Source of the DNA: a phage
DNA length: 64,000 nucleotides
Direction: 5' to 3' (one strand)
Sequence record: PZ445523.1
Shown: positions 1 through 64,000 of the stretch, one piece after another
Layout: each line of letters starts with the position of its first letter
How positions within the stretch are numbered: the first letter of the stretch is position 1
Translations under genes and position numbers: made by a program
The notes under the pieces: model-generated
What the model saw: the letters and a program-made list of their open reading frames with translations, nothing else
Databases searched by the model: none
What the model was told of the DNA's origin: nothing

Positions 1-1248
1 AGAATCTTTGAGCATATCAGTCAAAATTCCTCGGTGGTATTTTTCCATTACTAAATTAGTTTTTGTCTTAACAATTTTATCAAGTTCTTCTTGAAGCAGT
101 GCTATTTCATCAGCATGGTCAATAAACTCAGAAGATGCTTTTTCTATAGCCGCTTTAACTTTTTTAGCTTTATCTACCGTCGTGATTAGAGATTGCTTTT
201 TATTGCGAATATCATTTGCCAACGACTGTTGGGTTTTAATATTATCTCGGTATTCATCAACAAGAACTTTTAAATTATCACGATGTGTTGAAAGCTGTTC
301 AAACGAATGCGTACATTCAGAAACTTTATCTTTAATTTTAGAAACAACTTTATCACCGGAACTTAATTGTGACAAGCAGGTTGGACATAATCCACCTTCG
401 TGATACATATTAATGACTTTATTATACGAGTCAATTTTTGATTTAATTAAAACTGCTTCTTGACCGATTTTATTAAATGCATCAGTCGGGTCTTCATCTA
501 AAACAATATTAACTAATCTTTCGTTAGCTTCTTCTATTTCCGATTTTAGCGTTCTAGCTTCTTTTGCCAAATCATCATACATATTTTGCAGACGAGTAAG
601 GTTGTCACCCGTTAATTTTTTCTGGCGTTCAACGTTATCATTATATATTTTAATTTGTTGGATAATACTATCTTTTTTAACATCAAGCACTTGGTTCTGC
701 GAATTTAATTCACGTATTAGTGCTTTATTAAGCTTATCCATTTCAGCTAATGTTCCTACCTCAAGCAGGTCTTCCACAAGCTTTCTTCGCGCAGGGGTCG
801 ACAAACCCATGAAAGGGGTATACCCTGCTGTACCAAGGACAACAATCTGCTTGAAACTGGCATATGACATTCCGATAAGCTGTTCAAATTCTGCTTGGAA
901 ATCTTTACTGCTGGCAGATTCATTAAGACGTGTACCGTTAACGGTGATTTCGAAAACGTTTGGTTTTTGTCCTCTTTTGATATAGTACTTTTTCTCATCA
1001 TATTCCATCCACAGTTCAACTAAAAGTTCTTTCTTATTTGTGCTGTTTATTAATTGGCCTTTCTTTACATCACGAAATGGCTTGCCAAAAAGCCCAAATG
1101 TGATGGCTTCCAACATAGTAGACTTACCACCGCCATTTCGTCCAGTAATAAGAGTTTTTTGAACCTTATCTAATTGAATGTCAATAGGATTTCCACCTAC
1201 TGACATTATATTTTGATACCTAACTCGGTTTAGTTTAAAATTCTTCAC
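1..1248 (-). CDS. 46: Recombination endonuclease subunit gp46 (Rad50/SbcC-like ATPase); 3' end runs off the window
   Basis: Frame open from 1248 to window edge; GTG start preceded by AAGGA; Walker A GRNGGGKST; N-terminus matches recalled T4 gp46; lies downstream of gene 47. Confidence 0.85.
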   Translation of the reverse strand, partial: MKNFKLNRVRYQNIMSVGGNPIDIQLDKVQKTLITGRNGGGKSTMLEAITFGLFGKPFRDVKKGQLINSTNKKELLVELWMEYDEKKYYIKRGQKPNVFEITVNGTRLNESASSKDFQAEFEQLIGMSYASFKQIVVLGTAGYTPFMGLSTPARRKLVEDLLEVGTLAEMDKLNKALIRELNSQNQVLDVKKDSIIQQIKIYNDNVERQKKLTGDNLTRLQNMYDDLAKEARTLKSEIEEANERLVNIVLDEDPTDAFNKIGQEAVLIKSKIDSYNKVINMYHEGGLCPTCLSQLSSGDKVVSKIKDKVSECTHSFEQLSTHRDNLKVLVDEYRDNIKTQQSLANDIRNKKQSLITTVDKAKKVKAAIEKASSEFIDHADEIALLQEELDKIVKTKTNLVMEKYHRGILTDMLKDS

Positions 1249-1508
1249 AAAAGATTCCTTTTAATGTATCTTTTAGACCATTCTATCATATCATCATAAT
1301 CTAAAAAGTATTCATCAAATTCAGCCATGCAAACAACACCTTGCGCTGTTTTTGATGTAATATAAATTATTCCAACATATCTAGAATCTTCTTCTGTATA
1401 ATCAATATTTGCTATGAATTCATCATTAATGTCAAATGTCGAAAACTTCACAATACGCATCCTTAATACAAGATATAGCCATATCTCGCAATGATTTAGG
1501 TGTGTCAT
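1245..1508 (-). CDS. Hypothetical small protein between genes 47 and 46 (start uncertain)
   Basis: Stop overlaps gene 46 GTG start (GTGA); overlaps the upstream ORF in another frame, so the true start may be the internal ATG near 1460. Confidence 0.3.
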   Translation of the reverse strand: MTHLNHCEIWLYLVLRMRIVKFSTFDINDEFIANIDYTEEDSRYVGIIYITSKTAQGVVCMAEFDEYFLDYDDMIEWSKRYIKRNLL

Positions 1509-1695
1509 TATCTAAAATGTTGAAGTTAAAAGATACAGCCCAGTCAGTGCAGACCGTAACCTTTTTAATACAATTATCTTCAACCTCTAGTGGTTCAAAC
1601 CAGTATTCAATAATTTCTTTATGCCCAATATCATCTTTTACTTCGCATTCAAAATGCTGACTCATCATAACATTTTTAAATTCATCAAAAGTCAT
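1432..1695 (-). CDS. Hypothetical protein (87 aa)
   Basis: ATG overlaps gene 47 stop (ATGA coupling); same strand as flanking genes. Confidence 0.45.
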   Translation of the reverse strand: MTFDEFKNVMMSQHFECEVKDDIGHKEIIEYWFEPLEVEDNCIKKVTVCTDWAVSFNFNILDNDTPKSLRDMAISCIKDAYCEVFDI

Positions 1696-2711
1696 TGTGT
1701 TGCCTCTACATATAGCTGATTTGCATATTGAATAAGTGCTTCACGGTCAGAATCAGTGATGTCTGGAATTGCATTAATATACTCTTCCATTAATGTCTGA
1801 AGCGATTGAACTTCAACTTCTTCACTGTCATCTGACTCGACAGAGTTATCAATCTTTGACACAACTCGTAATGAATGCACAACTTTTTCTAGTTCAGATT
1901 CGAACTTCGTTAGATTTTTGTCTACTTCAGCTACTATAACACGTACTGATAGATTTGTAAAATCTTTATAGTCAATTTTTCCTTTAAATGGATAATGAAT
2001 TCTACGGTGCCAGGTAGTATTGTTTGGAATAAATTCCATTCGTTCTGTTTCTGTATCAAACATCCAGAACCCACGAGGGTCATTCTCGTCACCTGCAGTT
2101 AGTGTCCATGGTGTCCCAATATATCTGACGTTAGCAGCCTCAGAGATAGTATGGAAGTGACCAGACCACACCTCTTTATAAGTCTTAAGGAAATCAGGTT
2201 CAAGACCGTGAGATTTCATTCCTTTATAAAAATAAAATCCATTCAGCTCCCAGTGACCAACACAAAAAGAAGCAGATGAAGTTTTGATGTGCTCAAGAAT
2301 TTCACCAGTATTTTCTTCGCACATCCAAGGAATCAAATCAATCAAACATCCGTCAAAATCTACTGTAGTAGGCTTATCATATACTTTAACATTAGGATAT
2401 TTAGCCAAAAGCTCAGTAGAAGCATTTGGAGTTAAAGTATTTTTAAAGTGCATATCATGGTTTCCTACAACAGTATGTAGGGTAATACCAGCATCATCAA
2501 GCATTTGAACTATTTCACGAGCGAACTCCATAGTTTTATGCGTGATTGCTTTTCGCACATCAAAAATATCGCCGTATTGAATCCAGGTAGTAATTCCATT
2601 TTTCTTAGAATATTCTATCGCTTGCTTAATTCCATCCAACTGAATGGATTGAACCCACTCATCATCGGCTTTAACGCCTAAATGCCAATCACCTAAATTT
2701 AAAATTTTCAT
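1692..2711 (-). CDS. 47: Recombination endonuclease subunit gp47 (Mre11/SbcD-like nuclease)
   Basis: 339 aa; calcineurin-like phosphoesterase motifs (GDWH, GNHD, GHFH); length and sequence match T4 gp47. Confidence 0.92.
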   Translation of the reverse strand: MKILNLGDWHLGVKADDEWVQSIQLDGIKQAIEYSKKNGITTWIQYGDIFDVRKAITHKTMEFAREIVQMLDDAGITLHTVVGNHDMHFKNTLTPNASTELLAKYPNVKVYDKPTTVDFDGCLIDLIPWMCEENTGEILEHIKTSSASFCVGHWELNGFYFYKGMKSHGLEPDFLKTYKEVWSGHFHTISEAANVRYIGTPWTLTAGDENDPRGFWMFDTETERMEFIPNNTTWHRRIHYPFKGKIDYKDFTNLSVRVIVAEVDKNLTKFESELEKVVHSLRVVSKIDNSVESDDSEEVEVQSLQTLMEEYINAIPDITDSDREALIQYANQLYVEATQ

Positions 2712-2848
2712 ATATCAAGAACCGTCATTGAAATGCAAAATAAAATTATTGAAATAAATCCATCTGGAGTGCTAAAGAACCCAATCCAACATGCTCTAGT
2801 GAATAGATAAAATGCAAGAAAAAGTATCACATATCCAAGAAATATCAT
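2708..2848 (-). CDS. Small hydrophobic protein (about 46 aa)
   Basis: Hand-translated ORF MIFLGYVILFLAFYLF...; GGAG about 10 nt upstream; stop overlaps gene 47 ATG; below the ORF-track size cut-off. Confidence 0.35.
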   Translation of the reverse strand: MIFLGYVILFLAFYLFTRACWIGFFSTPDGFISIILFCISMTVLDI

Positions 2849-2873
2849 TATATCAAACTCCGTATAAAGCTAA

Positions 2874-2887
2874 AGGGCCGAAGCCCT
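2874..2887 (-). terminator. Stem-loop with UUCG tetraloop just after agt
   Basis: Minus-strand RNA GGGCUUCGGCCC immediately after the agt stop; weak U tract, so may be an RNA-stability hairpin rather than a strong terminator. Confidence 0.45.
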
Positions 2888-4090
2888 TTATTTTGTAATA
2901 ATGTCAAACTGTTCTTTAAAGCAGAAGCTTGAATCTTGATGCTGATACAAAAATTCATATGCTTTTTCACGTTCGCGGTCATAAAGAGCTCGGTCAGATG
3001 ACAGTTCTTTAATACGTTCAAATGTTGATTCCATGTCATTTTCATCAAACCAAATGATACCGCTATCATGCGAGGTCAAAGGAGTATTATCAACACGGAA
3101 TTTTAAATTTTCGCCAGTAGATTTCCAAAATACCGGAATTGTTCCACATGCACCAAGCTCGAGATGAGTATATTCTAAAGAACGTTGTAGATATTTTTTG
3201 TCCAACTTACTCAACTGATAACCAAATCCGGATTTACTCATGCGTTCAAGCATTTCGCTATTTACATAACGGTCAAGAATTTGCGTTGGCAAATTAGGAG
3301 CAATTTTAATTTGGTCTACTTGATGAAGACGATAATACTCGTATGGAATTCCTTTTTCTTTAATAGGAATGAACGCTGGAGAACGTTCCAGACCTTCCAT
3401 AATAGTACTTAGTCCTGCAGGTTTAAGATGTTTTTCATGAAAATCAAACATCTGATAAAAACCTTTCCATGTAGTCGTACGACCAATCCAACGGTTGATA
3501 TTCATGTTAATTTCAGAAACATCTTTCCAGTATGTTGATCGAACCTTTGCAATATCCATCGGAGGCTGAAAGTTATATACGGTCGGTGCTTCTTCAATAT
3601 CATCAAACAGAGAAACAGTTTCTGGATACCACTCTTTCATCAGAACTTTATTAAAATCACCATTATCAGAATGGCTAAAAATAATATCAGCTCGACGAAC
3701 AGTTTCTTCTAATCCCAAATTTCGACGCAAAGAAAGAGAAGAATGGTCATGCTGATAAACTACAACACGAACCGAAGGTTTAATGTTATCAATAATTTTT
3801 TTATAGTTATTAATAGTGTCTTCTTCAACTGAAGTAGCAGGAACTGAATTGATAATTAGAATATCACAATCATTTACCAGCTTAAGTGTTTTATCGTATT
3901 CTTTTGCCAATAAAACCGGAATTGAAAATGATTTATAATCATGTGCACAGTTACGAGTAAATGATTTATCTTTAGCATAAACCAAAGTTACTTCATGACC
4001 ATTTTTAATAAACCAATCACGCTGCTCGAGTGAGAATTTTGTTACACCACAACCTTCAAGACCTCGAGCCATAAAAATACATACTTTCAT
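2888..4090 (-). CDS. agt: DNA alpha-glucosyltransferase (glucosylates hydroxymethylcytosine)
   Basis: 400 aa; near full-length identity to recalled T4 alpha-gt (MRICIFMARGLEGCGVTKFSLEQRDWFIKNGHEV...). Confidence 0.95.
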   Translation of the reverse strand: MKVCIFMARGLEGCGVTKFSLEQRDWFIKNGHEVTLVYAKDKSFTRNCAHDYKSFSIPVLLAKEYDKTLKLVNDCDILIINSVPATSVEEDTINNYKKIIDNIKPSVRVVVYQHDHSSLSLRRNLGLEETVRRADIIFSHSDNGDFNKVLMKEWYPETVSLFDDIEEAPTVYNFQPPMDIAKVRSTYWKDVSEINMNINRWIGRTTTWKGFYQMFDFHEKHLKPAGLSTIMEGLERSPAFIPIKEKGIPYEYYRLHQVDQIKIAPNLPTQILDRYVNSEMLERMSKSGFGYQLSKLDKKYLQRSLEYTHLELGACGTIPVFWKSTGENLKFRVDNTPLTSHDSGIIWFDENDMESTFERIKELSSDRALYDREREKAYEFLYQHQDSSFCFKEQFDIITK

Positions 4091-4142
4091 TTAATATCCT
4101 CTTTGTTTTGGTTTATTTTACCAAAAATTTATAAAGCAATAT

Positions 4143-4158
4143 AGGAGCCGAAGCTCCT
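4143..4158 (-). terminator. Stem-loop with UUCG tetraloop
   Basis: Minus-strand GGAGCUUCGGCUCC hairpin in the intergenic region upstream of agt. Confidence 0.4.
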
Positions 4159-4333
4159 ATCCACATAATACGCCATACAGAGGCTCGTTAGAACTTTTAA
4201 ATTTTATGCGCTTATATGTTATAGTTCCTTCTGCTTTAGCTTTATCATGAGACTCTTTAAAGCGTCTCATCATTTCCTCTTTAGAGGAACGAATTTTATT
4301 ATAATCTATTTCAGAAGTCTGGGTGTTCATCTT

Positions 4334-4540
4334 TCACAGTTGCCACCATTTTTTAACTTGATAAGAATCAACCCACACTTTCATATTAGGGTCTGCTCTT
4401 ACAATAGGAGGATTAACTTCTTTAATTGAACTATCATGGTATTCTTTTTCAGAAATTTTCACACAAAGATGACCATTCAAAGATTCAGTAAATCCTGCAT
4501 TAATTTTAAGACGCTTGAATTTTACGTGTGTAAGCATCAA
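4334..4540 (-). CDS. Hypothetical protein (68 aa)
   Basis: ORF on the early strand between gene 55 and agt; no recognisable motif. Confidence 0.4.
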   Translation of the reverse strand: MMLTHVKFKRLKINAGFTESLNGHLCVKISEKEYHDSSIKEVNPPIVRADPNMKVWVDSYQVKKWWQL

Positions 4541-4823
4541 TCATATCCTCAATTTGCGATCTAGTAGTCTTCCAAAGAATACTGATGAGTTCATCGTTAT
4601 ATGGCTGTTTTAGAATATCCCGACTTTTCTTGATAGCATATTCGTATTGAGCAAAATTATTATTTTCAGCTGCAATCTGAGCGTGCTTATAAAGACGATT
4701 CAGTTCGCGTTTGTTTTTAGACAATAACTTATTTGCTTTTCTTTCTGCTTCAAGACGGTTCTTTTCTTCAATAGAAGAAATAAGCTTTTCCACTTCATCA
4801 TTAATTTCGGGTTTATCAGTCAT
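4506..4823 (-). CDS. Hypothetical protein (105 aa), predicted helical
   Basis: ORF on the early strand; start adjacent to the upstream ORF stop. Confidence 0.5.
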   Translation of the reverse strand: MTDKPEINDEVEKLISSIEEKNRLEAERKANKLLSKNKRELNRLYKHAQIAAENNNFAQYEYAIKKSRDILKQPYNDELISILWKTTRSQIEDMIDAYTRKIQAS

Positions 4824-4824
4824 A

Positions 4825-5043
4825 TTATTTCTCTAATATAAAATAAAAATCATCATCTGTTAAATGATACCGATAGTTTAATTCTACACCATTAGATTTA
4901 AAAGCGGTATCATACGGATTTTCTGGATCAATATCAATGTCAAGAGCTAAAACTTCCCTGAGATACATTTTAAGTAAATAGGGAATAGCTTCAACTTCAG
5001 GTATTTCTTCCAAGAATCCGGAGAGGTTAATCGTTAGCCTCAT
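4825..5043 (-). CDS. Hypothetical protein (72 aa)
   Basis: ORF immediately downstream of gene 55 on the same strand. Confidence 0.5.
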
Positions 5044-5584
5044 ATAAAAAATCCAAACTAGGAGAATCGTCTACAACACTTTTCTTTTCAGCCCCCGGTG
5101 TTCTATAGGTTGATTCTTCGTAATGCGTCATTTTATCGTAGATGTCTTGAATAAAAGTTTCATCTACTAACGCAACCATATCGTCGTCACGGCTGTCATA
5201 GACATTGTGAACGAAGTAACTATATTTCTTTGCAACTTCCTTACGTTCTTTTTTAATACGTTGGACGAATGCATTAAAACAAGCTTGAGTTATATACGCA
5301 TGTGGGTTTTTATATTTCGTTTCATCAAAATTGTGAAGTCCCTTAATAGAAGCTTCTATACCATCTGCAATCATTTCTTGTTTCCAAGACTGGGTGTATC
5401 CTGAAAAGTTGAAACGTTTAGATAAGCCTTCTGCAATAAGCATAATGGCTAATCCGATAGTATCATTCTGACGAACTACTTTATTTGGGTCTTTATTATT
5501 TGCTAATTCTGTTTTCCAATCAATAATAGCTTGTAAAAGCTCTTTATTGTTTACGTAATTATATTTAGGCTTAGTTTCTGACAT
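5027..5584 (-). CDS. 55: Late-transcription sigma factor gp55
   Basis: 185 aa from ATG at 5584 ([17 protein letters not shown]...); matches T4 gp55; the ORF track starts two codons earlier at an in-frame GTG. Confidence 0.93.
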
Positions 5585-5662
5585 TTTCACCTCTTAGCTC
5601 AATTCATAGATCTATTATATCATAATATTTGAAGATCTATCTTAAAGCATAGAGGATATCAG

Positions 5663-5932
5663 TTATCTAAGTAAGCAGTATGCTTGGAACACTTTCTCCA
5701 TCATCTTTTTAAATTCATGAATATCTATGTAATGATCATTAATATCAGCGCGATATAAAAAGTCTAAAAACTTTTTATGGGTATTAGAATATTTACTTCC
5801 AGTTAATTCAGAAACATGGCTTTCCCAATATCCAACACCAGTTTTATTTGGGAAAAATGAAATTTTCATGTATTGGTCAACATAGAAAATACCAAAATTT
5901 TCAATAGCAATAGAAATATTAATTAATTTCAT
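5663..5932 (-). CDS. Hypothetical protein (89 aa)
   Basis: ORF on the early strand in the 55-nrdH interval. Confidence 0.5.
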   Translation of the reverse strand: MKLINISIAIENFGIFYVDQYMKISFFPNKTGVGYWESHVSELTGSKYSNTHKKFLDFLYRADINDHYIDIHEFKKMMEKVFQAYCLLR

Positions 5933-6144
5933 ACATTCATCAACTTAGCCGCTTCAAGAGCTGCATCTAGTGAATCAAACTGGTCAACGTATTCAATCAA
6001 TTCGCCGTAATTGGCATATAACCACCATTGGCTAAATTCATACTCAAGGATGAATCCATTTCCTTCAATTTGAGTTAAACCAATGCCGTTTGTATTTACT
6101 TCATATCCGGCAAGACGCAAATCGTTAATAAGAGCTTCGTTCAT
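5929..6144 (-). CDS. Hypothetical protein (71 aa)
   Basis: Start overlaps... stop overlaps the downstream ORF start (coupled). Confidence 0.5.
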   Translation of the reverse strand: MNEALINDLRLAGYEVNTNGIGLTQIEGNGFILEYEFSQWWLYANYGELIEYVDQFDSLDAALEAAKLMNV

Positions 6145-6153
6145 AATTATACC

Positions 6154-6474
6154 TTAGTAATTTTCAGGTCTGCAAATTTTTTTCTTGCGTTGATTTTTCA
6201 TGCGACGAATAGTTTTATCGGAAATTTCATGCTTTTGATAAGCTTTAGATTCTACACCAAAAGCTTTAACATCAAATTCTGACAAGATATATTGAACCAA
6301 CAATTCACGGATAGTGTTGCGTCCAATCTTCTGATCATTCTGTTTCATCGTCTGATGAAGCTCTTTTTCCCATTTATCCAAAATTTGAGGAGTTACAATA
6401 TCGCCTTTTTCTAGTAAAGAAACTACTTTATCATATGCGTAAGAATTGATGGCGTTTTTAATTTGAATAGTCAT
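6154..6474 (-). CDS. Hypothetical protein (106 aa)
   Basis: ORF on the early strand; basic C-terminus. Confidence 0.5.
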   Translation of the reverse strand: MTIQIKNAINSYAYDKVVSLLEKGDIVTPQILDKWEKELHQTMKQNDQKIGRNTIRELLVQYILSEFDVKAFGVESKAYQKHEISDKTIRRMKNQRKKKICRPENY

Positions 6475-6512
6475 ACATTATCCTCAATTGCGTTAAAATT
6501 TTATTATCCAAA

Positions 6513-6527
6513 AAGGGCCGAAGCCCT
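6513..6527 (-). terminator. Stem-loop with UUCG tetraloop
   Basis: GGGCUUCGGCCC on the minus-strand RNA at the end of ORF 6527..6727. Confidence 0.45.
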
Positions 6528-6727
6528 TAGCTAAACTTTTTGGCACCCTTCCAGCCTTCGTACATCATTGCGGCTGATATTAATATTGCTCCTGAGCAAC
6601 TTGAATATTTGTGATTCCAAAACCAGTTTAGAAAAACTTCGTCATCAATACCTTGGGCTATCATATTTTCAAAGAACTGACGACGAGCTTCGGCAATTCG
6701 CTGCGATAATTTAGATTCAGGATTCAT
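6527..6727 (-). CDS. Hypothetical protein (66 aa)
   Basis: ORF on the early strand followed by a tetraloop hairpin. Confidence 0.45.
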   Translation of the reverse strand: MNPESKLSQRIAEARRQFFENMIAQGIDDEVFLNWFWNHKYSSCSGAILISAAMMYEGWKGAKKFS

Positions 6728-6867
6728 TTAAATTTTCCAGTTACCGTTTTCATCAATAAATTCAATCCAGTCATTTACTGACCACTTAGTTGTATCACCT
6801 TTTTGGAGTAACATTTAAAGTGTATAACCCCTGCTTAAAAAGCATTCGTTTGATATTCATATTTTCC

Positions 6868-7161
6868 TCAGCTGTAACGATAACACTCGTTTGATTTACG
6901 TTTAGCAACTCGTTGAGATGTATTATAATCTAATTCATCGTCGATGTAAACATCTTTTTTCAACTTTCTCACTTCATTACGTAATTGACGATTTAATTCA
7001 TTCTTAACCTCTGAATCAACACCTCGCATACGTCGCCATTTATCTGAACGAAAAATGTTTTCAACCATATCTTTATGACTTACACCATCAGGAGCTTTAC
7101 GCTTTCCGAAATAGTCATAATCACGTACTTTTAAATCTTTACGACGATACGTTTTACCCAT
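6868..7161 (-). CDS. Hypothetical basic protein (start uncertain)
   Basis: Internal ATG (MGKTYRRKDLK...) avoids overlap with the upstream ORF; Lys/Arg-rich. Confidence 0.4.
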   Translation of the reverse strand: MGKTYRRKDLKVRDYDYFGKRKAPDGVSHKDMVENIFRSDKWRRMRGVDSEVKNELNRQLRNEVRKLKKDVYIDDELDYNTSQRVAKRKSNECYRYS

Positions 7162-7336
7162 GGAGTTTAATTTCCTTAGCAACTGAACTAAATACAGCAC
7201 GGTCACAAATCATCTGTTTATGTAACTTAAGTATAAGATAATAAACTTCAAAACCGTTTACATAAGTAACACGAACAACATTACCATTAATAAAATAATA
7301 TTGTCCCCTTTTAATTTCTTTATCAACCACAACCAT
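7154..7336 (-). CDS. Hypothetical protein (60 aa)
   Basis: ORF directly downstream of the early promoter at about 7367-7396. Confidence 0.45.
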   Translation of the reverse strand: MVVVDKEIKRGQYYFINGNVVRVTYVNGFEVYYLILKLHKQMICDRAVFSSVAKEIKLHG

Positions 7337-7366
7337 ATCAAATCCTCAAAGGCAATTCATATGTCA

Positions 7367-7396
7367 ATAATACCACAGTTTGAACTTGTTGTAAAC
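7367..7396 (-). promoter_or_regulatory. Early promoter (GTTTACA -35, TATTAT -10, A/T-rich upstream)
   Basis: Minus-strand GTTGTTTACA, 17-nt spacer, TATTAT; member of the repeated early-promoter family in this window. Confidence 0.5.
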
Positions 7397-7477
7397 AACT
7401 TTGTGAAAAATATTTTAGGGAATGACAAGAAGGGAACGATAGCTTAGAATGGTAATATACAGAATGCGAGAAAGAAA

Positions 7478-7492
7478 GGCCCAGAGGGCCCG
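7478..7492 (-). terminator. GC-rich stem-loop after nrdH
   Basis: ggcccagagggcc palindrome right after the nrdH stop. Confidence 0.4.
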
Positions 7493-7494
7493 TC

Positions 7495-7818
7495 TTAATC
7501 TTCTATGATATCTCTATCATATCCAAGTGAAATGAGAGTTTCTTTGAAGTGTTTAATGTTCTTTTGTCTAGAATCATTAATGAAAATGACTGGATAACGA
7601 ATGTTAAGAGATGTGAATCCAGCGCGTTTAGCAAGAGATACAATCAGTGGACGATCATACTCAATCTTACCGTTATTTGTAAGAACTTTATAGAAAGTAA
7701 AAGGAGCATTGAGCTCCTTTAGAAGTTTTGTAACTGATTGACATCCAGGACAACGACCTACTTCATCTGGAATTCCATAGACTTCAATCTTATTCTTTAA
7801 GTTCGAGTTTTGTTCCAC
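7495..7818 (-). CDS. nrdH: Glutaredoxin-like protein NrdH (start uncertain)
   Basis: CPGC redox motif in a thioredoxin-fold context (EVYGIPDEVGRCPGCQSV); lies upstream of nrdG/nrdD as in T4; ORF-track N-terminal extension rejected; GTG at 7818 is the nearest in-frame start. Confidence 0.6.
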   Translation of the reverse strand: MEQNSNLKNKIEVYGIPDEVGRCPGCQSVTKLLKELNAPFTFYKVLTNNGKIEYDRPLIVSLAKRAGFTSLNIRYPVIFINDSRQKNIKHFKETLISLGYDRDIIED

Positions 7819-8101
7819 GAGAAATAATTCCTTGGTAAGCCCAATAAGGAGGATTAACAGAATCATCACCAGAATTTTCTTCAGGGAAATAAACCTGGAT
7901 AACGAAGCCGGATTCATCAAAGGTGAAATAAGTAGTAGGCAGTTCACCTAACAAATCGGCACGAGCGTTGATTTCTTCGAGGTCTTGTTCACGTCCAGCC
8001 CAGAAGCTTGGGTTCAGACTACATTCATAGAAATAATAGTCATTACCGAACATATCAAAACCATTCCAACTCTCTACTACATACCGCTCAAAACTAATCA
8101 T
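7790..8101 (-). CDS. Hypothetical protein (103 aa)
   Basis: ORF with globular-looking composition; coupled to neighbours. Confidence 0.5.
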   Translation of the reverse strand: MISFERYVVESWNGFDMFGNDYYFYECSLNPSFWAGREQDLEEINARADLLGELPTTYFTFDESGFVIQVYFPEENSGDDSVNPPYWAYQGIISRGTKLELKE

Positions 8102-8103
8102 AA

Positions 8104-8319
8104 TTAAGCCTTTTTATCAAGAACAGCATTCAGCTTGTTAGTAATTTTATCCAGACGCTCATTGAACTCACTAGAAGATAAGCCCTTTTCTGGAGAAATT
8201 AAACTAATAACGAAAAATACAACAATAAAAGGAATAAGAAAAATAGCTCCAACTGCCATAAACAGAAAGAATGTTACAGTTGTAAGAAAATCAGCTAAAC
8301 CTTTACGAAATTTATACAT
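8104..8319 (-). CDS. Small membrane protein (71 aa)
   Basis: Two predicted transmembrane helices (FFLFMAVGAIFLIPFIVVFFVISLI). Confidence 0.5.
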   Translation of the reverse strand: MYKFRKGLADFLTTVTFFLFMAVGAIFLIPFIVVFFVISLISPEKGLSSSEFNERLDKITNKLNAVLDKKA

Positions 8320-8434
8320 ATTTTACCCTTAATTGATTAACCAAGCATTAATAAGCACTAAACTATATTGCGAATAAAATTCTGGACCAAAATGAAAAAT
8401 CATATCATTTATAGTATCCATAATGTAATTCAAT

Positions 8435-8905
8435 TTAATCATGTGTCCACCCCTCATCGGTATTTGACCAAAGTCGCTGATTATCTGATCCTCGCCACAG
8501 CTTTTTGGTAGGAAGATTTTTCTCATACTTCCCATCAATAATAACATCAACATATTTAAGCATTTCTAGTTGTTTAATATCTTCAAACTTATATCCTGTC
8601 CACAACCAAATGCTTTTATTGGGATAAAGATTTTTAATAGTTTGAACCACAGAGTGAATCACGTCTCTGTTATCAGGATAAAGAGGGTCTCCTCCAGTTA
8701 TAGTTAATCCTTCTATATAATCATTATTCAAACATTCAATTAATTGCTCTAGTGTTTCACCAGTGAATGGAATGCCATTTCTAGCATTCCATGTTGATTT
8801 ATTATAACACCCTTCACATTTATGCAAACAACCTGTAACGAAAAGAACGACCCTGCAACCAGGGCCATTCACAAAATCGCAAGGATAAAATCTATCATAA
8901 TTCAT
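8435..8905 (-). CDS. nrdG: Anaerobic ribonucleotide reductase activating enzyme (radical SAM)
   Basis: 156 aa; CxxxCxxC radical-SAM cluster (CLHKCEGC); matches T4 NrdG; start overlaps nrdD stop. Confidence 0.92.
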   Translation of the reverse strand: MNYDRFYPCDFVNGPGCRVVLFVTGCLHKCEGCYNKSTWNARNGIPFTGETLEQLIECLNNDYIEGLTITGGDPLYPDNRDVIHSVVQTIKNLYPNKSIWLWTGYKFEDIKQLEMLKYVDVIIDGKYEKNLPTKKLWRGSDNQRLWSNTDEGWTHD

Positions 8906-10719
8906 TGGTGTTTAACCCTATGCATGATTTCTTTATTTTTACCGAGATTAAATCCGCGTTCGTTCGGATTTCCCAAATAACCACATGTTCTTCTTATTGT
9001 GTTCATCTTTTTAGGATCAGTTTCTCCACAAATAGAACAAACAAATCCGTTTTCAGTAGGAGTCATTTCATGGGTACTTCCGCATGTAAAACATTTATCT
9101 ACCGGCATGTTAACACCAAAATAATCTAAATGTTGTGCAGCATAATCCCATACGGCCTCAAGACCTTTTAAGTTATTTTTCATATCAGGAAGTTCAACAT
9201 AAGAAATGTGACCACCTGTCGCAATGAAATGATATGGTGCTTCGCGGGAAATCTTTTCAAACGGAGTAATATTTTCTTCTACTGAAACATGGAAACTGTT
9301 AGTGTACCAGCCTTTATCGGTAACATCTTTTACGCTTCCATATTTTTCGGTATCGAGTTTACAGAAGCGATAACAAAGGTTTTCAGCAGGAGTCGAATAT
9401 AAACTAAAAGCAAATCCGGTTCTTTCAGTCCACTGTTTAAGATGAGCATTCATTTTAGTTAAAATTTCTCGTCCAATATCACGACCGACAAGAATATTCA
9501 ATTCGTGAATACCAATGTATCCTAAAGACACTGAACTTCTACCATTTTTAAATAACTCAATTATGTCGTCATCAGGTTTAAGACGAACCCCGAATGCACC
9601 TTCTTGGTAAAGAATAGGAGCAACAGTTGCTTTAACTCCTTTTAAGGAACTAATTCTACACATCAAAGCTTCAAAACACAAATCCATTCGTTCATTAAAT
9701 AGCTCAACAAATTTCTGTTCATTGAACTGTGTTCCAATATAAGAATCTAACGCGATGCGAGGAAGATTCAGTGTTACAACACCAAGATTATTACGTCCAT
9801 CAAGAATTTCATTGCCAGTCGAATCTTTCCATACGCTCAAGAAACTACGGCAACCCATTGGAGAAACAGGAACAGATGAACCAGTGATAGCTTTATTGTT
9901 CTTAGCTGAAATAATATCAGGATACATCCTTTTGCTTGCACACTCTAGAGCAAGCTGTTTAATATCATAGTTCGGATCGTCTTTATAAAGATTAACACCT
10001 TCTTCAACAAACATAACAAGCTTAGGGAAAATAGGAGTTATCCCATCACGACCAAGACCTTTAATACGATTTTTCAGAATTGCTTTCTGAATCATTCGTT
10101 CAGTCCAGTCAGTTCCCGTACCAAATGTAATTGTTACAAAAGGCGTTTGTCCGTTTGAACTAAAGAGAGTATTTACTTCATATTCATAAGCTTGGAATGC
10201 ATCGTATACGTCTTTTTCTGTTTTAGATTGAGCATAATTCAACGCATCGGCGATTTGCCATTTTTCTGCATCCTCAATGTGTTTTGCATAGGTGCGTTTA
10301 ACATAAGGAGAAAGTACTTTATCTACATTCGCAAAAGTCGTTCCGCCGTATTGGTGAGAAGCAACCTGCGCAGTAATTTGTGCCATAATCGCAGTAGCAA
10401 CGCCAATTGATTTAGGGGTTTCAATCTGCGCATTACCTAGCTTAAATCCGTTCTCAAGCATTCCTTTTAAATCTACTAAACAGCAATTAGTAAATGGAAG
10501 AGCAGGGGAATAATCAATATCGTGGAAATGGATAATTCCGCTTTCATGTGCTTTCATAATAAAAGACGGGACCATATTTTTGGCAATGTGTTTAGACACA
10601 ATACCAGCCATAAGGTCCCGTTGAGTTGGAAAAACACGAGAATCTTTATTAGCATTCTCGTTTAAAAGGTCTTTATTAGTTTTATGAATCAATCCTTCAA
10701 TTTCTTTTTCAATTGTCAT
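8902..10719 (-). CDS. nrdD: Anaerobic ribonucleoside-triphosphate reductase (class III RNR), uninterrupted
   Basis: 605 aa continuous ORF; C-terminal glycyl-radical region and Zn-ribbon cysteines (CFTCGSTHEMT...CSICG); length matches spliced T4 NrdD. Confidence 0.95.
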   Translation of the reverse strand: MTIEKEIEGLIHKTNKDLLNENANKDSRVFPTQRDLMAGIVSKHIAKNMVPSFIMKAHESGIIHFHDIDYSPALPFTNCCLVDLKGMLENGFKLGNAQIETPKSIGVATAIMAQITAQVASHQYGGTTFANVDKVLSPYVKRTYAKHIEDAEKWQIADALNYAQSKTEKDVYDAFQAYEYEVNTLFSSNGQTPFVTITFGTGTDWTERMIQKAILKNRIKGLGRDGITPIFPKLVMFVEEGVNLYKDDPNYDIKQLALECASKRMYPDIISAKNNKAITGSSVPVSPMGCRSFLSVWKDSTGNEILDGRNNLGVVTLNLPRIALDSYIGTQFNEQKFVELFNERMDLCFEALMCRISSLKGVKATVAPILYQEGAFGVRLKPDDDIIELFKNGRSSVSLGYIGIHELNILVGRDIGREILTKMNAHLKQWTERTGFAFSLYSTPAENLCYRFCKLDTEKYGSVKDVTDKGWYTNSFHVSVEENITPFEKISREAPYHFIATGGHISYVELPDMKNNLKGLEAVWDYAAQHLDYFGVNMPVDKCFTCGSTHEMTPTENGFVCSICGETDPKKMNTIRRTCGYLGNPNERGFNLGKNKEIMHRVKHQ

Positions 10720-11189
10720 TTTAAACTCTTTCTAAGCTGCTTCTTAAATGAAGCTATTAACTGTGTTTTGGTGTCAGATTCATTATATTCAAATCCTCTT
10801 TGAAGCATCTCGGCCATCATTTCCTCTTTTCCTAAACGAGAAAATTCCTTTGATTTATCTCCAACAAAGTTAGGGTGAATATTATTTTGGGTGTAATCGG
10901 ATTTTAAGTAAGTAAGTAAATTTTCTAACCATTCAAGATAATCAACACCTTGTCCCTTTAAGCCAGAACGATTAAATTTGTGCTTCATTTGACCTTCTGC
11001 AGCATTGCAAAGATTACAAAGCAATCCACGTACCTTTCCTGCTTTTGGTCCATTTAATTCATGGTCATGATCAAGATGATTAGCTTGAACATCAGGATTT
11101 AGTTCTCGTTGGCAAATTAAGCATTTACCGTTTTGTGCATCATAAAATTTCTGTTTTTCTTCTTTATATAATTTGCCAGTCAATAACAT
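10716..11189 (-). CDS. 49: Endonuclease VII (Holliday junction resolvase) gp49
   Basis: 157 aa; sequence matches T4 endo VII (MLLTGKLYKEEKQKFYDAQNGKCLICQRELNPD...); His-Cys zinc site. Confidence 0.93.
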   Translation of the reverse strand: MLLTGKLYKEEKQKFYDAQNGKCLICQRELNPDVQANHLDHDHELNGPKAGKVRGLLCNLCNAAEGQMKHKFNRSGLKGQGVDYLEWLENLLTYLKSDYTQNNIHPNFVGDKSKEFSRLGKEEMMAEMLQRGFEYNESDTKTQLIASFKKQLRKSLK

Positions 11190-11230
11190 AATAAACCCTT
11201 ACCTTAAATAGATAAGGGTATTTATTATTT

Positions 11231-11716
11231 TCAAGTATTGTAAAACATTTGATGCAATCGCTTATATTGCCGAATCTTTTGGTCAGAAAAAGAAATTTGA
11301 GTTTCAAGCCATTCAATGTACTCTGCGGCAGCTTGCATTAAATTTCCTTCATAACCATCGTTATTTTCTTGTGCAGCTAATTTAGCTAATGCGTATGAAA
11401 TACGTTCACCTTGAAAAGCGGATTCAGGCTTCTGAACATCTTGACTAGTTCGCTCTACGACTTCTTCAATTTCGCCATTTTCTACTGATTCAGTATTCCA
11501 TAAGCACCAATACGCAGTTGGCTTATCGTAGATGTTAATAATCTTTCCGTCGGAAAGTTCAATTTCAATAATTCCAGTATCAGGTTCTATATCATCTTCA
11601 CATTCTTTTGCAAGTTCACGAACTTTAAAGACAGTACCTGCACTAAGTTCCGGCCAGTAATTACATAGCTCTTTATCAGCACGATTAATTCTAAACCACT
11701 TATCTACTGTAATCAT
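11231..11716 (-). CDS. pin: Putative protease inhibitor Pin (161 aa from internal ATG)
   Basis: Position between gene 49 and nrdC as in T4; 161 aa from MITVDKWF matches recalled T4 Pin length. Confidence 0.55.
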   Translation of the reverse strand: MITVDKWFRINRADKELCNYWPELSAGTVFKVRELAKECEDDIEPDTGIIEIELSDGKIINIYDKPTAYWCLWNTESVENGEIEEVVERTSQDVQKPESAFQGERISYALAKLAAQENNDGYEGNLMQAAAEYIEWLETQISFSDQKIRQYKRLHQMFYNT

Positions 11717-11839
11717 GTCCCATCTCCATATCAATTAAGTCATTTATCGTTGGTTCATTATATACTGTTTCTTCATCAGTGTAAACCGGTTCTTCCGGCT
11801 CTGGCTCTACAGTTTCCCATCTAGCCGCCCACCAAGGTT

Positions 11840-12160
11840 TTATAGCGTAATCCATTCTCGTACTGTCTGAATTACTACACGTTCTCGAAGCTCAACCAGT
11901 TCAACGGTAGGAACTGCATAATACCAGTCAGAATGGTAAGAACCTGAGCGAGATTCATTTACAGAAACATATACGTGGTGTTTTGGGCTAAAGTAAATTA
12001 CTCGACGATATTGGCATTTGCCTTGTTGAGTCCATTCTTCGGATTCAATCTGAATAAGATAGTCGGAAAAATCGAAATCATAGTTTTCCGAAAATGCATC
12101 ATGGTCTTCGATGATTTCACTCAGAACTGCATCAACATCTAATTTATTTTCAATAGTCAT
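11840..12160 (-). CDS. Hypothetical protein (106 aa)
   Basis: ORF on the early strand between nrdC and pin. Confidence 0.5.
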   Translation of the reverse strand: MTIENKLDVDAVLSEIIEDHDAFSENYDFDFSDYLIQIESEEWTQQGKCQYRRVIYFSPKHHVYVSVNESRSGSYHSDWYYAVPTVELVELRERVVIQTVREWITL

Positions 12161-12171
12161 TTTTTCACCAA

Positions 12172-12381
12172 TTAATTTCGCAATTTATTAAGTTCTTCAT
12201 AATCAATCCAGGATTCTAATCCTGATGGCAAATCAGATTCAATTTCCCAAAGAAGCTCTTCAATTTTCTGAAGACGATCTAGTTCTTCAGCTGGAATAGT
12301 AACCATTGATGGAGTTCTTGATACACTAATATCGTAAATCATATTTACCCCAGTTTGACCATACAATCGCCGTATTTCCAC
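12172..12381 (-). CDS. Hypothetical protein (69 aa)
   Basis: Small acidic ORF on the early strand. Confidence 0.45.
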   Translation of the reverse strand: MEIRRLYGQTGVNMIYDISVSRTPSMVTIPAEELDRLQKIEELLWEIESDLPSGLESWIDYEELNKLRN

Positions 12382-12560
12382 TTAGAAATAGACTTTTCAC
12401 CATTAGAATAATAAACTTCGAGTTTAGCACGATTATTTTTAATTTGAATAACCTTGGCTGTCATCAAAGTTCCATACCCATAGTAAACTGCAACTTCATC
12501 ACCTACATATACCGCGCTTCCGCGGTAATCATGGATATAATCAGTTCCTTCGAGAATCAT
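12345..12560 (-). CDS. Hypothetical protein (71 aa)
   Basis: ORF immediately downstream of nrdC. Confidence 0.45.
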   Translation of the reverse strand: MILEGTDYIHDYRGSAVYVGDEVAVYYGYGTLMTAKVIQIKNNRAKLEVYYSNGEKSISKWKYGDCMVKLG

Positions 12561-12820
12561 TTAAAGTATTCCCGCAATTGGTCAAATCCACCAATATGAC
12601 TTCCATCAGGAGCAAATACCTGAGGCATTGTCAAGCCGATTTGAGTATCACGACCTAGTTTCGTTAGAAGCTCAGCAATTTTCTCATCATCAAAAACACC
12701 TTTTTCCGGCATAATGTTGATAAATTCAAACGGCTGTTTCTTCACGGTCAAAAGACGTTTTGCATTATCGCAATACACGCATTTGTGGATGTTGCTATCA
12801 TAACCATATACTTTAAACAT
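12557..12820 (-). CDS. nrdC: Thioredoxin/glutaredoxin NrdC
   Basis: 87 aa; CVYC active site; sequence matches T4 NrdC (MFKVYGYDSNIHKCVYCDNAKRLL...). Confidence 0.92.
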   Translation of the reverse strand: MFKVYGYDSNIHKCVYCDNAKRLLTVKKQPFEFINIMPEKGVFDDEKIAELLTKLGRDTQIGLTMPQVFAPDGSHIGGFDQLREYFK

Positions 12821-12821
12821 A

Positions 12822-13064
12822 TTATTCCTTAATTCCTAGTACTTGTTTGAAGGTCTCAGTATAATCGGAGTATTGACCGGTTTGTTCTTTATATTTGTTC
12901 ATAATATCATAAACTTCTAAACGCATATTATTATACGAACGGGTTAAAGCGGATTTCAATACTGAATAACTATCCGGAAATTTACCATGTTCTTTATAAT
13001 AGGCCAGAGTTAATTCACGGACCGCTTTATCAGCAGTCTCAAGATATTCTTTACGCTTTGCCAT
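12822..13064 (-). CDS. Hypothetical protein (about 80 aa, start uncertain)
   Basis: Internal start [15 protein letters not shown]... chosen; the longer ORF-track version overlaps the upstream gene. Confidence 0.4.
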
Positions 13065-13365
13065 TTTCTTCTCGCTCAAATCGGTGTTTACAATGGCGAC
13101 ATTTATAACGAAGATTATTAGTCTGCCAATGGACCAATTGCACCTGTTCAGTTCCACATTCAGGGCAATTAGGAACGTTTTTAGAAGCCCTTTCGCGACG
13201 TTCAATCATGACCATTACAGAATCCCAATTAACAGGAGGGCTATAATCATCACAACCATGAATCTTTCCACGCATTTCCAGATCGTCTTCTTCACCAGCC
13301 ATAATAATTTTAATTAAACTGGAATTACTTGAAGCTGCAATGTCTTCTAATAGACGCTTTTTCAT
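13051..13365 (-). CDS. Zinc-ribbon protein (104 aa)
   Basis: CPECG...CRHCKH four-cysteine zinc-ribbon pattern. Confidence 0.5.
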
Positions 13366-14288
13366 TTCAATACCTCAATAGCATTACGTAAACCATTTGC
13401 TTTGGCGGTTAAAGCCTTAAGAACTTTAGTATGCTCTTCAATTTGTTTTTCAACTTCAATCAAACGAGCATTGAGATATTCGCGTTCTTCTTTCATAGTA
13501 TCATTTCCATGATTGGATTTTGGTGTAGGTTTAAATTCACTAGGGTCCTTTAATTTAATAACAAATTTAGTTTCAAACAGTGAAAGACCATAATTCGTAT
13601 TATCATCAAAGGATTTGACTACATCCATATCAGATAATAACACGCGCAAATTATAAGCCAAAGAACTAATAGTTTCATTGTGTTTATTAGCTTCGCGTGG
13701 TTTCATATACGGAAGATTTTTATATATCTCATGCGGAGCGCAAACGATAATTGACAATTCAAATTGTCCATTCTGGGACGATGGAGTGAATTTAGCCGTA
13801 ACCCAGTCTTTTACATTCACATTAATAGTACGGTTATCACCATGACAAAACAGTCTACGAGAATGCTTAAAAAGCATATTCACGTTATTATTGAATTCGT
13901 GTGAAAATTCACTAGCAAATTTTTCTTTACTATCTTTAGAAAACCATTCTTCTAAATAAGTTCTTTTCACGTCGTTAATAATATTAAATGTAACAACATT
14001 AGCATTTGATACATTAGTCTCAATGTAGCTTGGATACATAAATTTTTTAACATTATTAACAGCTATCACAGAAGATAGTAATCGGGAACGTTTGAACCAC
14101 TCGAGCAAAGAACCAAGAGAATGTGAATACGCATTTTGTGTATCTTTACAAATATGGTTTTCCCATCCAATATAGTCTAAAAAATCACGAAGAATATTAT
14201 TGATTACTGCTCTGTGTCCGATCTGATAATTACGGTGTTTAGTAATAAGACTGTCAAAATAATCAATATAATGTTTACGAGTTTTCAT
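13362..14288 (-). CDS. Hypothetical protein (308 aa) with C-terminal coiled coil
   Basis: First of four tandem 300-350 aa ORFs; C-terminal heptad segment ([42 protein letters not shown]). Confidence 0.55.
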   Translation of the reverse strand: MKTRKHYIDYFDSLITKHRNYQIGHRAVINNILRDFLDYIGWENHICKDTQNAYSHSLGSLLEWFKRSRLLSSVIAVNNVKKFMYPSYIETNVSNANVVTFNIINDVKRTYLEEWFSKDSKEKFASEFSHEFNNNVNMLFKHSRRLFCHGDNRTINVNVKDWVTAKFTPSSQNGQFELSIIVCAPHEIYKNLPYMKPREANKHNETISSLAYNLRVLLSDMDVVKSFDDNTNYGLSLFETKFVIKLKDPSEFKPTPKSNHGNDTMKEEREYLNARLIEVEKQIEEHTKVLKALTAKANGLRNAIEVLK

Positions 14289-14340
14289 GTTCTTCTCACT
14301 TGGTTAATGGTTTATACTCCGAGCCATCCTTGGCTTTAAA

Positions 14341-15342
14341 TTACTTAATTAACTGTAAAGCTTGTTCAAGACGATCCAGGCGATTAACAGATTCTTCCCA
14401 AATCCTTTTAGCCTGCTCATATTCTTTCTGTGCTTTATTAGAAATTTCTAGAACTTCTTTATAAGCTTTTTCTAGTGCAATAACTTCTGGACGAATTTCT
14501 ATCGGTTCAGGTGAATCGTCAAGACATTCCATTAGTTCCTCAAGGGTAGTTTCTTCTTTAGGAGTATTCACAATTTCATCACATTTTTGCTGGTAAATTT
14601 CTTTATCAGTCGGTGAGTACGCACACTTTACTTCACGAAGACTAACTACAATTTTATATCCTTCCCAACCGCATATATTCTTAAAAGGATAAGTATGAAT
14701 ATTTTCTACTGTTTCCATACAAAGTAATGCAGTCTCTAACTGACGAGTTATATCACTAGCAATTGAGAAAAATTTATTAATGTTCTTTTGATTAGCTTCT
14801 GGTGTAAAAAATTCATAATTCACAAAAATAGCTGCTTTATTTTTATCAAGTTCATATTCTTTTATGATAATCATATCAGAAGCCAAAGGATGAATTTGAC
14901 GATAATCGCCATAACATAATTTAGAAGCTGATTTTAGAATTTGCTTCTTGAAAAGTCTAAAATTACTAACCCAACGACGAGTAAAAATATTCTCAGGGTC
15001 TTCTTTATTATTAAGATGATAAGAATTAACATCACCGAACCAGCTGTATCCTACTACATTTTTAGTTCGTTTAATTTCTTTCCCAAATTTACTAAGAATA
15101 TCTTGATTAACTAAATATGAAAGAAGACGAGACTCTTTAAAGGTTTTCTTGATATTATCTTTATCTACACGGCTAGAAATTTTACGAATTTCATGAATAA
15201 ATTTAGCAGAAGAAACAATACCTGCATCAACACTATTGAGCCATTGATTGATAATAGAAAGAACGCTATTTTGGCCAAACATCGGTATAGCTTTACCATC
15301 AATAACGCTATTGAATGATTTGATATATTCGTTACGAGTCAT
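14341..15342 (-). CDS. Hypothetical protein (about 333 aa) with C-terminal coiled coil
   Basis: Start reset to MTRNEYIK downstream of promoter and GAGGAG; the ORF-track N-terminus is promoter read-through. Confidence 0.55.
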   Translation of the reverse strand: MTRNEYIKSFNSVIDGKAIPMFGQNSVLSIINQWLNSVDAGIVSSAKFIHEIRKISSRVDKDNIKKTFKESRLLSYLVNQDILSKFGKEIKRTKNVVGYSWFGDVNSYHLNNKEDPENIFTRRWVSNFRLFKKQILKSASKLCYGDYRQIHPLASDMIIIKEYELDKNKAAIFVNYEFFTPEANQKNINKFFSIASDITRQLETALLCMETVENIHTYPFKNICGWEGYKIVVSLREVKCAYSPTDKEIYQQKCDEIVNTPKEETTLEELMECLDDSPEPIEIRPEVIALEKAYKEVLEISNKAQKEYEQAKRIWEESVNRLDRLEQALQLIK

Positions 15343-15370
15343 AATAATCTCCTCAGTAGAAAGTAAGAAC

Positions 15371-15400
15371 ATTATACCACATCCTTGTGGCAAAGTAAAC
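15371..15400 (-). promoter_or_regulatory. Early promoter (GTTTAC -35, TATAAT -10)
   Basis: Minus-strand GTTTAC, about 17-nt spacer, TATAAT; upstream of ORF 14341..15342. Confidence 0.5.
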
Positions 15401-16422
15401 TAGTTCAGTGCATTTAGTGCATTGTTCAGTTTAGAACGTTGCTTTGCCAGATTTTGAACCCTTGACTGCGCTTGTTCTAACACCTTTTCAGCTTCTAGCA
15501 CTTCATTGGTCGCTTTAACGAGTTCATCATCTACTGCCTTAAGAGACTTCTCAATCGCATCAGCGTGCCATTTTTCTACAGGTTTAAAATTTGAATTTTC
15601 AGTAGGAAGAAAATTCACTTTATTAAGTTTACATGCATCTATATTGCTTGAGCTATACATCCAAAATTTAGGATCGTTTGAGGAGTAATTAGATGAATTT
15701 AAGGTATCTTGCACTTCCTGCTTTTTCTCTTGAACAACTTCGTCCTTTCTCAAAAATTCATATTTAAATGAAACGACCATATCAAGTTCATATGTTGTTG
15801 TGTCTAATTTAAATCGTTCGAAATGCCGCGAAATCCTAGACTGAACACCAGCAACAACATCCATATACTTAAATGCTTCTGTCAACTGTGATTTAAGGCA
15901 TTCACAAATTGAAAGAGAATTTTTTGTATTAGGTTTAAAGCTAATTCGTGCAGTTCTATTATTTTCTTTTAACGGTCTTACTTCCATCTGAAGAGTATAA
16001 CCATCAAATTTAAGATTCTTTAAGTTAATATCAGAACCTTTTAATCGACTAGCAGTAGACAAAATTTGCTTTAATTGTTTACGGAATAAAGCAATAAATC
16101 TCCATTCAAGACGATAATGATTTGGATTAAAAAATCCAGTTGATAGATCGGTCTTACTTTGACCAACGCCTCGAACAAATAGAGGATTTTTATAATCAAT
16201 AGTTTTACAGAAATCAACGAGCTGCTCGCGAGCAGTCATTTGTGTAATATACCCTGATTCATTAAAATTACGCACCCATTCACTGCTGTTCAGATGTTTA
16301 AAGGCGTGAATGGAACAATTAACTTTATTAAGGTCTAAATTATTTTCACACAAAAATGTCATAACATCACGATTATAGCTGGCATTACGAACCATATCTT
16401 CAATTTGAGAACGAGTTTTCAT
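15400..16422 (-). CDS. Hypothetical protein (340 aa) with C-terminal coiled coil
   Basis: Third member of the tandem set; N-terminus MKTR as in 13362..14288. Confidence 0.55.
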   Translation of the reverse strand: MKTRSQIEDMVRNASYNRDVMTFLCENNLDLNKVNCSIHAFKHLNSSEWVRNFNESGYITQMTAREQLVDFCKTIDYKNPLFVRGVGQSKTDLSTGFFNPNHYRLEWRFIALFRKQLKQILSTASRLKGSDINLKNLKFDGYTLQMEVRPLKENNRTARISFKPNTKNSLSICECLKSQLTEAFKYMDVVAGVQSRISRHFERFKLDTTTYELDMVVSFKYEFLRKDEVVQEKKQEVQDTLNSSNYSSNDPKFWMYSSSNIDACKLNKVNFLPTENSNFKPVEKWHADAIEKSLKAVDDELVKATNEVLEAEKVLEQAQSRVQNLAKQRSKLNNALNALN

Positions 16423-16430
16423 GGTGTTCC

Positions 16431-17345
16431 TTAAGATTTAAGTAAATCAACAATTTTAATTAACTTTTCACGCTCAGATTTAGCTTTACTACTCAGTCCA
16501 GATAGTCTGAAAATTTCATCGTCATATTGTTGAATAGAAATATTCAGCTCTTCAATTTGCTTATTAAAATAATCAATTTGCTCAGAATGTTTTTCGTTAC
16601 TACGAACTGGTGCAGGTTTTGTAGGCAATTTAGTTGAACTGGATTCATCCGGGCGATAAATTAAAATACAATTTGAACCAATCGGGCATTTAGCACCAGA
16701 CACATATTCTAATGTTCCAGCTTCTTTTAAAACTTCAAAAGCTAAACAGAGATGATGCCCCATATTAACATAATCTGTAGAGCGAGCTCTGATGTAATAA
16801 TCATCTCCACGAGTACTAAATTTAAAGCATTTAAGGTCTTCTGTATTATTAGTTTTAAAAATCATTTGTTTATCTAGACCTTTAGCTAATCGAGCGCCTA
16901 ATGCTAATAATCGTCGTTGATTTTCCCACAAATCCGCAATCATTTGGTCGAATGATAATTTCGGCATTAGTCGGCCATAAAGGTCATATCCTTTATTATA
17001 ATTACGAAGGATTTCACTCGCGTTAATACGAGACAATGCTCCAATTTTATTAAGGGCTTTCATAATGCGATTAGATAAACTCATTCCAGACCCATTTGTT
17101 CGCTGTAAATGTTTTTCTAATCCAAATCCAATATCAACTTTAAATTTATCTAAAATTTCAGCATGAACATCTCTGTCAATAACATTCAAATCCAAAGTTG
17201 GGTTAAATCTATGAAAAAATTTATCTGGCTCTCCACGACGAAATACAGTCCATTCATTCATCATTTTTTTATTAACTAAGGATTTAATTACTGCATTGAC
17301 ATTATTAATTACTACTGACATATTTTCCTCACTCAATTTTACCAA
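16431..17345 (-). CDS. Hypothetical protein (304 aa) with C-terminal coiled coil
   Basis: Fourth member of the tandem set; C-terminal heptad segment. Confidence 0.55.
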   Translation of the reverse strand: MVKLSEENMSVVINNVNAVIKSLVNKKMMNEWTVFRRGEPDKFFHRFNPTLDLNVIDRDVHAEILDKFKVDIGFGLEKHLQRTNGSGMSLSNRIMKALNKIGALSRINASEILRNYNKGYDLYGRLMPKLSFDQMIADLWENQRRLLALGARLAKGLDKQMIFKTNNTEDLKCFKFSTRGDDYYIRARSTDYVNMGHHLCLAFEVLKEAGTLEYVSGAKCPIGSNCILIYRPDESSSTKLPTKPAPVRSNEKHSEQIDYFNKQIEELNISIQQYDDEIFRLSGLSSKAKSEREKLIKIVDLLKS

Positions 17346-17730
17346 TTACGCGGAATAAGATTGAACAGACTATATAAGTACCACATATAGATTGAACTAA
17401 TGCCATTCCAAAGAACCAAACAATATTATCAAACCATGTCTGTTTTACGTCGAAAGGACGTAAACTTACAGTAATATTATCACCTTTTTCTATTGATGAA
17501 TACATCTCTGGGGAAATATATTCACTAAATCTATAACCGTCTTTGAGTTCATATACGGCAATAAACGATAAACTAGACCCCTTTCCTTGAGTTCCTGTAA
17601 GGGTATTAACTACAGGAACATCATAATCTTTATAATGCATATAATCATTAATTGCGTAATAACCATATGCAATTACTATACATAAACAACATATCAATAA
17701 ATTCAATCTTTTAATTATCAACTGTTTCAT
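17329..17730 (-). CDS. Membrane protein (133 aa)
   Basis: N- and C-terminal hydrophobic helices; directly downstream of an early promoter. Confidence 0.5.
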   Translation of the reverse strand: MKQLIIKRLNLLICCLCIVIAYGYYAINDYMHYKDYDVPVVNTLTGTQGKGSSLSFIAVYELKDGYRFSEYISPEMYSSIEKGDNITVSLRPFDVKQTWFDNIVWFFGMALVQSICGTYIVCSILFRVIGKIE

Positions 17731-17759
17731 AATAATCTCAATTAAAAGGGCTTAGAACC

Positions 17760-17786
17760 ATTATACCATCCTTGGTATAAAGCGGT
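17760..17786 (-). promoter_or_regulatory. Early promoter (TATAAT -10)
   Basis: Minus-strand TTTATAC...TATAAT upstream of ORF 17329..17730. Confidence 0.4.
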
Positions 17787-18313
17787 TATGCGAGTACCGT
17801 CTTTAACCGTTCTTCAAACTTCCGAAGAGTATTCTGGCGTTCAGCTCTTTGCTTTTTGTAAGTTTCAATACGCTCTGAAATGAGAGTGTATCGTTCATTT
17901 ACTGATTCTTTCATAAAATCAGGAATTTCACGAGAAGCTTTAATCTCGTCAAATTTATCAATAACAGCTTGCTCTTCAGCAATTAAGTTATCATACATCA
18001 AAATATCTTTCTTGATGAACTCAATATCTTCTTGAGTTACACGAGATAACTTAGATGCTTTATCCTTTTTGTACTGTTCGTTAGTATCACGAGACCAGTG
18101 TAATGTACGATTTTTATTCGTATTCTTGTAAATTTCTACAATACCAATCTCATCAATAATAACGATCCAATTCCAACGGGATTTGTAAATTTGTCCTCCA
18201 TCAACAGTGATTTCACCTCCGATTGAGATGTCATTAAAGAACTTGCTTTGTGCTTCAGATTTAAATTTACCATCGTTGTAATTTACCAGGTTGAAAATAT
18301 CTTTAGCGTTCAT
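17786..18313 (-). CDS. Hypothetical protein (about 175 aa) with C-terminal coiled coil
   Basis: Start reset to MNAKDIF after GGAGGAAC; the upstream 20 codons in the ORF track translate the promoter block. Confidence 0.5.
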   Translation of the reverse strand: MNAKDIFNLVNYNDGKFKSEAQSKFFNDISIGGEITVDGGQIYKSRWNWIVIIDEIGIVEIYKNTNKNRTLHWSRDTNEQYKKDKASKLSRVTQEDIEFIKKDILMYDNLIAEEQAVIDKFDEIKASREIPDFMKESVNERYTLISERIETYKKQRAERQNTLRKFEERLKTVLA

Positions 18314-18337
18314 TTTGTGTTCCTCCGTAGTTGATAG

Positions 18338-18371
18338 TTGTATAGTACCACAGAGGAACGGTCTTGTAAAC
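18338..18371 (-). promoter_or_regulatory. Early promoter with conserved downstream block
   Basis: Minus-strand GTTTACA, 17-nt spacer, GGTACTATACAACTATCAAC block, then GGAGG and ATG. Confidence 0.5.
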
Positions 18372-18373
18372 AA

Positions 18374-18688
18374 CTAAAAGAAACTTCTTTCACAATTTTT
18401 TCCACTGAACCACGCGCTCACTGCTTTCTTAGTCTCAGGAGCAGTATTATCCATAAACCATTCAAAGGCAGCCTTTTTATGATTCTGGAGGGCTTCTCGG
18501 GCTTTAATCTGCTCACGGTCTATTAACACTAACATATGAGCCTTTCTTGTCACCATGGGCTTCTTATGATTTTTTGAATACTCCCAATCATTTGTCCATC
18601 GCATCGTTGTTGCGAACTGGAATACAGCTTCTTTAATTTTAGTTTCGTAAATTTCACGAGCCTTTGAGTATAACATCACTACCTCCAT
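18374..18688 (-). CDS. Hypothetical protein (104 aa)
   Basis: ORF on the early strand upstream of the 18338 promoter. Confidence 0.45.
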   Translation of the reverse strand: MEVVMLYSKAREIYETKIKEAVFQFATTMRWTNDWEYSKNHKKPMVTRKAHMLVLIDREQIKAREALQNHKKAAFEWFMDNTAPETKKAVSAWFSGKNCERSFF

Positions 18689-18758
18689 TTACCAGTTTAA
18701 TTCTAGTCATCTTTTTGATGGCAGTCCATATAATCTATTTCTGAACTGCCTTTTTGTC

Positions 18759-19478
18759 TTATGATTCTTCTAAATGTCTTTTCTGAAAAGTTGATACCAT
18801 ACTACGATAAGGTTCATTTGGATACCCGTGTTTTATAGCTTCCTTTGTAAATTTTCTCCATCCGTATTTAGTTTCTTTCCAAAGCTCGAATAATTCATCT
18901 TCATACTGCCATATAGTTAAATGAGAACGCTTTGCAGCTTTAATTCCATTAATGTGCTTTTCTTTTACTGTAGGATTGCTTAGTGTCTTTTTAATAATAT
19001 TACTAACTTTTCTAACAAAAGCTGGGTCCTTATATCGTTGTGAAGTTTTTATTGAAGTGTTTAATTTAGCTTCCGGCGTGGATGTGACCTCTTTCATCTT
19101 TTTCTTCATATGCTCTATATGATTAGGATTTTTCCATAAATTTATAGAATGCTTTTTACATTTTATCCTAGTTTCATCTGCAACCTTTCCTCCTTCACCC
19201 CCATATGACAGGTTAACGCAGTTTTTTCCATATTTCAATTTACCTGCCATGATATATAATATTTCGGCTTGTACCATTTTATCATAATTATCAAAAACTT
19301 CTAAAACCGTTTTTGATAATATATGGTCATTTGACACTTTTACACGTTCTATATAATTTCCACTACCAACATACGAATCATTGATGTTATTAGTTATATG
19401 TCGACCATAATAGTATTTCTTAATACCTGTCTTTAAATTTAATATTTCAGTTTTATAGATAGTAAAATATTTTTTCAT
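18759..19478 (-). CDS. GIY-YIG homing-endonuclease-like protein (Seg/Mob-like)
   Basis: N-terminal GIY-YIG-type pattern (IYKTE...YYGRH...YVGSG) resembling segB; basic C-terminal region. Confidence 0.55.
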   Translation of the reverse strand: MKKYFTIYKTEILNLKTGIKKYYYGRHITNNINDSYVGSGNYIERVKVSNDHILSKTVLEVFDNYDKMVQAEILYIMAGKLKYGKNCVNLSYGGEGGKVADETRIKCKKHSINLWKNPNHIEHMKKKMKEVTSTPEAKLNTSIKTSQRYKDPAFVRKVSNIIKKTLSNPTVKEKHINGIKAAKRSHLTIWQYEDELFELWKETKYGWRKFTKEAIKHGYPNEPYRSMVSTFQKRHLEES

Positions 19479-20443
19479 TTTAATAATACCGTTTCAGCAA
19501 TTTCTTCCCAATGGTTTTTGTCGGTCATAATAAAGTCAGCAAGATAAAGTGCAGTACGCAGTGAAACATTGCGTAAACGATTAACATTGACTTTCATCCA
19601 TGATAATGCTTTATAAGTTTCTTCATCAGAAAGACCGCGCTTTTGCATCATGTCAGTTGAAAGAATAACATCTTCAACCCTGACCATAATTTCTTCATTA
19701 GTGTGAACACCCAAATCTAAATAAACTGAGCGGGACACTAATGCTTGTAAATGTGGAGCAAGTTTAGTACCACGGTCTAATTCGCGGTCAATATCAACGT
19801 TTGTGATAAAAACAATCGTTCCTTTAAATTCAAACTCACGCTCAATGCCTTTTTCTTCTAAGTAAGAAGATGCAGTGCTCCAGCAGACTTTACGGGTCTC
19901 TCCAGTGTCCAGAGCAGCTTTCAGAAGATTAAGAATGTCCATATCAGAGAAAACATCCACATCATCAATCAAAAGGACAGAATTCTCTTCACGATTATTC
20001 CAAAGCTGTTCATAAAGACCGATACCAGAGATTTTACCATTAATGCTTTTATACTCAATGTATCCAATATCATTTGCTTTATTCAAAGCTTTATCTAAAG
20101 AATACGTTTTACCAATACCTGCCGCACCAGAGATAATTAATGAACGAATGTTTCCGTTAATAATACCATTCGTCATCATTCCCATAACATTAAATCTTTT
20201 ATTAATGCGGGTTTTCATATCTTCATATGATTCTTTAACTTCTTCAACTTTTACACCATCATATGAAATGTCTGATTTGTAAACCCAAACACCGCGACGT
20301 TTACCATCAATTTCAACAAAAACTTTACCGTCTCCTTGTGCATCTACCGGAGCATTATCTGGGAACCATTCGCCTAAGAGCTCAAAAGTTCCAGAAATTT
20401 CTTTACCGAAGTAGATACCCTTATTGATAGTTACAGTTTTCAT
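19475..20443 (-). CDS. P-loop NTPase (AAA-like ATPase)
   Basis: Walker A GAAGIGKT and Walker B VLLIDDVD; start reset to MKTVTINKG after GGAG; ORF-track extension is promoter read-through. Confidence 0.6.
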   Translation of the reverse strand: MKTVTINKGIYFGKEISGTFELLGEWFPDNAPVDAQGDGKVFVEIDGKRRGVWVYKSDISYDGVKVEEVKESYEDMKTRINKRFNVMGMMTNGIINGNIRSLIISGAAGIGKTYSLDKALNKANDIGYIEYKSINGKISGIGLYEQLWNNREENSVLLIDDVDVFSDMDILNLLKAALDTGETRKVCWSTASSYLEEKGIEREFEFKGTIVFITNVDIDRELDRGTKLAPHLQALVSRSVYLDLGVHTNEEIMVRVEDVILSTDMMQKRGLSDEETYKALSWMKVNVNRLRNVSLRTALYLADFIMTDKNHWEEIAETVLLK

Positions 20444-20473
20444 TTTATTCTCCAAATCCGTATCAGTTGATAG

Positions 20474-20507
20474 TTGTATAGTACCATAAAGCTTTATGCT
20501 TGTAAAC
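20474..20507 (-). promoter_or_regulatory. Early promoter with conserved downstream block
   Basis: Minus-strand A/T-rich upstream, GTTTACA, TACTATAC block; upstream of the ATPase gene. Confidence 0.5.
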
Positions 20508-20536
20508 AACTTTGTGAAAAATTTTTGAAATAAAAA

Positions 20537-20556
20537 AGGGGAGCCCGAAGGCTCCC
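20537..20556 (-). terminator. Stem-loop terminator after the nucleotidyltransferase-like gene
   Basis: Minus-strand GGGGAGCCUUCGGGCUCCCC followed by a U-rich run. Confidence 0.55.
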
Positions 20557-20558
20557 CA

Positions 20559-21572
20559 TCATTTATAATAACTTCGGTGGTTTTCAAGATAGACCTTCTC
20601 AAGGAAGTCATCCCAGAAACTCATGTCTACTTTTTGCTGCATACCGTTCTTAGAAGCTTCAGTAGATGCTGCTTCTACTTGATCGACCACATCTTCCAAA
20701 AACTCTTGAACCGTTTTAAATGGATGTTTACCCAACTTCACGTCGAGAATAAATGGAGCATCTTGGAGTGGATAAATCAAGTCGCCAGTTTTGTAAATTT
20801 CCAATAGTTGAAGTCCACCACGACAAGCATGGCTCAGAGCTTTCCAGTCAATACCTTCATTGGCTTCAGCCTTACGAGCACGTTCACCGTATTCAGCATC
20901 TAATTTGTTCAGTGACTGCTTAAGCTCAATAAGAGAAAGCGTTGTCTGATATTTACGACCCAACACAGTGTAGAACGTTTGTGGGCCTGTTTTCTCATGA
21001 TTATGGAACACCCATTCACAGAATTCGTTTTCTGGAAGACGATGCTTAATATCTTCAACTTTAGTGCGACGCTGCTTAATAGAACCATCTTCTTGGTAAT
21101 CAACCCATTGCTCAGGGATTTGATTAACTACTTTCAATACATCACGTAATGCAGCCAAACGAGAACCCTTGACACCGTATTTAGAAGCTTGCTTGCGGAC
21201 ATATCCTAAATATGATTTCATGTTAGTCGTATAAAAACGAGAACGGTTGTCTTGAATAAACTTCCACACATCAGGCAAATCAGATTTAACCACTAGTTCA
21301 GGTGGAGTGTGAAGCATATCTAATGCTACAGTTTCACCATCTGCTGCTAATTTAAAGAAATATTTAAGACTGTATAGTTCATGGTCAATATCATCTTTAG
21401 TGTTTTTAGATGATGTGTTGTTAGTGTTTTTACTCATATGCTCTTTAACATTTCCGATAAGAATATCGCGAGCAGGAGGAACAAAGATTTCTTTAAAATC
21501 TACATCAGATTCTGGGGTAGAAGTTCCATAAAGATGACTACCAAAATAGCTTTTCATTACTGTTTTCATCAT
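20559..21572 (-). CDS. Pol-beta superfamily nucleotidyltransferase-like protein (337 aa)
   Basis: N-terminal GS-x9-DxD motif (GSHLYGTSTPESDVDF) typical of minimal nucleotidyltransferases; large C-terminal extension. Confidence 0.5.
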   Translation of the reverse strand: MMKTVMKSYFGSHLYGTSTPESDVDFKEIFVPPARDILIGNVKEHMSKNTNNTSSKNTKDDIDHELYSLKYFFKLAADGETVALDMLHTPPELVVKSDLPDVWKFIQDNRSRFYTTNMKSYLGYVRKQASKYGVKGSRLAALRDVLKVVNQIPEQWVDYQEDGSIKQRRTKVEDIKHRLPENEFCEWVFHNHEKTGPQTFYTVLGRKYQTTLSLIELKQSLNKLDAEYGERARKAEANEGIDWKALSHACRGGLQLLEIYKTGDLIYPLQDAPFILDVKLGKHPFKTVQEFLEDVVDQVEAASTEASKNGMQQKVDMSFWDDFLEKVYLENHRSYYK

Positions 21573-22030
21573 TCAGCCTTATATTCAATAACAGGACATA
21601 CTTTAGCTTTACGAGCTTTTAAAAATTCAACGATAATCGATTTCTTGGGTTGAATAGGAGGTAAACCTTTATACGCCCTATCAATATTTTCTATGTGTAA
21701 AGCATAATCCTTTTTCCATTTATAATCTTTATATTTTTCACGCAAATGTGCAGGAATAACAAATGAACCGATAATAAGTAAAACAACCAAAAGCGCAAGT
21801 ATAAATGCTGATGGAAGCAAAGTCCATAAACTACCAAAAATAAGCCAACGTTGTAGGCTTTCTGCACAAATAATTGTTAGCCCTACGAGTATAGCACACC
21901 CAAAAATAGAAACGAAAAATGTAGGAATAGCAATAGACCAAAAATATGCGCATAGTGTCTTAGGTCGTTGCCATTCATCGTTAAACAATTTGAATAATTT
22001 ATAGTGCCAAGAGTTTTCATTAATAATCAT
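21569..22030 (-). CDS. Membrane protein (153 aa)
   Basis: Several hydrophobic helices; start overlaps... stop overlaps the downstream gene start. Confidence 0.5.
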   Translation of the reverse strand: MIINENSWHYKLFKLFNDEWQRPKTLCAYFWSIAIPTFFVSIFGCAILVGLTIICAESLQRWLIFGSLWTLLPSAFILALLVVLLIIGSFVIPAHLREKYKDYKWKKDYALHIENIDRAYKGLPPIQPKKSIIVEFLKARKAKVCPVIEYKAE

Positions 22031-22032
22031 AA

Positions 22033-22554
22033 TTATCCTTTCATTGAAGGCGTAACGGTTGTTAAATACTTAATCATAGCTTCAGCTTCTGATTTTGATA
22101 ATGAAATTTCTCCATTGTTTTGACGAATAGAAATAAAATCCGGATGACGGTCACCACCAGCTTTTAAAACACACATATAAGTATCAACTTCGCCTTCAAT
22201 ATTTGAAATGATTGAAGCAGTTCCACATGAATGTGGTTTTTGATAAATCAATACAGCTTTTCTTCCGCCATTTGACTGTTCATATGCTTTTAACACATCA
22301 AGCAAATCAGTTCTTTTATCAATAGCTAAAATGTTATTTTCATCTTCAATGTTAAATCCTTCGGATACTTCATAAAGCGTTACCCATAAATCACCAATGT
22401 CAATAACAGCATTTACGTTTCCACGGCTTTCAAGAGCATGACAAATTTTCTTGATTTCGTCATAACTCATTTTAATAATATCATCTCCTTGAATAAGAAA
22501 GATGTCATTTTTAAATTCAACACGAATTAAACCACTTCCACTTGAAATAAACAT
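22033..22554 (-). CDS. Hypothetical protein (173 aa); paralog of 22561..23115
   Basis: Shares a C-terminal motif (EAxxLKxYLxxVxPxM) with the adjacent ORF. Confidence 0.5.
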   Translation of the reverse strand: MFISSGSGLIRVEFKNDIFLIQGDDIIKMSYDEIKKICHALESRGNVNAVIDIGDLWVTLYEVSEGFNIEDENNILAIDKRTDLLDVLKAYEQSNGGRKAVLIYQKPHSCGTASIISNIEGEVDTYMCVLKAGGDRHPDFISIRQNNGEISLSKSEAEAMIKYLTTVTPSMKG

Positions 22555-22560
22555 ATTTCC

Positions 22561-23115
22561 TCACTTTGAAATCATAGTTGGAATGACAGAATCAAGATAA
22601 GTCTTTAGCGCAATAGCTTCGTCTTTGGTAAATGTGACAATATGTGCTCGAGAATCATCAATTTGGCGAACAAGTACGACATCGCCATCTTCATAAGAAG
22701 TCTTGACATCCAAAGTCGTAGTATAATTTGCAGCTACTGGATTAATAATGCTAGCACCGCGATCTTTAGCCCATTGAAGTTTAGACTTTTCGGGTGTTTC
22801 GACTGTTTCAGATTCCAAGAATTCTTTCACCTTGGCAACGAATGTTGCCCAATTGTTGATAGAAAGACACGCAAGTTCAGTTTCAATATTACCACCGTGA
22901 GTGCCACGATAAAAACGAACTTGGAGGTCGTCTGTAATATTAGTTACACAGGTAACTCCTGAGGGAGCATAAGATAAAATCGCAGGCAATTCCATAGGAA
23001 GAATAGTAATACTATCGTCTTCCTGCGTCAGAACGTATATATTACCACGTTTTTCGATAACCAGGTCACCGAACAAATCAGTTGTTTCAATTACAGCTTT
23101 CATATTATTTACCAA
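22561..23115 (-). CDS. Hypothetical protein (184 aa); paralog of 22033..22554
   Basis: Shared C-terminal motif with the adjacent ORF. Confidence 0.5.
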   Translation of the reverse strand: MVNNMKAVIETTDLFGDLVIEKRGNIYVLTQEDDSITILPMELPAILSYAPSGVTCVTNITDDLQVRFYRGTHGGNIETELACLSINNWATFVAKVKEFLESETVETPEKSKLQWAKDRGASIINPVAANYTTTLDVKTSYEDGDVVLVRQIDDSRAHIVTFTKDEAIALKTYLDSVIPTMISK

Positions 23116-23290
23116 TTAAAGTTTCAATATAAGAATCAAGATTTACTTTAGCTTCTTCCATAAGAGTTTTGTATTTAATCTTGTTGGCATGTCCGGAGAA
23201 AGCTGATTCATCAATAATTGTTGATGTATGAACAGCTTTACTATACGTCTCAATTAATTCTCTTAATTTAAAAGCCTGCTCACTTGTCAT
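23105..23290 (-). CDS. Small acidic helical protein (61 aa), paralog family member
   Basis: N-terminal xSEQ-K-L motif shared with 23619, 23816, 25809 and 25994. Confidence 0.5.
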   Translation of the reverse strand: MTSEQAFKLRELIETYSKAVHTSTIIDESAFSGHANKIKYKTLMEEAKVNLDSYIETLIGK

Positions 23291-23417
23291 TACATACTCC
23301 TCTGAATCATATCAATAATGTTGTTCACCAGATTATAAGTAAACATTGGGTAATTATATTGAATCATCACATACACAACAAACAAAACTTTCATTCTCTT
23401 CTCCTTGGCAGTTGACA

Positions 23418-23452
23418 AGATTACTATACCATAACCTTGCCAACTTGTAAAC
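23418..23452 (-). promoter_or_regulatory. Early promoter
   Basis: Minus-strand GTTTACA, 17-nt spacer, TATAGT; followed by GGAG and a short ORF. Confidence 0.45.
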
Positions 23453-23454
23453 CA

Positions 23455-23629
23455 TTAAATGACGTTTTCGATAAAATTCTGAAGCTTTGTATGAGCATCA
23501 ACCATGATTTTCATTTCTTCTTTGGCGAAAGCTATACCTCTTTCACGAGAAGAATATTCATAGTCAGAAACTGCATTAGCATATTCTTCAATTAGCTTTC
23601 ATTAAAAACATCTGCTTTTCAGTTTTCAT
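23455..23629 (-). pseudogene. Frameshifted member of the small acidic paralog family
   Basis: ATG after GGTGGA gives MKTEKQMFLMKAN then a stop; the +1 frame continues as IEEYANAVSDYEYSS... to a stop near 23455. Confidence 0.4.
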
Positions 23630-23813
23630 TATTCCACCTAATCATTTCAAGATATTGAACTAACTTAGCTTTGGATTTATCCAAATCCTTTTTAGCTGCT
23701 TCTATACCGTCGTATGAATATCCTTCACAATGCTCAACTGCTAATTGATATGAATCTATTTCAATATCATGCGCTAATTTAATGATTTTTTCAAACTGTT
23801 CGTGTGTTAGCAT
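23619..23813 (-). CDS. Small acidic helical protein (64 aa), paralog family member
   Basis: MLTHEQFEKIIKLAH...; coupled to neighbours. Confidence 0.5.
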   Translation of the reverse strand: MLTHEQFEKIIKLAHDIEIDSYQLAVEHCEGYSYDGIEAAKKDLDKSKAKLVQYLEMIRWNNEN

Positions 23814-23815
23814 AC

Positions 23816-23998
23816 TTACACTCTCGTATTATGATCGATAATTTCATCAAGAAACATATCTAACGCTTCTAAAGCATTATCAACTTTAGCTTCAAATTCT
23901 TCAATACCTGATAAGGCAAAGTTAACGCGTTCCTCATCTGCTTTACGAATTAAAGCTACCAATTCCTTAATTTTATCCGCTTGTTCAATACTAATCAT
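23816..23998 (-). CDS. Small acidic helical protein (about 60 aa), paralog family member
   Basis: Start reset to [14 protein letters not shown] (TGATG overlap with upstream stop). Confidence 0.45.
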   Translation of the reverse strand: MISIEQADKIKELVALIRKADEERVNFALSGIEEFEAKVDNALEALDMFLDEIIDHNTRV

Positions 23999-24186
23999 TA
24001 TTCCACCACATATGAAAGAGAGAATATTGCACACGCCATGTGAGTTGCAGCTTCATCACACATATTATAACGTTTCTTAAGAAGTTCTACAAGTTCTTCA
24101 CTAGTGACTTCATCCATGTCGACGAAAAAATCACCATTAATGATGACGTAGATATTTCCTTCTTGATTGAGTGCTTCAATTTTCAT
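23998..24186 (-). CDS. Hypothetical small protein (about 62 aa)
   Basis: Start reset to MKIEALNQ after AAGAGGAGAA; upstream codons in the ORF track are the promoter block. Confidence 0.5.
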
Positions 24187-24211
24187 GATGTTCTCCTCTT
24201 TATCCGATGGT

Positions 24212-24244
24212 TGTATAGTACCACAGCTCAAACGGAAAGTAAAC
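24212..24244 (-). promoter_or_regulatory. Early promoter with conserved downstream block
   Basis: Minus-strand GTTTAC, spacer, GGTACTATACAAC block. Confidence 0.5.
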
Positions 24245-24259
24245 CGGTAAAATGAAAAA

Positions 24260-24275
24260 AGTCTCCCGAAGGAGA
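24260..24275 (-). terminator. Stem-loop with UUCG tetraloop
   Basis: Minus-strand GUCUCCUUCGGGAGAC followed by a U run, downstream of ORF 24282..24668. Confidence 0.55.
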
Positions 24276-24281
24276 CTAATG

Positions 24282-24668
24282 TTATTCGAGGGAAAGAAGA
24301 TACTTACTCTGGTAAAACATTCCAGTAATATCATCTATCGTGCTTTGGATGGCTGGAGGCATTTCTTTATAAATGCTGTTAGATTGGTCTAGTATGCGAT
24401 CAATCATTTTAATTGTGTCGGTAGGAAGTTTACTGGCATCTGGAATTGAAGGTGTGTATTTTCGACCAGAATACCCCAAATATTGCTCACCAAATTTATC
24501 AATCAAATCTGGCAACTCGGAGAAAATAAAATCGTATGCTTTGTGTCTAGCATAACTTTTAGTTTCAAAATGTGCAGAATGAAAATAAGCTTGTGCAGCC
24601 ATTAATAAACCTAAGTATTCATCTGCCTTTGAAGGTTTTCCACTTTGTGAAAAGTCGCTGAATTTCAT
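24282..24668 (-). CDS. Hypothetical protein (128 aa)
   Basis: ORF on the early strand, followed by a terminator hairpin. Confidence 0.5.
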
Positions 24669-24958
24669 TCAGTCTCCAATTTAATGTTCATAATTCTAGC
24701 GTATGATTGTGCCATCTCCGCGCCTCGTTCTATACATTCAAAATCAGAAGAGCACGGGTCATTTTTATAGGTCGTTCTCATAAAACTATAGAATTGTTCA
24801 GACGATTCTACGCTTTTATTTTCAAAAAGCATATAAACGTGCCTAATACCAGATTCCATAAATTTATCAAAATGAGGATCGGCATTCGCTTCAATCGATG
24901 GAGATAAAACAAATGACAATCCTAGCATGGCAAATAGTGCCGTTGCTTTTAAGGCCAT
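24665..24958 (-). CDS. Secreted protein with signal peptide (97 aa)
   Basis: N-terminal signal peptide (MALKATALFAMLGLSFVLSPSIEANA); Cys pair in the mature part. Confidence 0.5.
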   Translation of the reverse strand: MALKATALFAMLGLSFVLSPSIEANADPHFDKFMESGIRHVYMLFENKSVESSEQFYSFMRTTYKNDPCSSDFECIERGAEMAQSYARIMNIKLETE

Positions 24959-24970
24959 AAAGGCCTCCTA

Positions 24971-25183
24971 TCATTTTTGTCCTGTATTTACTTTATGCCG
25001 ATGCACGGCCTTAACTTTATCAAGGTATTTTTCAAAATTTCGCAATCTAGTATAGTCTGCCGGAGATTGGTTGAGTGATACTTCTCGACGCAAAGCTGAA
25101 ATGATATTTCCAACTTCCCTACGAATTTCATCTAATTGAAGCACAGTAAGATTGCGAAGTTGCTTTTCAGTTAATTGTAGCAT
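24971..25183 (-). CDS. Hypothetical protein (70 aa)
   Basis: Basic helical ORF immediately downstream of tk. Confidence 0.45.
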
Positions 25184-25225
25184 ATATACCCCTTTAGTTA
25201 GATAAACCTATTTATAACTTTTGCA

Positions 25226-25807
25226 CTAACCGAGCTTTTTAGTTAATTCATTCCAATGTTTTCTACACAAAGAAACATAAATTTCATCACCAATACAGAT
25301 TTGATTACCTTCTTTAACTGATGTTCCATCTTCCATTAATCGAGCTGTCATAATCGCTTTTTTACCACAATGACAAACTGCCTTTAGTTCAATAAGTTTA
25401 TCTGCAATCGCTAAAAGTTCTTTAGAACCTTCAAACAATTTTCCAGCGAAATCAGTCCTTAATCCATAAGCCATAACAGGAACATTATATGTATCAACAA
25501 TTCGGCTCAATTGATGCACCTGTTCAGTTTTTAAAAATTGGGCTTCATCTACAAATATGCAATGAATATCTTTTTGTGCTTCAGCCCATTTATAGAACTC
25601 GAAAATATCCATATCATCCGTAATAATATTCGCTTCCTGCTTAATTCCAATGCGAGAAACGACTTCACAGACAGAATCGCGAGTATCAATAGCAGGCTTA
25701 AGAACTAATACGCCCATTCCGCGTTCTTTATAATTGTGTGCAGCAGTCAAAAGAGAAGCAGATTTTCCAGCATTCATTGCTGCATAAGTAAAAATTAAAC
25801 TCGCCAT
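25226..25807 (-). CDS. tk: Thymidine kinase
   Basis: 193 aa; P-loop MNAGKSASLL and C-terminal zinc cysteines; matches T4 Tk. Confidence 0.95.
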   Translation of the reverse strand: MASLIFTYAAMNAGKSASLLTAAHNYKERGMGVLVLKPAIDTRDSVCEVVSRIGIKQEANIITDDMDIFEFYKWAEAQKDIHCIFVDEAQFLKTEQVHQLSRIVDTYNVPVMAYGLRTDFAGKLFEGSKELLAIADKLIELKAVCHCGKKAIMTARLMEDGTSVKEGNQICIGDEIYVSLCRKHWNELTKKLG

Positions 25808-25808
25808 T

Positions 25809-25997
25809 TTAGTCCTTAGTTAAATTTTCTAAATATGTTTCTAAATCATTTTCAGCTTTATCGATAGATTTTACTAATTCGTAATATGTTTCGGCATCTC
25901 CATATTCAGAAGATATTTCAAAAGACAAATCCTTTTCTAAACTAATAATTTCACCAACTAAAAATAATATTTCGTTCTTTTGTTCGCGAGTAATCAT
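25809..25997 (-). CDS. Small acidic helical protein (62 aa), paralog family member
   Basis: MITREQKNEILFLVGEI...; family motif. Confidence 0.5.
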   Translation of the reverse strand: MITREQKNEILFLVGEIISLEKDLSFEISSEYGDAETYYELVKSIDKAENDLETYLENLTKD

Positions 25998-26179
25998 AAA
26001 GAATTTATATAATCAATGAGTTCTTGCTCTTTATCGTCGAAATCTTTACACAGTTCTTCGTATTCGTCAGTATTAAAAGGACCGCATTCATTACAAACTT
26101 TTTCCAATTCACTATTTTTATCCATAACTTCGTGGATAAGAGAAAAGAGTTTGTCTTTTTGTTCTTTGCTTAGGCTCAT
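25994..26179 (-). CDS. Small acidic helical protein (61 aa), paralog family member
   Basis: MSLSKEQKDKLFSLIHEV...; family motif. Confidence 0.5.
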   Translation of the reverse strand: MSLSKEQKDKLFSLIHEVMDKNSELEKVCNECGPFNTDEYEELCKDFDDKEQELIDYINSL

Positions 26180-26349
26180 ATATTAATTTCCAGAAGTTTT
26201 AAAATAATTCGCTTTTGCTTAAATATTTCCACAGTTAAATGATCAGTATCTTTTTGACCAATTCCAATGGCAAAACCTTTATTAACAGCGAGTTCAATTA
26301 AATTATCAAGTTCACGTAACACTTCGTATTGTAACTCAGAACTATTCAT
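26176..26349 (-). CDS. Hypothetical small protein (about 57 aa)
   Basis: Hand-translated ORF (MNSSELQYEVLRELDNLIELAV...); ATGA overlaps at both ends; below the ORF-track size cut-off. Confidence 0.4.
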   Translation of the reverse strand: MNSSELQYEVLRELDNLIELAVNKGFAIGIGQKDTDHLTVEIFKQKRIILKLLEINI

Positions 26350-26558
26350 TTTGGTTTACCTTCTTTAACGAAATCAGGATAAGGATAAAATCCTGAATAA
26401 AATCCTTCACCTTTATGATTGATGCATCCTTTATTAGAACAATAGCACCAATAATCGAAATCACAAGCCATTTCATCATTGCATAAAGCAAAAACAACCG
26501 GCCACTTACACTTTTCACAGTGGGCATTTTTAAGAATACTAGTTTGGCTCATAACCAT
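26346..26558 (-). CDS. Cysteine-rich small protein (70 aa)
   Basis: About ten Cys/His in CxxC-like spacing; likely a metal-binding fold. Confidence 0.5.
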   Translation of the reverse strand: MVMSQTSILKNAHCEKCKWPVVFALCNDEMACDFDYWCYCSNKGCINHKGEGFYSGFYPYPDFVKEGKPK

Positions 26559-26776
26559 GTCACCTTTAAGCAGTATTCTTCTACATGTTGTTTACGACCT
26601 TTCTTATCAATAAAGGTATATTCAACGAATGTTCCAATGTAGTCTTTATCTACATCATGTGGACTATTAATTGGACATTTAGTACGGCAAATGCGTTCCC
26701 ATTGACGAATAATTACTGCCTTATTCTTTGGGTCATACGGATGTGGATAATGTATATTCATAATAACGGTTCCCAA
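26549..26776 (-). CDS. Hypothetical protein (75 aa)
   Basis: ORF on the early strand. Confidence 0.45.
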   Translation of the reverse strand: MGTVIMNIHYPHPYDPKNKAVIIRQWERICRTKCPINSPHDVDKDYIGTFVEYTFIDKKGRKQHVEEYCLKVTWL

Positions 26777-27225
26777 TCAACAATCACAATTTCTAATTTA
26801 GAGGAATATGTATCTAAAATCCCCTCAATAATATCCCAGTTCCCTTTACCTATGCCTGCACCAATCCTAGGCATATAGATTGTAGGTTTAATCAGTTTAT
26901 TTTCACCAAACTCATTTAATTCTAACATACAATTCATTAAAGCGGAATACTCAAAATTTGGCCCTGGTTGAAATTGAGTATAAAGATTGAAGCAGTAAGC
27001 TTTATGAGTCCTAAAGTATTTTTCATAGACTGAGTAAGAACCGAGTTTAGTTACATCGCCCCATTCTGTCTGTAATTTATCAGCTTCCAAAATTTTAGGG
27101 AAAGCTTTGGTTAATTGACCCGCTACGCCTGAACCCATAGTATGAAAACAATTGCATCCATGCGCAATATTTTTACCTTCAGCGAAAAGGGCGACAATAT
27201 CGCCCTTGATATATTTTACAATCAT
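26758..27225 (-). CDS. Macro-domain protein (ADP-ribose binding or hydrolase fold)
   Basis: Macro-domain signatures: NC...MGSGVAGQ (glycine-rich loop) and PRIGAGIGKG. Confidence 0.55.
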   Translation of the reverse strand: MIVKYIKGDIVALFAEGKNIAHGCNCFHTMGSGVAGQLTKAFPKILEADKLQTEWGDVTKLGSYSVYEKYFRTHKAYCFNLYTQFQPGPNFEYSALMNCMLELNEFGENKLIKPTIYMPRIGAGIGKGNWDIIEGILDTYSSKLEIVIVDWEPLL

Positions 27226-27569
27226 CTAGTACTCAATCCTCGATTATAAGAATCTACCAAACGGTCAACCATTGAATGACAAGCGGCTTTATCTTTCTCC
27301 TCCGCAACTGAGCATTCTAAGGTATTCCACTTTTTAGCATATCGTTTTAATAATGTATCGTTTTTGTATCTGCTTGATTTATCTCTTTCTCCGTCTTTAT
27401 ATGCATATATTAATTTCTGTGCAAATTCAGCTTGGCATGCTTTATTTTTCCCACAATAATCTGCCGCAGTGCGGTTTACATATTCTCTAATTTCAGTATA
27501 TGATGTATCTGCTGACGCAGAAGCAGAAAATGAAATTAATCCTATACATAAAACCAAAATTTTAGTCAT
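27222..27569 (-). CDS. Secreted Cys-containing protein (115 aa); occupies the T4 vs position
   Basis: Signal peptide (MTKILVLCIGLISFSASASA); four Cys; lies between tk and regB; identity with T4 Vs not verified. Confidence 0.45.
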   Translation of the reverse strand: MTKILVLCIGLISFSASASADTSYTEIREYVNRTAADYCGKNKACQAEFAQKLIYAYKDGERDKSSRYKNDTLLKRYAKKWNTLECSVAEEKDKAACHSMVDRLVDSYNRGLSTR

Positions 27570-28107
27570 TTACTATTTCCAAAAGTTTATTATTTTTAAG
27601 GTAATTAGCCTTTTCTAGGACTTCAGAAGCATATTTAGAACCAGCTTTAACATTCCATCCCGAATTATAAGAGGATATTGCTTTTCTTATATCGCCCTTA
27701 TGTATATTTAACCAATAAGAAAGTTCAATGTACGCCCAGGAAGCTGAATTGGATCGTTTATTCAACATTCTTTTTATTTCAGCATCGGTCATATTATAAC
27801 CAAGTTCCTTAACTCTTGCTCGCATAGTAGGCAAATAATTTTGGAACATTCCATAGGCGTGATGCTTTGGTTTAGATTTTAAATTAACTCCGCCAGAGCT
27901 TTCTTGCCATAAAATAGCAGCCATTATATGACCTAATCCGCTCTTGTGGATATTTTTGTGTGTTTTATATTTTCCATCCTTAGAAAATTGTTCCCCGAAT
28001 TGATACGCGTAACGCATGTTATCGAGTTGGACATTACTGAAAGTATGCTCGGAGCTATGTGCCATCATTGAAATGGCCAATAGACCAGCGAGTAGTGCTT
28101 TTCTCAT
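27562..28107 (-). CDS. Secreted lytic transglycosylase-like protein (SLT domain)
   Basis: Signal peptide; SLT-type motifs WQESSGG (catalytic Glu), YGMFQ and SSYNSG. Confidence 0.55.
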   Translation of the reverse strand: MRKALLAGLLAISMMAHSSEHTFSNVQLDNMRYAYQFGEQFSKDGKYKTHKNIHKSGLGHIMAAILWQESSGGVNLKSKPKHHAYGMFQNYLPTMRARVKELGYNMTDAEIKRMLNKRSNSASWAYIELSYWLNIHKGDIRKAISSYNSGWNVKAGSKYASEVLEKANYLKNNKLLEIVND

Positions 28108-28114
28108 GCTTACC

Positions 28115-28576
28115 TCATTGAGTTTTAATTACTGCTTTAGAAGCCTTTCCTGGTAAACGACGACTGTTGATAATTGCCATCCTACATTGAAGTGACGGGT
28201 CTTTGAACTTCTCGTTAGGTTTACAAACTGTAAATCCAAGCCAAAGATTTCCATCTGTGATTTCTAAACGTCCAGGACGATATTCAACCCCATCAATAAA
28301 ATCCTCATCAATGTCAGGACGCGGAGGCATACTCAGGAATTCATTAACTTCTAAAACATGGTCTTTTATTTTATGGAATAATTCAAAAACGTATGTCTCA
28401 TCAATCTCCCGTTGAATTGCACGATCAAGAAGATGCTGAGAATATTTTAGATGAAACGATGAGACCCCTGCTGCTTTTGATGCCTCACGAATCTCATTGT
28501 TAATTTGACGAAACTCCGACTCAAAGTGACGACGAAGCTTATTTCGACGGATAAAAACTTCAGTGTTGATAGTCAT
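28115..28576 (-). CDS. regB: Sequence-specific endoribonuclease RegB
   Basis: 153 aa; sequence matches T4 RegB (MTINTEVFIRRNKLRRHFESEFRQINNEIREASKAAGV...). Confidence 0.92.
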   Translation of the reverse strand: MTINTEVFIRRNKLRRHFESEFRQINNEIREASKAAGVSSFHLKYSQHLLDRAIQREIDETYVFELFHKIKDHVLEVNEFLSMPPRPDIDEDFIDGVEYRPGRLEITDGNLWLGFTVCKPNEKFKDPSLQCRMAIINSRRLPGKASKAVIKTQ

Positions 28577-28604
28577 GTTATTCTCCTCTTAACTGATAGG
28601 AAAA

Positions 28605-28633
28605 TTATACCACAGCCAAGAGGAAAAGTAAAC
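28605..28633 (-). promoter_or_regulatory. Early promoter upstream of regB
   Basis: Minus-strand GTTTAC, about 18-nt spacer, TATAAT; then AAGAGGAGAA and the regB ATG. Confidence 0.55.
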
Positions 28634-28635
28634 AG

Positions 28636-28914
28636 TTATTCTTTAAATCTAATCAATTTATTCATAGACTTTGAAACTTCTGCACGAACCTCATGTAAGT
28701 TTTTGAGCTGTTCAAGACGCTGCTCATAGTAAGCAATTTCATCTTCTTCGAGACAGTCCTGTGAATCTTCTTTAAGATAACGTGCATAGTCCTGGAAAGC
28801 TTTACGAACTACTTCCTGGAAGTCATCAAGACTTTGAATTTTCTTAGGAGCAACAGATACACGACGAGGGGCAGTATAATACTCATAACCAAACCCTGCG
28901 CTTAATTGAGCCAT
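28636..28914 (-). CDS. Hypothetical protein (about 92 aa; vs.3-position)
   Basis: Start reset to [13 protein letters not shown] (overlap coupling with upstream stop). Confidence 0.4.
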
Positions 28915-29228
28915 TAGTATTTTTCCTCGGGTTGGAAAATGGAACGACACGCCCACATGCTTGCTTCTTTCAGACGGTCAATCGCGTTACGAATCTGGGT
29001 GATGCGTTCATGAGCCTGGTCCAGTTCTTGTTCAGAAACTTCTTTGGTATCCAAGTTCATATAATAGGTAACATGTTCATCTTCCAGAGCTTTAAACATT
29101 AACCCAAGACGAACTTCAGCATCTTTAATAGCATTCACTTTACCAATTTTGTCATCGGTATGCGGTTTATAACCTTTAATATCTTCAATCATATTTGACT
29201 TCCTCGCCAGTACCCAAATCATATTCAA
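28914..29228 (-). CDS. Hypothetical small helical protein (92-104 aa); position of T4 vs.4 (Acb2) by synteny
   Basis: Two genes upstream of the GrcA-like gene, as recalled for vs.4; start ambiguous (M1 or [14 protein letters not shown]); sequence identity not verified. Confidence 0.4.
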
Positions 29229-29406
29229 CTAAACGAATAGGTTCATGAATGCCATATCCTTGAACAGAAATTTCTGTCGTAGGATAAATTCCATCAATAT
29301 CCCCCATATTCCATGCTTCATTAAATTGTTGCTCACCTGAATTACTAAACCATTCAGCGAAAGCATTTAGTACATCTTCAGAACCTTCAATAATTATCTT
29401 TGCCAT
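29185..29406 (-). CDS. Hypothetical acidic protein (73 aa)
   Basis: ORF coupled to the GrcA-like gene upstream. Confidence 0.45.
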   Translation of the reverse strand: MAKIIIEGSEDVLNAFAEWFSNSGEQQFNEAWNMGDIDGIYPTTEISVQGYGIHEPIRLVEYDLGTGEEVKYD

Positions 29407-29768
29407 TATAAGCTCTCGGTAAAGGTACGAGCGATAACGTCGCGCTGCTGTTCCGGAGTCAGAGAGTTAAAGCGAACTGCATAACCGGATACACGGATGG
29501 TCAGCTGCGGATATTTTTCCGGATGCTTAACTGCATCTTCCAGGGTTTCACGACGCAGAACGTTAACGTTCAGGTGTTGACCACCTTCAATTTTAACTGT
29601 AGACTGTGGCTCAATTTCAATTTCACGGGCATGTAAACCGTAGAAAATTTCTGGGTCTACAAAAGAGTCCTCTTTAAAGGTTTTAGAGACAATAATTCGC
29701 GCTTGAATACCATCTTCAAAATAAATAGTACCTTTATGCGTGCCTTCAAGAATTTGATATGCTTTCAT
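29406..29768 (-). CDS. Autonomous glycyl-radical cofactor (GrcA/YfiD-like)
   Basis: C-terminal 60 aa nearly identical to E. coli YfiD, including the glycyl-radical motif RVSGYAVRF. Confidence 0.85.
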
Positions 29769-29774
29769 ATAACC

Positions 29775-30155
29775 TCAATTAGAAAATAAATTTATCCAAG
29801 ATTGTTCTTTAATTAAAAATGGCTCAGAATCATATGCCATTAAACTTTGCGTAATTAATCCTTTAAAAGGTCCATCAATAAATTCCATGGTAAAATATGG
29901 AATTTTATTCATTAGCTGCGCGTTAGGAGCAGTGCACAAAACTCTGCATCCTTTGAATACACCCTTTTGTAATTTGTATTGCTTGGGATAAAATTCGCTC
30001 AAAATGTTGTTATTTGCCAAAATTTCAAAATGATTCACCAATTTATTTTTAATAGTTTTTGGTGAAAAATAAAGATATTCGAAAAGTTGCGCATCTGTCA
30101 TCATTGCATTCCGATTACGAAAAACTGTGGACGAGTAATACCACCAATACAACAT
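29775..30155 (-). CDS. Hypothetical protein (126 aa, start uncertain)
   Basis: ORF on the early strand; alternative start at MMTDAQLFEY. Confidence 0.45.
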   Translation of the reverse strand: MLYWWYYSSTVFRNRNAMMTDAQLFEYLYFSPKTIKNKLVNHFEILANNNILSEFYPKQYKLQKGVFKGCRVLCTAPNAQLMNKIPYFTMEFIDGPFKGLITQSLMAYDSEPFLIKEQSWINLFSN

Positions 30156-30688
30156 TTACTATTGCAACAGTACTGTACAGTGTCAATATGAGCATCATAA
30201 ATCTTATCCATATCAGGAGATTTGACAGGCTCATCAATTATATATAAAATTCGCGAAAGCGATAAACCTCTGAACTTGCTTCCTTTATTACCAATAAAAC
30301 TGCGCACAGAATCAGTAAATAAACGAAAACGTATATCATTATTAGAATAACGCGAAAATTCCTTTTTGATGTTATTTGCAGAAATTTTAGCGTAAGCTGA
30401 AGTATTAGAAAGAACAATAACTGTTCCGCCATCATACAGCCAATTAGCAGCAAAGTTAGTCACAGCAATTGATTTACCGGATTGACGTCCACCATCTATA
30501 CGAAGTGTGCAGTACTGTTTAAGTAATTCTTCAAATGGCGGGATATATTCGTTTTTACAAATTTCTTCTACTCTAGCATCAGAATGGTGTGTAAAAGCAT
30601 TCATCAGGGATAGATAAGGACCAGTTAAAAATGTTCTCATTTTATTCTCTCTAAATTTGGGCCATTCCATGGCGCATGAATTGTCCAT
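30101..30688 (-). CDS. Small P-loop NTPase-like protein (start uncertain)
   Basis: Walker A-like GGRQSGKS and Walker B-like ILYIIDEP. Confidence 0.45.
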   Translation of the reverse strand: MDNSCAMEWPKFRENKMRTFLTGPYLSLMNAFTHHSDARVEEICKNEYIPPFEELLKQYCTLRIDGGRQSGKSIAVTNFAANWLYDGGTVIVLSNTSAYAKISANNIKKEFSRYSNNDIRFRLFTDSVRSFIGNKGSKFRGLSLSRILYIIDEPVKSPDMDKIYDAHIDTVQYCCNSKCCIGGITRPQFFVIGMQ

Positions 30689-30793
30689 TTCTGTATTTAC
30701 CCATTACCGCACTCAGGCTCGACCTTATTACAGGTTGGCGGGAATCCCTCATAGAATCATGAGGTCCAGGTTGTTCCCATATTTCTTATTTGC

Positions 30794-31267
30794 TTATTTG
30801 AATGATTTAACGTACTGAATAGAACCTTTACTATTCACAAAGGCAATTTTACCATTTTTGTTATACATGGTAGCAGTACGCTGATAGCCATAAGTTTGTT
30901 TACCAGATTGATAACCAACTAATGCAAAATTATCTTCGCCCATTTTATTCTGCTTAGCGCGGATACGTTCATGACCGTGCGCCATAAGAACCTTAGCGTC
31001 GCCAGTTGCAATGGATCTACGAGTTTTTTCATCTTCAACTGTATTAACAAAGTCGTCAAATGAATCAAATTTAGCATGAGATTTATTATACAGTTTTCCA
31101 TCTACTGCATAATTATATCCCTGTACATCCATCTCAACTTCTGTACCATCATCCAATACAGCAGTGATTTTTTGACCTTTTTTAAATTTCAAAAGATCAG
31201 TAAAAGATTCAGCAATAATTTGAGAATTAATAGCTGCTTCAGTAATAAATTCTTGATATGTTTTCAT
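30794..31267 (-). CDS. Internal-protein-like capsid-targeted protein (157 aa)
   Basis: N-terminal capsid-targeting leader MKTYQEFITE followed by AA, as in T4 IPI/IPII/IPIII; payload unrecognised. Confidence 0.6.
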   Translation of the reverse strand: MKTYQEFITEAAINSQIIAESFTDLLKFKKGQKITAVLDDGTEVEMDVQGYNYAVDGKLYNKSHAKFDSFDDFVNTVEDEKTRRSIATGDAKVLMAHGHERIRAKQNKMGEDNFALVGYQSGKQTYGYQRTATMYNKNGKIAFVNSKGSIQYVKSFK

Positions 31268-31276
31268 ATGTTTCCT

Positions 31277-31693
31277 TTAAATGTAAATATTTTTACCGTA
31301 ATACTTGTACCAATGTGGTTTCATTAAAATTTTTTCATCAAGTCGTTGTTGACTCAATTTAATAGCTGATTTGCATGGATTATAATCATTTTTCCATTCT
31401 ACTGGAATATCGCTGATGTCAGGAACTTCAGTATCTTTTATACTGAACCCGCGTTTTAAGCATTCCGTTATAATGTCTGATTGACGCTTTCGCAAAAATT
31501 CTAACTTATCGTAAAAGAAAGTAACATGACCAGAACCTAAAATAAACTCGGAAGATATTTTAAAATCTTTAACCCGCTTACCATTTGCCACATGTTTACG
31601 AACTATACCAAAAACACGCGGCAATTCACGGTATTCTGCGATTAAATGTTGATCAGCAAGTTCAGATACTAAAGTCAAATTAATACGAGTCAT
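31277..31693 (-). CDS. denV: Endonuclease V (pyrimidine-dimer DNA glycosylase)
   Basis: 138 aa; about 75 percent identical to recalled T4 endo V ([17 protein letters not shown]..). Confidence 0.93.
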
Positions 31694-31716
31694 TTTATCC
31701 CTCCAAGTAACTGTGA

Positions 31717-31748
31717 ATATACTATCACAATTCTAGGAGAAAGTAAAC
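31717..31748 (-). promoter_or_regulatory. Early promoter upstream of denV
   Basis: Minus-strand GTTTAC, spacer, TAGTAT/TATATT, then GGAGGG and the denV ATG. Confidence 0.45.
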
Positions 31749-31752
31749 AACT

Positions 31753-32283
<531 letters not shown>

Positions 32284-32739
32284 TTAAAAGAGGTTGTTCA
32301 TTATTCGGTAAAGCGAAGGACCCATCACATATTGCCACTGAGTACGAGGAATAAGAGCAAAAGCGTCCATCTCTGGAATCATAACGCCATCTTTATTTTC
32401 AAAATAAGACTCGCAGCGGCAATTTCTAAACATCTCATGCTCTACTGGAATCATATAATAAAATAACTGTAGGTCTTTATTACTAGAATATTTAAATACA
32501 CCTAGGTCTTCTAGAAGGTCTGGATTATAATTGCTAAAACCGGTCTCTTCTAAGCATTCTCTTTTTGCAGCTTCCAGTGCATTCAAATCAGAACTTTCTA
32601 CACGCCCCTTTGGAATATCCCAGCGATGTGCCATCATTCCAGGCTTACGAGAACCAGTAACCCGACCCATAAATAAATCTTTATCTTCTGTCATAAAGAT
32701 AATACCAGCTGATAATGTTTTCATTTTAATTTCCTGCAT
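32284..32739 (-). CDS. nudE: Nudix hydrolase NudE
   Basis: Nudix box GRVESSDLNALEAAKRECLEETG; position next to e as in T4. Confidence 0.85.
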   Translation of the reverse strand: MQEIKMKTLSAGIIFMTEDKDLFMGRVTGSRKPGMMAHRWDIPKGRVESSDLNALEAAKRECLEETGFSNYNPDLLEDLGVFKYSSNKDLQLFYYMIPVEHEMFRNCRCESYFENKDGVMIPEMDAFALIPRTQWQYVMGPSLYRIMNNLF

Positions 32740-33209
32740 TCAGCGATAAAGCTATTTAAATTTTGGGTATATTTCTTTTCATCAAAAATCTTTTGTTGTC
32801 TGCGTAAACGCCATGGCATTTCAATGAACACGCACCATATTCCAGATAATATTGCTGCTGTCAAAATATTAACAAGCATAATTAAAAGAATCCAATCTCC
32901 TGTTCTGCCTATTGGACTTTCTCCAAAGAAGCAAAATACGAATGATGACACAGGAAGACTAATGATATACCACAGAATCATAATCTTATTTGTAAACCAA
33001 TCAGCATTTGTTAACTTAGCGCGACCGTTTTGAATACATACGAACTTATCATCTGTTATAGTAGATGGCTTAGCTGCTTGATATCCCATTCTAAACTCCC
33101 TAATCAACAAATTTTTCATATCTTCGGAACAACCATTCCAGTCAACTCTATCAACTGAAATGCCATCATCCCCATCATCTAAATCATACCAGCGAGTTTT
33201 TAAAATCAT
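32721..33209 (-). CDS. Membrane protein (162 aa), tandem paralog 1
   Basis: Two or three transmembrane helices; C-terminal FIAECRKLK motif shared with the next two ORFs. Confidence 0.5.
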   Translation of the reverse strand: MILKTRWYDLDDGDDGISVDRVDWNGCSEDMKNLLIREFRMGYQAAKPSTITDDKFVCIQNGRAKLTNADWFTNKIMILWYIISLPVSSFVFCFFGESPIGRTGDWILLIMLVNILTAAILSGIWCVFIEMPWRLRRQQKIFDEKKYTQNLNSFIAECRKLK

Positions 33210-33568
33210 TTAATTTTCCTACAATCACTCACAAACTCTTCCATTGATTCTTTTTCAATATAAGACATGTAGCTATTATATTCCTTTAATTGTATTTTGT
33301 AATCCTTTTTTCTTTGCCAATTTATTTTAAAATTATCATAATGAAAATATAACATGGTACCAAAGAATGAAAATAATGAAATAATTTTAGTATAGCGAAG
33401 TTCACTCCAAAATTCTATTATATTTACTGTGCCGTCAATGTTTAAAATAAGACAGTCAATTAACAATCCAAAAAGACTACCCGCAAGAGCTGCAAATGCT
33501 GATACGGCAAGAATTAATAGTGCCTCTGGAAACGAATATTTAACTTTATTTAGTTTTGGCTTTTGCAT
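33206..33568 (-). CDS. Membrane protein (120 aa), tandem paralog 2
   Basis: Transmembrane helices; C-terminal FVSDCRKIK. Confidence 0.5.
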   Translation of the reverse strand: MQKPKLNKVKYSFPEALLILAVSAFAALAGSLFGLLIDCLILNIDGTVNIIEFWSELRYTKIISLFSFFGTMLYFHYDNFKINWQRKKDYKIQLKEYNSYMSYIEKESMEEFVSDCRKIK

Positions 33569-33951
33569 CGTGATTCCTTAACAAATTTCATAATTTCATC
33601 AAATTCATACGCAGCAAGTTTAAGCTGATGTTCCTTTTTAATCTTTTTACACTGAGCTTTCCATTCGCGTACGCGTTTACGATAATGTCTTCCTTGATAC
33701 CAGTATCCTACCCAATTTACAGGTACTAATAAAAATGGAACTATCATTGGAAGAAATAGTGTTGACACAAATATTACACCAAATTTATTGGCAGTCATAA
33801 CGTCTATAACCATTCCAACTACAAATGATACAACTACCACAGGACCCATTAATACATCAGTAGAAATTATCTGACGCTTTAATTCATACTTCAACGGTTT
33901 ACTTGGAAGGTATAGTGATGGTTTTGACATATTCTCTACATTCCTTAACAA
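33550..33951 (-). CDS. Membrane protein (133 aa), tandem paralog 3
   Basis: Transmembrane helices; C-terminal FVKESRCK. Confidence 0.5.
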   Translation of the reverse strand: MLRNVENMSKPSLYLPSKPLKYELKRQIISTDVLMGPVVVVSFVVGMVIDVMTANKFGVIFVSTLFLPMIVPFLLVPVNWVGYWYQGRHYRKRVREWKAQCKKIKKEHQLKLAAYEFDEIMKFVKESRCKSQN

Positions 33952-34507
33952 ATTTTTCTAGTAATAAATCGCTTTCAAAATTGGGATTTTCTACGAATTT
34001 ATCAAAAAGATCATCAACAATAGTTAAGATATTCTTTTTACTAAGAATACGTTTATTTTCATGCTTCGTTTCAGAATCAACTATAAGAGTAAAGAAATAT
34101 TTCTTTCCCTGAAATTTTACAGTAGTATCAATATAGAATAAATTTGACTTTTGTAAATTACGTTTAAACCATGCATCACTTAAACTATAAACGCCAAGAT
34201 AATCATAATCGTCGTTTAAATAACAGACCGTCCATTCAGGAGAAACAAAATCAGTAAATTCAACGTCAAAATCGCATGTTAATAAATGAATTGATTCAAT
34301 ACTGTTAATAAGTATTCCAGGACGTATTAAAGACTTTTTACCTCTAGAAAATCTTCCAGAAAGACTTTCATCAGTTTCATATGAAGAACCCCAATAATAA
34401 TTACGTCCTTCTGCCATACGTTTAAGAGCATTTAATAATTGGTCTGGAACATCAACCTGTCTTTGAAACTCTTCAAACATTGAATTGAAATCACTTTGCA
34501 TTTTCAT
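33899..34507 (-). CDS. Hypothetical protein (202 aa)
   Basis: ORF on the early strand. Confidence 0.5.
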   Translation of the reverse strand: MKMQSDFNSMFEEFQRQVDVPDQLLNALKRMAEGRNYYWGSSYETDESLSGRFSRGKKSLIRPGILINSIESIHLLTCDFDVEFTDFVSPEWTVCYLNDDYDYLGVYSLSDAWFKRNLQKSNLFYIDTTVKFQGKKYFFTLIVDSETKHENKRILSKKNILTIVDDLFDKFVENPNFESDLLLEKFVKECREYVKTITIPSK

Positions 34508-34526
34508 TCCTATTTACTCCAAGTAA

Positions 34527-34542
34527 TAGGGGCCGAAGCCCC
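34527..34542 (-). terminator. Stem-loop with UUCG tetraloop
   Basis: Minus-strand AGGGGCUUCGGCCCCU between two genes. Confidence 0.45.
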
Positions 34543-34548
34543 TTATCA

Positions 34549-35142
34549 TTATTTCAGAGAATTAATGTATTCCTGAACATCGGCAGAGGTAGTTTCAACC
34601 CCAGAAATATTACCGTTAAAGGTTTCAACTCGAGCAAGAGTATCTTCAATATCAACCTTAGTCAGTGCTGCAATTTCAACTACATCATCAGCAGTACTAA
34701 TTCCAAGGGCATTCGCGGCGCGAGTTTCACGGATATATTCCAATTTAATTGCAAGTTCTTGGCGAGCATCATCTAGCTCAACTACTTTCTTGGCGATTTC
34801 AATTCGCATTTCAGCATAACCATCAGCTTTAGTAGTCAACTGCTCAGCTGTTCGACGATATAGTAAACCGAGTTTAGCATGCATTGTTACATCTTGACCT
34901 TCGGAAAGAAGCTTGCGAATTTCACGCTCTTTTGATTCGGCCTGCTTATTCTTTTCGACAATAAGTTCACGAATACGCTTTTCTTCATTAATAGATTTAA
35001 CGGAAGCAGTTTTTAGATCTTTAATCTTATCAAGTAGTTTTGCTGCTGCAGCAGTATACTGTTCTTCAACAGATAGATTTTTAGCCATAGCAGAACCAAG
35101 TTTAGTGCGAATAAACTCAACAATTTTCTTCAGTGTGTTCAT
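34549..35142 (-). CDS. Coiled-coil protein (197 aa), possibly PspA/IM30-like
   Basis: Almost entirely heptad-repeat helical, with charged K/E/R-rich segments. Confidence 0.45.
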
Positions 35143-35198
35143 AGTATTTCCTTAGGTTGGTATAATTAGATAATATCACGTTTTAATAGATTGTAAAC

Positions 35199-35534
35199 TT
35201 ATTCTTCGTCTAGCTCATCGATAAAGACGTCGATGGCCTCGATAACGGCATCATTGATAGCCAATAAAGTAAAATCATCGTCAGTGCCTTTAGAAGATTC
35301 TAAAGCATTGATATATGCTTGGTTAGCAAGTTCCCAAGCCTTTTTAAAATAAGGAGCTTCATCATCAGGACAAATATCCCGCACGCCTTCAAAGATACGT
35401 TTGGCATAATCTAACACCCATTGTACAGGCATGTTTTGAGAACGTTCGTTAAACTCTTTAAATTCCTTAGATTCAAAAAGCTCTTCAGGATAATAATTTC
35501 GATTACAAAAAGCTTTACTAAAGTTACGTTTCAT
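35199..35534 (-). CDS. Hypothetical acidic protein (111 aa)
   Basis: ORF on the early strand. Confidence 0.5.
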   Translation of the reverse strand: MKRNFSKAFCNRNYYPEELFESKEFKEFNERSQNMPVQWVLDYAKRIFEGVRDICPDDEAPYFKKAWELANQAYINALESSKGTDDDFTLLAINDAVIEAIDVFIDELDEE

Positions 35535-35589
35535 AATGTTCTCCTCAAATTATGGGCTCATAATATCTCAATCATGAGCCTATGTAAAC

Positions 35590-35853
35590 TTATTTCATAT
35601 TATTGAAATATTCTTCTGCGATTTCGTCGTTATCATGGTAAACTTTAGAAGACAGTTTAACATAACCTTCTGCCGTGAACATGTTAATCACAACCTTTAC
35701 AGTATACCACTGACCATCTTCATTACCCATTACTGCGTAAGTTTCAAACATCGGATGATCAGGACCGATAACTTTAATATCATTCACTGTACGACCGAAA
35801 TCTTCTGAAACACATTTCATAAAGAAGTTGAACAGTTCGCCGTAATTATCCAT
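35590..35853 (-). CDS. Hypothetical protein (about 87 aa)
   Basis: Start reset to MDNYGELFNFF; upstream codons in the ORF track translate the promoter block. Confidence 0.5.
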   Translation of the reverse strand: MDNYGELFNFFMKCVSEDFGRTVNDIKVIGPDHPMFETYAVMGNEDGQWYTVKVVINMFTAEGYVKLSSKVYHDNDEIAEEYFNNMK

Positions 35854-35892
35854 TTCATTCTCCAAGTTGTTTTCTGTATCAGTAGTTGATAG

Positions 35893-35926
35893 TTGTATAG
35901 TACCATGGAAGGACAAGGATGTAAAC
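35893..35926 (-). promoter_or_regulatory. Early promoter with conserved downstream block
   Basis: Minus-strand A/T-rich upstream, GTTTACA, spacer, GGTACTATACAACTATCAAC. Confidence 0.5.
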
Positions 35927-36058
35927 AGTTTTGTGAAAAAATTTTTAAAAAGTTTTAGGGAATTCTAGGGTCAGGAGGGGCAATTAAAAGGTAGGATAAT
36001 ATATTATAAAGGGTATAAACTAAATGATGCCTAGAGAGGCCCGGAAAGGCCTAGATAC

Positions 36059-36090
36059 CAAAAAGCCCCAACCTTTCGGTCGGGGCTAAG
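36059..36090 (-). terminator. Terminator hairpin; copy 1 of a 32-nt perfect direct repeat
   Basis: Minus-strand CUUAGCCCCGACCGAAAGGUUGGGGCUUUUUG; identical copy at 36595..36626. Confidence 0.6.
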
Positions 36091-36094
36091 AATG

Positions 36095-36556
36095 TTATTT
36101 GATTTGTTTAGCAGACCAAATGCGGTCTTTAATAATTTTTTGGATGTCTTCAACATACTCTAGGTCATGAGCATGTGGATTATCTTTGAAACTATGAGCT
36201 CGCGCAAGTTTCTGGCCTTCGGTCTTAATTATCAAAAGTTCTTTAAGAATTGCTTCATATCTAGAGATAATTCCTTTAGCAATATTTTTTTCTTGTGCTG
36301 CTTTAGGGTCAGCCTTAGGAGCAGGTTTACCAGAAGGTTTTTCGAAAGCCGCACCAGTAGCAACCAGGCTTTTCCAGGCGGTGGTAACATAGTTACCCAC
36401 AAAGCCTTCAGCTCTCATATCGTCATAGAACTTGTACCGAGATTCGTCAGAAGCATCTTTATAAGAATATTTACCAGCTTTAATAGCAGCAGTTGCTACA
36501 GCGCGAACATCTGAAGCGGATGCTTCGGTCATTAAAAATTGAGCATAAGTTTTCAT
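36095..36556 (-). CDS. Internal-protein-like capsid-targeted protein (153 aa)
   Basis: N-terminal leader MKTYAQFLMTE followed by ASA; flanked on both sides by the identical 32-nt hairpin. Confidence 0.55.
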   Translation of the reverse strand: MKTYAQFLMTEASASDVRAVATAAIKAGKYSYKDASDESRYKFYDDMRAEGFVGNYVTTAWKSLVATGAAFEKPSGKPAPKADPKAAQEKNIAKGIISRYEAILKELLIIKTEGQKLARAHSFKDNPHAHDLEYVEDIQKIIKDRIWSAKQIK

Positions 36557-36594
36557 TGTTATTTCCTGTGTTAATTAACTCATCTATTTATATC

Positions 36595-36626
36595 AAAAAG
36601 CCCCAACCTTTCGGTCGGGGCTAAGC
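36595..36626 (-). terminator. Terminator hairpin; copy 2 of the 32-nt perfect direct repeat
   Basis: Same 32 nt as 36059..36090; lies downstream of the tRNA/stable-RNA transcription unit. Confidence 0.6.
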
Positions 36627-36639
36627 CTTGCGGCAACCT

Positions 36640-36936
36640 TGTCGGGGTTCCACCTGCTAAGGCAAGTGTTTGTACGAAACGCCGGGATTCGAACCCGGTT
36701 ATTAAGCAGTTGACGCTACTCAATATTTTTAAAAGGCCATATCTCGACCATATCCGAACGTTCCGTCAAAAACGCTACTCGACTTACGGCAAAGATATTT
36801 CCTCGAATCGATAATTCGGTGCGCCGTTTCTGCTGTGATGTAAGAGGGCATCAATAAACGCAAAGATTATTAACGCAATTCCTTACTCAGGGAACATCAG
36901 TCCGACGACTTACCGGTAGCGACCCGGCTTCTTGTC
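36640..36936 (-). ncRNA. Candidate small stable RNAs distal to tRNA-Arg (T4 rnaC/rnaD position)
   Basis: No ORF; tRNA-like T-arm GGTTCGAATCC on the minus strand near 36680; synteny with T4 species 1/2 RNAs; boundaries not determined. Confidence 0.35.
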
Positions 36937-37013
36937 TGGTCGAGGCAGAAGGATTCTAACCTTCAACCAACGGATTAGAAATCCGTTGCTCTATACAATT
37001 GAGCTATGCCCCG
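36937..37013 (-). tRNA. tRNA-Arg (anticodon UCU)
   Basis: Hand-folded cloverleaf: acceptor CGGGGCA/UGCCUCG, anticodon loop UUUCUAA, encoded CCA; immediately downstream of segB. Confidence 0.8.
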
Positions 37014-37016
37014 TAA

Positions 37017-37682
37017 TTAAAATTTCATTTTTCGACCTTTAAACCATCCTTCTGGAATTGGGTCAGTTTTCTTAATACGTTTAGAAACTTTTTCATCTAA
37101 TGAATGAATCCACATCATACCAAATTGGGAATTCTTTTCACCTTTCTGGTGATTATTTTTAGCGTGAATTTCTTTCATTTTATTAATAGTTTCAAGAGTA
37201 TGATGCTTATTTAAAAATCTGCTATTATTTAAAAATTTTTCTTTGTATTCAGGAGTTGACCATAAACGTTTAAATACATTTGAACCATTTTTACGATATT
37301 TTTCTTGAAGTAAAATATCATTTTCAAAACGTGACTTAAACGATTTAGCTCCTTTTAAGCTAGCATCTTTCTTCTGGTTTAGCATTCCAGGAATATTTAC
37401 ATGATCCCATCCGCCTTCACCGCCAAGTTTTAAATTATACACATCTGGTCTATTTAAAAACTCTTCTGTGACAATATTTTTCTCGGCTTCAAGCATAGAT
37501 TCTTTATCATCAAAATACTCTAATATTTCTTTAGAAAAATTTTCTATACCATATTTATCTTGGGCTCTTTTTAATAATTTACCAGAACCCATATATCCAT
37601 CATCTAAATTTTCGGTAGAATGCACACCAATATAAATTTTATTATTAATTTTATTTGTTATTTTATAAGTGTAATAGAACAT
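37017..37682 (-). CDS. segB: GIY-YIG homing endonuclease SegB
   Basis: 221 aa; GIY-YIG motifs (YTYKITN...IYIGVHS...YMGSG); sits inside the tRNA cluster as in T4. Confidence 0.85.
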   Translation of the reverse strand: MFYYTYKITNKINNKIYIGVHSTENLDDGYMGSGKLLKRAQDKYGIENFSKEILEYFDDKESMLEAEKNIVTEEFLNRPDVYNLKLGGEGGWDHVNIPGMLNQKKDASLKGAKSFKSRFENDILLQEKYRKNGSNVFKRLWSTPEYKEKFLNNSRFLNKHHTLETINKMKEIHAKNNHQKGEKNSQFGMMWIHSLDEKVSKRIKKTDPIPEGWFKGRKMKF

Positions 37683-37723
37683 AAATATCTCCTATTTCTA
37701 AGAGTATTTATGTTCTCAAAATA

Positions 37724-37797
37724 TGACCCAGACCAGATTTGAACTGGTAACCTTTCCCTTATGAGGGGACTGCTGCTAACCATTGAGCTACAGGGCC
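37724..37797 (-). tRNA. tRNA-Ile (anticodon CAU) or tRNA-Met
   Basis: Cloverleaf with T-arm ACCAG-TTCAAAT-CTGGT and anticodon loop CUCAUAA; T4 encodes an AUA-reading tRNA-Ile here; one acceptor mismatch in my fold. Confidence 0.6.
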
Positions 37798-37798
37798 T

Positions 37799-37874
37799 TG
37801 GTGCTGATTGACGGAATCGAACCGCCGACCTTCTCATTACAAGTGAGTTGCTCTACCTACTGAGCTAAATCAGC
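37799..37874 (-). tRNA. tRNA-Thr (anticodon UGU)
   Basis: Acceptor GCUGAUU/AAUCAGC, anticodon loop CUUGUAA, T-arm GGTTCGATTCC, encoded CCA. Confidence 0.8.
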
Positions 37875-37876
37875 AA

Positions 37877-37963
37877 CGGAGGCGATAGGATTTGAACCTA
37901 TGAGTCGCCGGAGCGACTGCCGGTTTTCAAGACCGGTGCATTAAACCACTCTGCCACGCCTCC
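37877..37963 (-). tRNA. tRNA-Ser (anticodon UGA)
   Basis: Type II tRNA with long variable arm; acceptor GGAGGCG/CGCCUCC, anticodon loop CUUGAAA. Confidence 0.8.
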
Positions 37964-37965
37964 AG

Positions 37966-38039
37966 TCTCCGTGGCAGGATTTGAACCTACGACATTCTGC
38001 TCCCAAAGCAGACGCTCTACCAAACTGAGCTACACGGAG
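37966..38039 (-). tRNA. tRNA-Pro (anticodon UGG)
   Basis: Acceptor CUCCGUG/CACGGAG, anticodon loop UUUGGGA, T-arm GGTTCAAATCC. Confidence 0.8.
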
Positions 38040-38049
38040 TAAATTAAAT

Positions 38050-38123
<74 letters not shown>

Positions 38124-38128
38124 AAATT

Positions 38129-38215
38129 TGGTACGAGAAGTGGGACTCGAACCCACAAGGAAATCATTCCGCAGCATTTTAAGTGCTGTGCCTTTACCAA
38201 TTTGGCCATTCTCGC
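38129..38215 (-). tRNA. tRNA-Leu (anticodon UAA)
   Basis: Type II tRNA; acceptor GCGAGAA/UUCUCGU, anticodon loop CUUAAAA, encoded CCA. Confidence 0.8.
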
Positions 38216-38216
38216 G

Positions 38217-38289
38217 CTGGGAATAAAGGACTCGAACCTTTGCATCTAGCAGTCAAAGTGCTATGCCTTACCAACTTGGCTAATTCCCA
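38217..38289 (-). tRNA. tRNA-Gln (anticodon UUG)
   Basis: Acceptor UGGGAAU/AUUCCCA, anticodon loop CUUUGAC; abuts tRNA-Leu. Confidence 0.8.
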
Positions 38290-38386
38290 ATTATTAACAA
38301 AGGCTCTCAAACAAGAACCCTTGATGATAGAGGGTATTAATCAGTGCGGTATGAGTTAATAATAACAAATAATTCTTAAAGCATAT

Positions 38387-38674
38387 TTACCATTTATGAT
38401 AATACGTATTTACGATACATTCAAGACCCAAAGGATTCTTGAAAATATCATATTCAAGAGGACCTTTTTCTGTTTCAATAAAGAAATCAAAATTTACTGT
38501 ATTAAATTTACGGTCTTCCTTCACTAATTTAACTTGAGAAGATGAACGGTCAATGTAAACCTTTTCAACTTCAAAACATGTTAAAATTCCATAATCATCA
38601 ATCAAGGCTTTAGCAGCGTCTTGATCATATTTATATCCATTTTCAATGGACGATACTTTCGCATAAAGAATCAT
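38387..38674 (-). CDS. Hypothetical protein (95 aa)
   Basis: First ORF upstream of the tRNA cluster on the early strand. Confidence 0.5.
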   Translation of the reverse strand: MILYAKVSSIENGYKYDQDAAKALIDDYGILTCFEVEKVYIDRSSSQVKLVKEDRKFNTVNFDFFIETEKGPLEYDIFKNPLGLECIVNTYYHKW

Positions 38675-38676
38675 TA

Positions 38677-39087
38677 TCAGCCTCTATCAACGATAGTATG
38701 AGTATGGGCATTTACGATTTGCCACCAGTCGAAACGATTGGAACCATAATCTGGTTTATTTTCATTTTCTTTAATGATATCACGCAGTTTATCTTCTGTT
38801 TCAGCATACGCAATTAAATCATCATATCCACCACAAGGATAATAATTATCACCTGCGAATAAAAGAAAATTTACCTTAGATGGATTTACGTAATAATGGT
38901 CTTTAGGATATTTAGTTCCTCTCCAATCAGTTACTTCAACATAACGATAAGAAAATCCATTTTTACTTTCAATCCAACTCCACGCTTCAAAAGGAGTATT
39001 AAAAACTTTATCAGGTATTAAATTACCTTCAAAATGAGAAGGATTTGCATAATCCCCGGCATAAACATAATATTCGTTAATACTCAT
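38677..39087 (-). CDS. Hypothetical protein (136 aa)
   Basis: ORF on the early strand; aromatic-rich. Confidence 0.5.
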   Translation of the reverse strand: MSINEYYVYAGDYANPSHFEGNLIPDKVFNTPFEAWSWIESKNGFSYRYVEVTDWRGTKYPKDHYYVNPSKVNFLLFAGDNYYPCGGYDDLIAYAETEDKLRDIIKENENKPDYGSNRFDWWQIVNAHTHTIVDRG

Positions 39088-39273
39088 TTATTCACCTTTA
39101 GAAATTTTATCCATAACGATAGCGATTAAACCAATTAAAAATGCTACTACAAGTGAAAACACATTTTCTGCTGTAGTCAGTAATCCGCATATAAATCCAA
39201 CAAACATTGAAAAACTAAAAGCGGAAGCAGAAATTGCAATAGCAACATTTCGAATTAATTCACAGCGTTTCAT
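39088..39273 (-). CDS. Small membrane protein (61 aa)
   Basis: Two hydrophobic helices; downstream of an early promoter. Confidence 0.5.
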   Translation of the reverse strand: MKRCELIRNVAIAISASAFSFSMFVGFICGLLTTAENVFSLVVAFLIGLIAIVMDKISKGE

Positions 39274-39300
39274 TTTATTCTCCTCAGTAGTTGATAGGGT

Positions 39301-39331
39301 AATAATATCACCACCCTATCTAAAAGTAAAC
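39301..39331 (-). promoter_or_regulatory. Early promoter
   Basis: Minus-strand GTTTAC, spacer, TATTAT-like -10; then GAGGAG and ATG. Confidence 0.45.
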
Positions 39332-39341
39332 GGTTTATAAA

Positions 39342-39650
39342 CTATTTTATTCCGCGTGATGCAATTGTGTTCTGTCGTTTAACGCCAGTTTGTTTAAAGT
39401 CATGATTGTCGATTTGATCGGTACGAGCAACTCCGAATGATGATTTGATCTTAGCTTTAGATCCTTTAGTTATAGAAATAAACATCTCGGAAGCCCCTTT
39501 CTTAAAGTCCGAGGCGATTACTTCAACGCCGTTCTTAGCAAGTGACTTCAGAATTGCCTCCGCATACTCATCGTCAAGACTCGCCTGAGTATTAATAACG
39601 AATGTCTTTGGTGCAGCAGCTTCATTGATAAATTCTTTAAATGTTTTCAT
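39342..39650 (-). CDS. Internal-protein-like capsid-targeted protein (102 aa)
   Basis: Leader MKTFKEFINE followed by AAA; own copy of the duplicated promoter/leader module. Confidence 0.6.
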   Translation of the reverse strand: MKTFKEFINEAAAPKTFVINTQASLDDEYAEAILKSLAKNGVEVIASDFKKGASEMFISITKGSKAKIKSSFGVARTDQIDNHDFKQTGVKRQNTIASRGIK

Positions 39651-39679
39651 TTTATTTTCCTAATTAATTTTGATAGGGT

Positions 39680-39711
39680 AATAGTATCACTACTAAAACC
39701 CTGTGTAAACA
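39680..39711 (-). promoter_or_regulatory. Early promoter (module copy A)
   Basis: Minus-strand GTTTACA, 17-nt spacer, TACTAT; near-identical to the copy at 40010..40041. Confidence 0.5.
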
Positions 39712-39722
39712 ACTTTGTGAAA

Positions 39723-39980
39723 TTATTTTAAATCTTCTAATCGTTTCTTCATCTTAGAACCGTTCTTAGCGATTTCGCCTGCATCAGAGCATAATGCTAA
39801 AAGCGCTTTAACTTTAGTTTGGTCTCCTTTAAAAGATGAAGGATCAACAGCAGCAGCAAGTTCTTTAATACGAGAGAAAAGACGCTCAGCTTCAGCTAAA
39901 GCCATTCCAAGCTTTACTTCCATACCATGAGAAGATTCAGTAATAGTAGTTTTTGTAGCAAACTCTTTGAAAGTTTTCAT
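39723..39980 (-). CDS. Internal-protein-like capsid-targeted protein (85 aa)
   Basis: Leader MKTFKEFATKTTITE; occupies the T4 ipI position next to 57B, but the payload differs from recalled IPI. Confidence 0.55.
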   Translation of the reverse strand: MKTFKEFATKTTITESSHGMEVKLGMALAEAERLFSRIKELAAAVDPSSFKGDQTKVKALLALCSDAGEIAKNGSKMKKRLEDLK

Positions 39981-40009
39981 TTTATTTTCCTAATTAATTT
40001 TGATGAGGT

Positions 40010-40041
40010 AATAGTATCACTACCTCATCAGTATGTAAACA
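40010..40041 (-). promoter_or_regulatory. Early promoter (module copy B)
   Basis: Same architecture and flanking sequence as 39680..39711. Confidence 0.5.
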
Positions 40042-40052
40042 ACTTTGTGAAA

Positions 40053-40737
<685 letters not shown>

Positions 40738-40738
<1 letters not shown>

Positions 40739-41463
40739 TATAGTACCTTTAGTGTATTTTTAATTTTAGAAAAAAGTTCTTCAAGAGAACCATCGTTTGT
40801 AATTACTAAATCGCCATCACGAATTGGCAATCCAGCTTCTGTAATATGTGTATCATTGGATTTTTGACCAGGACGAACTACATGAATTACTGTAGCACCC
40901 ATCGCCCTAGCCGCATCCATTTCATGATCTTGACGAGTATCAGGAACGATATAATAATCATAACCTGTGTTAAATTTATCAAGATAATCTAAAGCAAATA
41001 ATTTTACCCAGTACATGCGGTCGAAGTTATTAACAATCAAATCCGTACCTAGGGCTTGCATCAGACGACGGACTGACCATTGATCTTCAATATTATTTAT
41101 AACGTCAATAATCTTGTTAAATGCTACGGAATTAACTGATTCTTGTCCTTCGTCATCAAAAACAAACACACCTTTAATTGGGCTTTTACCATTAAGATAG
41201 CAAAATGCTTGTTCCATAATCGTGATTACTTCTAATTTAGTCAGATTTAAATTAGTCTCACGATCATAGTCAATTCCTTCAAACTCTTTACGAGTTAAGC
41301 AAGGATAGTCGGTATTTGCTGCAAATACCCCCCATGCATAAACCAATGCATCCTTAATAGGACCAGCAAGTTGGTATTTAACTGCAGAATAATTGCTCAT
41401 GATAAAATCAGCAGTAGTATCTTTTCCACTACGCTTTACACCGCTTAAAAAGATTAGTTTCAT
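40738..41463 (-). CDS. 1: Deoxynucleoside monophosphate kinase gp1
   Basis: 241 aa from MKLIFLSGVKRSGKDT (P-loop); matches T4 gp1; ORF-track extension rejected. Confidence 0.92.
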
Positions 41464-41488
41464 GTGTTTCTCCTCAAATTTAATTAAG

Positions 41489-41514
41489 ATTATAACACAC
41501 AAAACTGAAGCATT
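41489..41514 (-). promoter_or_regulatory. Candidate MotA-dependent middle promoter upstream of gene 1
   Basis: Minus-strand AATGCTTCA (MotA-box-like), about 11-nt spacer, TATAAT; then GAGGAG and the gene 1 ATG. Confidence 0.45.
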
Positions 41515-42043
41515 AAACTTCTGCTATAATTTTACCATCTTTTTCTACTTGAAAATAGGTGTAAGGAATTGTTGCAGTACATACTAAAGCCGGGTCTGAA
41601 TCTTCCGTGTAGCTAAATTCTACTTCAGATAGGTCAGAAACCCAAGGCTTATAAAAATTTATTGACATCACGATTTCAGTTTTGCTATTATCTAAGATGT
41701 AAAGCGTAATGTACTCAGGACCTGTTTTTTGGGCAGTATTTTCACCTGTAAGATAGTTGCTAGTTCCTAGCATCCATTCATACATTCCTATCCATGACTT
41801 AAGTTCTTCATCAACTATAAATCTCACAATGAGTGGATCATACTCGAATGTAACACCTGGACGTTGTGCTCGGCCCAGTCCAAACGGCCCAGTCACGGTA
41901 TCAGTAACAGGTATTCTAATTCCTGGAATAGGAACTGACTGAGCATTTAAAGTAAAAGCAGATGTAGTATTACTATGTGGTATTGATACTACAAAGTTAG
42001 TTGTATTTGCTTGGTTAAAAATTTGTTGCAGAGCTTGCGACAT
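41513..42043 (-). CDS. 3: Tail completion / sheath stabiliser gp3
   Basis: 176 aa from MSQALQQIFNQ; matches T4 gp3 length and sequence. Confidence 0.9.
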   Translation of the reverse strand: MSQALQQIFNQANTTNFVVSIPHSNTTSAFTLNAQSVPIPGIRIPVTDTVTGPFGLGRAQRPGVTFEYDPLIVRFIVDEELKSWIGMYEWMLGTSNYLTGENTAQKTGPEYITLYILDNSKTEIVMSINFYKPWVSDLSEVEFSYTEDSDPALVCTATIPYTYFQVEKDGKIIAEV

Positions 42044-42149
42044 ATATTCCTCATAATGCTTTATAACTGTTGGTGGTATAATGGGTCTAAGTCCCTTCCA
42101 TTCAATTCCATTTAGAACAAACAACAGAAAAGAATGGAAGATAATAGAA

Positions 42150-42974
42150 TTAGATATTTGACCAGACTTTGTTTGCAGAGAAACGTTTTCCTTTTGAAAC
42201 GAACTGCTGAAGTGGCATTAACACAACGTTCGCCCAGTCTTTCGGGGCGATTTCAACAAGGCTACCCATAATATTACCAGGTATATATGCCTTAATCATT
42301 TGGTCTGCACCCCTAAATCCTTTCACTTGACTCCAATCAATTTTTAATTTCGTTTTATTAGTAATAGTAGGTGTATTTGCATATTGCTTTAAAAGCTCTT
42401 CTAGGAATTGCTGACGAGCTTTAGGTGGAATATAGTGCAAGTTTAATCCGTACATTAAATTATGCTTACCTAAACCAAGGTAAATTATCAAAGGAAATTT
42501 ATCCCAGTAAGGAAGAGTTTCCTTGTGTTTAGCATCATAAGCAAAAGCATATATTCGTCCCGGCTGCGGGCGAACAACTTTATGTCCTTTTACTTGCTTA
42601 ATAGTTTCAGCAAACCACTTTCTGGTTTTATTATTAATTGCTGCACCTTCATTACGAATTTTATCGCGCAATGTTTGTCTGAATGAATTTATCATAAGCA
42701 GTTGTCTTTCTTGCTTATTGAGTTTATTCATTGGTTTTGATTCAAGCTTTTGAATCTTTTCAGCCGTTTTAATTCCTGAAGCATATTTTGACATTGCCGA
42801 AGTAAACGTAGAGTATTTGATTCCTCTTTCTTCAGCAAATTGCTTTCCTGTCATTCCTTTTGCTTTGGCCTTTTTATATTCAAGACCTATCTGAATCCAT
42901 TTCTTTTCATTTAATGATTGCTTAACCTTTGGAACTTGGGGAGTGCTTTCATTAATTATTTGAAAAATAGCCAT
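42150..42974 (-). CDS. 2: DNA end protector protein gp2
   Basis: 274 aa; matches T4 gp2 by length and synteny. Confidence 0.88.
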
Positions 42975-43426
42975 TATGCCCCCTTAAAGCCAAGAGCTCG
43001 TAATCCATCTTCTGTTAGAATTCTAAATTTTATTCCACGCTTTTCAGCTAAAGATTGTGCTGCTTTCCATTTGTCAGTGTTCACAGACCAGGTATAAATT
43101 TCATTCATAAATCTTTTCTTCGCTGCTGTTGTTAGATGCGCCGGTTTAACTGGTGGTTGTGTTTCTTTTTTAGGTTTTATTTCAATAAAAAATTCTTGCC
43201 CAGAAGAATCTTTCATCCAAATATCCATGAAGTATCTACGTTTTTTCCCTTCTGCATTACAAAAATAAGGAATTACTGCTGTTTCACTACCCCATGCAAT
43301 AATTTCTGGATTTTTATCTAACCATTCAAAAAAGAATTTTTCCCAATTTGATCTATACGTAATTTTTTTAGGGTCACCTCTATACTTTGATATATTTTTA
43401 GGAACCCATTTTCCAGAATATGCCAT
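42974..43426 (-). CDS. 4: Head completion protein gp4
   Basis: 150 aa; matches T4 gp4 by length and synteny; overlaps gene 2 start. Confidence 0.88.
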
Positions 43427-43437
43427 TGGATTCTCCT

Positions 43438-43445
43438 TATAAATA
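43438..43445 (+). promoter_or_regulatory. Late promoter (TATAAATA) for gene 53
   Basis: Plus-strand TATAAATA about 28 nt upstream of the gene 53 ATG; AGGAGG Shine-Dalgarno. Confidence 0.6.
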
Positions 43446-43452
43446 GATAATA

Positions 43453-43460
43453 TATTTATA
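43453..43460 (-). promoter_or_regulatory. Late promoter (TATAAATA) for genes 4-2-3
   Basis: Minus-strand TATAAATA about 27 nt upstream of the gene 4 ATG; AAGGAG Shine-Dalgarno. Confidence 0.55.
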
Positions 43461-43473
43461 AACAGGAGGGCCC

Positions 43474-44064
43474 ATGCTCTTTACATTTTTTGATCCGATT
43501 GAATATGCGGCCAAAACGGTGAATAAAAACGCGCCGACTATTCCTATGACAGATATTTTTAGAAACTATAAAGACTATTTTAAACGTGCTCTTGCGGGAT
43601 ACCGCTTACGTACTTATTATATTAAAGGTTCACCACGCCCGGAAGAATTAGCAAATACTATATATGGAAATCCACAGTTGTATTGGGTTTTATTGATGTG
43701 TAATGATAATTATGATCCATATTATGGATGGATTACTTCGCAAGAAGCTGCTTATCAAGCATCTATACAAAAATACAAAAATGTAGGTGGAGACCAAATA
43801 GTATATCACGTGAATGAGAATGGTGAAAAATTTTATAATTTAGTATCATACGATGATAATCCATATGTTTGGTATGACAAAGGTGATAAAGCTAGAAAAT
43901 ATCCTCAATATGAAGGAGCGCTTGCTGCGGTCGATACGTATGAAGCGGCTGTTCTTGAAAATGAAAAACTTCGTCAAATAAAAATAATAGCAAAATCAGA
44001 CATCAATTCATTTATGAACGACCTTATACGTATAATGGAGAAATCTTATGGAAATGATAAGTAA
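43474..44064 (+). CDS. 53: Baseplate wedge protein gp53
   Basis: 196 aa; first gene of the plus-strand late module; matches T4 gp53. Confidence 0.9.
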   Translation: MLFTFFDPIEYAAKTVNKNAPTIPMTDIFRNYKDYFKRALAGYRLRTYYIKGSPRPEELANTIYGNPQLYWVLLMCNDNYDPYYGWITSQEAAYQASIQKYKNVGGDQIVYHVNENGEKFYNLVSYDDNPYVWYDKGDKARKYPQYEGALAAVDTYEAAVLENEKLRQIKIIAKSDINSFMNDLIRIMEKSYGNDK

Positions 44065-45775
44065 TAACCTTAATTGGTTTGTTGGTGTTGTTGAAGATAG
44101 AATGGACCCATTAAAATTAGGTCGTGTTCGTGTTCGTGTGGTTGGTCTGCATCCACCTCAAAGAGCACAAGGTGATGTAATGGGTATTCCAACTGAAAAA
44201 TTACCATGGATGTCAGTTATTCAACCTATAACTTCTGCAGCAATGTCAGGAATTGGAGGTTCTGTTACAGGACCAGTAGAAGGAACTAGAGTTTATGGTC
44301 ATTTTTTAGACAAATGGAAAACTAACGGAATTGTCCTTGGCACGTATGGTGGAATAGTTCGCGAAAAACCGAATAGACTTGAAGGATTTTCTGACCCAAC
44401 TGGGCAATATCCTAGACGTTTAGGAAATGATACTAATGTATTAAACCAAGGCGGAGAAGTAGGATATGATTCGTCTTCTAATATTATTCAAGATAGTAAT
44501 CTAGACACCGCAATAAATCCCGATGATAGACCGCTATCAGAGATTCCAACCGATGATAATCCAAATATGTCAATGGCTGACATGCTTCGCCGTGATGAAG
44601 GATTAAGACTAAAAGTTTATTGGGATACTGAAGGATATCCGACAATTGGTATTGGTCATCTTATCATGAAGCAGCCAGTTCGTGATATGGCTCAAATTAA
44701 TAAAGTTTTATCAAAACAAGTTGGTCGTGAAATTACTGGAAACCCAGGTTCTATTACGATGGAAGAGGCGACGACTTTATTTGAACGTGATTTGGCTGAT
44801 ATGCAACGGGACATTAAATCACATTCTAAAGTAGGACCAGTCTGGCAAGCTGTCAACCGTTCTCGTCAAATGGCGTTAGAAAATATGGCATTTCAAATGG
44901 GTGTTGGCGGTGTAGCTAAATTTAACACAATGTTAACTGCTATGTTAGCCGGAGATTGGGAAAAAGCATATAAAGCTGGTCGTGATTCATTGTGGTATCA
45001 ACAAACAAAAGGCCGTGCATCCCGTGTTACCATGATTATTCTTACGGGGAATTTGGAATCATATGGTGTTGAAGTGAAAACCCCAGCTAGGTCTCTATCA
45101 GCAATGGCTGCTACTGTAGCTAAATCTTCTGACCCGGCTGACCCTCCTATTCCAAATGACTCGAGAATTTTATTCAAAGAACCAGTTTCTTCATATAAAG
45201 GCGAATATCCTTATGTGCATACAATGGAAACTGAAAGCGGACATATCCAAGAATTTGATGATACCCCTGGGCAAGAACGATACAGATTAGTTCATCCGAC
45301 TGGAACTTATGAAGAAGTATCACCGTCAGGAAGAAGAACAAGAAAAACTGTCGATAATTTGTATGATATAACCAACGCTGATGGTAATTTTTTGGTAGCC
45401 GGTGATAAAAAGACTAACGTCGGTGGATCAGAAATTTATTACAACATGGATAATCGTCTTCACCAAATAGATGGAAGCAATACAATATTTGTACGTGGCG
45501 ATGAAACTAAGACGGTTGAAGGTAATGGAACTATCCTAGTTAAAGGTAATGTTACTATTGTAGTTGAAGGTAATGCTGACATCACAGTTAAAGGAGATGC
45601 TACCACTTTAGTTGAAGGTAATCAAACTAATACAGTAAATGGAAATCTTTCTTGGAAAGTTGCTGGGACAGTTGATTGGGACGTTGGTGGTGATTGGACA
45701 GAAAAAATGGCATCTATGAGTTCTATTTCATCTGGTCAATACACAATTGATGGATCGAGGATTGACATTGGCTAA
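44048..45775 (+). CDS. 5: Baseplate central spike with lysozyme domain, gp5
   Basis: 575 aa; central T4-lysozyme-like domain (DEGLRLKVYWDTEGYPTIGIGHL) and C-terminal VxGxxxxx beta-helix repeats. Confidence 0.95.
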   Translation: MEMISNNLNWFVGVVEDRMDPLKLGRVRVRVVGLHPPQRAQGDVMGIPTEKLPWMSVIQPITSAAMSGIGGSVTGPVEGTRVYGHFLDKWKTNGIVLGTYGGIVREKPNRLEGFSDPTGQYPRRLGNDTNVLNQGGEVGYDSSSNIIQDSNLDTAINPDDRPLSEIPTDDNPNMSMADMLRRDEGLRLKVYWDTEGYPTIGIGHLIMKQPVRDMAQINKVLSKQVGREITGNPGSITMEEATTLFERDLADMQRDIKSHSKVGPVWQAVNRSRQMALENMAFQMGVGGVAKFNTMLTAMLAGDWEKAYKAGRDSLWYQQTKGRASRVTMIILTGNLESYGVEVKTPARSLSAMAATVAKSSDPADPPIPNDSRILFKEPVSSYKGEYPYVHTMETESGHIQEFDDTPGQERYRLVHPTGTYEEVSPSGRRTRKTVDNLYDITNADGNFLVAGDKKTNVGGSEIYYNMDNRLHQIDGSNTIFVRGDETKTVEGNGTILVKGNVTIVVEGNADITVKGDATTLVEGNQTNTVNGNLSWKVAGTVDWDVGGDWTEKMASMSSISSGQYTIDGSRIDIG

Positions 45776-46304
45776 TATACTTCCAATGAGCGCTGATTTA
45801 GGAGAATCCATGGAAGGTTCTTCTATCGACGTCACCTTTACCGCTCAATTAGAAACAGGTGAAACGTTAGTATCTATAAATATAACTAGTTACGAAGAAA
45901 CTCCTGGGGTTTTAGTAGAAGAAAATCGCTTATACGGAACATATGAATCTGTGTTTGGATTTGGAAATGACGCGTTGAAATATCGACTAGGCGATGAATT
46001 TAGAACTGCTGCTTCATGGGAAGAACTTCCTATTGATTCTGATACTCAGTTGTATTTGTGGAAAGCTCCTCAAAATCTCCAGAAGACATTCACTTACGAA
46101 GTAACATTAATATATGACTACCAAGAACAAAGCGAATCTGGAGGTTCTGGCAGTAATTCTAGGTCATCTTCTGATACTACTGAACCGACAGATCCTCCTG
46201 CTCCAGTAAGAAAAACTCTAGTTAAAAATTACACAAAAACTATAGTTGGAAATTGGAGTCGTTGGGCTAATAAATTAAGAAGCTATGTATATGAGAGGTC
46301 ATAA
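45747..46304 (+). CDS. Hypothetical protein (gene 5.1 position)
   Basis: 185 aa ORF between genes 5 and 5.4; Ser-rich segment. Confidence 0.6.
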   Translation: MMDRGLTLANILPMSADLGESMEGSSIDVTFTAQLETGETLVSINITSYEETPGVLVEENRLYGTYESVFGFGNDALKYRLGDEFRTAASWEELPIDSDTQLYLWKAPQNLQKTFTYEVTLIYDYQEQSESGGSGSNSRSSSDTTEPTDPPAPVRKTLVKNYTKTIVGNWSRWANKLRSYVYERS

Positions 46305-46598
46305 ATGTCAGGATTGAGTTATGATAAGTGTGTTACTGCTGGCCATGAAGCGTGGCCTCCAACAGTTGTGAATGCTACGCAAAGTAAAGTATTCACTGGA
46401 GGAATTGCTGTTCTAGTAGAAGGCGATCCAATTACAGAACATACAGAAATTAAAAAACCATATGAAACACATGGCGGAGTGACACAACCCAGAACTTCTA
46501 AGGTATATGTCACTGGAAAGAAAGCTGTTCAAATGGCTGATCCAATATCATGTGGTGATACTGTGGCTCAGGCATCATCTAAAGTATTCATTAAATAG
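46305..46598 (+). CDS. 5.4: PAAR-repeat spike-tip protein gp5.4
   Basis: 97 aa; PAAR-like fold pattern; position before gene 6 as in T4. Confidence 0.85.
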
Positions 46599-46606
46599 GA
46601 TTTAAA

Positions 46607-48589
46607 ATGGCAAATACCCCTGTAAATTATCAATTAACAAGAACAGCAAATGCTATTCCCGAGATATTCGTCGGGGGTACGTTTGCTGAAATAAAACAAA
46701 ACCTCATTGAATGGCTTAATGGCCAAAATGAATTTTTGGATTATGATTTTGAAGGCTCAAGATTAAACGTTCTGTGTGACCTTTTGGCTTATAATACGCT
46801 GTACATTCAGCAGTTTGGTAATGCTGCTGTATATGAAAGCTTTATGCGTACTGCTAACTTACGAAGCTCAGTTGTTCAAGCTGCACAAGATAACGGATAT
46901 TTACCTACTTCAAAATCCGCTGCGCAAACCGAAATTATGTTAACATGCACCGACGCATTGAATAGGAATTACATTACAATTCCTCGCGGAACTCGCTTTT
47001 TAGCATATGCAAAAGATACTTCTGTTAATCCATATAACTTCGTTTCTACCGAAGACGTTATTGCTATTCGTGATAAAAATAACCAATATTTTCCACGTTT
47101 AAAATTGGCCCAGGGACGTATAGTAAGAACTGAAATCATTTATGATAAATTAACACCTATTATCATTTATGATAAAAATATTGATAGAAACCAGGTTAAA
47201 TTATATGTTGATGGAGCGGAATGGATTAACTGGACGAGAAAGTCAATGGTTCATGCTGGTTCAACATCAACGATTTACTATATGCGTGAAACTATTGATG
47301 GAAACACTGAATTCTATTTTGGTGAAGGTGAAATTTCTGTTAATGCTTCTGAAGGAGCTTTGACTGCTAATTATATTGGAGGTCTTAAACCTACTCAGAA
47401 CTCTACGATTGTTATTGAGTACATCAGTACTAATGGTGCTGACGCGAACGGAGCAGTCGGATTTTCATACGCAGACACATTAACAAATATAACTGTCATC
47501 AATATTAATGAAAATCCAAACGGTGACCCAGATTTTGTTGGGGCAGATGGAGGCGGTGATCCAGAAGATATTGAGCGTATTCGCGAATTGGGTACTATTA
47601 AACGCGAAACCCAGCAACGATGCGTAACTGCGACTGACTATGATACATTCGTTTCAGAGAGATTTGGTTCTATTATTCAAGCTGTTCAAACTTTCACTGA
47701 TTCTACTAAACCCGGGTATGCATTTATTGCTGCTAAACCTAAATCAGGACTGTATTTAACTACTGTACAGCGTGAAGATATTAAAAATTATCTCAAAGAC
47801 TATAATTTAGCTCCTATTACGCCATCAATTATTTCTCCTAATTATCTTTTTATTAAGACTAATTTAAAAGTCACATATGCTTTAAATAAACTGCAAGAAT
47901 CCGAACAGTGGCTTGAAGGTCAAATAATTGATAAAATTGATCGCTATTATACCGAAGATGTAGAAATTTTTAACTCATCTTTCGCTAAATCTAAGATGTT
48001 AACTTATGTAGATGATGCAGATCATTCTGTCATCGGTTCATCAGCGACTATTCAAATGGTTCGTGAAGTACAAAACTTCTATAAAACACCTGAAGCAGGT
48101 ATTAAATACAATAATCAAATAAAAGATCGTTCTATGGAATCTAATACGTTTTCATTTAATTCTGGACGAAAGGTTGTAAATCCTGATACTGGTTTAGAAG
48201 AAGATGTATTATATGACGTTCGTATAGTATCAACAGACCGAGATTCTAAAGGAATTGGTAAAGTTATTATTGGTCCATTTGCTTCTGGCGATGTTACAGA
48301 AAATGAAAACATTCAGCCGTATACAGGCAACGATTTTAACAAATTAGCAAATTCTGATGGACGCGACAAATACTATGTTATCGGTGAAATAAATTATCCG
48401 GCTGACATGATTTATTGGAATATCGCTAAAATTAATTTAACATCTGAAAAATTTGAGGTTCAGACTATTGAATTATATTCTGACCCAACCGATGATGTTA
48501 TCTTTACCCGTGATGGTTCACTGATTGTATTTGAAAATGATTTACGTCCACAATACTTAACTATCGATTTGGAGCCTATATCACAATGA
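46607..48589 (+). CDS. 6: Baseplate wedge protein gp6
   Basis: 660 aa; length and synteny match T4 gp6. Confidence 0.92.
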   Translation: MANTPVNYQLTRTANAIPEIFVGGTFAEIKQNLIEWLNGQNEFLDYDFEGSRLNVLCDLLAYNTLYIQQFGNAAVYESFMRTANLRSSVVQAAQDNGYLPTSKSAAQTEIMLTCTDALNRNYITIPRGTRFLAYAKDTSVNPYNFVSTEDVIAIRDKNNQYFPRLKLAQGRIVRTEIIYDKLTPIIIYDKNIDRNQVKLYVDGAEWINWTRKSMVHAGSTSTIYYMRETIDGNTEFYFGEGEISVNASEGALTANYIGGLKPTQNSTIVIEYISTNGADANGAVGFSYADTLTNITVININENPNGDPDFVGADGGGDPEDIERIRELGTIKRETQQRCVTATDYDTFVSERFGSIIQAVQTFTDSTKPGYAFIAAKPKSGLYLTTVQREDIKNYLKDYNLAPITPSIISPNYLFIKTNLKVTYALNKLQESEQWLEGQIIDKIDRYYTEDVEIFNSSFAKSKMLTYVDDADHSVIGSSATIQMVREVQNFYKTPEAGIKYNNQIKDRSMESNTFSFNSGRKVVNPDTGLEEDVLYDVRIVSTDRDSKGIGKVIIGPFASGDVTENENIQPYTGNDFNKLANSDGRDKYYVIGEINYPADMIYWNIAKINLTSEKFEVQTIELYSDPTDDVIFTRDGSLIVFENDLRPQYLTIDLEPISQ

Positions 48590-51500
48590 CAGTAAAAGCA
48601 CCTTCAGTCACTAGTCTCAGAATTTCCAAGTTATCCGCAAATCAGGTGCAAGTACGCTGGGATGACGTTGGTGCTAATTTCTACTATTTTGTAGAAATCG
48701 CTGAGACAAAAACGGACTCGGGGGAAAATCTCCCGAGCGATCAATATCGTTGGATTAATTTAGGATATACTGCAAATAACAGCTTCTTTTTTGATGATGC
48801 TGATCCATTAACAACATACATTATTAGAGTAGCCACAGCTGCGCAAGATTTTGAGCAGTCTGATTGGATTTATACCGAAGAGTTTGAAACTTTTGCTACG
48901 AATGCTTACACATTTCAAAACATGATTGAAATGCAATTAGCCAATAAATTCATTCAGGAAAAATTTACTCTTAACAATTCTAATTATGTCAATTTTAATA
49001 ATGACACTATAATGGCTGCATTGATGAATGAATCGTTTCAATTCAGCCCATCATATGCTGATGTCTCATCAATCAGTAATTTTATTATTGGTGAAAATGA
49101 ATATCATGAAATACAGGGTTCTATTCAACAAGTATGTAAGGATATTAATCGAGTTTATTTGATGGAATCAGAAGGGATTCTGTATCTTTTTGAGCGCTAT
49201 CAACCCGTAGTTAAAGTATCTAATGATAAAGGACAAACCTGGAAAGCTGTAAAGCTCTTCAATGACCGTGTAGGATATCCTTTATCTAAGACAGTATATT
49301 ACCAATCTGCAAACACAACATACGTTCTAGGATACGACAAGATTTTCTACGGCCGTAAATCTACTGATGTTAGATGGTCAGCTGATGATGTCAGATTTAG
49401 TTCGCAGGATATAACATTCGCTAAACTTGTCGACCAATTACATCTAGGATTTGATGTAGAAATTTTTGCCACTTACGCGACTTTACCAGCGAATGTATAC
49501 CGCATTGCAGAAGCTATTACTTGCACCGATGATTACATTTACGTTGTCGCCAGAGACAAAGTTAGATACATAAAAACGAGTAATGCACCTATAGATTCTG
49601 ATCCATTATCTCCGACATATTCAGAAAGACTTTTTGAACCTGATACAATGACTATAACTGGAAATCCTAAAGCAGTATGCTATAAAATGGATTCTATCGG
49701 TGATAAAGTTTTTGCTCTTATTATTGGCGAAGTTGAAACATTAAATGCCAATCCAAGAACATCAAAAATAATTGATTCTGTTGATAAAGGAATATATGTT
49801 TTAAATCATGACGAAAAAACATGGAAAAGAGTTTTCGGTAATACCGAAGAAGAAAGAAGACGTATTCAACCCGGATATGCGAATATGTCAACTGACGGTA
49901 AATTAGTTTCTCTATCTTCGAGTAATTTTAAATTTTTAAGTGATAACATTGTTAATGACCCTGAAACTGTGGTGAAATATCAGTTAATCGGTGCTGTTAA
50001 ATATGAATTTCCCCGTGAATGGTTAGCTGATAAGCATTATCATATGATGGCATTTATAGCGGATGAAAAATCTGATTGGGAGACTTTTACTCCTCAACCA
50101 ATGAAATACTACGCAGAACCGTTTTTTAACTGGTCTAAAAAATCTAACACACGCTGTTGGATAAACAACTCTAATAGAGCTGTAGTAGTTTATGCTGATT
50201 TAAAATACACTAAAGTTATAGAAAATATTCCGGAAACATCACCAGATAGATTAGTTCATGAATACTGGGATGATGGTGATTGCACTATAGTAATGCCAAA
50301 TGTTAAATTCACCGGATTTAAAAAATATGCATCTGGGATGCTTTTCTATAAAGCCTCCGGTGAAATAATTTCTTACTATGATTTTAACTATCGTGTGAGA
50401 GATACAGTAGAAATTATTTGGAAGCCGACTGGAGTATTTTTAAAAGCATTTTTACAAAACCAAGAGCATGAGACTCCTTGGTCACCAGAAGAAGAGCATG
50501 GATTAGCTGATCCTGATTTAAGACCATTAATTGGCACAATGATGCCTGATTCTTATTTGTTACAGGATTCGAATTTTGAGGCATTTTGCGAAGCATATAT
50601 TCAGTATCTTTCTGATGGATATGGAACTCAGTATAACAATTTACGAAATTTAATTCGTAATCAGTATCCACGAGAAGAGCATGCATGGGAATATTTGTGG
50701 TCAGAGATATATAAAAGAAACATTTATTTGAACGCGGATAAGCGAGATGCTGTAGCAAGATTTTTTGAATCACGTAGTTATGATTTTTATTCTACTAAAG
50801 GAATTGAAGCATCATACAAATTTCTTTTTAAAGTTCTTTATAATGAAGAAGTTGAAATTGAAATTGAATCTGGAGCTGGTACTGAATATGATATAATTGT
50901 TCAATCTGATTCTTTGACTGAAGATTTAGTAGGACAAACGATTTATACTGCAACAGGAAGATGTAATGTTACTTATATAGAAAGAAGCTATTCTAATGGT
51001 AAATTGCAATGGACCGTAACTATTCATAATCTTTTGGGACGATTAATTGCTGGTCAAGAAGTTAAAGCAGAAAGACTCCCTAGTTTTGAAGGCGAAATTA
51101 TTCGTGGAGTTAAAGGAAAGGATTTGCTTCAAAACAATATAGACTATATTAATAGAAGTAGATCATACTATGTAATGAAAATTAAATCCAATTTACCTTC
51201 TTCCCGCTGGAAATCTGACGTTATTCGTTTTGTTCATCCAGTAGGATTTGGATTTATAGCAATTACTCTTTTAACGATGTTTATTAATGTCGGTTTAACT
51301 CTTAAACACACAGAGACTATAATTAATAAATACAAAAACTATAAATGGGATTCTGGATTGCCTACTGAATATGCTGATAGAGTAGCTAAATTGACTCCAA
51401 CTGGTGAAATTGAGCATGATTCATTAACAGGCGAAGCAATTTATGAGCCTGGCCCAATGGCTGGTGTAGAATATCCTCTTCCTGATGACTATAATGCTGA

Positions 51501-51684
51501 AAATAATAATTCAATATTTCAAGGTCAATTGCCGTCTGAACGACGTAAATTAATGAGTCCTTTATTTGATGCATCTGGAACAACATTTGCGCAATTTAGA
51601 GATTTAGTTAATAAACGTCTAAAAGACAATATAGGAAATCCAAGAGACCCTGAAAATCCAACACAGGTTAAAATAGATGAATGA
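48586..51684 (+). CDS. 7: Baseplate wedge protein gp7
   Basis: 1032 aa; length and synteny match T4 gp7. Confidence 0.92.
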   Translation: MTVKAPSVTSLRISKLSANQVQVRWDDVGANFYYFVEIAETKTDSGENLPSDQYRWINLGYTANNSFFFDDADPLTTYIIRVATAAQDFEQSDWIYTEEFETFATNAYTFQNMIEMQLANKFIQEKFTLNNSNYVNFNNDTIMAALMNESFQFSPSYADVSSISNFIIGENEYHEIQGSIQQVCKDINRVYLMESEGILYLFERYQPVVKVSNDKGQTWKAVKLFNDRVGYPLSKTVYYQSANTTYVLGYDKIFYGRKSTDVRWSADDVRFSSQDITFAKLVDQLHLGFDVEIFATYATLPANVYRIAEAITCTDDYIYVVARDKVRYIKTSNAPIDSDPLSPTYSERLFEPDTMTITGNPKAVCYKMDSIGDKVFALIIGEVETLNANPRTSKIIDSVDKGIYVLNHDEKTWKRVFGNTEEERRRIQPGYANMSTDGKLVSLSSSNFKFLSDNIVNDPETVVKYQLIGAVKYEFPREWLADKHYHMMAFIADEKSDWETFTPQPMKYYAEPFFNWSKKSNTRCWINNSNRAVVVYADLKYTKVIENIPETSPDRLVHEYWDDGDCTIVMPNVKFTGFKKYASGMLFYKASGEIISYYDFNYRVRDTVEIIWKPTGVFLKAFLQNQEHETPWSPEEEHGLADPDLRPLIGTMMPDSYLLQDSNFEAFCEAYIQYLSDGYGTQYNNLRNLIRNQYPREEHAWEYLWSEIYKRNIYLNADKRDAVARFFESRSYDFYSTKGIEASYKFLFKVLYNEEVEIEIESGAGTEYDIIVQSDSLTEDLVGQTIYTATGRCNVTYIERSYSNGKLQWTVTIHNLLGRLIAGQEVKAERLPSFEGEIIRGVKGKDLLQNNIDYINRSRSYYVMKIKSNLPSSRWKSDVIRFVHPVGFGFIAITLLTMFINVGLTLKHTETIINKYKNYKWDSGLPTEYADRVAKLTPTGEIEHDSLTGEAIYEPGPMAGVEYPLPDDYNAENNNSIFQGQLPSERRKLMSPLFDASGTTFAQFRDLVNKRLKDNIGNPRDPENPTQVKIDE

Positions 51685-52681
51685 TTCAAGTGTTATCTAT
51701 CGTGCGATAGTTACTTCAAAATTTAGAACAGAAAAAATGTTGAATTTTTATAATTCAATTGGAAGTGGTCCGGATAAAAACACTATCTTTATCACATTTG
51801 GAAGATCAGAACCGTGGTCATCAAATGAAAATGAGGTGGGCTTTGCCCCACCTTATCCAACCGATTCTGTATTAGGAGTAACTGACATGTGGACGCATAT
51901 GATGGGAACAGTAAAAGTTCTTCCATCAATGCTTGATGCAGTTATTCCTCGTCGAGATTGGGGAGATACTAGATATCCGGATCCGTATACATTTAGAATT
52001 AACGATATTGTAGTGTGTAACTCAGCTCCTTACAACGCTACTGAATCAGGCGCAGGCTGGTTAGTATATCGTTGTTTAGATGTTCCTGATACCGGAATGT
52101 GTTCAATCGCATCTTTAACTGATAAGGATGAATGCCTTAAATTAGGCGGAAAATGGACACCTTCTGTTAGGTCAATGACTCCTCCTGAAGGTCGAGGAGA
52201 TGCTGAAGGAACAATTGAACCTGGGGACGGGTATGTATGGGAATATCTATTTGAGATTCCACCCGATGTATCTATAAATAGATGCACGAATGAATATATC
52301 GTGGTTCCTTGGCCTGAGGAATTAAAAGAAGACCCGACTAGATGGGGATATGAAGATAATCTCACTTGGCAGCAAGATGATTTTGGATTAATTTACCGGG
52401 TTAAGGCAAATACTATCCGTTTTAAAGCATATTTAGATTCAGTTTACTTTCCTGATGCTGCATTGCCAGGAAATAAAGGATTTAGACAAATATCAATAAT
52501 CACGAATCCTCTTGAAGCTAAAGCTCATCCAAATGACCCAAACGTTAAAGCTGAAAAGGATTATTATGATCCAGAAGATTTAATGAGGCATTCGGGCGAA
52601 ATGATTTATATGGAAAATAGGCCACCTATTATCATGGCAATGGATCAAACAGAAGAAATCAATATTCTGTTTACATTTTAA
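51677..52681 (+). CDS. 8: Baseplate wedge protein gp8
   Basis: 334 aa; length and synteny match T4 gp8. Confidence 0.92.
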   Translation: MNDSSVIYRAIVTSKFRTEKMLNFYNSIGSGPDKNTIFITFGRSEPWSSNENEVGFAPPYPTDSVLGVTDMWTHMMGTVKVLPSMLDAVIPRRDWGDTRYPDPYTFRINDIVVCNSAPYNATESGAGWLVYRCLDVPDTGMCSIASLTDKDECLKLGGKWTPSVRSMTPPEGRGDAEGTIEPGDGYVWEYLFEIPPDVSINRCTNEYIVVPWPEELKEDPTRWGYEDNLTWQQDDFGLIYRVKANTIRFKAYLDSVYFPDAALPGNKGFRQISIITNPLEAKAHPNDPNVKAEKDYYDPEDLMRHSGEMIYMENRPPIIMAMDQTEEINILFTF

Positions 52682-52685
52682 ATTA

Positions 52686-52710
52686 AGGGAGCCCATGGGC
52701 TCCCTTTTTC
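52686..52710 (+). terminator. Rho-independent terminator after gene 8
   Basis: Plus-strand GGGAGCCCAUGGGCUCCC followed by UUUUU. Confidence 0.65.
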
Positions 52711-52712
52711 TT

Positions 52713-52720
52713 TATAAATA
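52713..52720 (+). promoter_or_regulatory. Late promoter (TATAAATA) for gene 9
   Basis: TATAAATA about 25 nt upstream of the gene 9 ATG, right after the terminator. Confidence 0.6.
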
Positions 52721-52744
52721 CTATAAACTCATAAGGAAACCGCT

Positions 52745-53611
52745 ATGTTCATTCAAGAACCAAAGAAATTGATTGATACCGGCGAAATTGGTAACGCTTC
52801 TACTGGTGATATCTTATTCGACGGTGGTAATAAAATTAATAGTGATTTTAACGCAATTTATAATGCGTTTGGCGATCAGCGTAAAATGGCAGTAGCAAAT
52901 GGCACTGGAGCAGATGGTCAAATTATCCATGCTACTGGGTATTATCAAAAACACTCTATTACAGAGTACGCAACTCCAGTGAAAGTTGGCACTAGACATG
53001 ATATTGATACCTCTACTGTAGGTGTTAAAGTTATTATTGAAAGAGGCGAACTCGGCGATTGTGTTGAATTCATTAACTCTAATGGATCAATATCAGTTAC
53101 TAATCCTTTAACAATTCAAGCTATTGATTCAATTAAAGGTGTTTCAGGTAATTTAGTAGTAACTAGCCCATATAGTAAAGTAACTTTACGCTGTATTTCA
53201 TCTGATAATTCTACATCGGTTTGGAATTATTCTATTGAAAGTATGTTTGGACAAAAGGAATCACCAGCTGAAGGTACATGGAATATTTCTACATCCGGAT
53301 CAGTTGATATTCCACTATTTCATCGCACTGAATACAATATGGCTAAATTGTTAGTTACGTGCCAATCGGTAGATGGAAGAAAAATTAAAACGGCAGAAAT
53401 AAATATTCTTGTGGATATTGTTAATTCAGAGGTCATTTCTTCTGAATATGCTGTCATGCGAGTTGGGAATGAAACCGAAGAAGACGAAATCGCTAATATT
53501 GCATTTAGTATTAAAGAAAATTATGTAACGGCGACTATAAGTTCTTCAACTGTCGGTATGAGAGCAGCAGTTAAAGTTATCGCTACGCAGAAAATCGGGG
53601 TGGCTCAATAA
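52745..53611 (+). CDS. 9: Baseplate protein gp9 (long tail fiber socket)
   Basis: 288 aa; matches T4 gp9 by length and synteny. Confidence 0.92.
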   Translation: MFIQEPKKLIDTGEIGNASTGDILFDGGNKINSDFNAIYNAFGDQRKMAVANGTGADGQIIHATGYYQKHSITEYATPVKVGTRHDIDTSTVGVKVIIERGELGDCVEFINSNGSISVTNPLTIQAIDSIKGVSGNLVVTSPYSKVTLRCISSDNSTSVWNYSIESMFGQKESPAEGTWNISTSGSVDIPLFHRTEYNMAKLLVTCQSVDGRKIKTAEINILVDIVNSEVISSEYAVMRVGNETEEDEIANIAFSIKENYVTATISSSTVGMRAAVKVIATQKIGVAQ

Positions 53612-55416
53612 TGAAACAAAATATTAATATCGGTAATGTTGTAGATGATGGTACCGGTGACTACCTGCGTAAAGGTGGTATAAAAATAAATGAAAACTTT
53701 GATGAGCTTTATTACGAGCTTGGTGACGGTGATGTTCCATATTCAGCTGGTGCCTGGAAAACTTATAATGCTTCATCAGGACAAACACTAACAGCAGAAT
53801 GGGGAAAATCATATGCCATTAACACTTCATCTGGAAGAGTAACTCTACAACTTCCTAAAGGAACCGTTAATGATTATAATAAAGTAATTAAAGCTAGGGA
53901 TGTATTTGCAACATGGAATGTTAATCCAGTTACTCTAGTAGCCGCTTCTGGTGATACTATTAAAGGATCATCGTCATCAGTTGAAATTAATGTTCAATTT
54001 AGCGATTTAGAATTAGTTTATTGTGCTCCAGGACGTTGGGAATATGTCAAAAACAAACAAATTGACAAAATTATTAGTTCAGATATTAGTAATGTAGCAC
54101 GTAAAGAATTTTTAGTTGAAGTTCAAGGACAAACAGACTTTTTAGATATTTTCCGTGGAACTAGCTATAATGTTAATAACATCCGAGTAAAACACCGCGG
54201 TAATGAATTATATTACGGCGATGTATTTAGTGAAAACAGTGACTTTGGCTCTCCTGGGGAAAATGAAGGAGAATTGATTCCTCTTGATGGATTTAATATT
54301 AGGTTAAGACAGCCTTGTAATATTGGTGACACTGTTCAAATTGAAACATTTATGGATGGTATATCACAATGGAGAAGTTCATATACAAGACGCCAAATAA
54401 AAGTATTAGATTCAAAATTAACGTCAAAAACTTCTTTAGAAGGAAGTATTTACGTTACTGATTTATCAACAATGAAATCAATTCCATTCTCTGCATTTGG
54501 ATTAATTCCCGGAGAACCTATTAATCCTAATTCTCTTGAAGTTCGTTTTAATGGAATTTTACAACAACAAGCTGGAACAGCTGGATATCCTCTGTTTTTG
54601 TGTGAAGGTGCTAATTCAGATACGCAAGCAGGATGTATATCTCTTGGTGGTGAATGGAAAGAATCGAACACAGATTATTCTATAGAATATGAAGATGGAA
54701 AACCTGTCAGTCTTTTATTTGATAGAAAATTTGAATCAGGAGATATAATCGTTATAACATGGTTCAATAATGATTTAGGAACTCTTTTAGAAAAAGATGA
54801 CATTATTGAATTAACTGATGACCGTTATGTTAGTAAAGGATCATCTACTGAAGTTACTGGTGATGTAGCCTTAACAGATTTTGATAAAATCGGTTGGCCA
54901 AATGTTGAAAAAGTTGATTCTTATACTAGAACGTATAATTCAATATCATCTATTTTCGACAGCATTTATCCTGTTGGTTCAATTTATGAAAATGCTATAA
55001 ACCCAAATAATCCGGTGACTTATATGGGATTTGGTTCATGGAAATTATTTGGTAAAGGACAAGTTTTAGTAGGATGGAATGATGATGTTACGGATCCAAA
55101 CTTTGCTTTAAACAATAATGATTTAGATTCTAGCGGAAATCCTTCACATACTGCCGGTGGAACAGTTGGTACAACATCAGTAACGCTTGAAAACGCAAAT
55201 CTTCCTGCGACTAAAACTGATGAAAGAGTTTTAATTGAAGACGAAAATGGATCAGTTATTATTGGAGGTTGCCAATATGACCCAGACGAAACTGGTCCTA
55301 TATATACAAAATATCGTGAAGACTACGCAACAACAAACTCTTCACATACTCCTCCTGCTAATATTAGTAATATTCAACCGTCTATTACTGTATACCGTTG
55401 GATAAGGATTGCATAA
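53611..55416 (+). CDS. 10: Baseplate wedge protein gp10
   Basis: 601 aa; TAATG overlap with gene 9; matches T4 gp10. Confidence 0.92.
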
Positions 55417-56075
55417 TGAGTTTACTTAATAATAAAGCGGGAGTTATTTCCCGCTTAGCAGATTTTCTTGGTTTTAGAACTAAGAAAAATGATATTTCGG
55501 TTATGAATAATCAACCGGTAGGCGCTGTAACAATTTCACAAATAGCAAAAGGTTTTTATGACTCAAATGTAGAATCTGCTATCAATGATGTTAGAAATAT
55601 GGCAGAGCAACAGGTTGGAGCTGTATTAATTAATATAAGCGGCGTATCTCCTACTGGCGTGCAACAAACCGACTATTGGTCATTTGAAGGAACTGTTACT
55701 GATACTTCAGCCAAACCAGGTGACCCAGTTATTGTTAACATGTTTGGTATTCCAGTTAAAGCTACTAATGGAATGACTTCAATTGAATTTACTAGTGCTG
55801 TTAGAACAGCTCTACAGGAAATGGTTGTAAAATTTATTGCAATTGATTCATTTGAAGACCATCCTACTATAGGGAATAAAATACAAGTTAAGTATTTAGA
55901 TAACCAAGAACATATCTTAGAGCAATACTCTGATAAAGGAATTACTTTCAAACAAGAAATAATTTCTCCTTCTAAACCCGGGTATGGAACTTGGCAATTA
56001 TTAGGTGCGCAAACTGTTACGCTAGATAGTCACACACAACCTACAGTATTTTATTATTTTGAGAGAATAGCATGA
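55416..56075 (+). CDS. 11: Baseplate wedge protein gp11 (short tail fiber connector)
   Basis: 219 aa from [20 protein letters not shown] (TAATG overlap with gene 10); ORF-track start 18 nt upstream rejected. Confidence 0.9.
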
Positions 56076-57622
56076 GTAACAATACATATCAGCACGTATC
56101 AAATGAATCAAAATATGTTAAATTCGATCCTACTGGATCGAATTTTCCTGGCACTGTTACGACAGTACAGTCTGCATTATCAAAAATAAGTAATATCGGC
56201 GTAAATGGTATTCCTGATGCAACTATGGAAGTTAAAGGAATAGCAATGATTGCATCAGAGCAAGAGGTTTTAGATGGAACAAATAATTCTAAAATCGTTA
56301 CACCAGCTACATTAGCAACAAGATTATTGTATCCAAACGCTACTGAAACTAAATATGGTTTAACGCGCTATTCAACAAATGAAGAAACATTAGAAGGCTC
56401 AGATAATAATTCATCAATAACGCCGCAAAAACTGAAATACCATACTGATGATGTGTTCCGAAATAGATATTCATCTGAGTCATCAAACGGGGTTATTAAA
56501 ATATCATCTACGCCTGCAGCTTTGGCTGGTGTCGATGATACTACGGCGATGACTCCGTTGAAAACCCAAAAACTTGCAATAAAATTAATTTCACAAATAG
56601 CTCCTTCAGAAGACACTGCAACAGAATCTGTGAGAGGAGTAGTTCAATTATCTACTGTTGCACAAACTCGTCAAGGAACTCTCCGTGAAGGATATGCAAT
56701 TTCCCCGTATACCTTTATGAATTCTGTTGCAACACAAGAATATAAGGGTGTTATACGTCTAGGAACACAATCAGAAATTAATAATAATTTGGGGGATGTT
56801 GCAGTAACAGGTGAAACACTAAATGGTCGAGGAGCTACTGGTTCTATGCGTGGAGTAGTAAAATTAACGACGCAGGCCGGTATTGCTCCTGAAGGCGATA
56901 GCTCTGGGGCATTAGCCTGGAACGCAGACGTAATTAATACTCGTGGTGGACAAACTATTAATGGTTCTTTAAATTTAGATCATCTCACAGCAAATGGAAT
57001 TTGGTCGCGCGGCGGAATGTGGAAAAATGGCGATCAACCTGTTGCCACTGAAAGATACGCGTCCGAAAGAGTTCCAGTTGGAACTATTATGATGTTTGCG
57101 GGTGATTCAGCACCTCCAGGTTGGATTATGTGTCATGGTGGAACCGTGTCAGGTAACCAATTTCCTGATTATAGAAACGTAGTTGGAACAAGATTTGGTG
57201 GCGATTGGAATAATCCTGGCATTCCTGATATGCGAGGTCTTTTCGTCAGAGGCGCGGGCACAGGCGGTCATATTTTAAATCAACGAGGACAAGATGGTTA
57301 TGGGAAGGATAGACTTGGTGTAGGATGTGATGGAATGCATGTTGGCGGTGTTCAAGCACAACAAATGTCATACCATAAACACGCTGGTGGTTGGGGGGAA
57401 TATAACAGAAGTGAAGGTCCATTTGGCGCGTCTGTTTATCAAGGATATCTTGGAACTAGAAAATATTCCGACTGGGATAATGCTTCATACTTCACCAATG
57501 ATGGATTTGAATTAGGTGGACCGAGAGATGCCCTTGGTACACTTAATCGCGAAGGATTAATTGGTTATGAAACTAGACCATGGAATATATCATTAAACTA
57601 TATTATTAAAATTCATTACTAA
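56072..57622 (+). CDS. 12: Short tail fiber protein gp12
   Basis: 516 aa; central repeat region and C-terminal receptor-binding end (...NYIIKIHY); synteny. Confidence 0.92.
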
Positions 57623-59089
<1,467 letters not shown>

Positions 59090-59092
59090 CAT

Positions 59093-59108
59093 GGGGCCGC
59101 AAGGCCCC
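59093..59108 (+). terminator. Stem-loop with GNRA tetraloop after wac
   Basis: Plus-strand GGGGCCGCAAGGCCCC; no U tract, so probably an RNA-stability or processing hairpin. Confidence 0.4.
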
Positions 59109-59120
59109 AAAGGATTTTAA

Positions 59121-60822
<1,702 letters not shown>

Positions 60823-60863
60823 TAAATATTATAAACTAATTAAAGCCCAGATTAGGAGAAATC

Positions 60864-64000
<3,137 letters not shown>

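Follow-up and report, generated by a model that had tools for sequence, protein, structure and literature searches.

The window analysed here (the whole stretch of phage DNA, 64,000 nucleotides, record PZ445523.1) belongs to a Tequatrovirus, with 99.2% nucleotide identity to T4 in the region considered. Two overlapping open reading frames had been proposed at 27222-28107, and both are present there, on the minus strand, with an 8-nt overlap between the stop codon of one and the start codon of the other (Table 1). The product of the upstream ORF is 100% identical to T4 Vs.1 (UniProt P13311; ORF 61.4 of X04567, phrog_600 family), and that of the downstream ORF is identical to T4 Vs (UniProt P13310; ORF 60.9 in T4 naming) at 115/115 residues. 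By their sequences, both genes are already known, as T4 vs.1 and vs. The comparison with T4 that the original prediction recommended thus also names the smaller protein, which had been placed only where vs would be expected and left unnamed. Vs.1 differs in nothing from its T4 counterpart, including its position between regB and vs. Vs is a member of phrog_1256 (E=1.7e-39), and its family is also represented by precomputed PF26829 assignments.

Table 1. Features of the vs.1-vs region, with positions in the window.
Feature	Position	Strand	Basis or remarks
Promoter-like site upstream of regB	28604..28632	-	Consensus scan, 10/12 matches, extended -10 TG
vs.1 CDS	27562..28107	-	ORF list; 181 aa; precursor of predicted secreted SLT/GH23-type lytic transglycosylase
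Vs.1 predicted Sec signal peptide, residues 1-18 (MRKALLAGLLAISMMAHS then SEHT)	28054..28107	-	Heuristic
SLT domain core, residues 61-154	27646..27927	-	Extent of PF01464 match
E69 codon (WQES), predicted catalytic glutamate	27901..27903	-	Invariant in homologue alignment; aligned to Slt70 E505
vs.1 stop/vs start overlap, 8 nt (ATGACTAA)	27562..27569	-	Direct sequence reading
vs CDS	27222..27569	-	115 aa; precursor of small predicted secreted four-Cys helical protein; annotated "valyl-tRNA synthetase modifier"
Vs predicted Sec signal peptide, residues 1-20 (MTKILVLCIGLISFSASASA then DTSY)	27510..27569	-	Heuristic
Mature Vs, residues 21-115 (predicted)	27225..27509	-	95 aa, 11.05 kDa, pI 8.9

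Vs.1 is, judging from sequence and model, an SLT/GH23-type (family-1) lytic transglycosylase. Its match to the Pfam SLT profile (PF01464, residues 61-154; 25.1 bits, E=1.4e-5) exceeds the curated cut-off of 21.3 bits, the same domain is precomputed for many of its homologues, and PHROG matches to the SLT regions of a lytic tail protein and an endolysin cover residues 60-154. The three motifs originally read in this ORF are genuine: QESSGG carries the glutamate of the E-S motif that closes the first core helix in this family (E69-S70), YGMFQ corresponds to motif II, G-L-M-Q (G86-M-F-Q89), and SYNSG to motif III, A-Y-N-x-G (S146-Y147-N148-S-G150). An alignment of 31 Vs.1 homologues shows no variation at residues E69, S70, G86, F88, Q89, Y147, N148 and G150. 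The original prediction had made its reading depend on alignment of these motifs to the catalytic-glutamate region, and E69 does align with the RQES sequence of E. coli Slt70 (hhalign; statistically weak, E=0.1-0.3), at preprotein position E505, which we take to correspond, given a signal peptide of 27 residues, to catalytic E478 in mature-enzyme numbering. The AF2 model (pLDDT 88.5) has a lysozyme-like alpha fold, for which the best Foldseek matches in the PDB are MltD, a Ralstonia GH23 chitinase, Slt/LtgA and the phi6 lysin, with probabilities of ~1.0 but TM scores of only 0.44-0.54 and E values of at least 7e-3. Sequence searches of the PDB with Vs.1, by single sequence and by profile, gave nothing significant (best match a goose-type lysozyme, E=0.39), and NCBIfam yielded no meaningful match for either Vs.1 or Vs. 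The SLT similarity of vs.1 was described in print in 2003 and 2006 (PMC1524935) and is also stated in some GenBank records; no experimental characterisation of Vs.1 was found in the literature searched.

Vs.1 shares the E-S, G-x-(M/F)-Q and (A/S)-Y-N-x-G motifs and the lysozyme-like alpha fold with the catalytic domain of Slt70, with MltD and with SLT/GH23 enzymes, but the mature protein (~163 aa, 18.8 kDa, pI 9.7) is much smaller, consisting of a single domain without superhelical, LysM or lipid anchor modules. In the AF2 model it also shows an additional helix at the N-terminus and a short beta hairpin, and its similarity to these enzymes is marginal by all three measures (Pfam, hhalign and a TM score of ~0.5). 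VirB1, P19 of plasmid R1 and IagB/IpgF, made by mobile elements, combine a Sec signal peptide with one SLT domain in ~150-200 aa and open murein locally. The predicted architecture of Vs.1 is the same; no trans-envelope machine is known to assemble early in T4 infection.

Signal peptides were called with a heuristic, rather than SignalP, that looks for K/R in the n-region, a hydrophobic h-region of 10-16 residues and, in the c-region, small residues at positions -3 and -1. As a control for specificity, it was applied to the 160 ORFs of the window, of which it flagged seven, including that of the known periplasmic protein RI (positive control). Both genes had been said to begin with signal peptides, and the heuristic bears this out, finding one in each protein, with cleavage predicted after residue 18 of Vs.1 (between AHS and SEHT) and after residue 20 of Vs (between ASA and DTSY); the contrary outcome, a protein with no predicted signal, did not arise. 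In the AF2 models, pLDDT is low (~56) for the first 20 residues of Vs.1 and below 50 for residues 1-21 of Vs. An equivalent signal is present in 31/31 aligned Vs.1 homologues, the signal-like N-terminus of Vs is kept in homologues with as little as ~20% identity, and in all full-length homologues of both proteins the signal persists as a feature though its sequence drifts. At five loci, the Vs homologue carries a lipobox signal (LSGC) in place of the usual signal peptide, and between codons 6 and 99 of vs there is no in-frame start from which a signal-less protein could be made. Both Vs and Vs.1 are thus predicted, on these sequence features, to be exported to the periplasm. Full-length His-tagged Vs made in the E. 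coli cytoplasm has been reported to be insoluble (PMC8076793), which speaks indirectly for export.

The Vs precursor (13.06 kDa) contains five cysteines, four of them in the mature part, so that its earlier description as Cys-rich holds only modestly. AF2 predicts a four-helix bundle (pLDDT ~90 for the mature part) in which C39/C45 and C86/C97 would flank the two helix-hairpin turns. The four cysteines of the mature part were found in all 44 distinct full-length members of the family, and C39, C45 and C97 are invariant columns. By sequence comparison, Vs evolves much faster than its neighbours, with a mean identity to the T4 type of 37%, versus 62% for Vs.1, 56% for RegB and 52% for Tk.4. In Salmonella S16-like phages, Vs has 26-27% identity, against 70-73% for Vs.1, and the neighbours of Vs stay at 65-73% identity between E. 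coli and Salmonella phages.

Sequence searches of the PDB with Vs (single-sequence and profile) gave nothing significant, and an exhaustive search of 1.84 billion representatives with a Vs-profile HMM recovered only seven clusters, all of short phage-type proteins, with no bacterial relatives. Known muramidase inhibitors showed no similarity to Vs in sequence or structure comparisons. The LprI/DUF1311 inhibitors (E. coli YecT, PF07007) are, like Vs, secreted helical proteins of ~100 residues, and the family has four conserved cysteines. Membership of Vs in this family was rejected: the hhalign match to YecT covers the signal peptide alone, and PF07007, which recovers YecT at 1e-17, does not match members of the Vs family. 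A functional precedent for a possible role of Vs is provided by T4 Spackle (sp), a small, early, signal-peptide-bearing protein that inhibits the gp5 tail lysozyme in the periplasm. Spackle and Vs showed no relationship in sequence or fold, and they differ in that Spackle targets the enzyme of a superinfecting phage, whereas Vs is encoded beside its putative partner.

The pairing of the two genes is conserved. In 47/47 metagenomic T4-like loci from IMG/VR, the ORF directly after vs.1 encodes a member of the Vs family, at a distance of -8 to +3 nt, and the pair persists in Acinetobacter-phage loci without regB and tk.4. The overlap of the vs.1 stop and the vs start likely provides translational coupling. 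The adjacency of regB and vs.1 is kept in 45/47 loci, nearly as many, so general synteny could explain the vs.1-vs pairing. Secreted SLTs resembling Vs.1, but unaccompanied by a Vs, are present in Aeromonas phage 31, Det7 and Felixounavirus, indicating that Vs.1 does not need Vs. A periplasmic muralytic enzyme expressed early had been thought unusual, a view that does not hold: 2046 phage records contain Vs.1 homologues, and T4-like phages at large share the pair of vs.1 and vs.

Data on expression and fitness were taken from the literature. In published T4 omics, vs and vs.1 belong to the early RNA and middle protein classes, with both proteins detected (PMC9697503), in agreement with their original description as early genes. 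The promoter-like site upstream of regB is a weak candidate for the origin of a possible regB-vs.1-vs-tk.4 transcript: consensus scanning of the region finds no more such sites than in shuffles. Potential promoters are also annotated here in X04567. Transposon insertions in LB gave 26.6 reads per TA site for vs and 22.6 for vs.1, and 290, 179 and 652 for the flanking genes tk.4, regB and vs.3, respectively (HIDEN-SEQ preprint supplement, 10.1101/2025.11.20.689424). Insertions in vs and vs.1 are similarly under-represented in LB, with a similar fitness cost. Further depletion in M9 was clearly larger for vs (log2FC -2.19) than for vs.1 (-0.87), and vs is the most depleted and most condition-dependent T4 gene in minimal medium, in which a clean vs deletion impairs plaques (10.1101/2025.11.20.689424). 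The weaker vs.1 effect could result from polarity on vs.

We propose that vs.1-vs constitutes a conserved, coupled, early-transcribed module, the products of which are exported by the Sec pathway, with Vs acting with or on Vs.1; we give this reading a probability of about 45%. The two genes, transcribed early in infection, would be translated in a coupled manner, and the Sec pathway would export Vs.1 and Vs, with cleavage of their signal peptides, into the periplasm of the infected cell. Mature Vs.1, small and single-domain, would then cleave the MurNAc-beta-1,4-GlcNAc bonds of the host murein, with E69 as the single acid/base catalyst, and the Vs four-helix bundle would be stapled by disulfides C39-C45 and C86-C97. 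Lytic transglycosylases, unlike lysozymes, cut these bonds without hydrolysis and leave 1,6-anhydroMurNAc. Above all, we infer a physical or functional interaction, in which Vs, once in the periplasm, would cooperate with Vs.1 or act upon it, perhaps as a regulator, an inhibitor or a targeting partner, and may keep the early-made muralytic enzyme from causing premature lysis. The absence of any link between Vs and the known muramidase inhibitors, together with the existence of Vs.1-like SLTs without Vs, speaks against this module. A stronger statement, that the product of the ORF named vs in T4 and hundreds of other phage genomes is no cytoplasmic ValRS modifier but a disulfide-bonded protein of the periplasm that partners or regulates Vs.1, is one that we regard as doubtful, if worth serious consideration.

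The curated T4 annotation also runs against the module, since it assigns this ORF to vs, the product of which, tau, binds cytoplasmic ValRS. The tau peptide has a size of ~10 kDa. The annotation may be correct, with ORF 60.9 being tau acting on the cytoplasmic host ValRS, an N-terminus that is not a working signal or permits partial export, and an adjacency due to synteny; we consider this rather unlikely. The curated T4 records, phrog_1256 and the source names of PF26829 members all say Vs, mature Vs (11.0 kDa) is close in size to tau, and the conserved regB-vs.1 synteny would fit. According to work of the 1970s, vs reportedly has in vivo phenotypes on valS(ts) hosts, which would imply cytoplasmic action. 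Loss of a ValRS modifier might likewise cause the strong defect that vs mutants show specifically in M9 (10.1101/2025.11.20.689424); depletion in minimal medium is plausible for an enzyme of amino-acid use. A cytoplasmic location is nonetheless not what the features of Vs predict: the signal is conserved in homologues of as little as ~20% identity and sometimes replaced by a lipobox, signal-less Vs has no internal start, all full-length members keep four cysteines at hairpin turns, and positive charge at the N-terminus ahead of a hydrophobic helix would leave the C-terminal domain outside the cytoplasm. Were tau the 11-kDa cleavage product, it would have had to pass through the membrane. ValRS is highly conserved, and the divergence of Vs between E. 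coli and Salmonella phages, far above that of its neighbours, is hard to reconcile with docking on such a protein. The original prediction had seen a conflict between a signal peptide and a cytoplasmic tRNA-synthetase modifier; its reasoning is sound and is strengthened, at the level of prediction, by the conserved signals, the lipobox variants and the missing internal start. In the literature searched, which did not include the primary vs work of the 1970s, no signal peptide was noted for Vs and no new evidence for a Vs-ValRS association was found.

Both proteins might also be exported and act independently, Vs.1 remodelling murein and Vs having a target of its own in the periplasm or envelope; this could be a host lytic transglycosylase, a PBP or, as for Spackle and RI, a component of superinfection or lysis timing. 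The export features of both proteins, the functioning of Vs.1 homologues without Vs in other phage groups, the larger M9 defect of vs and the rapid divergence of Vs, typical of host-interface arms races, are consistent with such separate roles, which we judge unlikely given the strict adjacency with start/stop overlap in all 47 loci, the retention of the pair where regB and tk.4 are lost, and the similar LB cost of insertions in either gene. It is very unlikely, in our view, that ValRS modification is real but occurs after lysis or in two locations, with basic periplasmic Vs (pI 8.9) meeting acidic ValRS only on cell breakage or late in infection, or with a fraction of the precursor binding before export. 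Such a course would accommodate the strong export features and the fit of mature Vs to a processed peptide, and the modification has, according to the preprint, no established role in the biology of the phage (10.1101/2025.11.20.689424); the phenotypes said to occur on valS(ts) hosts favour a true intracellular interaction instead.

The same T4 sequence thus carries a name implying a cytoplasmic ValRS-binding peptide and features predicting a secreted, disulfide-bonded periplasmic protein. Few functional labels in the T4 genome are as old as that of Vs, and homology-based annotation has carried it over to hundreds of phage records. If Vs is not the ValRS modifier, tau and the modification of ValRS would map to another gene, or the association would have formed outside the normal compartment, and the role of the module in minimal-medium fitness would lie in cell-wall remodelling. 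If Vs is periplasmic and works with Vs.1, its label would be wrong or incomplete, the minimal-medium phenotype would require a cell-envelope explanation, and T4-like phages would have a widespread, uncharacterised early module for murein remodelling. If Vs is cytoplasmic after all, it would be instructive in showing that a signal-like N-terminus can be conserved without directing export.

The original prediction of two overlapping ORFs at 27222-28107 was borne out: both lie on the minus strand and overlap by 8 nt, with the start of vs located within the final vs.1 codons (…GTAAATGACTAA…), and the vs stop codon shares an ATGA junction with the start codon of the gene that follows. The order regB, vs.1, vs, tk.4 is that of T4, and the region is 99.2% identical at the DNA level to phage T4 and at most 99.5% identical to other Tequatrovirus genomes. 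Both genes are known T4 genes (ORFs 61.4 and 60.9, respectively, in the 1986 sequence X04567), and their products match T4 Vs.1 and Vs at 100% identity. Given this identity and gene order, the 115-aa partner, which had been left unnamed, is the ORF annotated in databases as "valyl-tRNA synthetase modifier". The window also carries an insertion of ~367 bp with respect to T4, in the tk.2/tk.3 interval.

Coordinates of the vs.1-vs region, of other ORFs in the window and of features in related phage and metagenomic loci (L-numbers)
Feature	Sequence	Coordinates	Strand	Remarks
regB	window	28115..28576		adjoins vs.1 as in T4
vs.1	window	27562..28107	minus	181-aa ORF
vs	window	27222..27569	minus	115-aa ORF
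tk.4	window	26758..27225		macro domain (Pfam Macro); directly downstream of vs; T4 Tk.4
T4 tk.3 equivalent	window	26549..26761		
Insertion relative to T4	window	26181-26547		
Small ORF in insertion	window	26346..26558	minus	70 aa, very Cys-rich (HCEKCKW…CYCSNKGC)
Small ORF in insertion	window	26176..26349	minus	57 aa
RI	window	24665..24958		
Other ORFs flagged by signal-peptide/TM heuristic	window	7495-7917, 8104-8319, 17329-17730, 33206-33568	minus	
Vs homologues with lipobox (MKKLFVLLVVFALSGC…), not Sec type I signal	L041, L042, L044, L045, L056	about 3049-3375		
Third secreted protein, Roth66	L008	2363-2755		130 aa
Third secreted protein, Mokit	L007	2324-2749		141 aa
Internally deleted Vs, phage vB_EcoM_005	L005 / L026	2402-2659 / 3041-3298		85 aa, two Cys left
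vs split in two ORFs	L044	3049-3376		metagenomic contig

Signal peptides were called heuristically, after von Heijne, by a charged n-region, a hydrophobic h-region and small residues at positions -3 and -1; both proteins were positive, as originally proposed. Predicted cleavage between MTKILVLCIGLISFSASASA and DTSY would yield a mature Vs of 95 aa (11.05 kDa, pI 8.9), and cleavage between MRKALLAGLLAISMMAHS and SEHT a mature Vs.1 of 163 aa (18.8 kDa, pI 9.65). The signal-like N-terminus is kept by all full-length Vs and Vs.1 homologues, despite free sequence drift, and is a low-confidence segment of both AF2 models. In a window-wide specificity scan covering all 160 ORFs that start with ATG and reach 50 aa or more, the heuristic flagged seven: Vs, Vs.1, RI (a periplasmic antiholin of known location) and four membrane-like ORFs, probably encoding membrane or exported proteins. 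There is no in-frame start codon for a signal-less Vs from codon 6 to codon 99, and five Vs homologues have a lipoprotein lipobox (…ALSGC) in place of the Sec signal. N-terminally His-tagged full-length Vs formed inclusion bodies in a structural-genomics study (PMC8076793). Judging from their sequences, Vs and Vs.1 both look exported.

Pfam SLT matched residues 61-154 of Vs.1 above its gathering score (25.1 versus 21.3 bits, E=1.4e-5), and PHROG lytic tail protein and endolysin profiles cover the same residues. Key residues of the SLT motifs recognized originally are invariant in an alignment of 31 homologues with identities down to 40% (E69 of WQES; G86, F88 and Q89 of GMFQ; Y147, N148 and G150 of SYNSG). 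A weak profile alignment with E. coli Slt70 (E=0.1-0.3) pairs WQES…GMFQ with RQES…GLMQ and places E69 on E505 of the Slt70 preprotein, which we take to be catalytic E478 of the mature enzyme, given a 27-residue signal peptide. AlphaFold2 modelled Vs.1 with confidence (pLDDT 88.5), and the best PDB matches of the model were the lytic transglycosylases MltD, Slt, LtgA and Slt70, a GH23 chitinase and the phi6 lysin, with a Foldseek probability of ~1.0, yet a TM of only ~0.5 and E-values of at least 7e-3. Vs.1 is thus assigned, from sequence, to the SLT/GH23 type, which fits both a lytic transglycosylase and a hydrolytic g-type muramidase. The assignment is not new: a marginal SLT match of vs.1 in six T4-like phages was published in 2006 (PMC1524935), citing a 2003 genome review, and some GenBank T4 records label the product "transglycosylase SLT domain-containing protein". 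The literature search found no experimental study of Vs.1.

Mature Vs is predicted by AF2 to form a four-helix bundle (residues 22-39, 43-62, 69-86 and 91-112; pLDDT ~90), with two hairpin turns carrying C39/C45 and C86/C97. Each of the 44 distinct full-length Vs-family sequences has all four Cys. In their alignment the columns of C39, C45 and C97 are invariant, and the position of the third Cys differs by 2-3 columns between the two subfamilies. A database search with the broad Vs alignment recovered 41 clusters, each with precomputed PF26829; those with named sources were nearly all phage records, several already called Vs by homology. All Vs-family proteins carry precomputed PF26829.1, which is absent from the Pfam set scanned, so hmmscan gives Vs no family. 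When 1.84 billion representatives were searched exhaustively by HMM, in a library without organism names, only seven clusters were returned, all short and Vs-sized. Fold searches with Vs gave no informative relatives, and an LprI/DUF1311-type lysozyme inhibitor was tested as a candidate identity for Vs and rejected.

Tblastn matches to Vs come from 796 phage records; those to Vs.1 come from 2046, among them records of Ackermannviridae and Felixounavirus. In some genomes Vs only seems to be missing, its sequence having diverged: the gene that follows vs.1 is labelled "hypothetical" in Klebsiella phage Roth66 and Acinetobacter phage Mokit, and its product fits the Vs profile (hhalign probability 97.7% and 86%, respectively), with a signal peptide and the four Cys aligned. 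Scanning of IMG/VR with the Vs.1 alignment yielded 47 loci (43-100% identity), in all of which the ORF directly 3' of vs.1 (gap -8 to +3 nt) matches the broad Vs HMM (E-values 3e-9 to 2e-56) and has a signal-like N-terminus; exactly four Cys are present in the mature part in 45, the other two being truncated. The pairing is confounded by general synteny, since regB also lies upstream of vs.1 in 45 of the 47 loci. Acinetobacter-phage loci without regB and tk.4 still have the pair, and tk.4 is often missing, or separated from vs by another gene, in the loci compared. On these genomic comparisons, vs.1 and vs form a conserved module. A secreted Vs.1-like SLT protein occurs without Vs in Aeromonas phage 31, Det7 and one Felixounavirus, indicating that Vs.1 is independent of Vs.

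In Roth66 and Mokit, vs is followed by a gene for a third signal-peptide protein (2-4 Cys, no Pfam match), forming a three-gene secreted cluster; a vs/tk.4 gap of ~400 nt, matching this gene in size, was present in the T4-like loci L021-L025, L038-L045, L047 and L056. Both T4 and the window lack the gene. An internally deleted and a split vs, each beside an intact vs.1, suggest that vs can decay in some lineages.

The early expression originally proposed agrees with T4 omics data, in which vs and vs.1 are classed as early RNA and middle protein (PMC9697503 supplement), so both proteins are made. Both genes are non-essential in the HIDEN-SEQ transposon preprint (10.1101/2025.11.20.689424), in which LB insertions give 26.6 reads per TA site in vs and 22.6 in vs.1, about ten-fold fewer than in flanking genes (tk.4, 290; regB, 179; vs.3, 652). 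This shared cost fits a common function and could also reflect a polar effect of insertions in vs.1 on vs, which it overlaps. The downstream tk.4, identified in the same preprint as the anti-DarTG2 macrodomain AdfM, is unaffected. In that preprint, vs is the most depleted gene in M9-glucose versus LB (log2FC -2.19, adjusted p rounded to 0; vs.1, -0.87, p=0.0055, adjusted p 0.155; supplementary table), and its clean deletion impairs plaques in M9-glucose. The M9 phenotype of vs is compatible with both a periplasmic module and a ValRS modifier.

The latter is the textbook assignment and the main rival: the vs ORF would encode tau, acting on ValRS in the cytoplasm. Mutants in vs have in-vivo phenotypes on valS(ts) hosts, which would need a cytoplasmic protein. 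Tau is ~10 kDa, nearer to mature Vs (11.0 kDa) than to the precursor (13.1 kDa); if tau is the vs product at about the mature mass, processing would be implied. ValRS is highly conserved among the hosts of these phages. Over diverged loci, mean identity to the T4-type protein is 37% for mature Vs, 62% for Vs.1, 56% for RegB and 52% for Tk.4, and in S16-like Salmonella phages it is 26-27% for Vs and 70-73% for Vs.1. This divergence weakly favours an envelope-facing protein over a ValRS ligand.

The best-supported reading is an early, translationally coupled vs.1-vs pair with both products exported, in which Vs.1 would be a small soluble lytic transglycosylase and Vs a disulfide-stapled four-helix protein that may work in the periplasm with or on Vs.1; we infer the export, the disulfides, the activity of Vs.1 and any Vs-Vs.1 contact. 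Spackle, a small periplasmic T4 protein inhibiting the gp5 lysozyme, provides a functional precedent for Vs, with no homology found between them. The literature search found no discussion of the export features of Vs against its ValRS label. The pair is of interest because the signs of export in Vs, which are strong and conserved, conflict with a label that places its function in the cytoplasm; the strict coupling of vs.1 and vs adds to this interest.

Follow-up and report, generated by a model that had tools for sequence, protein, structure and literature searches.

A probable orthologue of the T4 anti-CBASS gene vs.4 (acb2) with a recombinant gene body between T4-type flanks

Introduction

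The gene studied here is related to vs.4 of phage T4. T4 Vs.4 forms a hexamer with three molecules of cGAMP bound, at a Kd of ~30 nM (PMC10097602). Base stacking is provided by Y8 and F82, and hydrogen bonds and salt bridges by Y8, H11, K23 and R79, while the hexamer interfaces involve L29, A66, A73 and A77 and, more mildly, F33. In addition, T12 caps a helix, and the substitution S74N perturbs the interaction with the ligand (PMC10097602).

The Acb2 protein of phage PaMx33 depends on Y11 and K26 for dinucleotide binding, both of which are essential, and it carries two further pockets on its three-fold axis, which bind cyclic trinucleotides via R67 and T74 with contributions from A70 and I71 (PMC10312549). 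T4 Acb2 has D61 and T68 at the positions of R67 and T74 and does not bind cA3, and the substitution D61R does not rescue binding (PMC10312549). Cao et al. proposed that T4 Y37, A57, L60, D61 and T64 clash sterically with cA3, and of the T4-like homologues, the two that were assayed (T4 and CHI14) are restricted to dinucleotides (PMC10312549). Some members of the Acb2 family no longer act against CBASS and have 3'cADPR, the Thoeris signal, as their ligand (PMC12393519). Because of such switches, the ligand cannot be deduced from family membership alone. T4 acb2 is also the trigger of the Panoptes defence, and 14 of 15 T4 escapers carried mutations in acb2/vs.4 (PMC12657218).

Here we describe a vs.4-like gene in a stretch of phage DNA of 64,000 nucleotides (sequence record PZ445523.1), the whole of which is referred to as the window.

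Gene identity and genomic context

The initial annotation had proposed, by position alone, that a minus-strand ORF between regB and a GrcA-like gene is the counterpart of Vs.4/Acb2. Sequence similarity bears this out. The 92-aa protein matches PDB entry 7UQ2 (Vs.4) over residues 1-92 in a phmmer search of the PDB (E=4.8e-29), and it scores 58.5 bits (7.7e-16) against Pfam PF24729 Acb2_Tad1_hairpin, covering profile positions 1-58 of 58 and exceeding the gathering cut-off of 27 bits. It also matches PHROG 717 at 1.6e-28, which is the family by which Jenson et al. defined Vs.4 homologues (PMC10097602). Similarity to PaMx33 Acb2, suggested at the outset as a check, is detectable as well: a profile of 24 aligned T4-like homologues (A2) reaches 7UQ2 at 1.5e-41 and the PaMx33 Acb2 structures (8H2J/8H2X/8H39 and the 8IXZ series) at ~4e-5. 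Single-sequence matches in the PDB to tropomyosin, SET and chemoreceptor proteins (E 0.17-1) and matches of the profile to haptoglobin receptor and Smc were rejected as coiled-coil noise. In NCBIfam, no model matched the 92-aa protein at E<=0.01, and no curated equivalog name is found there. Near-identical proteins are already named 'Acb2/Tad1 hairpin domain-containing protein' in UniRef, and a relative from Erwinia phage COW86c, 83.7% identical, is annotated 'Acb2-like anti-CBASS protein'. Judged by these matches, the ORF is very probably the orthologue of T4 vs.4, alias acb2 (anti-CBASS 2). This is a known gene family at its known place, and its biology is already known.

The order regB-vs.3-vs.4-vs.5-vs.6 matches the annotations of T4 (GT7), RB51 and RB32 (Table 1). 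As initially described, the ORF lies two genes before the GrcA-like gene, with vs.5 in between, and relatives of the latter gene, vs.6, are annotated 'autonomous glycyl radical cofactor GrcA' in related phages. Farther upstream lie genes that we take, from their translations, to be denV and the lysozyme gene e. None of the five neighbours scanned (vs.3, vs.5, vs.6, vs.7 and regB) contains the Acb2 family PF24729, and there is accordingly no competing Acb2 candidate among them. On the 3' side of vs.4, vs.3 consists of T4-type DNA and is translationally coupled to vs.4, the vs.4 stop codon and the vs.3 start codon overlapping in TAATG at 28916..28912.

Over 24 kb, the window shows 95-96% identity to several Tequatrovirus genomes and is identical to none of them. 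The vs block itself differs between genera: Bp7 runs from vs.4 directly to regB, without vs.3, and has no GrcA-like vs.6, and SP18 has vs.3 and lacks vs.6. A scan of 27500..31400 for sigma-70 promoters and intrinsic terminators returned nothing informative beside vs.4 and no excess over shuffled sequence (12 promoter sites vs 14.3 expected, and 2 terminators vs 2.4 expected); T4 early and middle promoters lie outside the models of the tool.

Table 1. Features of the vs.4 locus and the acb1 gene, in window coordinates.
Feature	Position	Strand	Description
vs.4/acb2 CDS	28914..29192	minus	92 aa plus stop; ATG 29192..29190, TAA 28916..28914
In-frame extension up to TTG (104-aa form)	29193..29228	minus	Wholly inside the vs.5 CDS; present in 0/24 homologues
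GAGG Shine-Dalgarno-like motif	29205..29202	minus	9 nt 5' of ATG, within the 3' end of vs.5; read from the sequence, putative function
Minimal recombinant patch	28938..29157	minus	SP18/Bp7-type vs.4 allele, not T4; crossovers within 29178-29157 and 28938-28909
regB endoribonuclease	28115..28576	minus	Pfam REGB_T4 8.1e-69; PHROG 1323
vs.3	28636..28914	minus	PHROG 2037 at 1.7e-40; T4 GT7 annotation Vs.3; 95-100% identity to T4
vs.5	29185..29406	minus	PHROG 1986 at 6.3e-43; RB51/RB32 annotation vs.5
vs.6, GrcA-like glycyl-radical cofactor gene	29406..29768	minus	Pfam Gly_radical 1.8e-18
vs.7, vs.8	5' of vs.6	minus	PHROG 2049 and 1488
acb1 (gene 57B)	40053..40511	minus	152 aa; Pfam PF23474 Anti-CBASS protein Acb1, 7e-60

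Translation start

The ORF list gives the minus-strand ORF as 28914..29228, i.e., 104 aa from a TTG codon, and the initial annotation had left its length at 92-104 aa. The lower value stands and the upper one is unlikely. All 24 aligned homologues begin with MIEDIKGYK or M(S/A)IEDIKGYK, at the position of the ATG at 29192, and because of this agreement we regard the 92-aa form as the gene product and the TTG extension as an artefact of ORF calling. The 104-aa form was rejected on the homologue N-termini and on the placement of the Shine-Dalgarno-like motif and the ATG, and the extension is probably not translated as part of the Vs.4 protein. The vs.4 start and the vs.5 stop overlap by 8 nt (ATGATTGA).

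The open frame up to 29228 could also be taken to mean that the ORF is not expressed as 92 aa, either because the TTG form is made or because the gene is a decaying remnant. We give this practically no credence, as the reading frame is intact, the Shine-Dalgarno-like motif and ATG are placed as in the homologues, the stretch upstream of the ATG sits within the vs.5 coding sequence, and vs.4 is kept across 1232 phage records. A chance ORF is excluded by the same counterparts, which were found by tblastn.

Predicted fold and functional residues

The AlphaFold2 (AF2) monomer model, built on the alignment of the 24 homologues, has a pLDDT of 86.6 and forms a hairpin of helices 13-45 and 54-85, in line with the early description of the ORF as helical. 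The best PDB matches of the model in Foldseek are 7uq2 chains (E ~6e-7, TM 0.73-0.78), followed by the PaMx33 Acb2 structures 8h2x/8h2j; matches to CnrX and to designed helices (E>0.2) were dismissed as generic helical hairpins. The predicted model has the fold of an Acb2 protomer, i.e., two long antiparallel helices with short N- and C-terminal segments.

A global alignment with T4 Vs.4 shows that 12 of the 12 T4 residues Y8, H11, T12, K23, L29, F33, A66, A73, S74, A77, R79 and F82 are identical in the window protein, where they correspond to Y8, H11, T12, K23, L29, F33, A70, A77, S78, A81, R83 and F86. The cyclic-dinucleotide pocket (Y8, H11, K23, R83 and F86) is the same as in T4, and so are the residues at the positions of the hexamer interfaces (L29, A70, A77, A81 and F33), the latter being a statement about residue conservation only. 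The sole change among the residues mapped from the list of Jenson et al. is from T4 L60, whose role is uncertain, to I64. Across the 24 homologues, Y8, P10, H11, K23, R83 and F86 are invariant. The Tyr and Lys that bind the nucleotide could also be traced, since PaMx33 Y11 and K26 align with Y8 and K23 of the window protein in the profile alignment, and the Tyr/Lys-rich N-terminus remarked on initially consists of Y8 together with K6, K9, K15, K18 and K23. By every defining feature that can be read from sequence and predicted structure, the protein belongs to the Acb2/Vs.4 family.

Mosaic structure of the gene

Within vs.4, the gene body is recombinant: its allele is of Gaprivervirus/Dhakavirus type and lies between T4-type flanks. 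DNA identity to T4 is 95-100% through vs.6, vs.5, vs.3 and regB. Reading along the minus strand, informative sites are T4-type down to 29178, SP18-type from 29157 to 28938, and from 28909 onward of T4 type once more. In a sliding comparison, identity to T4 is as low as 38-52% between ~29106 and 28967, where identity to SP18 (a Shigella phage of the genus Gaprivervirus) is 90-100%. In the alignment of the window, T4 and SP18, the informative sites inside the patch are SP18-type in 80 cases vs T4-type in 3. The quantitative analysis used SP18; Bp7 (Dhakavirus) was compared by DNA alignment and gives the same mosaic picture. The exchanged segment spans ~220-270 bp and is essentially the body of the vs.4 ORF.

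Both crossovers fall where the DNA codes for the invariant protein ends. In the family alignment of the 24 T4-like homologues, these ends are invariant and the centre is hypervariable. The exchanged part comprises the hypervariable tip of the hairpin together with the first half of helix 2; the invariant ligand-binding ends are unaffected.

Proteins at least 90% identical to the window protein occur in 37 of the 1232 homologue-bearing phage records, and the identified carriers of the allele are all phages of 168-177 kb, e.g., SP18, VR20, Bp7, WG01, QL01 and UPEC01. The best DNA identity over the gene is ~92% (TH54), which implies that the donor is unsampled or the event old, and that the direct donor is not among the phages sampled. 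The allele combined with T4-like flanks was found in 0 of 50,697 phage records in a search with a 1.7-kb query; no record covers more than 94% of this query, and the best matches are all T4-like flanks aligned in two pieces. The exact protein is absent from a collection of 15 billion proteins; the nearest sequence is 98% identical.

An allelic swap of this kind is ordinary T-even mosaicism, of which this is a tidy example. Its wider interest lies only in the clean, gene-sized replacement, by which the hypervariable middle of acb2 moves between T-even genera with the ligand-binding ends fixed.

Proposed function and ligand range

Based on homology, predicted fold, gene order and the conservation of functional residues, we infer with high confidence that the window protein most likely acts by the T4 mechanism, as a hexameric sponge that would sequester 3',3'-cGAMP and related cyclic dinucleotides and thereby blunt CBASS. 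Each protomer would be a two-helix hairpin, and six protomers would build the hexamer. Three pockets, to each of which two protomers contribute their N- and C-terminal segments, would hold 3',3'-cGAMP or a related cyclic dinucleotide. Within each pocket, Tyr8 and Phe86 would provide the stacking on the bases, and the residues touching the phosphates and bases would be His11, Lys23 and Arg83. The sequestered signal would be kept off the CBASS effector, which would raise the threshold for abortive infection. Hexamer assembly, ligand binding and CBASS inhibition are thus predicted properties of the window protein. One point that weighs against a full equivalence with T4 is the centre of the protein (residues 34-73), which is only weakly similar to T4 and 4 residues longer, and the geometry of the hexamer could differ in detail.

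The lining of the three-fold pocket is the one place where the function could differ from that of T4, since it departs from T4 at nearly every position. In the global alignment, T4 Y37, A57, L60, D61 and T64 correspond to E37, A60 (with H61 inserted beside it), I64, T65 and R68, i.e., only one of the five blocking residues is kept, with the extra His as its neighbour, and the lining is more polar and charged. The swap may therefore have altered or widened the ligand range, so that a sponge of the Acb2 family would accept, beside dinucleotides, a second ligand in the form of a cyclic trinucleotide or some other immune signal. This would fit the observations that the swap is confined to the pocket-lining region, that the swapped centre includes the helix-2 surface forming the three-fold pocket, with an almost entirely different lining, and that the centre is hypervariable among T4-like phages while the ends are invariant. 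However, PaMx33 R67, A70, I71 and T74 correspond to T65, R68, N69 and D72 in the profile alignment (R67 and T74 map to the same residues via T4 D61 and T68), so the two residues needed for cA3 in PaMx33 are T65 and D72 here. The precedents also speak against it, as the T4 and CHI14 homologues are dinucleotide-only and D61R gave T4 Acb2 no cA3 binding (PMC10312549). Furthermore, helix 54-85 of the model is continuous and lacks the kink to which the larger pocket of PaMx33 has been ascribed, and the hypervariability may reflect mere weak constraint on the hairpin tip. Since R67 and T74 are both missing and helix 2 is unkinked in the monomer model, binding of cA3 would not be expected, and the R67/T74 positions place the protein outside the trinucleotide-binding PaMx33/JBD67 subgroup. 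Overall, a widened or altered ligand range is unlikely. We are equally doubtful about a more general version, in which the variable core of acb2 would pass between T-even phages like a cassette, with the invariant ends as homology arms. This Tequatrovirus would then have gained a core of Gaprivervirus/Dhakavirus type, and the pocket would be re-lined (E37, H61, I64, T65, R68 and D72), which could give a second ligand or evasion of host systems that sense the sponge, e.g., Panoptes. If the acb2 middle did tune the second pocket, which is hypothetical here, the swap would be a natural experiment in sponge specificity.

A complete switch to the Thoeris signal 3'cADPR, without CBASS inhibition, is far less probable still. 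It would make the window protein an Acb2-fold protein like Acb2_43 (Hadary et al.), and specificity changes of this kind do occur in the family (PMC12393519). However, Acb2_43 has extra N- and C-terminal beta-strands and other pocket residues, namely L6, V7, H5, K19 and K55 (PMC12393519), whereas the window protein retains every cGAMP-contact residue of T4 and has termini ~90% identical to T4 Vs.4. Added terminal strands of the Acb2_43 type were not found in the AF2 model, which has only isolated bridge residues 8 and 91. With T4-type termini and no added strands in the model, the protein would fall outside the Thoeris-inhibiting Acb2_43 subgroup. Sequestration of cyclic dinucleotides, as in T4, thus remains the preferred reading.

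Implications and other genes in the window

The window also encodes acb1 (Table 1), and with acb1 and acb2 the phage has both known T4 anti-CBASS functions. The acb1 ORF adjoins the dNMP kinase gene (40738-41502), an arrangement shared with T4 gene 57B. A phage with this vs.4 is probably also sensitive to Panoptes, given the role of T4 acb2 as its trigger. The assignment aids annotation and helps predict which host defences are overcome (cGAMP-type CBASS) or triggered (Panoptes, which senses Acb2).

Several further genes were observed. A minus-strand ORF of 155 aa at 26758-27225 is a homologue of tk.4 and matches PHROG 335 'phosphatase'; the T4 GT7 annotation states that Tk.4 'contains A1pp phosphatase motif', i.e., a macro domain. 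This putative product might act on signals derived from ADP-ribose. Between vs.8 and denV, a minus-strand ORF of 157 aa at 30794-31267 starts with MKTYQEFITEA and matches PHROG 3155 'internal virion protein' at 6e-102. The unannotated gap between vs.7 and denV in T4 GT7 is 673 bp and has room for vs.8 only; therefore, the ORF seems to be an additional internal-protein gene that occupies a variable slot. In SP18, too, vs.8 is followed by a gene for an internal head protein. Finally, of the minus-strand ORFs at 42974-43426 and 37017-37682, one has a TnsA-like endonuclease N-terminal domain (2e-21) and the other a GIY-YIG domain (seg-like homing endonuclease), and both probably belong to the mobile endonuclease genes that T-even genomes typically carry.

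Comparison with known systems

Compared with T4 Vs.4, the window protein is encoded in the same genomic slot, is predicted to have the same two-helix hairpin fold, and shares every residue of the cGAMP contacts and hexamer interfaces. Identity to T4 is 91% in the first 33 residues and 89% in the last 19. Over the whole protein it is ~62-65%; residues 34-73 of the window protein have diverged, are 4 residues longer and cannot be aligned with confidence.

The Vs.4 proteins of Gaprivervirus and Dhakavirus (SP18, VR20, Bp7, WG01, QL01 and UPEC01) are closer, with protein identities of 93-98% and the same length of 92 aa, and their DNA is 90-100% identical in 40-nt windows over the gene body. UPEC01 Vs.4, for example, differs at K50 (E) and I85 (V) of the window protein in the A2 alignment. 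In contrast, the flanking genes of these phages are only 25-70% identical to those of the window, whose flanks are T4-type.

PaMx33 Acb2 (8H2J, 8H2X and 8IXZ; Huiting et al. 2023; Cao et al., PMC10312549) shares the family and the fold, and the KGY motif with the Lys 15 residues on, as well as the C-terminal R and QP motifs, align. It differs in having ~18% identity to the window protein in the Foldseek alignment and in its trinucleotide pocket, where R67/A70/I71/T74 stand against T65/R68/N69/D72.

Tad1 (Thoeris anti-defence 1) is related through the common helical hairpin domain recognised by PF24729, and neither the single-sequence nor the profile search of the PDB matched a Tad1 structure at E<=1. 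Tad1 proteins are of greater size and use other elements to bind gcADPR, whereas the window protein is a minimal Acb2-type protein of 92 aa.

Follow-up and report, generated by a model that had tools for sequence, protein, structure and literature searches.

An open reading frame on the minus strand of the phage sequence PZ445523.1 (64,000 nucleotides were analyzed, hereafter the window) is identified by sequence comparison as the gene of a phage-borne autonomous glycyl radical cofactor of the GrcA/YfiD type, namely Vs.6 (Y06I) of Tequatrovirus. The protein very probably works as a GrcA-type repair part for host pyruvate formate-lyase (PflB) that has been cleaved by oxygen. Vs.6 as a GrcA-like spare part has been known since 2001, and finding it here is in itself ordinary; in addition, its gene is a mosaic in DNA, with a 3' half that resembles the grcA gene of the host.

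Identification of the vs.6 gene product

The coordinates of vs.6 and of the surrounding features are listed in Table 1; the earlier note on this DNA had given no strand for the frame, which runs from an ATG to a TAA on the minus strand according to the list of open reading frames of the window. The Pfam family Gly_radical (PF01228) matches residues 60-101 with an E-value of 1.8e-18 and 67.4 bits (cutoff 22.2). This match covers the terminal part of the family only, and no other Pfam domain was found in the protein. A phmmer comparison with all PDB chains led to E. coli GrcA/YfiD (6owr_A, E 1.2e-40), and residues 58-120 could also be aligned to residues 697-759 of PflB (63 residues, E 4.7e-26). 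Between residues 60-120 of the phage protein and residues 67-127 of GrcA there is a single mismatch, I60, which is a valine in GrcA; the near-identity of the C-terminus to YfiD/GrcA, including the RVSGYAVRF motif, had been noticed in the earlier note and is borne out by this alignment. Judged by these scores, the match to GrcA lies far above chance.

The predicted radical site is Gly95, equivalent to G102 of GrcA and G734 of PflB. This glycine of the RVSGY motif, whose conservation the earlier reading had presupposed, is invariant over 16 aligned sequences (11 from phages and five from bacteria), and the RVSGYA motif is likewise invariant among the aligned homologues. Moreover, PHROG 1209 matches the protein over its full length (E 2e-62), and the best NCBIfam match is TIGR04365, "spare_glycyl" (E 3.3e-45). 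This last match begins at residue 20 and, at 153.4 bits, falls short of the equivalog cutoff of 170 bits because the N-terminal half has diverged. Overall, Vs.6 is a small stand-alone protein of the 14-kDa class (approximately), the C-terminal half of which is a glycyl-radical domain, and it resembles GrcA-type proteins in its size, in the position of this domain, in having the glycine and in imitating the C-terminal part of PflB from about residue 693 to 759, with its strand, radical loop and helix.

Table 1. Positions of vs.6, its parts and related features in the window.
Feature	Position	Strand	Basis
vs.6/Y06I orthologue, GrcA-like, 120 aa	29406..29768, stop included	-	ORF list, Pfam, PDB, T4 orthology, PHROG
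vs.6 3' half, glycyl-radical domain (gene nt 179-363, aa 60-120 + stop)	29406..29590	-	blastn to grcA
vs.6 5' half	29591..29768	-	no DNA alignment with E. coli grcA; GC 0.35, GC3 0.24
GGT codon of Gly95, predicted radical site (= GrcA G102 = PflB G734)	29484..29486	-	phmmer offsets, alignment, sequence
Shine-Dalgarno GAGG, 4 nt before the vs.6 ATG	29773..29776	-	read from sequence
nrdD (class III ribonucleotide reductase)	8902..10719	-	Pfam NRDD E 2.1e-171, Gly_radical E 1.2e-25
nrdG (radical-SAM activase of NrdD)	8435..8905	-	Pfam Fer4_12 E 7.2e-49, Radical_SAM E 1.2e-07
vs.4-position gene	28914..29228	-	Pfam Acb2/Tad1 hairpin domain, E 1.1e-15
vs.7, mechanical ORF, 126 aa	29775..30155	-	PHROG match from residue 18 onward
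vs.8 homologue, 195 aa	30101..30688	-	weak large-terminase match (phrog_2, E 2.9e-06)
DUF7412 gene, 157 aa	30794..31267	-	E 5.7e-96
denV	31277..31693		
e	31753..32247		

Comparison with T4 Vs.6 and with bacterial glycyl radical proteins

The closest known counterpart is Vs.6 of phage T4 (Y06I; UniProt P13316; NP_049730.1), which is identical to the window protein in 118 of 120 residues (98.3%), and which has the same length, start, strand and neighbors (vs.7 upstream; vs.5, vs.4 and regB downstream). In the T4 reference genome NC_000866.4, vs.6 is T4p117 and bears the RefSeq name "autonomous glycyl radical cofactor GrcA", in agreement with the proposal of the earlier note that the frame encodes a GrcA/YfiD-type spare part. 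The two differences are S56, which is a proline in T4, and R73, a histidine in T4; E. coli GrcA also has arginine at this position.

E. coli GrcA/YfiD (P68066; PDB 6OWR) has the architecture of Vs.6, that is, a variable N-terminal half followed by a structured glycyl-radical domain, and both proteins have the radical glycine and the C-terminal helix. The N-terminal half of Vs.6 is seven residues shorter and weakly similar (MKAYQILEG... in Vs.6 versus MITGIQITKAANDD... in GrcA). Furthermore, grcA is a stand-alone chromosomal gene located between ung and eamB in E. coli, whereas vs.6 lies in an array of phage early genes. In PflB (PDB 2PFL/1H16), residues 697-759 form the same fold element with the same RVSGYAVRF motif, but the enzyme also has a catalytic barrel of approximately 700 residues and the Cys418/Cys419 pair, both of which are absent from Vs.6. 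The short forms GrcA2 and GrcA3 (NCBIfam NF008341 and NF038360; about 80 residues) match the radical domain of Vs.6 with E-values of 4.6e-27 and 5e-31, respectively; their profiles, of 78-80 positions, cover residues 58-120 only and have no counterpart of the N-terminal half, and Vs.6 scores under both cutoffs.

The possibility that Vs.6 is a pyruvate formate-lyase proper was considered and rejected, as its 120 residues compare with a barrel of roughly 700-800 residues and it reaches 88.6 bits with TIGR01255, for which the cutoff is 994. The label "pyruvate formate-lyase" carried by many phage records is a misnomer.

The N-terminal half

The head of the protein, encoded by the 5' half of the gene, has a signature of its own, ...ARVIVSKT..ED, which recurs among the T4-like phages and jumbo phages of the sample and, in a looser form, in one T5-like phage. 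Its resemblance to the bacterial counterpart MITGIQITKAANDD...EARC.AK..AED is loose, and the phmmer alignment to GrcA reaches back to residue 22, at low identity. The elements common to the Vs.6 head and YfiD are Q5, the AR.IV.K stretch, the ED pair and R48, also at low identity; in the alignment of 16 sequences, Q5 and R48 are the only head positions that are invariant with bacterial GrcA. Of the two parts of YfiD, residues 1-60 are disordered and residues 61-127 repeat the C-terminus of PFL; the N-terminal half promotes binding to cleaved PFL and installation of the radical but is dispensable for catalysis (PMC8683613). As the N-terminal half of the phage protein is so divergent, its mode of binding or regulation could differ from that of YfiD. 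This phage-specific half represents a ready-made variant for probing what the disordered N-terminus of YfiD does.

Genomic context

Judged from the neighboring genes, the window belongs to a T4-like phage (Tequatrovirus). Genes of T4 type include e (lysozyme), denV (Pyr_excise), regB, the Macro-domain gene tk.4, tk, the endonuclease VII gene, pinA, nrdD and nrdG, and around vs.6 a stretch of 1.2 kb matches many Tequatrovirus genomes at 94-95% identity. The order denV ... vs.8, vs.7, vs.6, vs.5, vs.4, regB is that of T4. Two differences from T4 were found between e and vs.8: the genes ipII/ipIII, which lie between e and denV in T4, are absent from that place in the window phage, and a DUF7412 gene lies between denV and vs.8.

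Both ends of vs.6 overlap with neighboring elements. The TGA stop codon of vs.7 (29775..29777) overlaps the Shine-Dalgarno sequence of vs.6, and the TAA stop codon of vs.6 overlaps the ATG of vs.5 at 29406 (TAATG). Both overlaps point to a compact array of co-directional genes that would be translationally coupled. A promoter scan of positions 28500..31800 returned 11 promoter-like sites against 11.6 expected from shuffled sequences, with no excess, and the sole terminator-like match in the same region lies on the wrong strand, inside vs.6. No RNA family was found in an Rfam scan of positions 28000..31500.

Some observations concern the neighbors themselves. The gene at the vs.4 position, two genes downstream of vs.6, encodes an Acb2/Tad1 hairpin domain, and T4 Vs.4 is prominent in a paper on CBASS anti-phage defense (PMC10097602); an apparent counter-defense gene adjoins the metabolic spare part vs.6. 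For vs.7, the mechanically defined frame is longer than the region matched in PHROG, and an ATG at 30104 overlaps the stop codon of vs.8 as ATGA, as in T4; this ATG is probably the true start, which would give a protein of 109 residues. The vs.8 homologue contains the sequence GGRQSGKS, which by eye looks like a P-loop.

Mosaic structure of the vs.6 DNA

Two parts of different character meet abruptly at gene nt 178/179 of vs.6. The 185 nt on the 3' side (the tail) are 97.3% identical in blastn to grcA in each of the 5426 complete E. coli genomes (5426/5426), and no DNA alignment with E. coli grcA was obtained for the 178 nt on the 5' side (the head). GC content and GC3 are 0.50 and 0.46 in the tail, versus the lower values of the head given in Table 1. 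In YfiD the structured domain begins at residue 61 (PMC8683613), near the point that corresponds to this junction.

To compare phages and bacteria, a core of 171 nt (gene nt 181-351) was used. Identity of this core to E. coli grcA is 98.8% for the window, 99.4% for T4 and 100% for Mosigvirus RPN187, while the window core is 82.5% identical to grcA of Salmonella and 88.9% to that of K. pneumoniae. Among bacteria, the E. coli grcA core is approximately 92% identical to that of Citrobacter amalonaticus, 87.7% to that of K. pneumoniae and approximately 83% to that of Salmonella. At synonymous sites the three phages diverge from E. coli by 0-0.05, compared with values of 0.30 in Citrobacter and 0.58 in Salmonella. 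Moreover, the heads of the window gene and of RPN187 differ by 13% (pS 0.33), whereas their cores differ at two sites (Fisher p = 0.002, synonymous sites). A longer conversion tract in Mosigvirus (nt 155-384, 91.8% in BLAST) was considered and discarded, as it is a low-identity extension of a match in which near-identity starts at about nt 200.

The Jiaodavirus phages of Klebsiella have heads that are 69-72% identical to the window head and tails that are K. pneumoniae-like; in phage Nispero, for example, the tail matches K. pneumoniae grcA at 97.1% and E. coli grcA at 87.1%. A total of 77 phage records match K. pneumoniae grcA at 95-99%, nearly all of them named as phages of Klebsiella or Raoultella. 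The amino-acid variants of the tails are those of the host: phages of E. coli have LEDAVKH and those of Klebsiella LLDAVEH. The 5' halves, in contrast, group by phage taxonomy. For Salmonella grcA, no match to a phage exceeded 95%, and the tails of RB49 and of the T5-like, Aeromonas, Morganella and Erwinia phages are 64-81% identical to any of the sampled bacterial grcA genes. On these identities, host tracking by vs.6 tails is not universal.

The simplest reading of these comparisons is that the segment encoding the radical domain has been replaced from host to phage independently at least twice, and probably three or more times. It is likely that grcA of the current host repeatedly overwrites the vs.6 tail by gene conversion, and that the 5' half is inherited vertically. 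No description of the grcA/vs.6 mosaic at the DNA level was found in the searchable literature, which excluded Wagner 2001 and the T4 genome review. If selection drives tail replacement, the spare part must closely match the PflB/PflA system of the host; if replacement is neutral, the tails offer a natural read-out of how frequently T4-like phages recombine with host chromosomal DNA. The mosaic provides a compact natural example, within one gene, of recurrent flow of DNA from the host chromosome to a lytic phage, a modest evolutionary curiosity that may merit follow-up.

Proposed role during infection and alternative explanations

YfiD and T4 Y06I, of about 14 kDa, are the only two validated spare parts of this kind (Andorfer et al. 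2021, PMC8683613). According to PMC8683613, which cites Wagner et al. 2001 (BBRC 285:456), the PFL activating enzyme (PFL-AE) installs a radical on both YfiD and T4 Y06I, and each of them forms a complex with O2-cleaved PFL and restores its function. In the case of GrcA, transfer of the radical from G102 to C419 of PflB is supported in vivo (PMC12338860). The earlier note had made its reading depend on expression of the gene, and in T4 the orthologue is transcribed early and its protein is detected, being classed as "early RNA, middle protein" in a time-resolved omics study (PMC9697503 supplements). Nolan et al. reported in 2006 that vs.6 is conserved in 6/6 T4-like genomes and matches Gly_radical (PMC1524935). 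By tblastn, we found a homologue in 1,589 phage records, of which 1,539 cover at least 80% of the query; among the carriers are phages of T4-like, T5-like and jumbo type that infect Escherichia, Salmonella, Klebsiella, Aeromonas and further hosts. Between phage copies, pN is well below pS, and vs.6 is under purifying selection.

The repair role that we favor would proceed as follows. In a fermenting infected cell, oxygen transients would cleave active host PflB at its radical glycine, G734. Vs.6 would bind the cleaved enzyme, probably aided by its N-terminal half, if this half acts as that of YfiD does, and the host radical-SAM activase PflA would remove a hydrogen atom from G95, after which the Vs.6 radical domain would stand in for the missing C-terminus and pass the radical on to Cys419, so that the reaction of pyruvate and CoA to acetyl-CoA and formate could be restored. 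T4-type phages shut off host gene expression, and therefore the host could no longer make new PflB or GrcA. A spare part made early by the phage would keep fermentative energy and the supply of acetyl-CoA going, which is the in vivo benefit that we infer for the phage under microaerobic infection. The searchable literature yielded no report of how a vs.6 deletion behaves in vivo. On the repair reading, T4-like phages invest in host fermentation where oxygen is low, as in the gut, and do so alongside an anaerobic ribonucleotide reductase (RNR) of their own.

The presence of that reductase gives rise to a different explanation, in which Vs.6 serves the class III RNR of the phage and acts in nucleotide and not in pyruvate metabolism; it would either replace the radical domain of O2-cleaved NrdD or be a partner or substrate of NrdG. 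The window phage does encode both NrdD and NrdG, as the earlier note had stated in placing the spare part alongside a class III RNR, but the two genes lie approximately 19 kb from vs.6 and are not adjacent to it. In two distant phages the homologue is located within the nrd cluster: in Aeromonas phage PX29 (locus L088, 3001..3378) the order is nrdD-nrdG-vs.6-nrdC-nrdH, and in Erwinia jumbo phage pEa_SNUABM_47 (locus L090, 2823..3185) the homologue lies between nrdD and nrdG. In addition, Nolan et al. 2006 proposed a role in nucleotide metabolism from the Pfam match (PMC1524935). Nevertheless, BLASTP of Vs.6 against the window NrdD gave no significant similarity (E 2.7), and the C-terminal motif of this NrdD is RRTCGYLG and not RVSGYAV. 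All 11 phage homologues (11/11), those in nrd clusters included, retain the PFL/GrcA-type motif and the C-terminal helix, and the published biochemistry uses PFL-AE and PFL (PMC8683613). The link to NrdD was thus rejected as the primary function of Vs.6, in view of the distance and the lack of BLASTP similarity, and we regard service to the RNR as very unlikely. We read the location in the nrd clusters of PX29 and pEa_SNUABM_47 as pointing to co-regulated genes of an anaerobic lifestyle and not to a common mechanism. A "ribonucleotide reductase subunit" annotated beside the homologue in the T5-like Salmonella phage SE24 was discarded as a case of synteny, since it is a split annotation: two CDSs, of 198 nt and 156 nt, together cover the one match.

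It could also be argued that Vs.6 acts against host fermentation, as a decoy that titrates PflA or occupies PflB and so damps or redirects the pathway, e.g., formate production. The half that governs binding and activation in YfiD is phage-specific and weakly GrcA-like in Vs.6, and the score of the protein is under the GrcA equivalog threshold, both of which would fit such an action. However, a decoy would need neither the catalytic glycine nor the whole interface, whereas the radical domain of Vs.6 is near-identical to that of host GrcA; moreover, the effect reported for T4 Y06I is a return of activity to cleaved PFL and not an inhibition (PMC8683613). A decoy function is, in our judgment, highly improbable. 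Finally, vs.6 might have no function and be carried along as a piece of host grcA gained by recombination, and the 97-100% DNA identity of its 3' half to E. coli grcA and the host-like GC content are as expected from a recent capture. Against this, the open reading frame is intact, has a ribosome-binding site and is probably coupled in translation to its neighbors, and full-length copies occur in roughly 1,500 genomes of phages that belong to several families. In addition, pN/pS is low even in the phage-specific head (window versus RPN187: pN 0.076, pS 0.333), and the T4 protein is made during infection (PMC9697503) and is reported to be active in vitro (PMC8683613). These results make a passenger gene extremely improbable.

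Observations on further homologues and sequence records

Several PLSDB "plasmid" records containing grcA have a length of about 5 Mb, and as this is the size of a chromosome, they are probably mislabelled. In Klebsiella aerogenes NCTC10006 (LR134122.1; locus L094, 200..583), grcA contains a frameshift after ...HPEK and is annotated as a truncated "pyruvate formate-lyase"; the frameshift is probably a sequencing error. In the homologue of Morganella phage MP1 (locus L092, 789..1190), the C-terminal domain (NVMNREMLLEAMEDP...LTKEQQ...M) is PflB-like at positions where PflB and GrcA differ, and for this reason the donor may have been pflB in some phage lineages.

Follow-up and report, generated by a model that had tools for sequence, protein, structure and literature searches.

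In the LiaI-LiaH system of Bacillus subtilis, a PspA homologue is held at the membrane by a small membrane protein that serves as its anchor. In Escherichia coli and Yersinia enterocolitica, the small inner-membrane proteins PspB and PspC are encoded beside a gene of the PspA family, and PspC's cytoplasmic C-terminal domain binds PspA (PMC5596341). Bacteriophage T4 has early, dispensable, small membrane proteins of its own, the superinfection exclusion proteins Imm and Sp, and Imm is a two-helix hairpin. A short terminal peptide as an address tag is also familiar from T4: the capsid targeting sequence of IpI, IpII and IpIII, a tag of ~10 N-terminal residues that is cleaved by the prohead protease, targets to the capsid otherwise unrelated, fast-evolving proteins of the same hyperplastic region. 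Finally, the short boundary elements of PeSL (promoter-early stem-loop) cassettes may mediate modular gene shuffling (PMC2839356, PMC4122927).

Here, we describe a locus that invites comparison with each of these systems. The DNA analysed (the window) is a stretch of 64,000 nucleotides, sequence record PZ445523.1, from a T4-like phage (Tequatrovirus). Its genes e.2, e.3 and e.4 are already known and uncharacterised; they share a tail motif with their neighbour e.5, and in T4-like phages that motif occurs only just downstream of e.6. The features of the locus are as follows.

32721 to 33209, minus strand: e.2, 162 aa; PHROG 2203 (E 1.6e-77); homologues labelled Pfam PF26896
33206 to 33568, minus strand: e.3, 120 aa; PHROG 2330 (E 6.5e-58)
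33550 to 33930, minus strand: e.4, 126 aa from the ATG at 33930; PHROG 2604 (E 9.1e-64); Pfam PF26873
33899 to 34507, minus strand: e.5, 202 aa, soluble; overlaps the start of e.4 by 32 nt
34528 to 34543, minus strand: stem-loop, GC-rich (GGGGCUUCGGCCCC), after the e.6 stop and before the e.5 start
34549 to 35142, minus strand: e.6, 197 aa, PspA/Vipp1 (ESCRT-III superfamily) homologue; conserved upstream neighbour of all motif-bearing genes

A preliminary description had pointed to three tandem small open reading frames next to the lysozyme gene. All three are in the list of open reading frames, on the minus strand, and PHROG profiles together with the T4 annotation match them to e.2, e.3 and e.4, whose database homologues are 62-100% identical. 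The e.4 frame itself stands, while the TTG start assigned to it at 33951 is probably too long; the ATG at 33930 (MSKPSLYL) is preferred, because the PHROG 2604 profile, which aligns from residue 8 of the longer frame, and the T4 annotation both begin there. The lysozyme gene e is not a direct neighbour, as nudE separates it from e.2: the order denV, e, nudE, e.2, e.3, e.4, e.5, e.6 is that of NC_000866, with the strand as in T4, and at least 80% of the region is covered in 496 phage records. From e.5 through e.2 to the start of nudE, consecutive genes overlap by 4-32 nt. T4's own copy of e.2 is frameshifted to 102 aa, and thus e.2 is lost in T4 itself, whereas the phage of the window and RB18 have it intact. 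The three genes are small, early-transcribed, translated and dispensable in the laboratory: transcripts of the e.x genes belong to the early class and the proteins have been seen in cells infected with T4 (PMC9697503 supplement), and guides against these genes are classed as 'Not fit' in a T4 CRISPRi-ART screen (PMC11879866 supplement). Literature searches with the gene names turned up no functional work on e.2-e.5, scans of e.2-e.6 with Pfam, NCBIfam and PADLOC gave nothing meaningful, and a comparison of e.5 with PDB sequences gave only noise.

Kyte-Doolittle scans place two hydrophobic helices in each of the three proteins, so that of the two or three transmembrane helices previously assigned to them two hold and a third does not. 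In e.2, a soluble N-terminal domain of ~75 aa precedes transmembrane helices at about residues 76-96 and 105-129 and a basic tail. The hairpin of e.3 consists of TM1 (about residues 15-42) and a weaker TM2 (about 59-77), followed by a conserved tail, and that of e.4 (about residues 28-46 and 53-73) leads into a long basic tail. All three are predicted to be two-helix inner-membrane hairpins with both termini in the cytoplasm, because their charge distribution fits the positive-inside pattern. An AF2 model of e.2 from a shallow alignment (pLDDT 52) was too poor for a fold search. The picture of tandem small membrane proteins with a common C-terminal motif is thus supported, their membrane nature being predicted.

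Are these proteins paralogous, as had also been proposed? On direct pairwise alignment, the check by which that proposal was to stand or fall, it fails: BLASTP, and hhalign with Tequatrovirus-only alignments, align only 13-15 tail residues (E 0.007-0.05, probabilities 1-9%). With profiles that include homologues from other genera, e.3 and e.4 align over 117 columns (probability 96%, P 5.6e-9), and over 97 columns when the motif is trimmed (probability 85%, P 5.7e-6); none of 120 reversed-sequence decoys fell below P 0.0048. The same trimmed profile comparison found nothing beyond the last ~17 residues between e.2 and either e.3 (P 0.018) or e.4 (P 0.062). The membrane proteins entering these profile comparisons had been selected by the motif, which makes short motif-only alignments among them circular. 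Paralogy therefore survives for one pair and not for e.2: the profiles argue that e.3 and e.4 are distant full-length paralogues, with which e.2 and the soluble e.5 appear to share only the last ~17 residues.

This shared piece contains a motif, Φ-x-x-F-[IV]-x-x-C-R, that is real. It was first described as a CRK motif, and it is exact in e.2 and e.3, which end with FIAECRKLK and FVSDCRKIK, respectively, and degenerate in e.4, which ends with FVKESRCKSQN, having Ser at the Cys position, and also carries an internal CKKIK. The soluble neighbour e.5, previously overlooked, ends with the motif as well (FVKECREYV..., with FVKECR 11 residues before the stop), and hence the motif is not a membrane-protein signature. 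The pattern [FW]-[IV]-x-x-C-[RK], at most 30 residues from the C-terminus, downstream of e.6 and on its strand, is present in e.2, e.3 and e.5. Its occurrence here lies far beyond chance. All six-frame open reading frames of T4 (77,176 aa) together hold just three instances of [FW][IV]..C[RK], one each in e.5, in e.3 and in what remains of e.2, each time 9-17 residues from the stop; the looser [FWYLIMV][IVL]..C[RK] occurs five times in the open reading frames of the window, three of which are e.5, e.3 and e.2. Over 45 related loci anchored on e.6, 122 of the 126 occurrences are C-terminal, on the e.6 strand and just downstream of e.6, with zero in the 6 kb upstream of it (anchoring the search on e.3 gave only 4 close loci, e.6 being far the better anchor). 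In an alignment of the e.5 family (12-47% identity), F186 and C190 are the only invariant residues besides M1, and the motif Arg is nearly invariant. Three positions before the Phe, 22 of 28 sequences have a hydrophobic residue (24 if Ala is included), which fits one face of a helix, and the shared piece is accordingly predicted to be helical, with the Cys on the hydrophobic face alongside Phe and Ile. The Cys is replaced by Ser, Ile or Val in the e.4 lineage, and by Ser, Ile, Val or Met when several other membrane members are included; Ile replaces the Arg in two Aeromonas-phage loci.

The nearest informative neighbour of these genes is e.6, which profile searches and a structure model indicate to be a PspA/Vipp1 homologue. 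A single-sequence search of PDB sequences with e.6 gave no match; with a family profile, the top three matches are Vipp1, collinear and at E 0.03-0.08. The e.6 homologue of GAP161 matches Pfam PspA_IM30 at E 4e-4, below the gathering score, and a single-sequence AF2 model of e.6 is a helical hairpin, the top 11 Foldseek matches of which are Vipp1. HHpred has given 99.9% to PspA 4WHE (PMC7862958). Genes e.2-e.4 share the strand of e.6 and follow it at 0.4-2.4 kb. With such a neighbour, a role in membrane integrity becomes plausible, by a route other than that of the preliminary description. Aeromonas phage 65, AhFM11 and the GAP161/RB43 group have e.6 and e.5 without the motif-bearing membrane proteins; membrane anchors would therefore be dispensable for e.6 function, at least in the distant genera sampled. 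What links e.6 to the motif is conserved gene order, and these genomes keep their gene order in any case.

How, then, could one short helix serve both a soluble protein and a changing set of membrane proteins? By analogy with the Psp and Lia systems, we tentatively favour, with somewhat less than even confidence, a docking element. The tails of PspC/LiaI-like membrane anchors and of e.5 would form a common docking helix, through which e.5 and the anchors, a set that varies, may be attached to the e.6 polymer or to one another. In infected cells, the resulting module would serve to stabilise or repair the inner membrane and its proton-motive force. The motif codons would double as the Shine-Dalgarno sequence and start of the next gene, a secondary constraint shaping the residues after Cys-Arg. 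A wider claim, which we consider unlikely but serious, is that the motif is a portable docking tag for a phage ESCRT-III/PspA polymer (e.6) and that T4-like phages run a membrane-maintenance system of their own. In such a system e.5 would be a soluble adaptor, and e.2, e.3, e.4 and their counterparts would be fast-evolving, genus-specific anchors that place e.6 on the host inner membrane, keeping the proton-motive force up in infection, in prolonged lysis inhibition or under a membrane-depolarising abortive-infection attack.

Like PspB and PspC, e.2-e.4 are small, putatively inner-membrane proteins encoded beside a PspA-family gene: predicted to be hairpins, each with a conserved cytoplasmic C-terminal tail, they lie downstream of e.6. 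They differ in that none of them belongs to PspB, PspC or LiaI-LiaF-TM in Pfam and NCBIfam scans (E ≤ 0.1, noise aside). In contrast to Psp, the module is phage-encoded, has one to four putative anchors depending on the genus and lacks a PspF-type regulator, and the tail motif of these anchors recurs in e.5, to which nothing in Psp corresponds. LiaI has no detectable homology to e.2-e.4 and, to our knowledge, no FIxxCR-type tail. Against docking to e.6 stand the lack of the Cys in the e.4 lineage, the two loci without the Arg and the frameshift in T4 e.2.

Doubtful, though still a serious candidate, is the alternative that e.2-e.4 are accessory membrane proteins like Imm and Sp, each working independently in superinfection exclusion or to counter membrane-based defences of the host. 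The conserved tail would then have a cytoplasmic factor of the host as its partner instead of e.6 or e.5, and the variable membrane and periplasmic parts would meet changing targets. They resemble Imm and Sp in being early, small, dispensable and, by prediction, membrane-embedded, and the number and kind of such genes differ between genera. Their evolution within the genus also has two tempos, as estimated from 4-6 genomes only: the transmembrane and loop regions evolve fast (dN/dS 0.4-1.1, near 1 in those of e.4 and 2.1 in an 8-codon loop of e.2), whereas the cytoplasmic tails are under strong purifying selection (dN/dS 0.05-0.15 at normal dS). After each other, the next-best profile match of e.3 and e.4 among about 1,100 open reading frames is T4 Imm (E 0.017 and 0.08). 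However, this similarity is not significant, being an 11-bit alignment of hydrophobic hairpins only, and Imm lacks the conserved cytoplasmic tail and its motif; homology to Imm is rejected. Neither PADLOC (E ≤ 0.1) nor PHROG gives a functional match, and this explanation leaves unexplained why a soluble protein adjacent to e.6 has the motif as its most conserved feature.

Could the motif instead reflect nucleic acid signals? As a by-product of the signals at gene junctions (Shine-Dalgarno sequence, AU-rich spacer and ATGA overlap), it would be carried by proteins that have no common partner, and it may also be a short recombination linker for in-frame shuffling of open reading frames. The motif codons do coincide with such signals, as follows.

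32733 to 32750, minus strand: e.2 motif codons F-I-A-E-C-R, then AGGAAA, the Shine-Dalgarno sequence of the ATG at 32724; this ATG and the e.2 stop overlap (ATGA)
33218 to 33235, minus strand: e.3 motif codons F-V-S-D-C-R, then AGGAAAATTAAATGA, the Shine-Dalgarno sequence and start of e.2, overlapping the e.3 stop
33568 to 33585, minus strand: degenerate e.4 motif codons F-V-K-E-S-R, at a 16-nt repeat, AAATTTGTTAAGGAAT (33573-33588); AAGGAA is the e.3 Shine-Dalgarno sequence
33935 to 33952, minus strand: e.5 motif codons F-V-K-E-C-R, at the second copy of the 16-nt repeat (33940-33955)

At every junction examined, AGGAAA (Arg-Lys), AAGGAA (Lys-Glu) or GAGGT (Arg-Gly) lies 5-10 nt before the next ATG. 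The 16-nt exact repeat ends both e.5 and e.4, with 0.01 expected by chance, and dS is about 0 at these two ends, which overlap the next gene. (A degenerate DNA pattern of the motif was derived from its own three sites, and its statistic says only that the rest of the window lacks it.) T4-like phages are moreover documented to recombine at PeSLs, which are small conserved elements of gene junctions (PMC2839356, PMC4122927). Yet a Shine-Dalgarno sequence accounts for neither the Phe, the Ile/Val nor the Cys, which with the Phe is invariant in the e.5 family. Across genera the motif Arg is encoded by AGA, AGG, CGA, CGC, CGT and CGG alike; dS in the motif codons of e.2 and e.3 (0.18-0.20) is like that of the remainder of each gene; in many e.5 homologues the motif is retained although 15-25 residues separate it from the stop and no downstream start is near, and KMI13_212 keeps it without an overlapping gene. 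In the single natural fusion seen (P0096, e.4::e.2), the two parts meet inside TM1 and not at the motif. Because the codons vary, dS is normal and the motif is retained far from the stop, a purely RNA- or DNA-level origin is rejected as the sole cause, though the residues that follow Cys-Arg are explained by it. The motif is under selection as protein sequence, and the by-product explanation is improbable.

PeSL-type cassettes are rejected too, because the junctions have neither intergenic space nor a promoter-like signal: PeSLs are intergenic, consisting of a promoter and a terminator, whereas genes e.2-e.5 overlap and their conserved element is coding and selected as a peptide. Promoter-like matches at the locus show no excess (23 against a shuffled expectation of 18.7 ± 4.6), and the only stem-loop at the e.5-e.2 block is that between e.6 and e.5. 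Another likeness is to the capsid targeting sequence, a short terminal peptide serving as a shared address tag on unrelated proteins; the e.2-e.5 motif differs in being C-terminal and on early cytoplasmic or membrane proteins. Ip-like open reading frames of the window begin with MKTYQEFITEA and MKTYAQFLMTEA. The EFI-x-E letters common to both elements are probably coincidence, because the residue before the motif Cys is not conserved, and a link between the two is rejected.

Still less probable is that e.2-e.4 regulate the timing of lysis, as antiholin-like proteins or lysis-inhibition accessories near the endolysin gene e. They belong to the co-directional block of e, and membrane energisation affects holin triggering, so that any change in it would alter that triggering. 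Proximity to e is weak evidence, however, because nudE intervenes and the e.x RNAs are early, whereas holins and antiholins would be expected late. In other genera, 3-6 unrelated genes lie between these open reading frames and nudE or e, the known lysis genes of T4 (t, rI, rIII and pseT.2/3) have other, dispersed positions in its genome, and no match to holin or antiholin families was found in Pfam or the PHROG lysis category. No evidence ties e.2-e.4 to lysozyme or lysis.

Least probable of all is that the Cys-Arg pair has a chemical role, such as binding a metal, undergoing covalent modification (e.g., ADP-ribosylation) or taking part in catalysis, in place of one in a docking surface: the conservation of both residues in the e.5 family would suit it, as would NudE, encoded in the same block and hydrolysing ADP-ribose and NADH according to the T4 annotation, but a catalytic or metal-binding Cys is unlikely because the e.4 lineage replaces it, as do several other membrane members, the Arg is Ile in two loci, and the Cys lies on the hydrophobic face.

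About half of the genes of T4 are still without a function, and for decades the e.2-e.8 block has been annotated but otherwise blank. One motif connects e.5 with e.2-e.4 and is confined to genes that follow the PspA homologue, and five orphan genes thereby become one testable hypothesis. Should the docking hypothesis fail, the motif would remain the mark of a family across Straboviridae that is clear and easy to search for. If it is true, a virus would bring its own ESCRT-III-type membrane-repair module with interchangeable anchors, which would bear on the means by which lytic phages maintain an energised host membrane up to the time of lysis and on their possible resistance to defence systems that collapse the membrane.

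The window belongs to a Tequatrovirus: its stretch at 32200-34600 is 95-96% identical to phages including FL12 and RB18, and at least 80% of it is covered in 496 phage records. The minus-strand order, denV, e, nudE, e.2, e.3, e.4, e.5, e.6, agrees with that of T4, and the tRNA cluster lies further upstream of e.6.

31753-32247, minus strand: e (lysozyme)
32284-32739, minus strand: nudE
32721-33209, minus strand: e.2
33206-33568, minus strand: e.3
start ATG 33930, minus strand: e.4 (start from PHROG profile and T4 annotation)
33899-34507, minus strand: e.5
34549-35142, minus strand: e.6

Since this order agrees with T4, the three tandem ORFs of the preliminary description (32721-33951) are real and are e.2, e.3 and e.4, already known as ORFs and annotated in T4 as 'conserved hypothetical, predicted membrane protein'. 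They belong to separate PHROGs (2203, 2330 and 2604), and their Pfam labels differ (PF26896 on e.2 homologues, PF26873 on e.4 homologues). The start first assigned to e.4 (TTG 33951) is probably too long, ATG 33930 being that of the profile and the T4 annotation. The ORFs had been placed next to the lysozyme gene; nudE intervenes between e.2 and e, and thus they are not directly adjacent to it. As for nudE, the annotated upstream ATG (32739) has no good Shine-Dalgarno sequence, and a second ATG (32724, minus strand) is preceded by AGGAAATTAAAATG and overlaps the e.2 stop codon as ATGA, so that translation may in fact begin at 32724. NCBI gives the name 'sulfurtransferase' to several homologues of e.3 and e.4 (P0001, P0016, P0111, P0133, P0147 and others), and that of 'DNA primase' to one homologue of e.3; neither name is supported by a domain, and both look like propagated misannotation. 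As it happens, the psp operon of the host encodes a sulfurtransferase, PspE.

Two or three transmembrane helices had been proposed for each protein. Hydropathy scans give two in each and no third, at about residues 76-96 and 105-129 in e.2, 15-42 and a weaker 59-77 in e.3, and 28-46 and 53-73 in e.4. Basic tails are found at the N-terminus of e.3 and e.4 and at the C-terminus of each of the three proteins, with neutral or acidic loops in between; this charge pattern fits a cytoplasmic location of both termini, in agreement with the basic cytoplasmic tails described earlier. In addition, e.2 has an N-terminal soluble domain of ~75 residues, and its low-confidence AF2 model (pLDDT 52) presents TM2 and the tail as a single long helix.

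Are the three proteins paralogues, as had been proposed? In direct BLASTP comparison the alignments are confined to the final 14-21 residues (E 0.007-0.05), hhalign on close-homologue alignments yields probabilities of 9%, 1.8% and 1.3%, and the database homologues of each protein are all close (62-100% identity), with no cross-retrieval among the families in three homologue searches. Wider profiles were then built by clustering syntenic genes of nine other genera and 45 IMG/VR loci anchored on e.6. The e.3 and e.4 cluster profiles align over 117 columns (probability 96%, P 5.6e-9), and over 97 columns even when the last 16 residues are trimmed (85%, P 5.7e-6); none of 120 comparisons with reversed-sequence decoys fell under P 0.0048. 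Thus, e.3 and e.4 are probably true, very divergent paralogues, similar along their full length in these enriched profiles. For e.2, no signal was found beyond the final ~17 residues (motif-trimmed P 0.018 and 0.062), and it is not demonstrably a paralogue, which leaves the proposal of three paralogues half right; motif-only alignments carry no independent weight because the clustered sequences were selected for possession of the motif. After each other, the next-best match of the e.3 and e.4 profiles among about 1,100 ORFs is T4 Imm (26373-26624; E 0.017 and 0.08), in an alignment spanning the two hydrophobic helices only; unlike e.3 and e.4, Imm has no tail.

Natural rearrangements are seen in these genes. 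Escherichia phage vB_EcoM-UFV05 (P0096) has an in-frame e.4::e.2 fusion of 106 aa with e.3 deleted, joined within TM1 at a short common PV..SFV stretch, which again gives a protein of two helices, ending in the e.2 tail. The intact 162-aa e.2 is present in the window and most relatives; in laboratory T4 it is frameshifted to 102 aa without a complete membrane hairpin (L001 3153-3461; T4 67472-67582), and a C-terminal 36-aa remnant still encodes FITECRKLK. Further phages share the truncated form of e.2 (P0094, 22 members).

The common C-terminal CRK motif holds for e.2 (FIAECRKLK) and e.3 (FVSDCRKIK), is degenerate in e.4 (FVKESRCKSQN), and extends to the 202-aa soluble e.5, absent from the preliminary list (FVKECREYVKTITIPSK). 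The original observation is real, with four corrections: two helices each, a shorter e.4 start, a degenerate e.4 motif and the inclusion of e.5. In the complete T4 genome, six-frame ORFs totalling 77,176 residues contain [FW][IV]..C[RK] only three times, namely in e.5, e.3 and the frameshifted e.2 remnant, each 9-17 residues from the stop. The e.5 homologue has the motif at or near its C-terminus in every genus examined, and in many genera it is found on one to four more proteins, most of which are membrane proteins with two helices and some of which are small and soluble. The 45 e.6-anchored loci contain 126 occurrences in six-frame ORFs totalling 213,041 residues, 123 of them within 30 residues of the C-terminus; 122 of these 123 lie on the e.6 strand downstream of e.6, and none in the 6 kb upstream of it. 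The intact gene directly after e.6 has the motif in 41 loci; in the others, e.5 is frameshifted (two) or has an F-[IV]-x-Y-C-I variant (two). In a ten-sequence e.5 alignment (12-47% identity), only Met1 and the motif Phe and Cys are invariant. A hydrophobic residue occupies position -3 from the Phe in 22 of 28 sequences (24 with Ala counted), and positions -3, 0, +1 and +4 would form one helix face.

Several observations adjoin these. Frameshifts disrupt e.5 in two phage genomes that are otherwise intact (L005/L020 and L048), and therefore e.5 is, to judge from them, at least occasionally dispensable in nature. Two internal-protein-like ORFs (30794-31267 and 36095-36556, both minus strand) begin with the capsid-targeting-type sequences MKTYQEFITEA and MKTYAQFLMTEA, whose letters EFI-x-E are similar to the tail motif, a likeness that is probably coincidental; T4 lacks a counterpart of the second ORF, which is located between the tRNA cluster and e.8. 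Non-Tequatrovirus genera have a second tandem family between the e.3-like gene and nudE. Its two to four members are soluble, 65-129 aa long, and all end in W-(V/I/L)-S-S-S-x-x-C then stop, or a close variant, with TAA often within TAAGGA. The family is missing from the window and from T4, and lies in related phage loci as follows.

L006, 5945-6739: second tandem family
L007, 5519-6764: second tandem family
L008, 5716-6790: second tandem family
L010, 5299-5825: second tandem family
L011, 5553-6576: second tandem family

The motif could be a by-product of nucleic-acid signals at gene junctions. Its codons coincide with the translation start region of the following gene, the Shine-Dalgarno sequence being formed by AGG-AAA (Arg-Lys), AAG-GAA (Lys-Glu) or CGA/AGA-GGT (Arg-Gly), with ATGA stop/start overlaps at several junctions. 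Moreover, a 16-nt exact direct repeat, AAATTTGTTAAGGAAT, found nowhere else in the 64 kb, ends e.4 (33573-33588) and e.5 (33940-33955) on the minus strand in the same frame (K-F-V-K-E; 0.01 expected by chance). Such signals explain the residues after Cys-Arg, and signals and repeat may ease in-frame recombination. They do not explain the motif core, because each of the six Arg codons is used in it, because many e.5 homologues retain the motif at a distance of 15-25 residues from the stop and a gene without an overlapping neighbor retains it as well, and because the motif codons of e.2 and e.3 show synonymous divergence (0.18-0.20) similar to that of the remainder of each gene. On these sequence comparisons, the motif is selected as protein. 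Within Tequatrovirus, in 4-6 genomes only, dN/dS is 0.05-0.15 in the tails, with normal dS, and 0.4-1.1 in the membrane and loop parts. As far as the literature searched shows, a common C-terminal motif selected as protein appears to be new.

The 197-aa e.6 is present in 1,100 phage records, and e.5 comes after it also in loci with other surrounding genes. Four lines of evidence make e.6 a homologue of PspA/Vipp1 (ESCRT-III superfamily). The best three PDB matches of its family profile are Vipp1 (E 0.03-0.08, collinear from residue 4); the GAP161 homologue matches Pfam PspA_IM30 (E 4e-4, under the gathering score); the single-sequence AF2 model (pLDDT 74.6) shows one helix in addition to a helical hairpin, and the best eleven PDB matches in Foldseek are all Vipp1 (best E 3e-4); and one sentence of a genome announcement reports an HHpred match of 99.9% between an e.6 homologue and E. 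coli PspA (PMC7862958). No other literature mention of e.6 as a PspA homologue was found, and a text search of two PSP reviews found no mention of phage-encoded PspA or PspA partners. The exclusive tie of the motif to this PspA homologue likewise appears to be new in the literature searched. Residues 8-14 of e.6 (35101-35121, minus strand), in the N-terminal amphipathic helix, read V-E-F-I-R-T-K, with F10 and K14 invariant across the family and R12 kept in it at 90% or more, and bear a superficial likeness to the E-F-I-x-x-C-R-K tails.

In T4, the e.2-e.6 RNAs are early and all five proteins have been detected (PMC9697503 supplement); CRISPRi-ART guides against e.2-e.6 were scored 'Not fit', that is, without measurable fitness effect (PMC11879866 supplement). 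By analogy with PspC, whose cytoplasmic C-terminal domain binds PspA (PMC5596341), we propose that the motif helix may dock e.5 and the membrane proteins onto e.6 or onto one another, and that the docked proteins would form a phage-run membrane-maintenance module.

Follow-up and report, generated by a model that had tools for sequence, protein, structure and literature searches.

An internal-protein-like gene between two copies of a tRNA-operon terminator hairpin in T4-like phages

On the minus strand of the 64-kb stretch of phage DNA that was analysed here (hereafter, the window), a tRNA cluster that carries a homing endonuclease gene leads into the stable RNA genes rnaD and rnaC, which are 98% identical to those of T4, and from there, past a short hairpin, into a single open reading frame that we refer to as "ipA" (Table 1). 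A second copy of the same hairpin follows ipA and precedes the homologue of e.8. The unit from repeat to repeat measures 535 bp and has ipA as its sole gene. The first bases of the late promoter motif ahead of ipA, TATAAATA, overlap an extended, 36-nt form of the repeat; the motif is equally placed in RB32, in fPS-90 (whose record gives a predicted late promoter here), and in Klebsiella phage Mineola, and it is missing after the downstream copy as well as from the empty site of T4. Insertion of a transposon or a homing endonuclease with target-site duplication was considered and rejected, as the unit contains no transposase or endonuclease gene and a functional hairpin of 32-36 bp would be atypical for such a duplication.

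Table 1. Features of the locus in window coordinates; functional roles are predictions from sequence and alignment.
Feature	Position	Strand	Remarks
Upstream copy of 32-nt repeat	36594..36625	-	Stem 36599-36622, GAAA loop, U5; would end the tRNA/rnaD/rnaC unit; matches exactly the one hairpin that T4 has past rnaC
T4-type late promoter motif TATAAATA	36585..36592	-	Abuts the U-tract of the upstream hairpin; read from sequence
Putative ribosome-binding site AGGAAA	36562..36567	-	5 nt ahead of ATG; read from sequence
ipA, 153-aa ORF	36095..36556	-	Between the repeat copies; internal-protein-type leader MKTYAQFLMTE|A; phrog_2280, function unknown
Downstream copy of 32-nt repeat	36059..36090	-	Stem 36064-36087; begins 4 nt past the ipA stop codon
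Weaker stem-loop without U-tract	36025..36060	-	Just past the downstream terminator; conserved beside the single hairpin of T4
Predicted early-type promoter of e.8	35897..35925	-	TTTACA, 17-nt spacer, TACTAT, with TG; equivalent is a predicted early promoter in the fPS-2 and fPS-90 records
e.8 homologue	35590..35853	-	Conserved downstream flank of the cassette site
rnaC (stable species 1 RNA)	36673..36811	-	Placed by alignment with the T4 annotation
tRNA T-arm-like motif GGTTCGAATCC	36685-36695		Within rnaC
rnaD (stable species 2 RNA)	36818..36935	-	Placed by T4 alignment
tRNA-Arg (UCU)	36937..37013	-	Last of the tRNA cluster
segB	37017..37682	-	GIY-YIG homing endonuclease gene within the tRNA cluster

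The two hairpins lie within a 32-nt direct repeat, CAAAAAGCCCCAACCTTTCGGTCGGGGCTAAG (plus strand), of which the window contains exactly two copies. The first-pass annotation had described a perfect repeat around the ORF; the exact identity is confirmed, while the second copy lies one base lower than the 36595-36626 assigned to it. None of 100 dinucleotide shuffles contained a match to the repeat, even at 3 mismatches. Allowing a single mismatch, it stretches to 36 nt (36055-36090 and 36590-36625; 35/36 identical). On the minus strand, each copy forms a 10-bp GC-rich stem, in which 7 pairs are G-C, capped by a GAAA loop and trailed by UUUUU, and the strong hairpin and U tract that had been proposed for the transcribed strand are borne out by folding: For a 46-nt segment comprising the upstream copy and its flanks, the folding energy is -21.3 kcal/mol (z = -4.7); for a 76-nt segment that spans the downstream copy and the adjoining weaker hairpin, it is -31.4 kcal/mol (z = -4.2). 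Both copies thereby fit the structure of an intrinsic (Rho-independent) terminator, i.e., a GC-rich stem-loop that leads straight into a U-tract when read on the transcribed strand, and they are the sole terminator-like sites on the minus strand between 33000 and 40500. Both stand at 3′ ends, the upstream copy 47 nt beyond the inferred end of rnaC and the downstream copy close behind the ipA stop codon, and both are annotated as terminators in the records of fPS-2, fPS-90, e11/2, and G8. An Rfam scan returned tRNAs only, and neither the hairpin nor rnaC/rnaD fell into a family. From this structure and position, we infer that the repeat is the intrinsic terminator that ends the T4-type tRNA/rnaD/rnaC operon, doubled around ipA. 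It does not behave as a dispersed recombination module: Across the 422 records with the hairpin, it is confined to the ipA locus, at no more than two places per genome. An assembly artefact was rejected, as hundreds of independent genomes show the same structure. Separately, a metagenomic contig without relatives in the phage collection carries an identical 25-nt hairpin core in an unrelated context.

The amino terminus of ipA matches the leader of the T4 internal proteins (IPs), MKTYQEFIAE|A, at 6-8 of the first 10-11 positions. The leader pattern MK[TS][YF]xx[FL]...E picks out three ORFs in the window, ipA and two at the classical IP loci that are both assigned to the phrog "internal virion/head protein"; it misses a fourth one, which lies at the ipI locus and whose leader is a variant. 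In the window allele, the leader ends in F-L-M-T-E|A, one residue more than the prohead-protease motif (L/I)-x-E|A, and protease cleavage is thus less certain than for the RB32-type allele, which has FLNE|A plus VLNE|A. A better leader than that of ipA is found on "ipB", a second gene at the same site in other phages, which starts with MKTYAEFLTE|A and includes FLTE|A. Apart from the leader, ipA resembles neither of the proteins with which it was compared: BLASTP against T4 IPIII yielded nothing significant, and the alignment with ipB was limited to the first 13 residues. This is the pattern known for IPs, which have only the leader in common (PMC3012670), as ipA likewise combines an unrelated body with a shared leader.

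Homologues of ipA occur once each in 512 phage records; a separate homologue search gave only 10 clusters, all from T4-like phages. Every database name found for them is "hypothetical protein", and phrog_2280 is listed as "unknown function", so that the first-pass designation as an internal-protein gene stands for the leader and remains a deduction, from leader and late promoter, for the identity of the protein. Sequence searches of Pfam, NCBIfam, and PDB gave no match, and PHROGs no enzyme match. An AlphaFold2 model (pLDDT 73, from a shallow alignment of 7 sequences) is all-helical with two domains and a disordered leader, and Foldseek searches of PDB and BFVD with this model found only its own family and nonspecific helical matches. 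The literature searched, the fPS phage paper included, held no virion proteomics on ipA or ipB; the Jiaodavirus proteomics paper was covered above gene level only.

The bracketed ORF might alternatively be an ordinary late or accessory gene whose product is not packaged and whose leader likeness is superficial; the cassette behaviour described below would be unaffected. The uninformative names, the lack of any family or fold match, and the atypical LMTE|A cleavage motif all suit this explanation, and so does the published view that T-even phages have IP genes at two loci and nowhere else in their genomes (Arbiol et al., PMC2839356), since ipA, between rnaC and e.8, lies outside both of them (next to 57B; next to e/denV). 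It fits less well with the agreement to the T4 leader, with the restriction of the leader pattern in the window to the IP loci and ipA, with the late promoter motif directly upstream, and with the known divergence of IPs outside the leader. The predicted disorder of the leader ahead of a folded domain and, at the same site, the even better leader of ipB also speak for an internal protein. We therefore regard an ordinary gene as somewhat unlikely and take ipA as a putative IP, presumably packaged and injected like IPI-IPIII.

Alignment with other T4-like genomes revealed four states of the site: empty, A (ipA), B (ipB with its own terminator), and A+B. T4, T2, RB3, and PST have a single hairpin copy and no ipA, and T6 is also without ipA. 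The window, RB32, fPS-2, e11/2, and G8 are A-only, FL12 and RB69 are B-only, and fPS-90, ZN18, and phiE142 are A+B. Whether the repeat-to-repeat segment is present, absent, or replaced by a different gene among such phages had been posed as a check, and all of these cases occur; the terminator pair with its gene is not universally conserved. In RB3 and PST, the junction joins the rnaC-side flank of the upstream copy to the e.8-side flank of the downstream one, ggcctagatacc[HP]aagccttgcggc, which is the exact product predicted for repeat-by-repeat recombination. The same hairpin-bounded ipA indel is seen in a second context upon comparing FL12 (B-only) with fPS-90 (A+B), and the ipB indel is bounded by a 9-10-nt sequence, GGGCTTTTT, that is common to both terminators.

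A census of the INPHARED collection showed how these states are distributed (IMG/VR scans yielded 5 and 10 loci only). The A+B state was counted from the 128 records that cover at least 80% of an A-to-B junction query; as ipB occurs in 165 records, about 37 are B-only. For the remaining states, extrapolation from evenly spaced samples of the ranking (30-60 rows) gave about 265 A-only and about 66 empty sites of 497. Empty sites occur on two haplogroups of the downstream flank, each of which is also found with filled alleles. The empty sites, most likely losses in view of the position of ipA in other genera (below), are thus found on at least two different flank backgrounds.

The two repeat copies show signs of evolving in concert. 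Hairpin variants are specific to lineages, and both copies of a genome are alike (GACC in Tequatrovirus, TTCC in Dhakavirus, AGGCCC in one further locus, L025), while a structure-preserving GA-to-AG stem variant sits in the downstream copy in RB32 and in the upstream copy in two other loci (L009/L018). These observations bear on the notion that the hairpins are simply two separate functional terminators kept alike by selection, with the indel arising from unrelated illegitimate events. Both hairpins do stand where a terminator is needed, and in Jiaodavirus the ipA homologue has two unrelated terminators doing the same job. Yet the copies are identical in loop and non-stem flanks as well (32/32, 35/36), where the structure makes no such demand, and the breaks in the empty sites of four phages and in the B-only site fall exactly within the repeat. 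Moreover, lineage-specific variants are common to both copies of a genome, and one variant occupies different copies in different genomes. We consider selection on independent terminators very improbable and continue with recombination between the copies.

Regarding the polarity of the exchange, ipA has the tRNA/rnaC block ahead of it and e.8/e.6 behind it in Mosigvirus OLB35, Dhakavirus ABTNLsp5, and Jiaodavirus Mineola. This equal placement in three genera makes presence the most likely ancestral state and the T4-type empty site a deletion; that empty site is then not evidence that the phage of the window gained ipA. In Jiaodavirus, the terminators on either side of the ipA homologue are unrelated to each other, which indicates that the duplication of the terminator is younger than the gene and leaves the origin of the duplication unexplained. 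The first-pass annotation had pictured a cassette inserted at a terminator. Its cassette part agrees with a segment that is present or absent with breakpoints inside the repeat, whereas the polarity is probably the reverse, a deletion in T4.

ipB has a different history. Its identity is 95-100% in 164 of the 165 records and 86% in the remaining one, and even the copy in RB69 (Mosigvirus), which is frameshifted, is 97% identical; ipA, in comparison, ranges from about 60% to 100% among its 512 records. ipB looks to have spread recently between genera, showing that cassettes do spread here, and this lends some weight to the insertion polarity, in which a cassette entered a pre-existing single terminator, for example when a circle bearing ipA and one hairpin recombined by one crossover within the 32-36 bp of homology, making the window a gain and T4 the original state. 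The topology is symmetrical, as excision and integration leave identical junctions, and for the PeSL (promoter-early stem-loop) cassettes of RB49/phi1 circles were detected and the reverse reaction proposed (PMC2839356). The 5′ part of the window allele, which is nearer to the Mosigvirus/Dhakavirus type, would also suggest foreign import. Nevertheless, presence of ipA in three other Tevenvirinae genera remains the parsimonious ancestral state, co-infecting phages can exchange the region via the long conserved flanks (rnaC, e.8) without using the hairpin, and the hairpin occurs nowhere else in these genomes, i.e., no alternative integration targets are seen. Hence, we judge insertion into an empty ancestral site to be quite unlikely and retain loss as the origin of the T4 state.

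The alleles themselves appear to be mosaic. The window is 98-100% identical to RB32 and fPS-2 up to the hairpin and only 54-68% directly after it, with identity recovering in the middle of the gene for fPS-2 and close to the stop codon for RB32. Its 5′ untranslated region and 5′ coding part show 72-74% identity to the Mosigvirus/Dhakavirus type versus 54% to the RB32 type. The window allele would thus be a mosaic whose divergent part starts directly past the upstream hairpin. We did not accept this drop in identity as proof that a crossover had occurred in the hairpin, since identity in the rnaC block stays at 98-100% even across genera; the drop may lie where a constrained or swept block ends, rather than at a crossover point specific to the hairpin.

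Turnover at the site could instead be driven mainly by SegB, whose gene lies about 400 bp upstream. Double-strand breaks in the tRNA cluster, and possibly also at the T-arm-like motif of rnaC, 60 nt from the hairpin, would then be repaired with co-conversion of the flanks, carrying along the ipA, ipB, or empty allele of the segB parent, and the repeat would be incidental. In crosses, SegB causes almost complete exclusion of about 1250 bp of the T2L tRNA region, and its recognition site has the conserved core GGTTCRANTCC (PMC2330249); rnaC contains GGTTCGAATCC, which would be a candidate SegB site, and the near-identity of the rnaC block across genera is what sweeps would leave. The state of the site does not, however, follow segB among the loci checked: segB accompanies an empty site in T4 and PST but ipA in the window, and the empty sites of RB3 and T2 occur with no annotated segB. 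Moreover, co-conversion accounts for the spread of alleles and not for junctions bounded by the repeat. SegB as the main driver of turnover thus appears unlikely.

Taken together, we consider it likely that the locus is a doubled tRNA-operon terminator around a self-contained 535-bp late-gene cassette, the two copies of which recombine with loss of ipA. The upstream copy would halt early and middle transcription leaving the tRNA cluster, and ipA would be transcribed from its own late promoter, with a timing that suits a protein bound for the prohead. The downstream copy would end the late transcript of ipA ahead of the early promoter of e.8 and so insulate that promoter. Non-crossover exchange between the copies would keep them alike, while a crossover or replication slippage would delete ipA together with one copy and leave a single functional terminator, as in T2, T4, RB3, and PST. 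With ipB and its own terminator, the site would act as a two-slot array. Termination, late transcription, packaging of ipA, and recombination of the hairpins are comparative deductions throughout this scheme, which has precedents: The same topology is found in RB49/phi1, where minicircles were shown by inverse PCR (PMC2839356), and short-homology deletions occur in T4 (bioRxiv 10.1101/2022.04.14.488369).

One of the closest known systems is the PeSL (Arbiol 2010, PMC2839356; Comeau 2014, PMC4122927). In both, a small nonessential ORF lies between two regulatory copies with a GC-rich stem-loop terminator, the cassette is insulated in its transcription, exchange between the two bounding copies is the mechanism put forward, and close relatives have one element and no ORF (RB49 ORFan192 versus phi1 there; the window and RB32 versus T4, T2, RB3, and PST here). 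The PeSL, however, couples a sigma-70-like early promoter with a stem-loop and is dispersed through hyperplastic regions, whereas the ipA site has a terminator followed by the late promoter TATAAATA, at the upstream copy only, and its element is found at one locus. Circles were detected for the PeSL, while the ipA site is known here from sequence comparison. A likeness also exists to the hyperplastic IP loci of T-even phages (Repoila et al. 1994, EMBO J 13:4181), which, as presented in PMC2839356 and PMC4122927, contain variable small ORFs with the leader alone in common and conserved regulatory bounds proposed to shuffle them. The ipI locus of the window is a textbook example, with two tandem IP genes (39723-39980 and 39342-39650), each after a 109-nt repeat (88% identity) that comprises early promoter, stem-loop, ribosome-binding site, and leader start. 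The ipA site differs in lying between rnaC and e.8, at neither locus described in those papers, and in that an intrinsic terminator rich in GC and a promoter of the late type take the place of AT-rich early-promoter stem-loops.

Deletions between short repeats in T4 offer a further parallel. As far as they are covered in PMC2839356 (for Mosig et al. 1998) and in Srikant et al. 2022 (bioRxiv 10.1101/2022.04.14.488369), nonessential genes, ipIII included, are lost in the laboratory at homologies of 2-10 bp, with GGGC/GCCC inverted repeats at the deletion ends. The ipB indel, with GGGCTTTTT at its bounds, resembles these; the ipA site differs in being a natural polymorphism with a repeat of 32-36 bp. 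Arbiol et al. drew the analogy to integron cassettes, i.e., promoter-equipped or insulated single-gene units that are gained or lost at a fixed site and give arrays; the ipA site is unlike an integron in having no integrase and no attC/attI, and the general recombination or replication machinery of the phage is presumed to act on it. The orthologue in RB32 (RB32ORF133c, DQ904452; about 80% amino-acid identity) lies at the same site, and its GenBank note already reads "flanked by 34 bp imperfect direct repeat": The RB32 copies differ at 2 positions, whereas those of the window are identical. That record gives no terminator, internal-protein leader, or comparison with the empty site of T4.

The idea that recombination shuffles such payloads is hence supported in its cassette behaviour and is not new, as it fits Repoila 1994 and the PeSL model of Arbiol 2010 and Comeau 2014; mechanistically, the site adds one more example to an established model and leaves that model unchanged. 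What is modestly new is an unannotated third internal-protein-like locus. We tentatively suggest, as a serious possibility short of an even expectation, that the tRNA-operon terminator hosts a third, unrecognised IP locus of T-even phages, with ipA (about 500 genomes) and ipB (165), each listed as hypothetical only, as late, probably injected, candidate anti-defence effectors that turn over via the duplicated terminator, possibly aided by SegB breaks in rnaC. If so, classical work would have missed both genes because T2, T4, and T6 have all lost them. IPs are injected with the DNA, and IPI* inhibits the GmrSD restriction system (PMC3012670), while IPIII seems to act against a defence of E. coli ECOR17 that is yet to be identified (bioRxiv 10.1101/2022.04.14.488369). 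Common, unannotated, and absent in T2, T4, and T6, the model phages, ipA and ipB are two concrete anti-defence candidates, and the site, with its 32-bp repeat and four states, offers a simple natural system to measure repeat-mediated gene loss and gain in T4-like phages.

The 32-mer CAAAAAGCCCCAACCTTTCGGTCGGGGCTAAG occurs in the window as exactly two exact matches, identical at 32 of 32 positions, which flank one ORF, hereafter ipA. This confirms the direct repeat noticed in the first-pass annotation, whose position for the copy downstream of the ORF was right and for the upstream copy was one base off (corrected in the table below). No further matches with up to three mismatches were found in the 64-kb window, and none in 100 shuffles; the repeat stretches to 36 nt with one mismatch. 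On the minus strand, the coding strand of the region's genes, each copy reads CUUAGCCCCGACCGAAAGGUUGGGGCUUUUUG, which folds into a 10-bp stem (7 G-C pairs, one G-U) with a GAAA loop and a U5 tract (folding z-scores of the two copies, -4.7 and -4.2). The two hairpins are the only minus-strand terminator-like sites in 33000-40500, and 4 nt separate the ipA stop codon from the downstream copy. Across 422 hairpin-holding records, the hairpin was confined to this locus at no more than two per genome, and is best described as a local duplication rather than a dispersed element. An identical 25-nt hairpin core was also seen at 1-80 of L008, an unrelated metagenomic viral contig of 5.2 kb (IMG/VR 3300032282_001984), with a near-copy 17 nt further on; no relatives of this contig were found in the phage collection, and convergence and transfer are both readings of the shared core.

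The window derives from a Tequatrovirus (T4-like) phage, and the region is matched by 753 phage records. As read from the sequence, its anatomy runs terminator, late promoter (TATAAATA, the T4 late-promoter motif), ribosome-binding site, ORF, terminator, early promoter. Independently, the fPS-90 GenBank record places a "predicted late promoter" adjoining the upstream terminator and annotates a terminator on either side of the ipA orthologue.

Features of the hairpin site, in transcription order, and of the two classical internal-protein (IP) loci
Feature	Coordinates	Strand	Remark
Seven tRNAs, segB (GIY-YIG), tRNA-Arg		-	first in transcription order
rnaD, rnaC		-	after tRNA-Arg; 98% identity to T4
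Hairpin copy 1 (upstream)	36594-36625	-	after rnaC
Late-promoter motif		-	directly 3' of copy 1 U-tract
Ribosome-binding site AGGAAA		-	between late-promoter motif and ipA
ipA	36095-36556	-	153 codons
Hairpin copy 2 (downstream)	36059-36090	-	after ipA
Weaker stem-loop		-	after copy 2
Early-type promoter		-	between weaker stem-loop and e.8
e.8		-	last in order
ipI-locus IP gene	39723-39980	-	85 aa, MKTFKEFATKTTITE...
ipI-locus IP gene	39342-39650	-	102 aa
e (lysozyme)	31753-32247	-	second IP locus, first in order
denV	31277-31693	-	second IP locus, after e
157-aa IP	30794-31267	-	second IP locus, after denV; phrog_3155 "internal virion protein"

The same duplicated terminator with the same gene is not universal among T4-like phages. 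T4 has exactly one hairpin and no ORF between rnaC and e.8, as do T2, RB3, and PST. The RB3/PST junction, ggcctagatacc-hairpin-aagccttgcggc, combines the e.8-side flank of the window's downstream copy with the rnaC-side flank of its upstream copy, exactly the product predicted from recombination between the two copies. An alternative occupant, ipB (187-188 aa; leader MKTYAEFLTE|A), has its own terminator with a different stem and the same GGGCTTTTTGGTATCTAGGCC tail at its end. Four states of the site were thus found: empty (T4, T2, RB3, PST, ELT1, and T6 by a hairpin-only match) and A-only (window, RB32, fPS-2, e11/2, G8), in ~66 and ~265 records as extrapolated from evenly spaced samples of ~497 hairpin-bearing records; A+B (fPS-90, ZN18, phiE142), in 128 records by a junction-specific query; and B-only (FL12, RB69), in ~37 records, i.e., the 165 ipB records minus A+B. 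ipA itself was present in 512 records, once in each. FL12 (B-only) and fPS-90 (A+B) differ by ipA plus one hairpin copy, and the same repeat-bounded indel polymorphism therefore occurs in two contexts. The segment between the repeats is accordingly present, absent, or exchanged for another gene, with a junction inside the repeat, which bears out the cassette behavior first proposed for it.

ipB (L012 1807-2373, L013 2042-2605, and L027 2001-2563 in loci from other phages) is 95-100% identical in 164 of 165 records and 86% in the remaining one; the copy in RB69, a Mosigvirus, is 97% identical and frameshifted (ORF149c/148c). Because ipB is near-uniform while the adjacent e.8 retains merely 80-87% identity in more distant loci, a recent horizontal spread of ipB is suggested. 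In Mosigvirus OLB35 (L014 2960-3050), a stretch of ~45 nt 3' of ipA is homologous to the spacer upstream of ipB (agtttgaatc...gctgttac) and then gives way to an unrelated 96-aa ORF; the stretch resembles what a lost or replaced ipB cassette would leave behind.

The polarity first assumed, with a cassette inserted in the window phage, is probably reversed for ipA. Because homologues occupy the same position, between the tRNA/rnaC block and e.8/e.6, in three other genera (Mosigvirus OLB35, Dhakavirus ABTNLsp5, and Jiaodavirus Mineola), the parsimonious reading is that ipA is ancestral and the empty site of the T2/T4 type a loss. The flanking terminators there are unrelated to one another in the Jiaodavirus, the downstream copy is degenerate in the Mosigvirus, and in the Dhakavirus a hairpin-like copy lies 3' of a second, unrelated gene. 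By their downstream flanks, empty sites belong to two distinct haplogroups, one that T4 shares with the window, fPS-2, and RB32 and another that RB3, PST, and T2 share with an A-only metagenomic phage and FL12; therefore, either the gene was lost repeatedly, or flanks and state were reshuffled.

The two copies appear to interact. Both share a stem variant within a genome (GACC in Tequatrovirus, TTCC in Dhakavirus, AGGCCC at locus L025), and a GA-to-AG swap that keeps the structure (G·U + A-U to A-U + G·U) sits in the downstream copy in RB32 and in the upstream copy in L009/L018. Such likeness within genomes exceeding that of orthologues across lineages, together with a copy-switching variant, is what inter-copy gene conversion predicts, and the T4 deletion would arise when such an exchange between copies resolves as a crossover. 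The payload, too, is exchanged piecewise: compared with RB32, fPS-2, and e11/2, the window is 98-100% identical through rnaC and the upstream hairpin, directly after which identity drops to 54-68%, to be regained mid-gene in fPS-2 and ~40 nt before the stop codon in RB32, and the window's ipA 5' UTR is nearer the Mosigvirus/Dhakavirus type than the RB32 type. Identity of the window to Mosigvirus and Dhakavirus phages is 98-100% across rnaD and rnaC as far as the hairpin (window 36626-36935; L014, L016, L020), far above that of the adjacent protein genes, which fits either strong constraint on these stable RNAs or sweeps driven by SegB homing. With rnaC identity this high across genera, the drop after the hairpin may mark where a constrained or swept block ends rather than a crossover point specific to the hairpin.

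The ORF had been called an internal-protein gene outright; its leader makes this plausible, and does not establish it as fact. The N-terminus, MKTYAQFLMTE|A, resembles that of T4 IPII and IPIII (MKTYQEFIAE|A), and the leader pattern was matched by only three ORFs in 64 kb, ipA and two at the classical IP loci whose PHROGs matches carry the name internal virion/head protein; the ipI locus also contains a fourth leader-bearing ORF, with a variant leader outside the search pattern. The body of ipA showed no similarity to T4 IPIII, and ipA and ipB have the leader alone in common. Leader-only likeness with unrelated bodies is the pattern that Rao and Black (PMC3012670) give for internal proteins. 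In an AlphaFold2 model of ipA, the leader is disordered and is followed by a small helical domain predicted with confidence, a linker rich in Pro and Lys, and a long helical hairpin. We consider it reasonable to infer, with fair confidence, that ipA encodes an internal protein, a status that stays putative because family, PDB, and fold searches gave no informative functional match and all public names read "hypothetical protein." The cleavage motif of the window allele is atypical (LMTE|A). Among ipA alleles, a 4-residue indel lies within the leader (alignment columns 9-12), where 157-aa forms carry two tandem (L)xE|A motifs (FLNE-AVLNE|A) and the window's 153-aa form reads FL-MTE|A, suggesting that a protease site was duplicated or lost. 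PHROGs places ipA and ipB in one family (phrog_2280), though BLASTP aligns the leader alone.

In the mechanism we propose, the upstream hairpin would terminate tRNA-operon transcription, ipA would be expressed late and packaged via its leader, and the downstream hairpin would insulate e.8. Comparison and published precedent suggest that the phage's general recombination, or slippage during replication, acts between the 32-36-bp copies to delete ipA and homogenize the repeats: T4 recombination works with homologies <50 bp (Singer 1982, as cited in PMC2839356), and short-homology deletions in T4, ipIII loss included, arise readily (bioRxiv 10.1101/2022.04.14.488369). segB lies ~400 bp upstream of the site. 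The SegB recognition core GGTTCRANTCC (PMC2330249) is matched in rnaC by GGTTCGAATCC at 36685-36695 (minus strand), 60 nt from the hairpin, with five more matches in tRNA genes (chance expectation for the window, 0.1). Speculatively, SegB breaks at the rnaC motif could promote exchange or co-conversion of the site.

The topology is that of RB49 ORFan192 versus phi1, where recombination between flanking promoter-early stem-loops (PeSLs) was proposed and minicircles were detected by inverse PCR (Arbiol et al., PMC2839356). Arbiol et al. and Comeau et al. credit the idea, for two IP loci, to Repoila et al. 1994, which we cite through them. PeSLs are defined by an early promoter and dispersal, whereas the ipA-site element is without both, and the site lies at neither published IP locus; according to Arbiol et al., T-even genomes have no IP genes outside those two. 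At the ipI locus (39255-40080, minus strand), a 109-nt direct repeat (88% identity) comprising early promoter, stem-loop, ribosome-binding site, and leader start lies 5' of each of two tandem IP genes, and a third, partial copy precedes a trna.4-like ORF (39088-39273); these repeats match the conserved regulatory elements that Repoila et al. 1994, according to Arbiol et al. 2010, reported for T-even IP loci. The second IP locus (30794-32247, minus strand) departs from the T4 order (e, ipIII, ipII, denV), with neither an ipII nor an ipIII homologue found. The hairpin repeat is already on record, in the RB32 GenBank entry (RB32ORF133c, "flanked by 34 bp imperfect direct repeat"), and the cassette model itself has been described. 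What is new is an unannotated site that is probably a third locus for internal proteins, occupied by two gene families missing in T2, T4, and T6.
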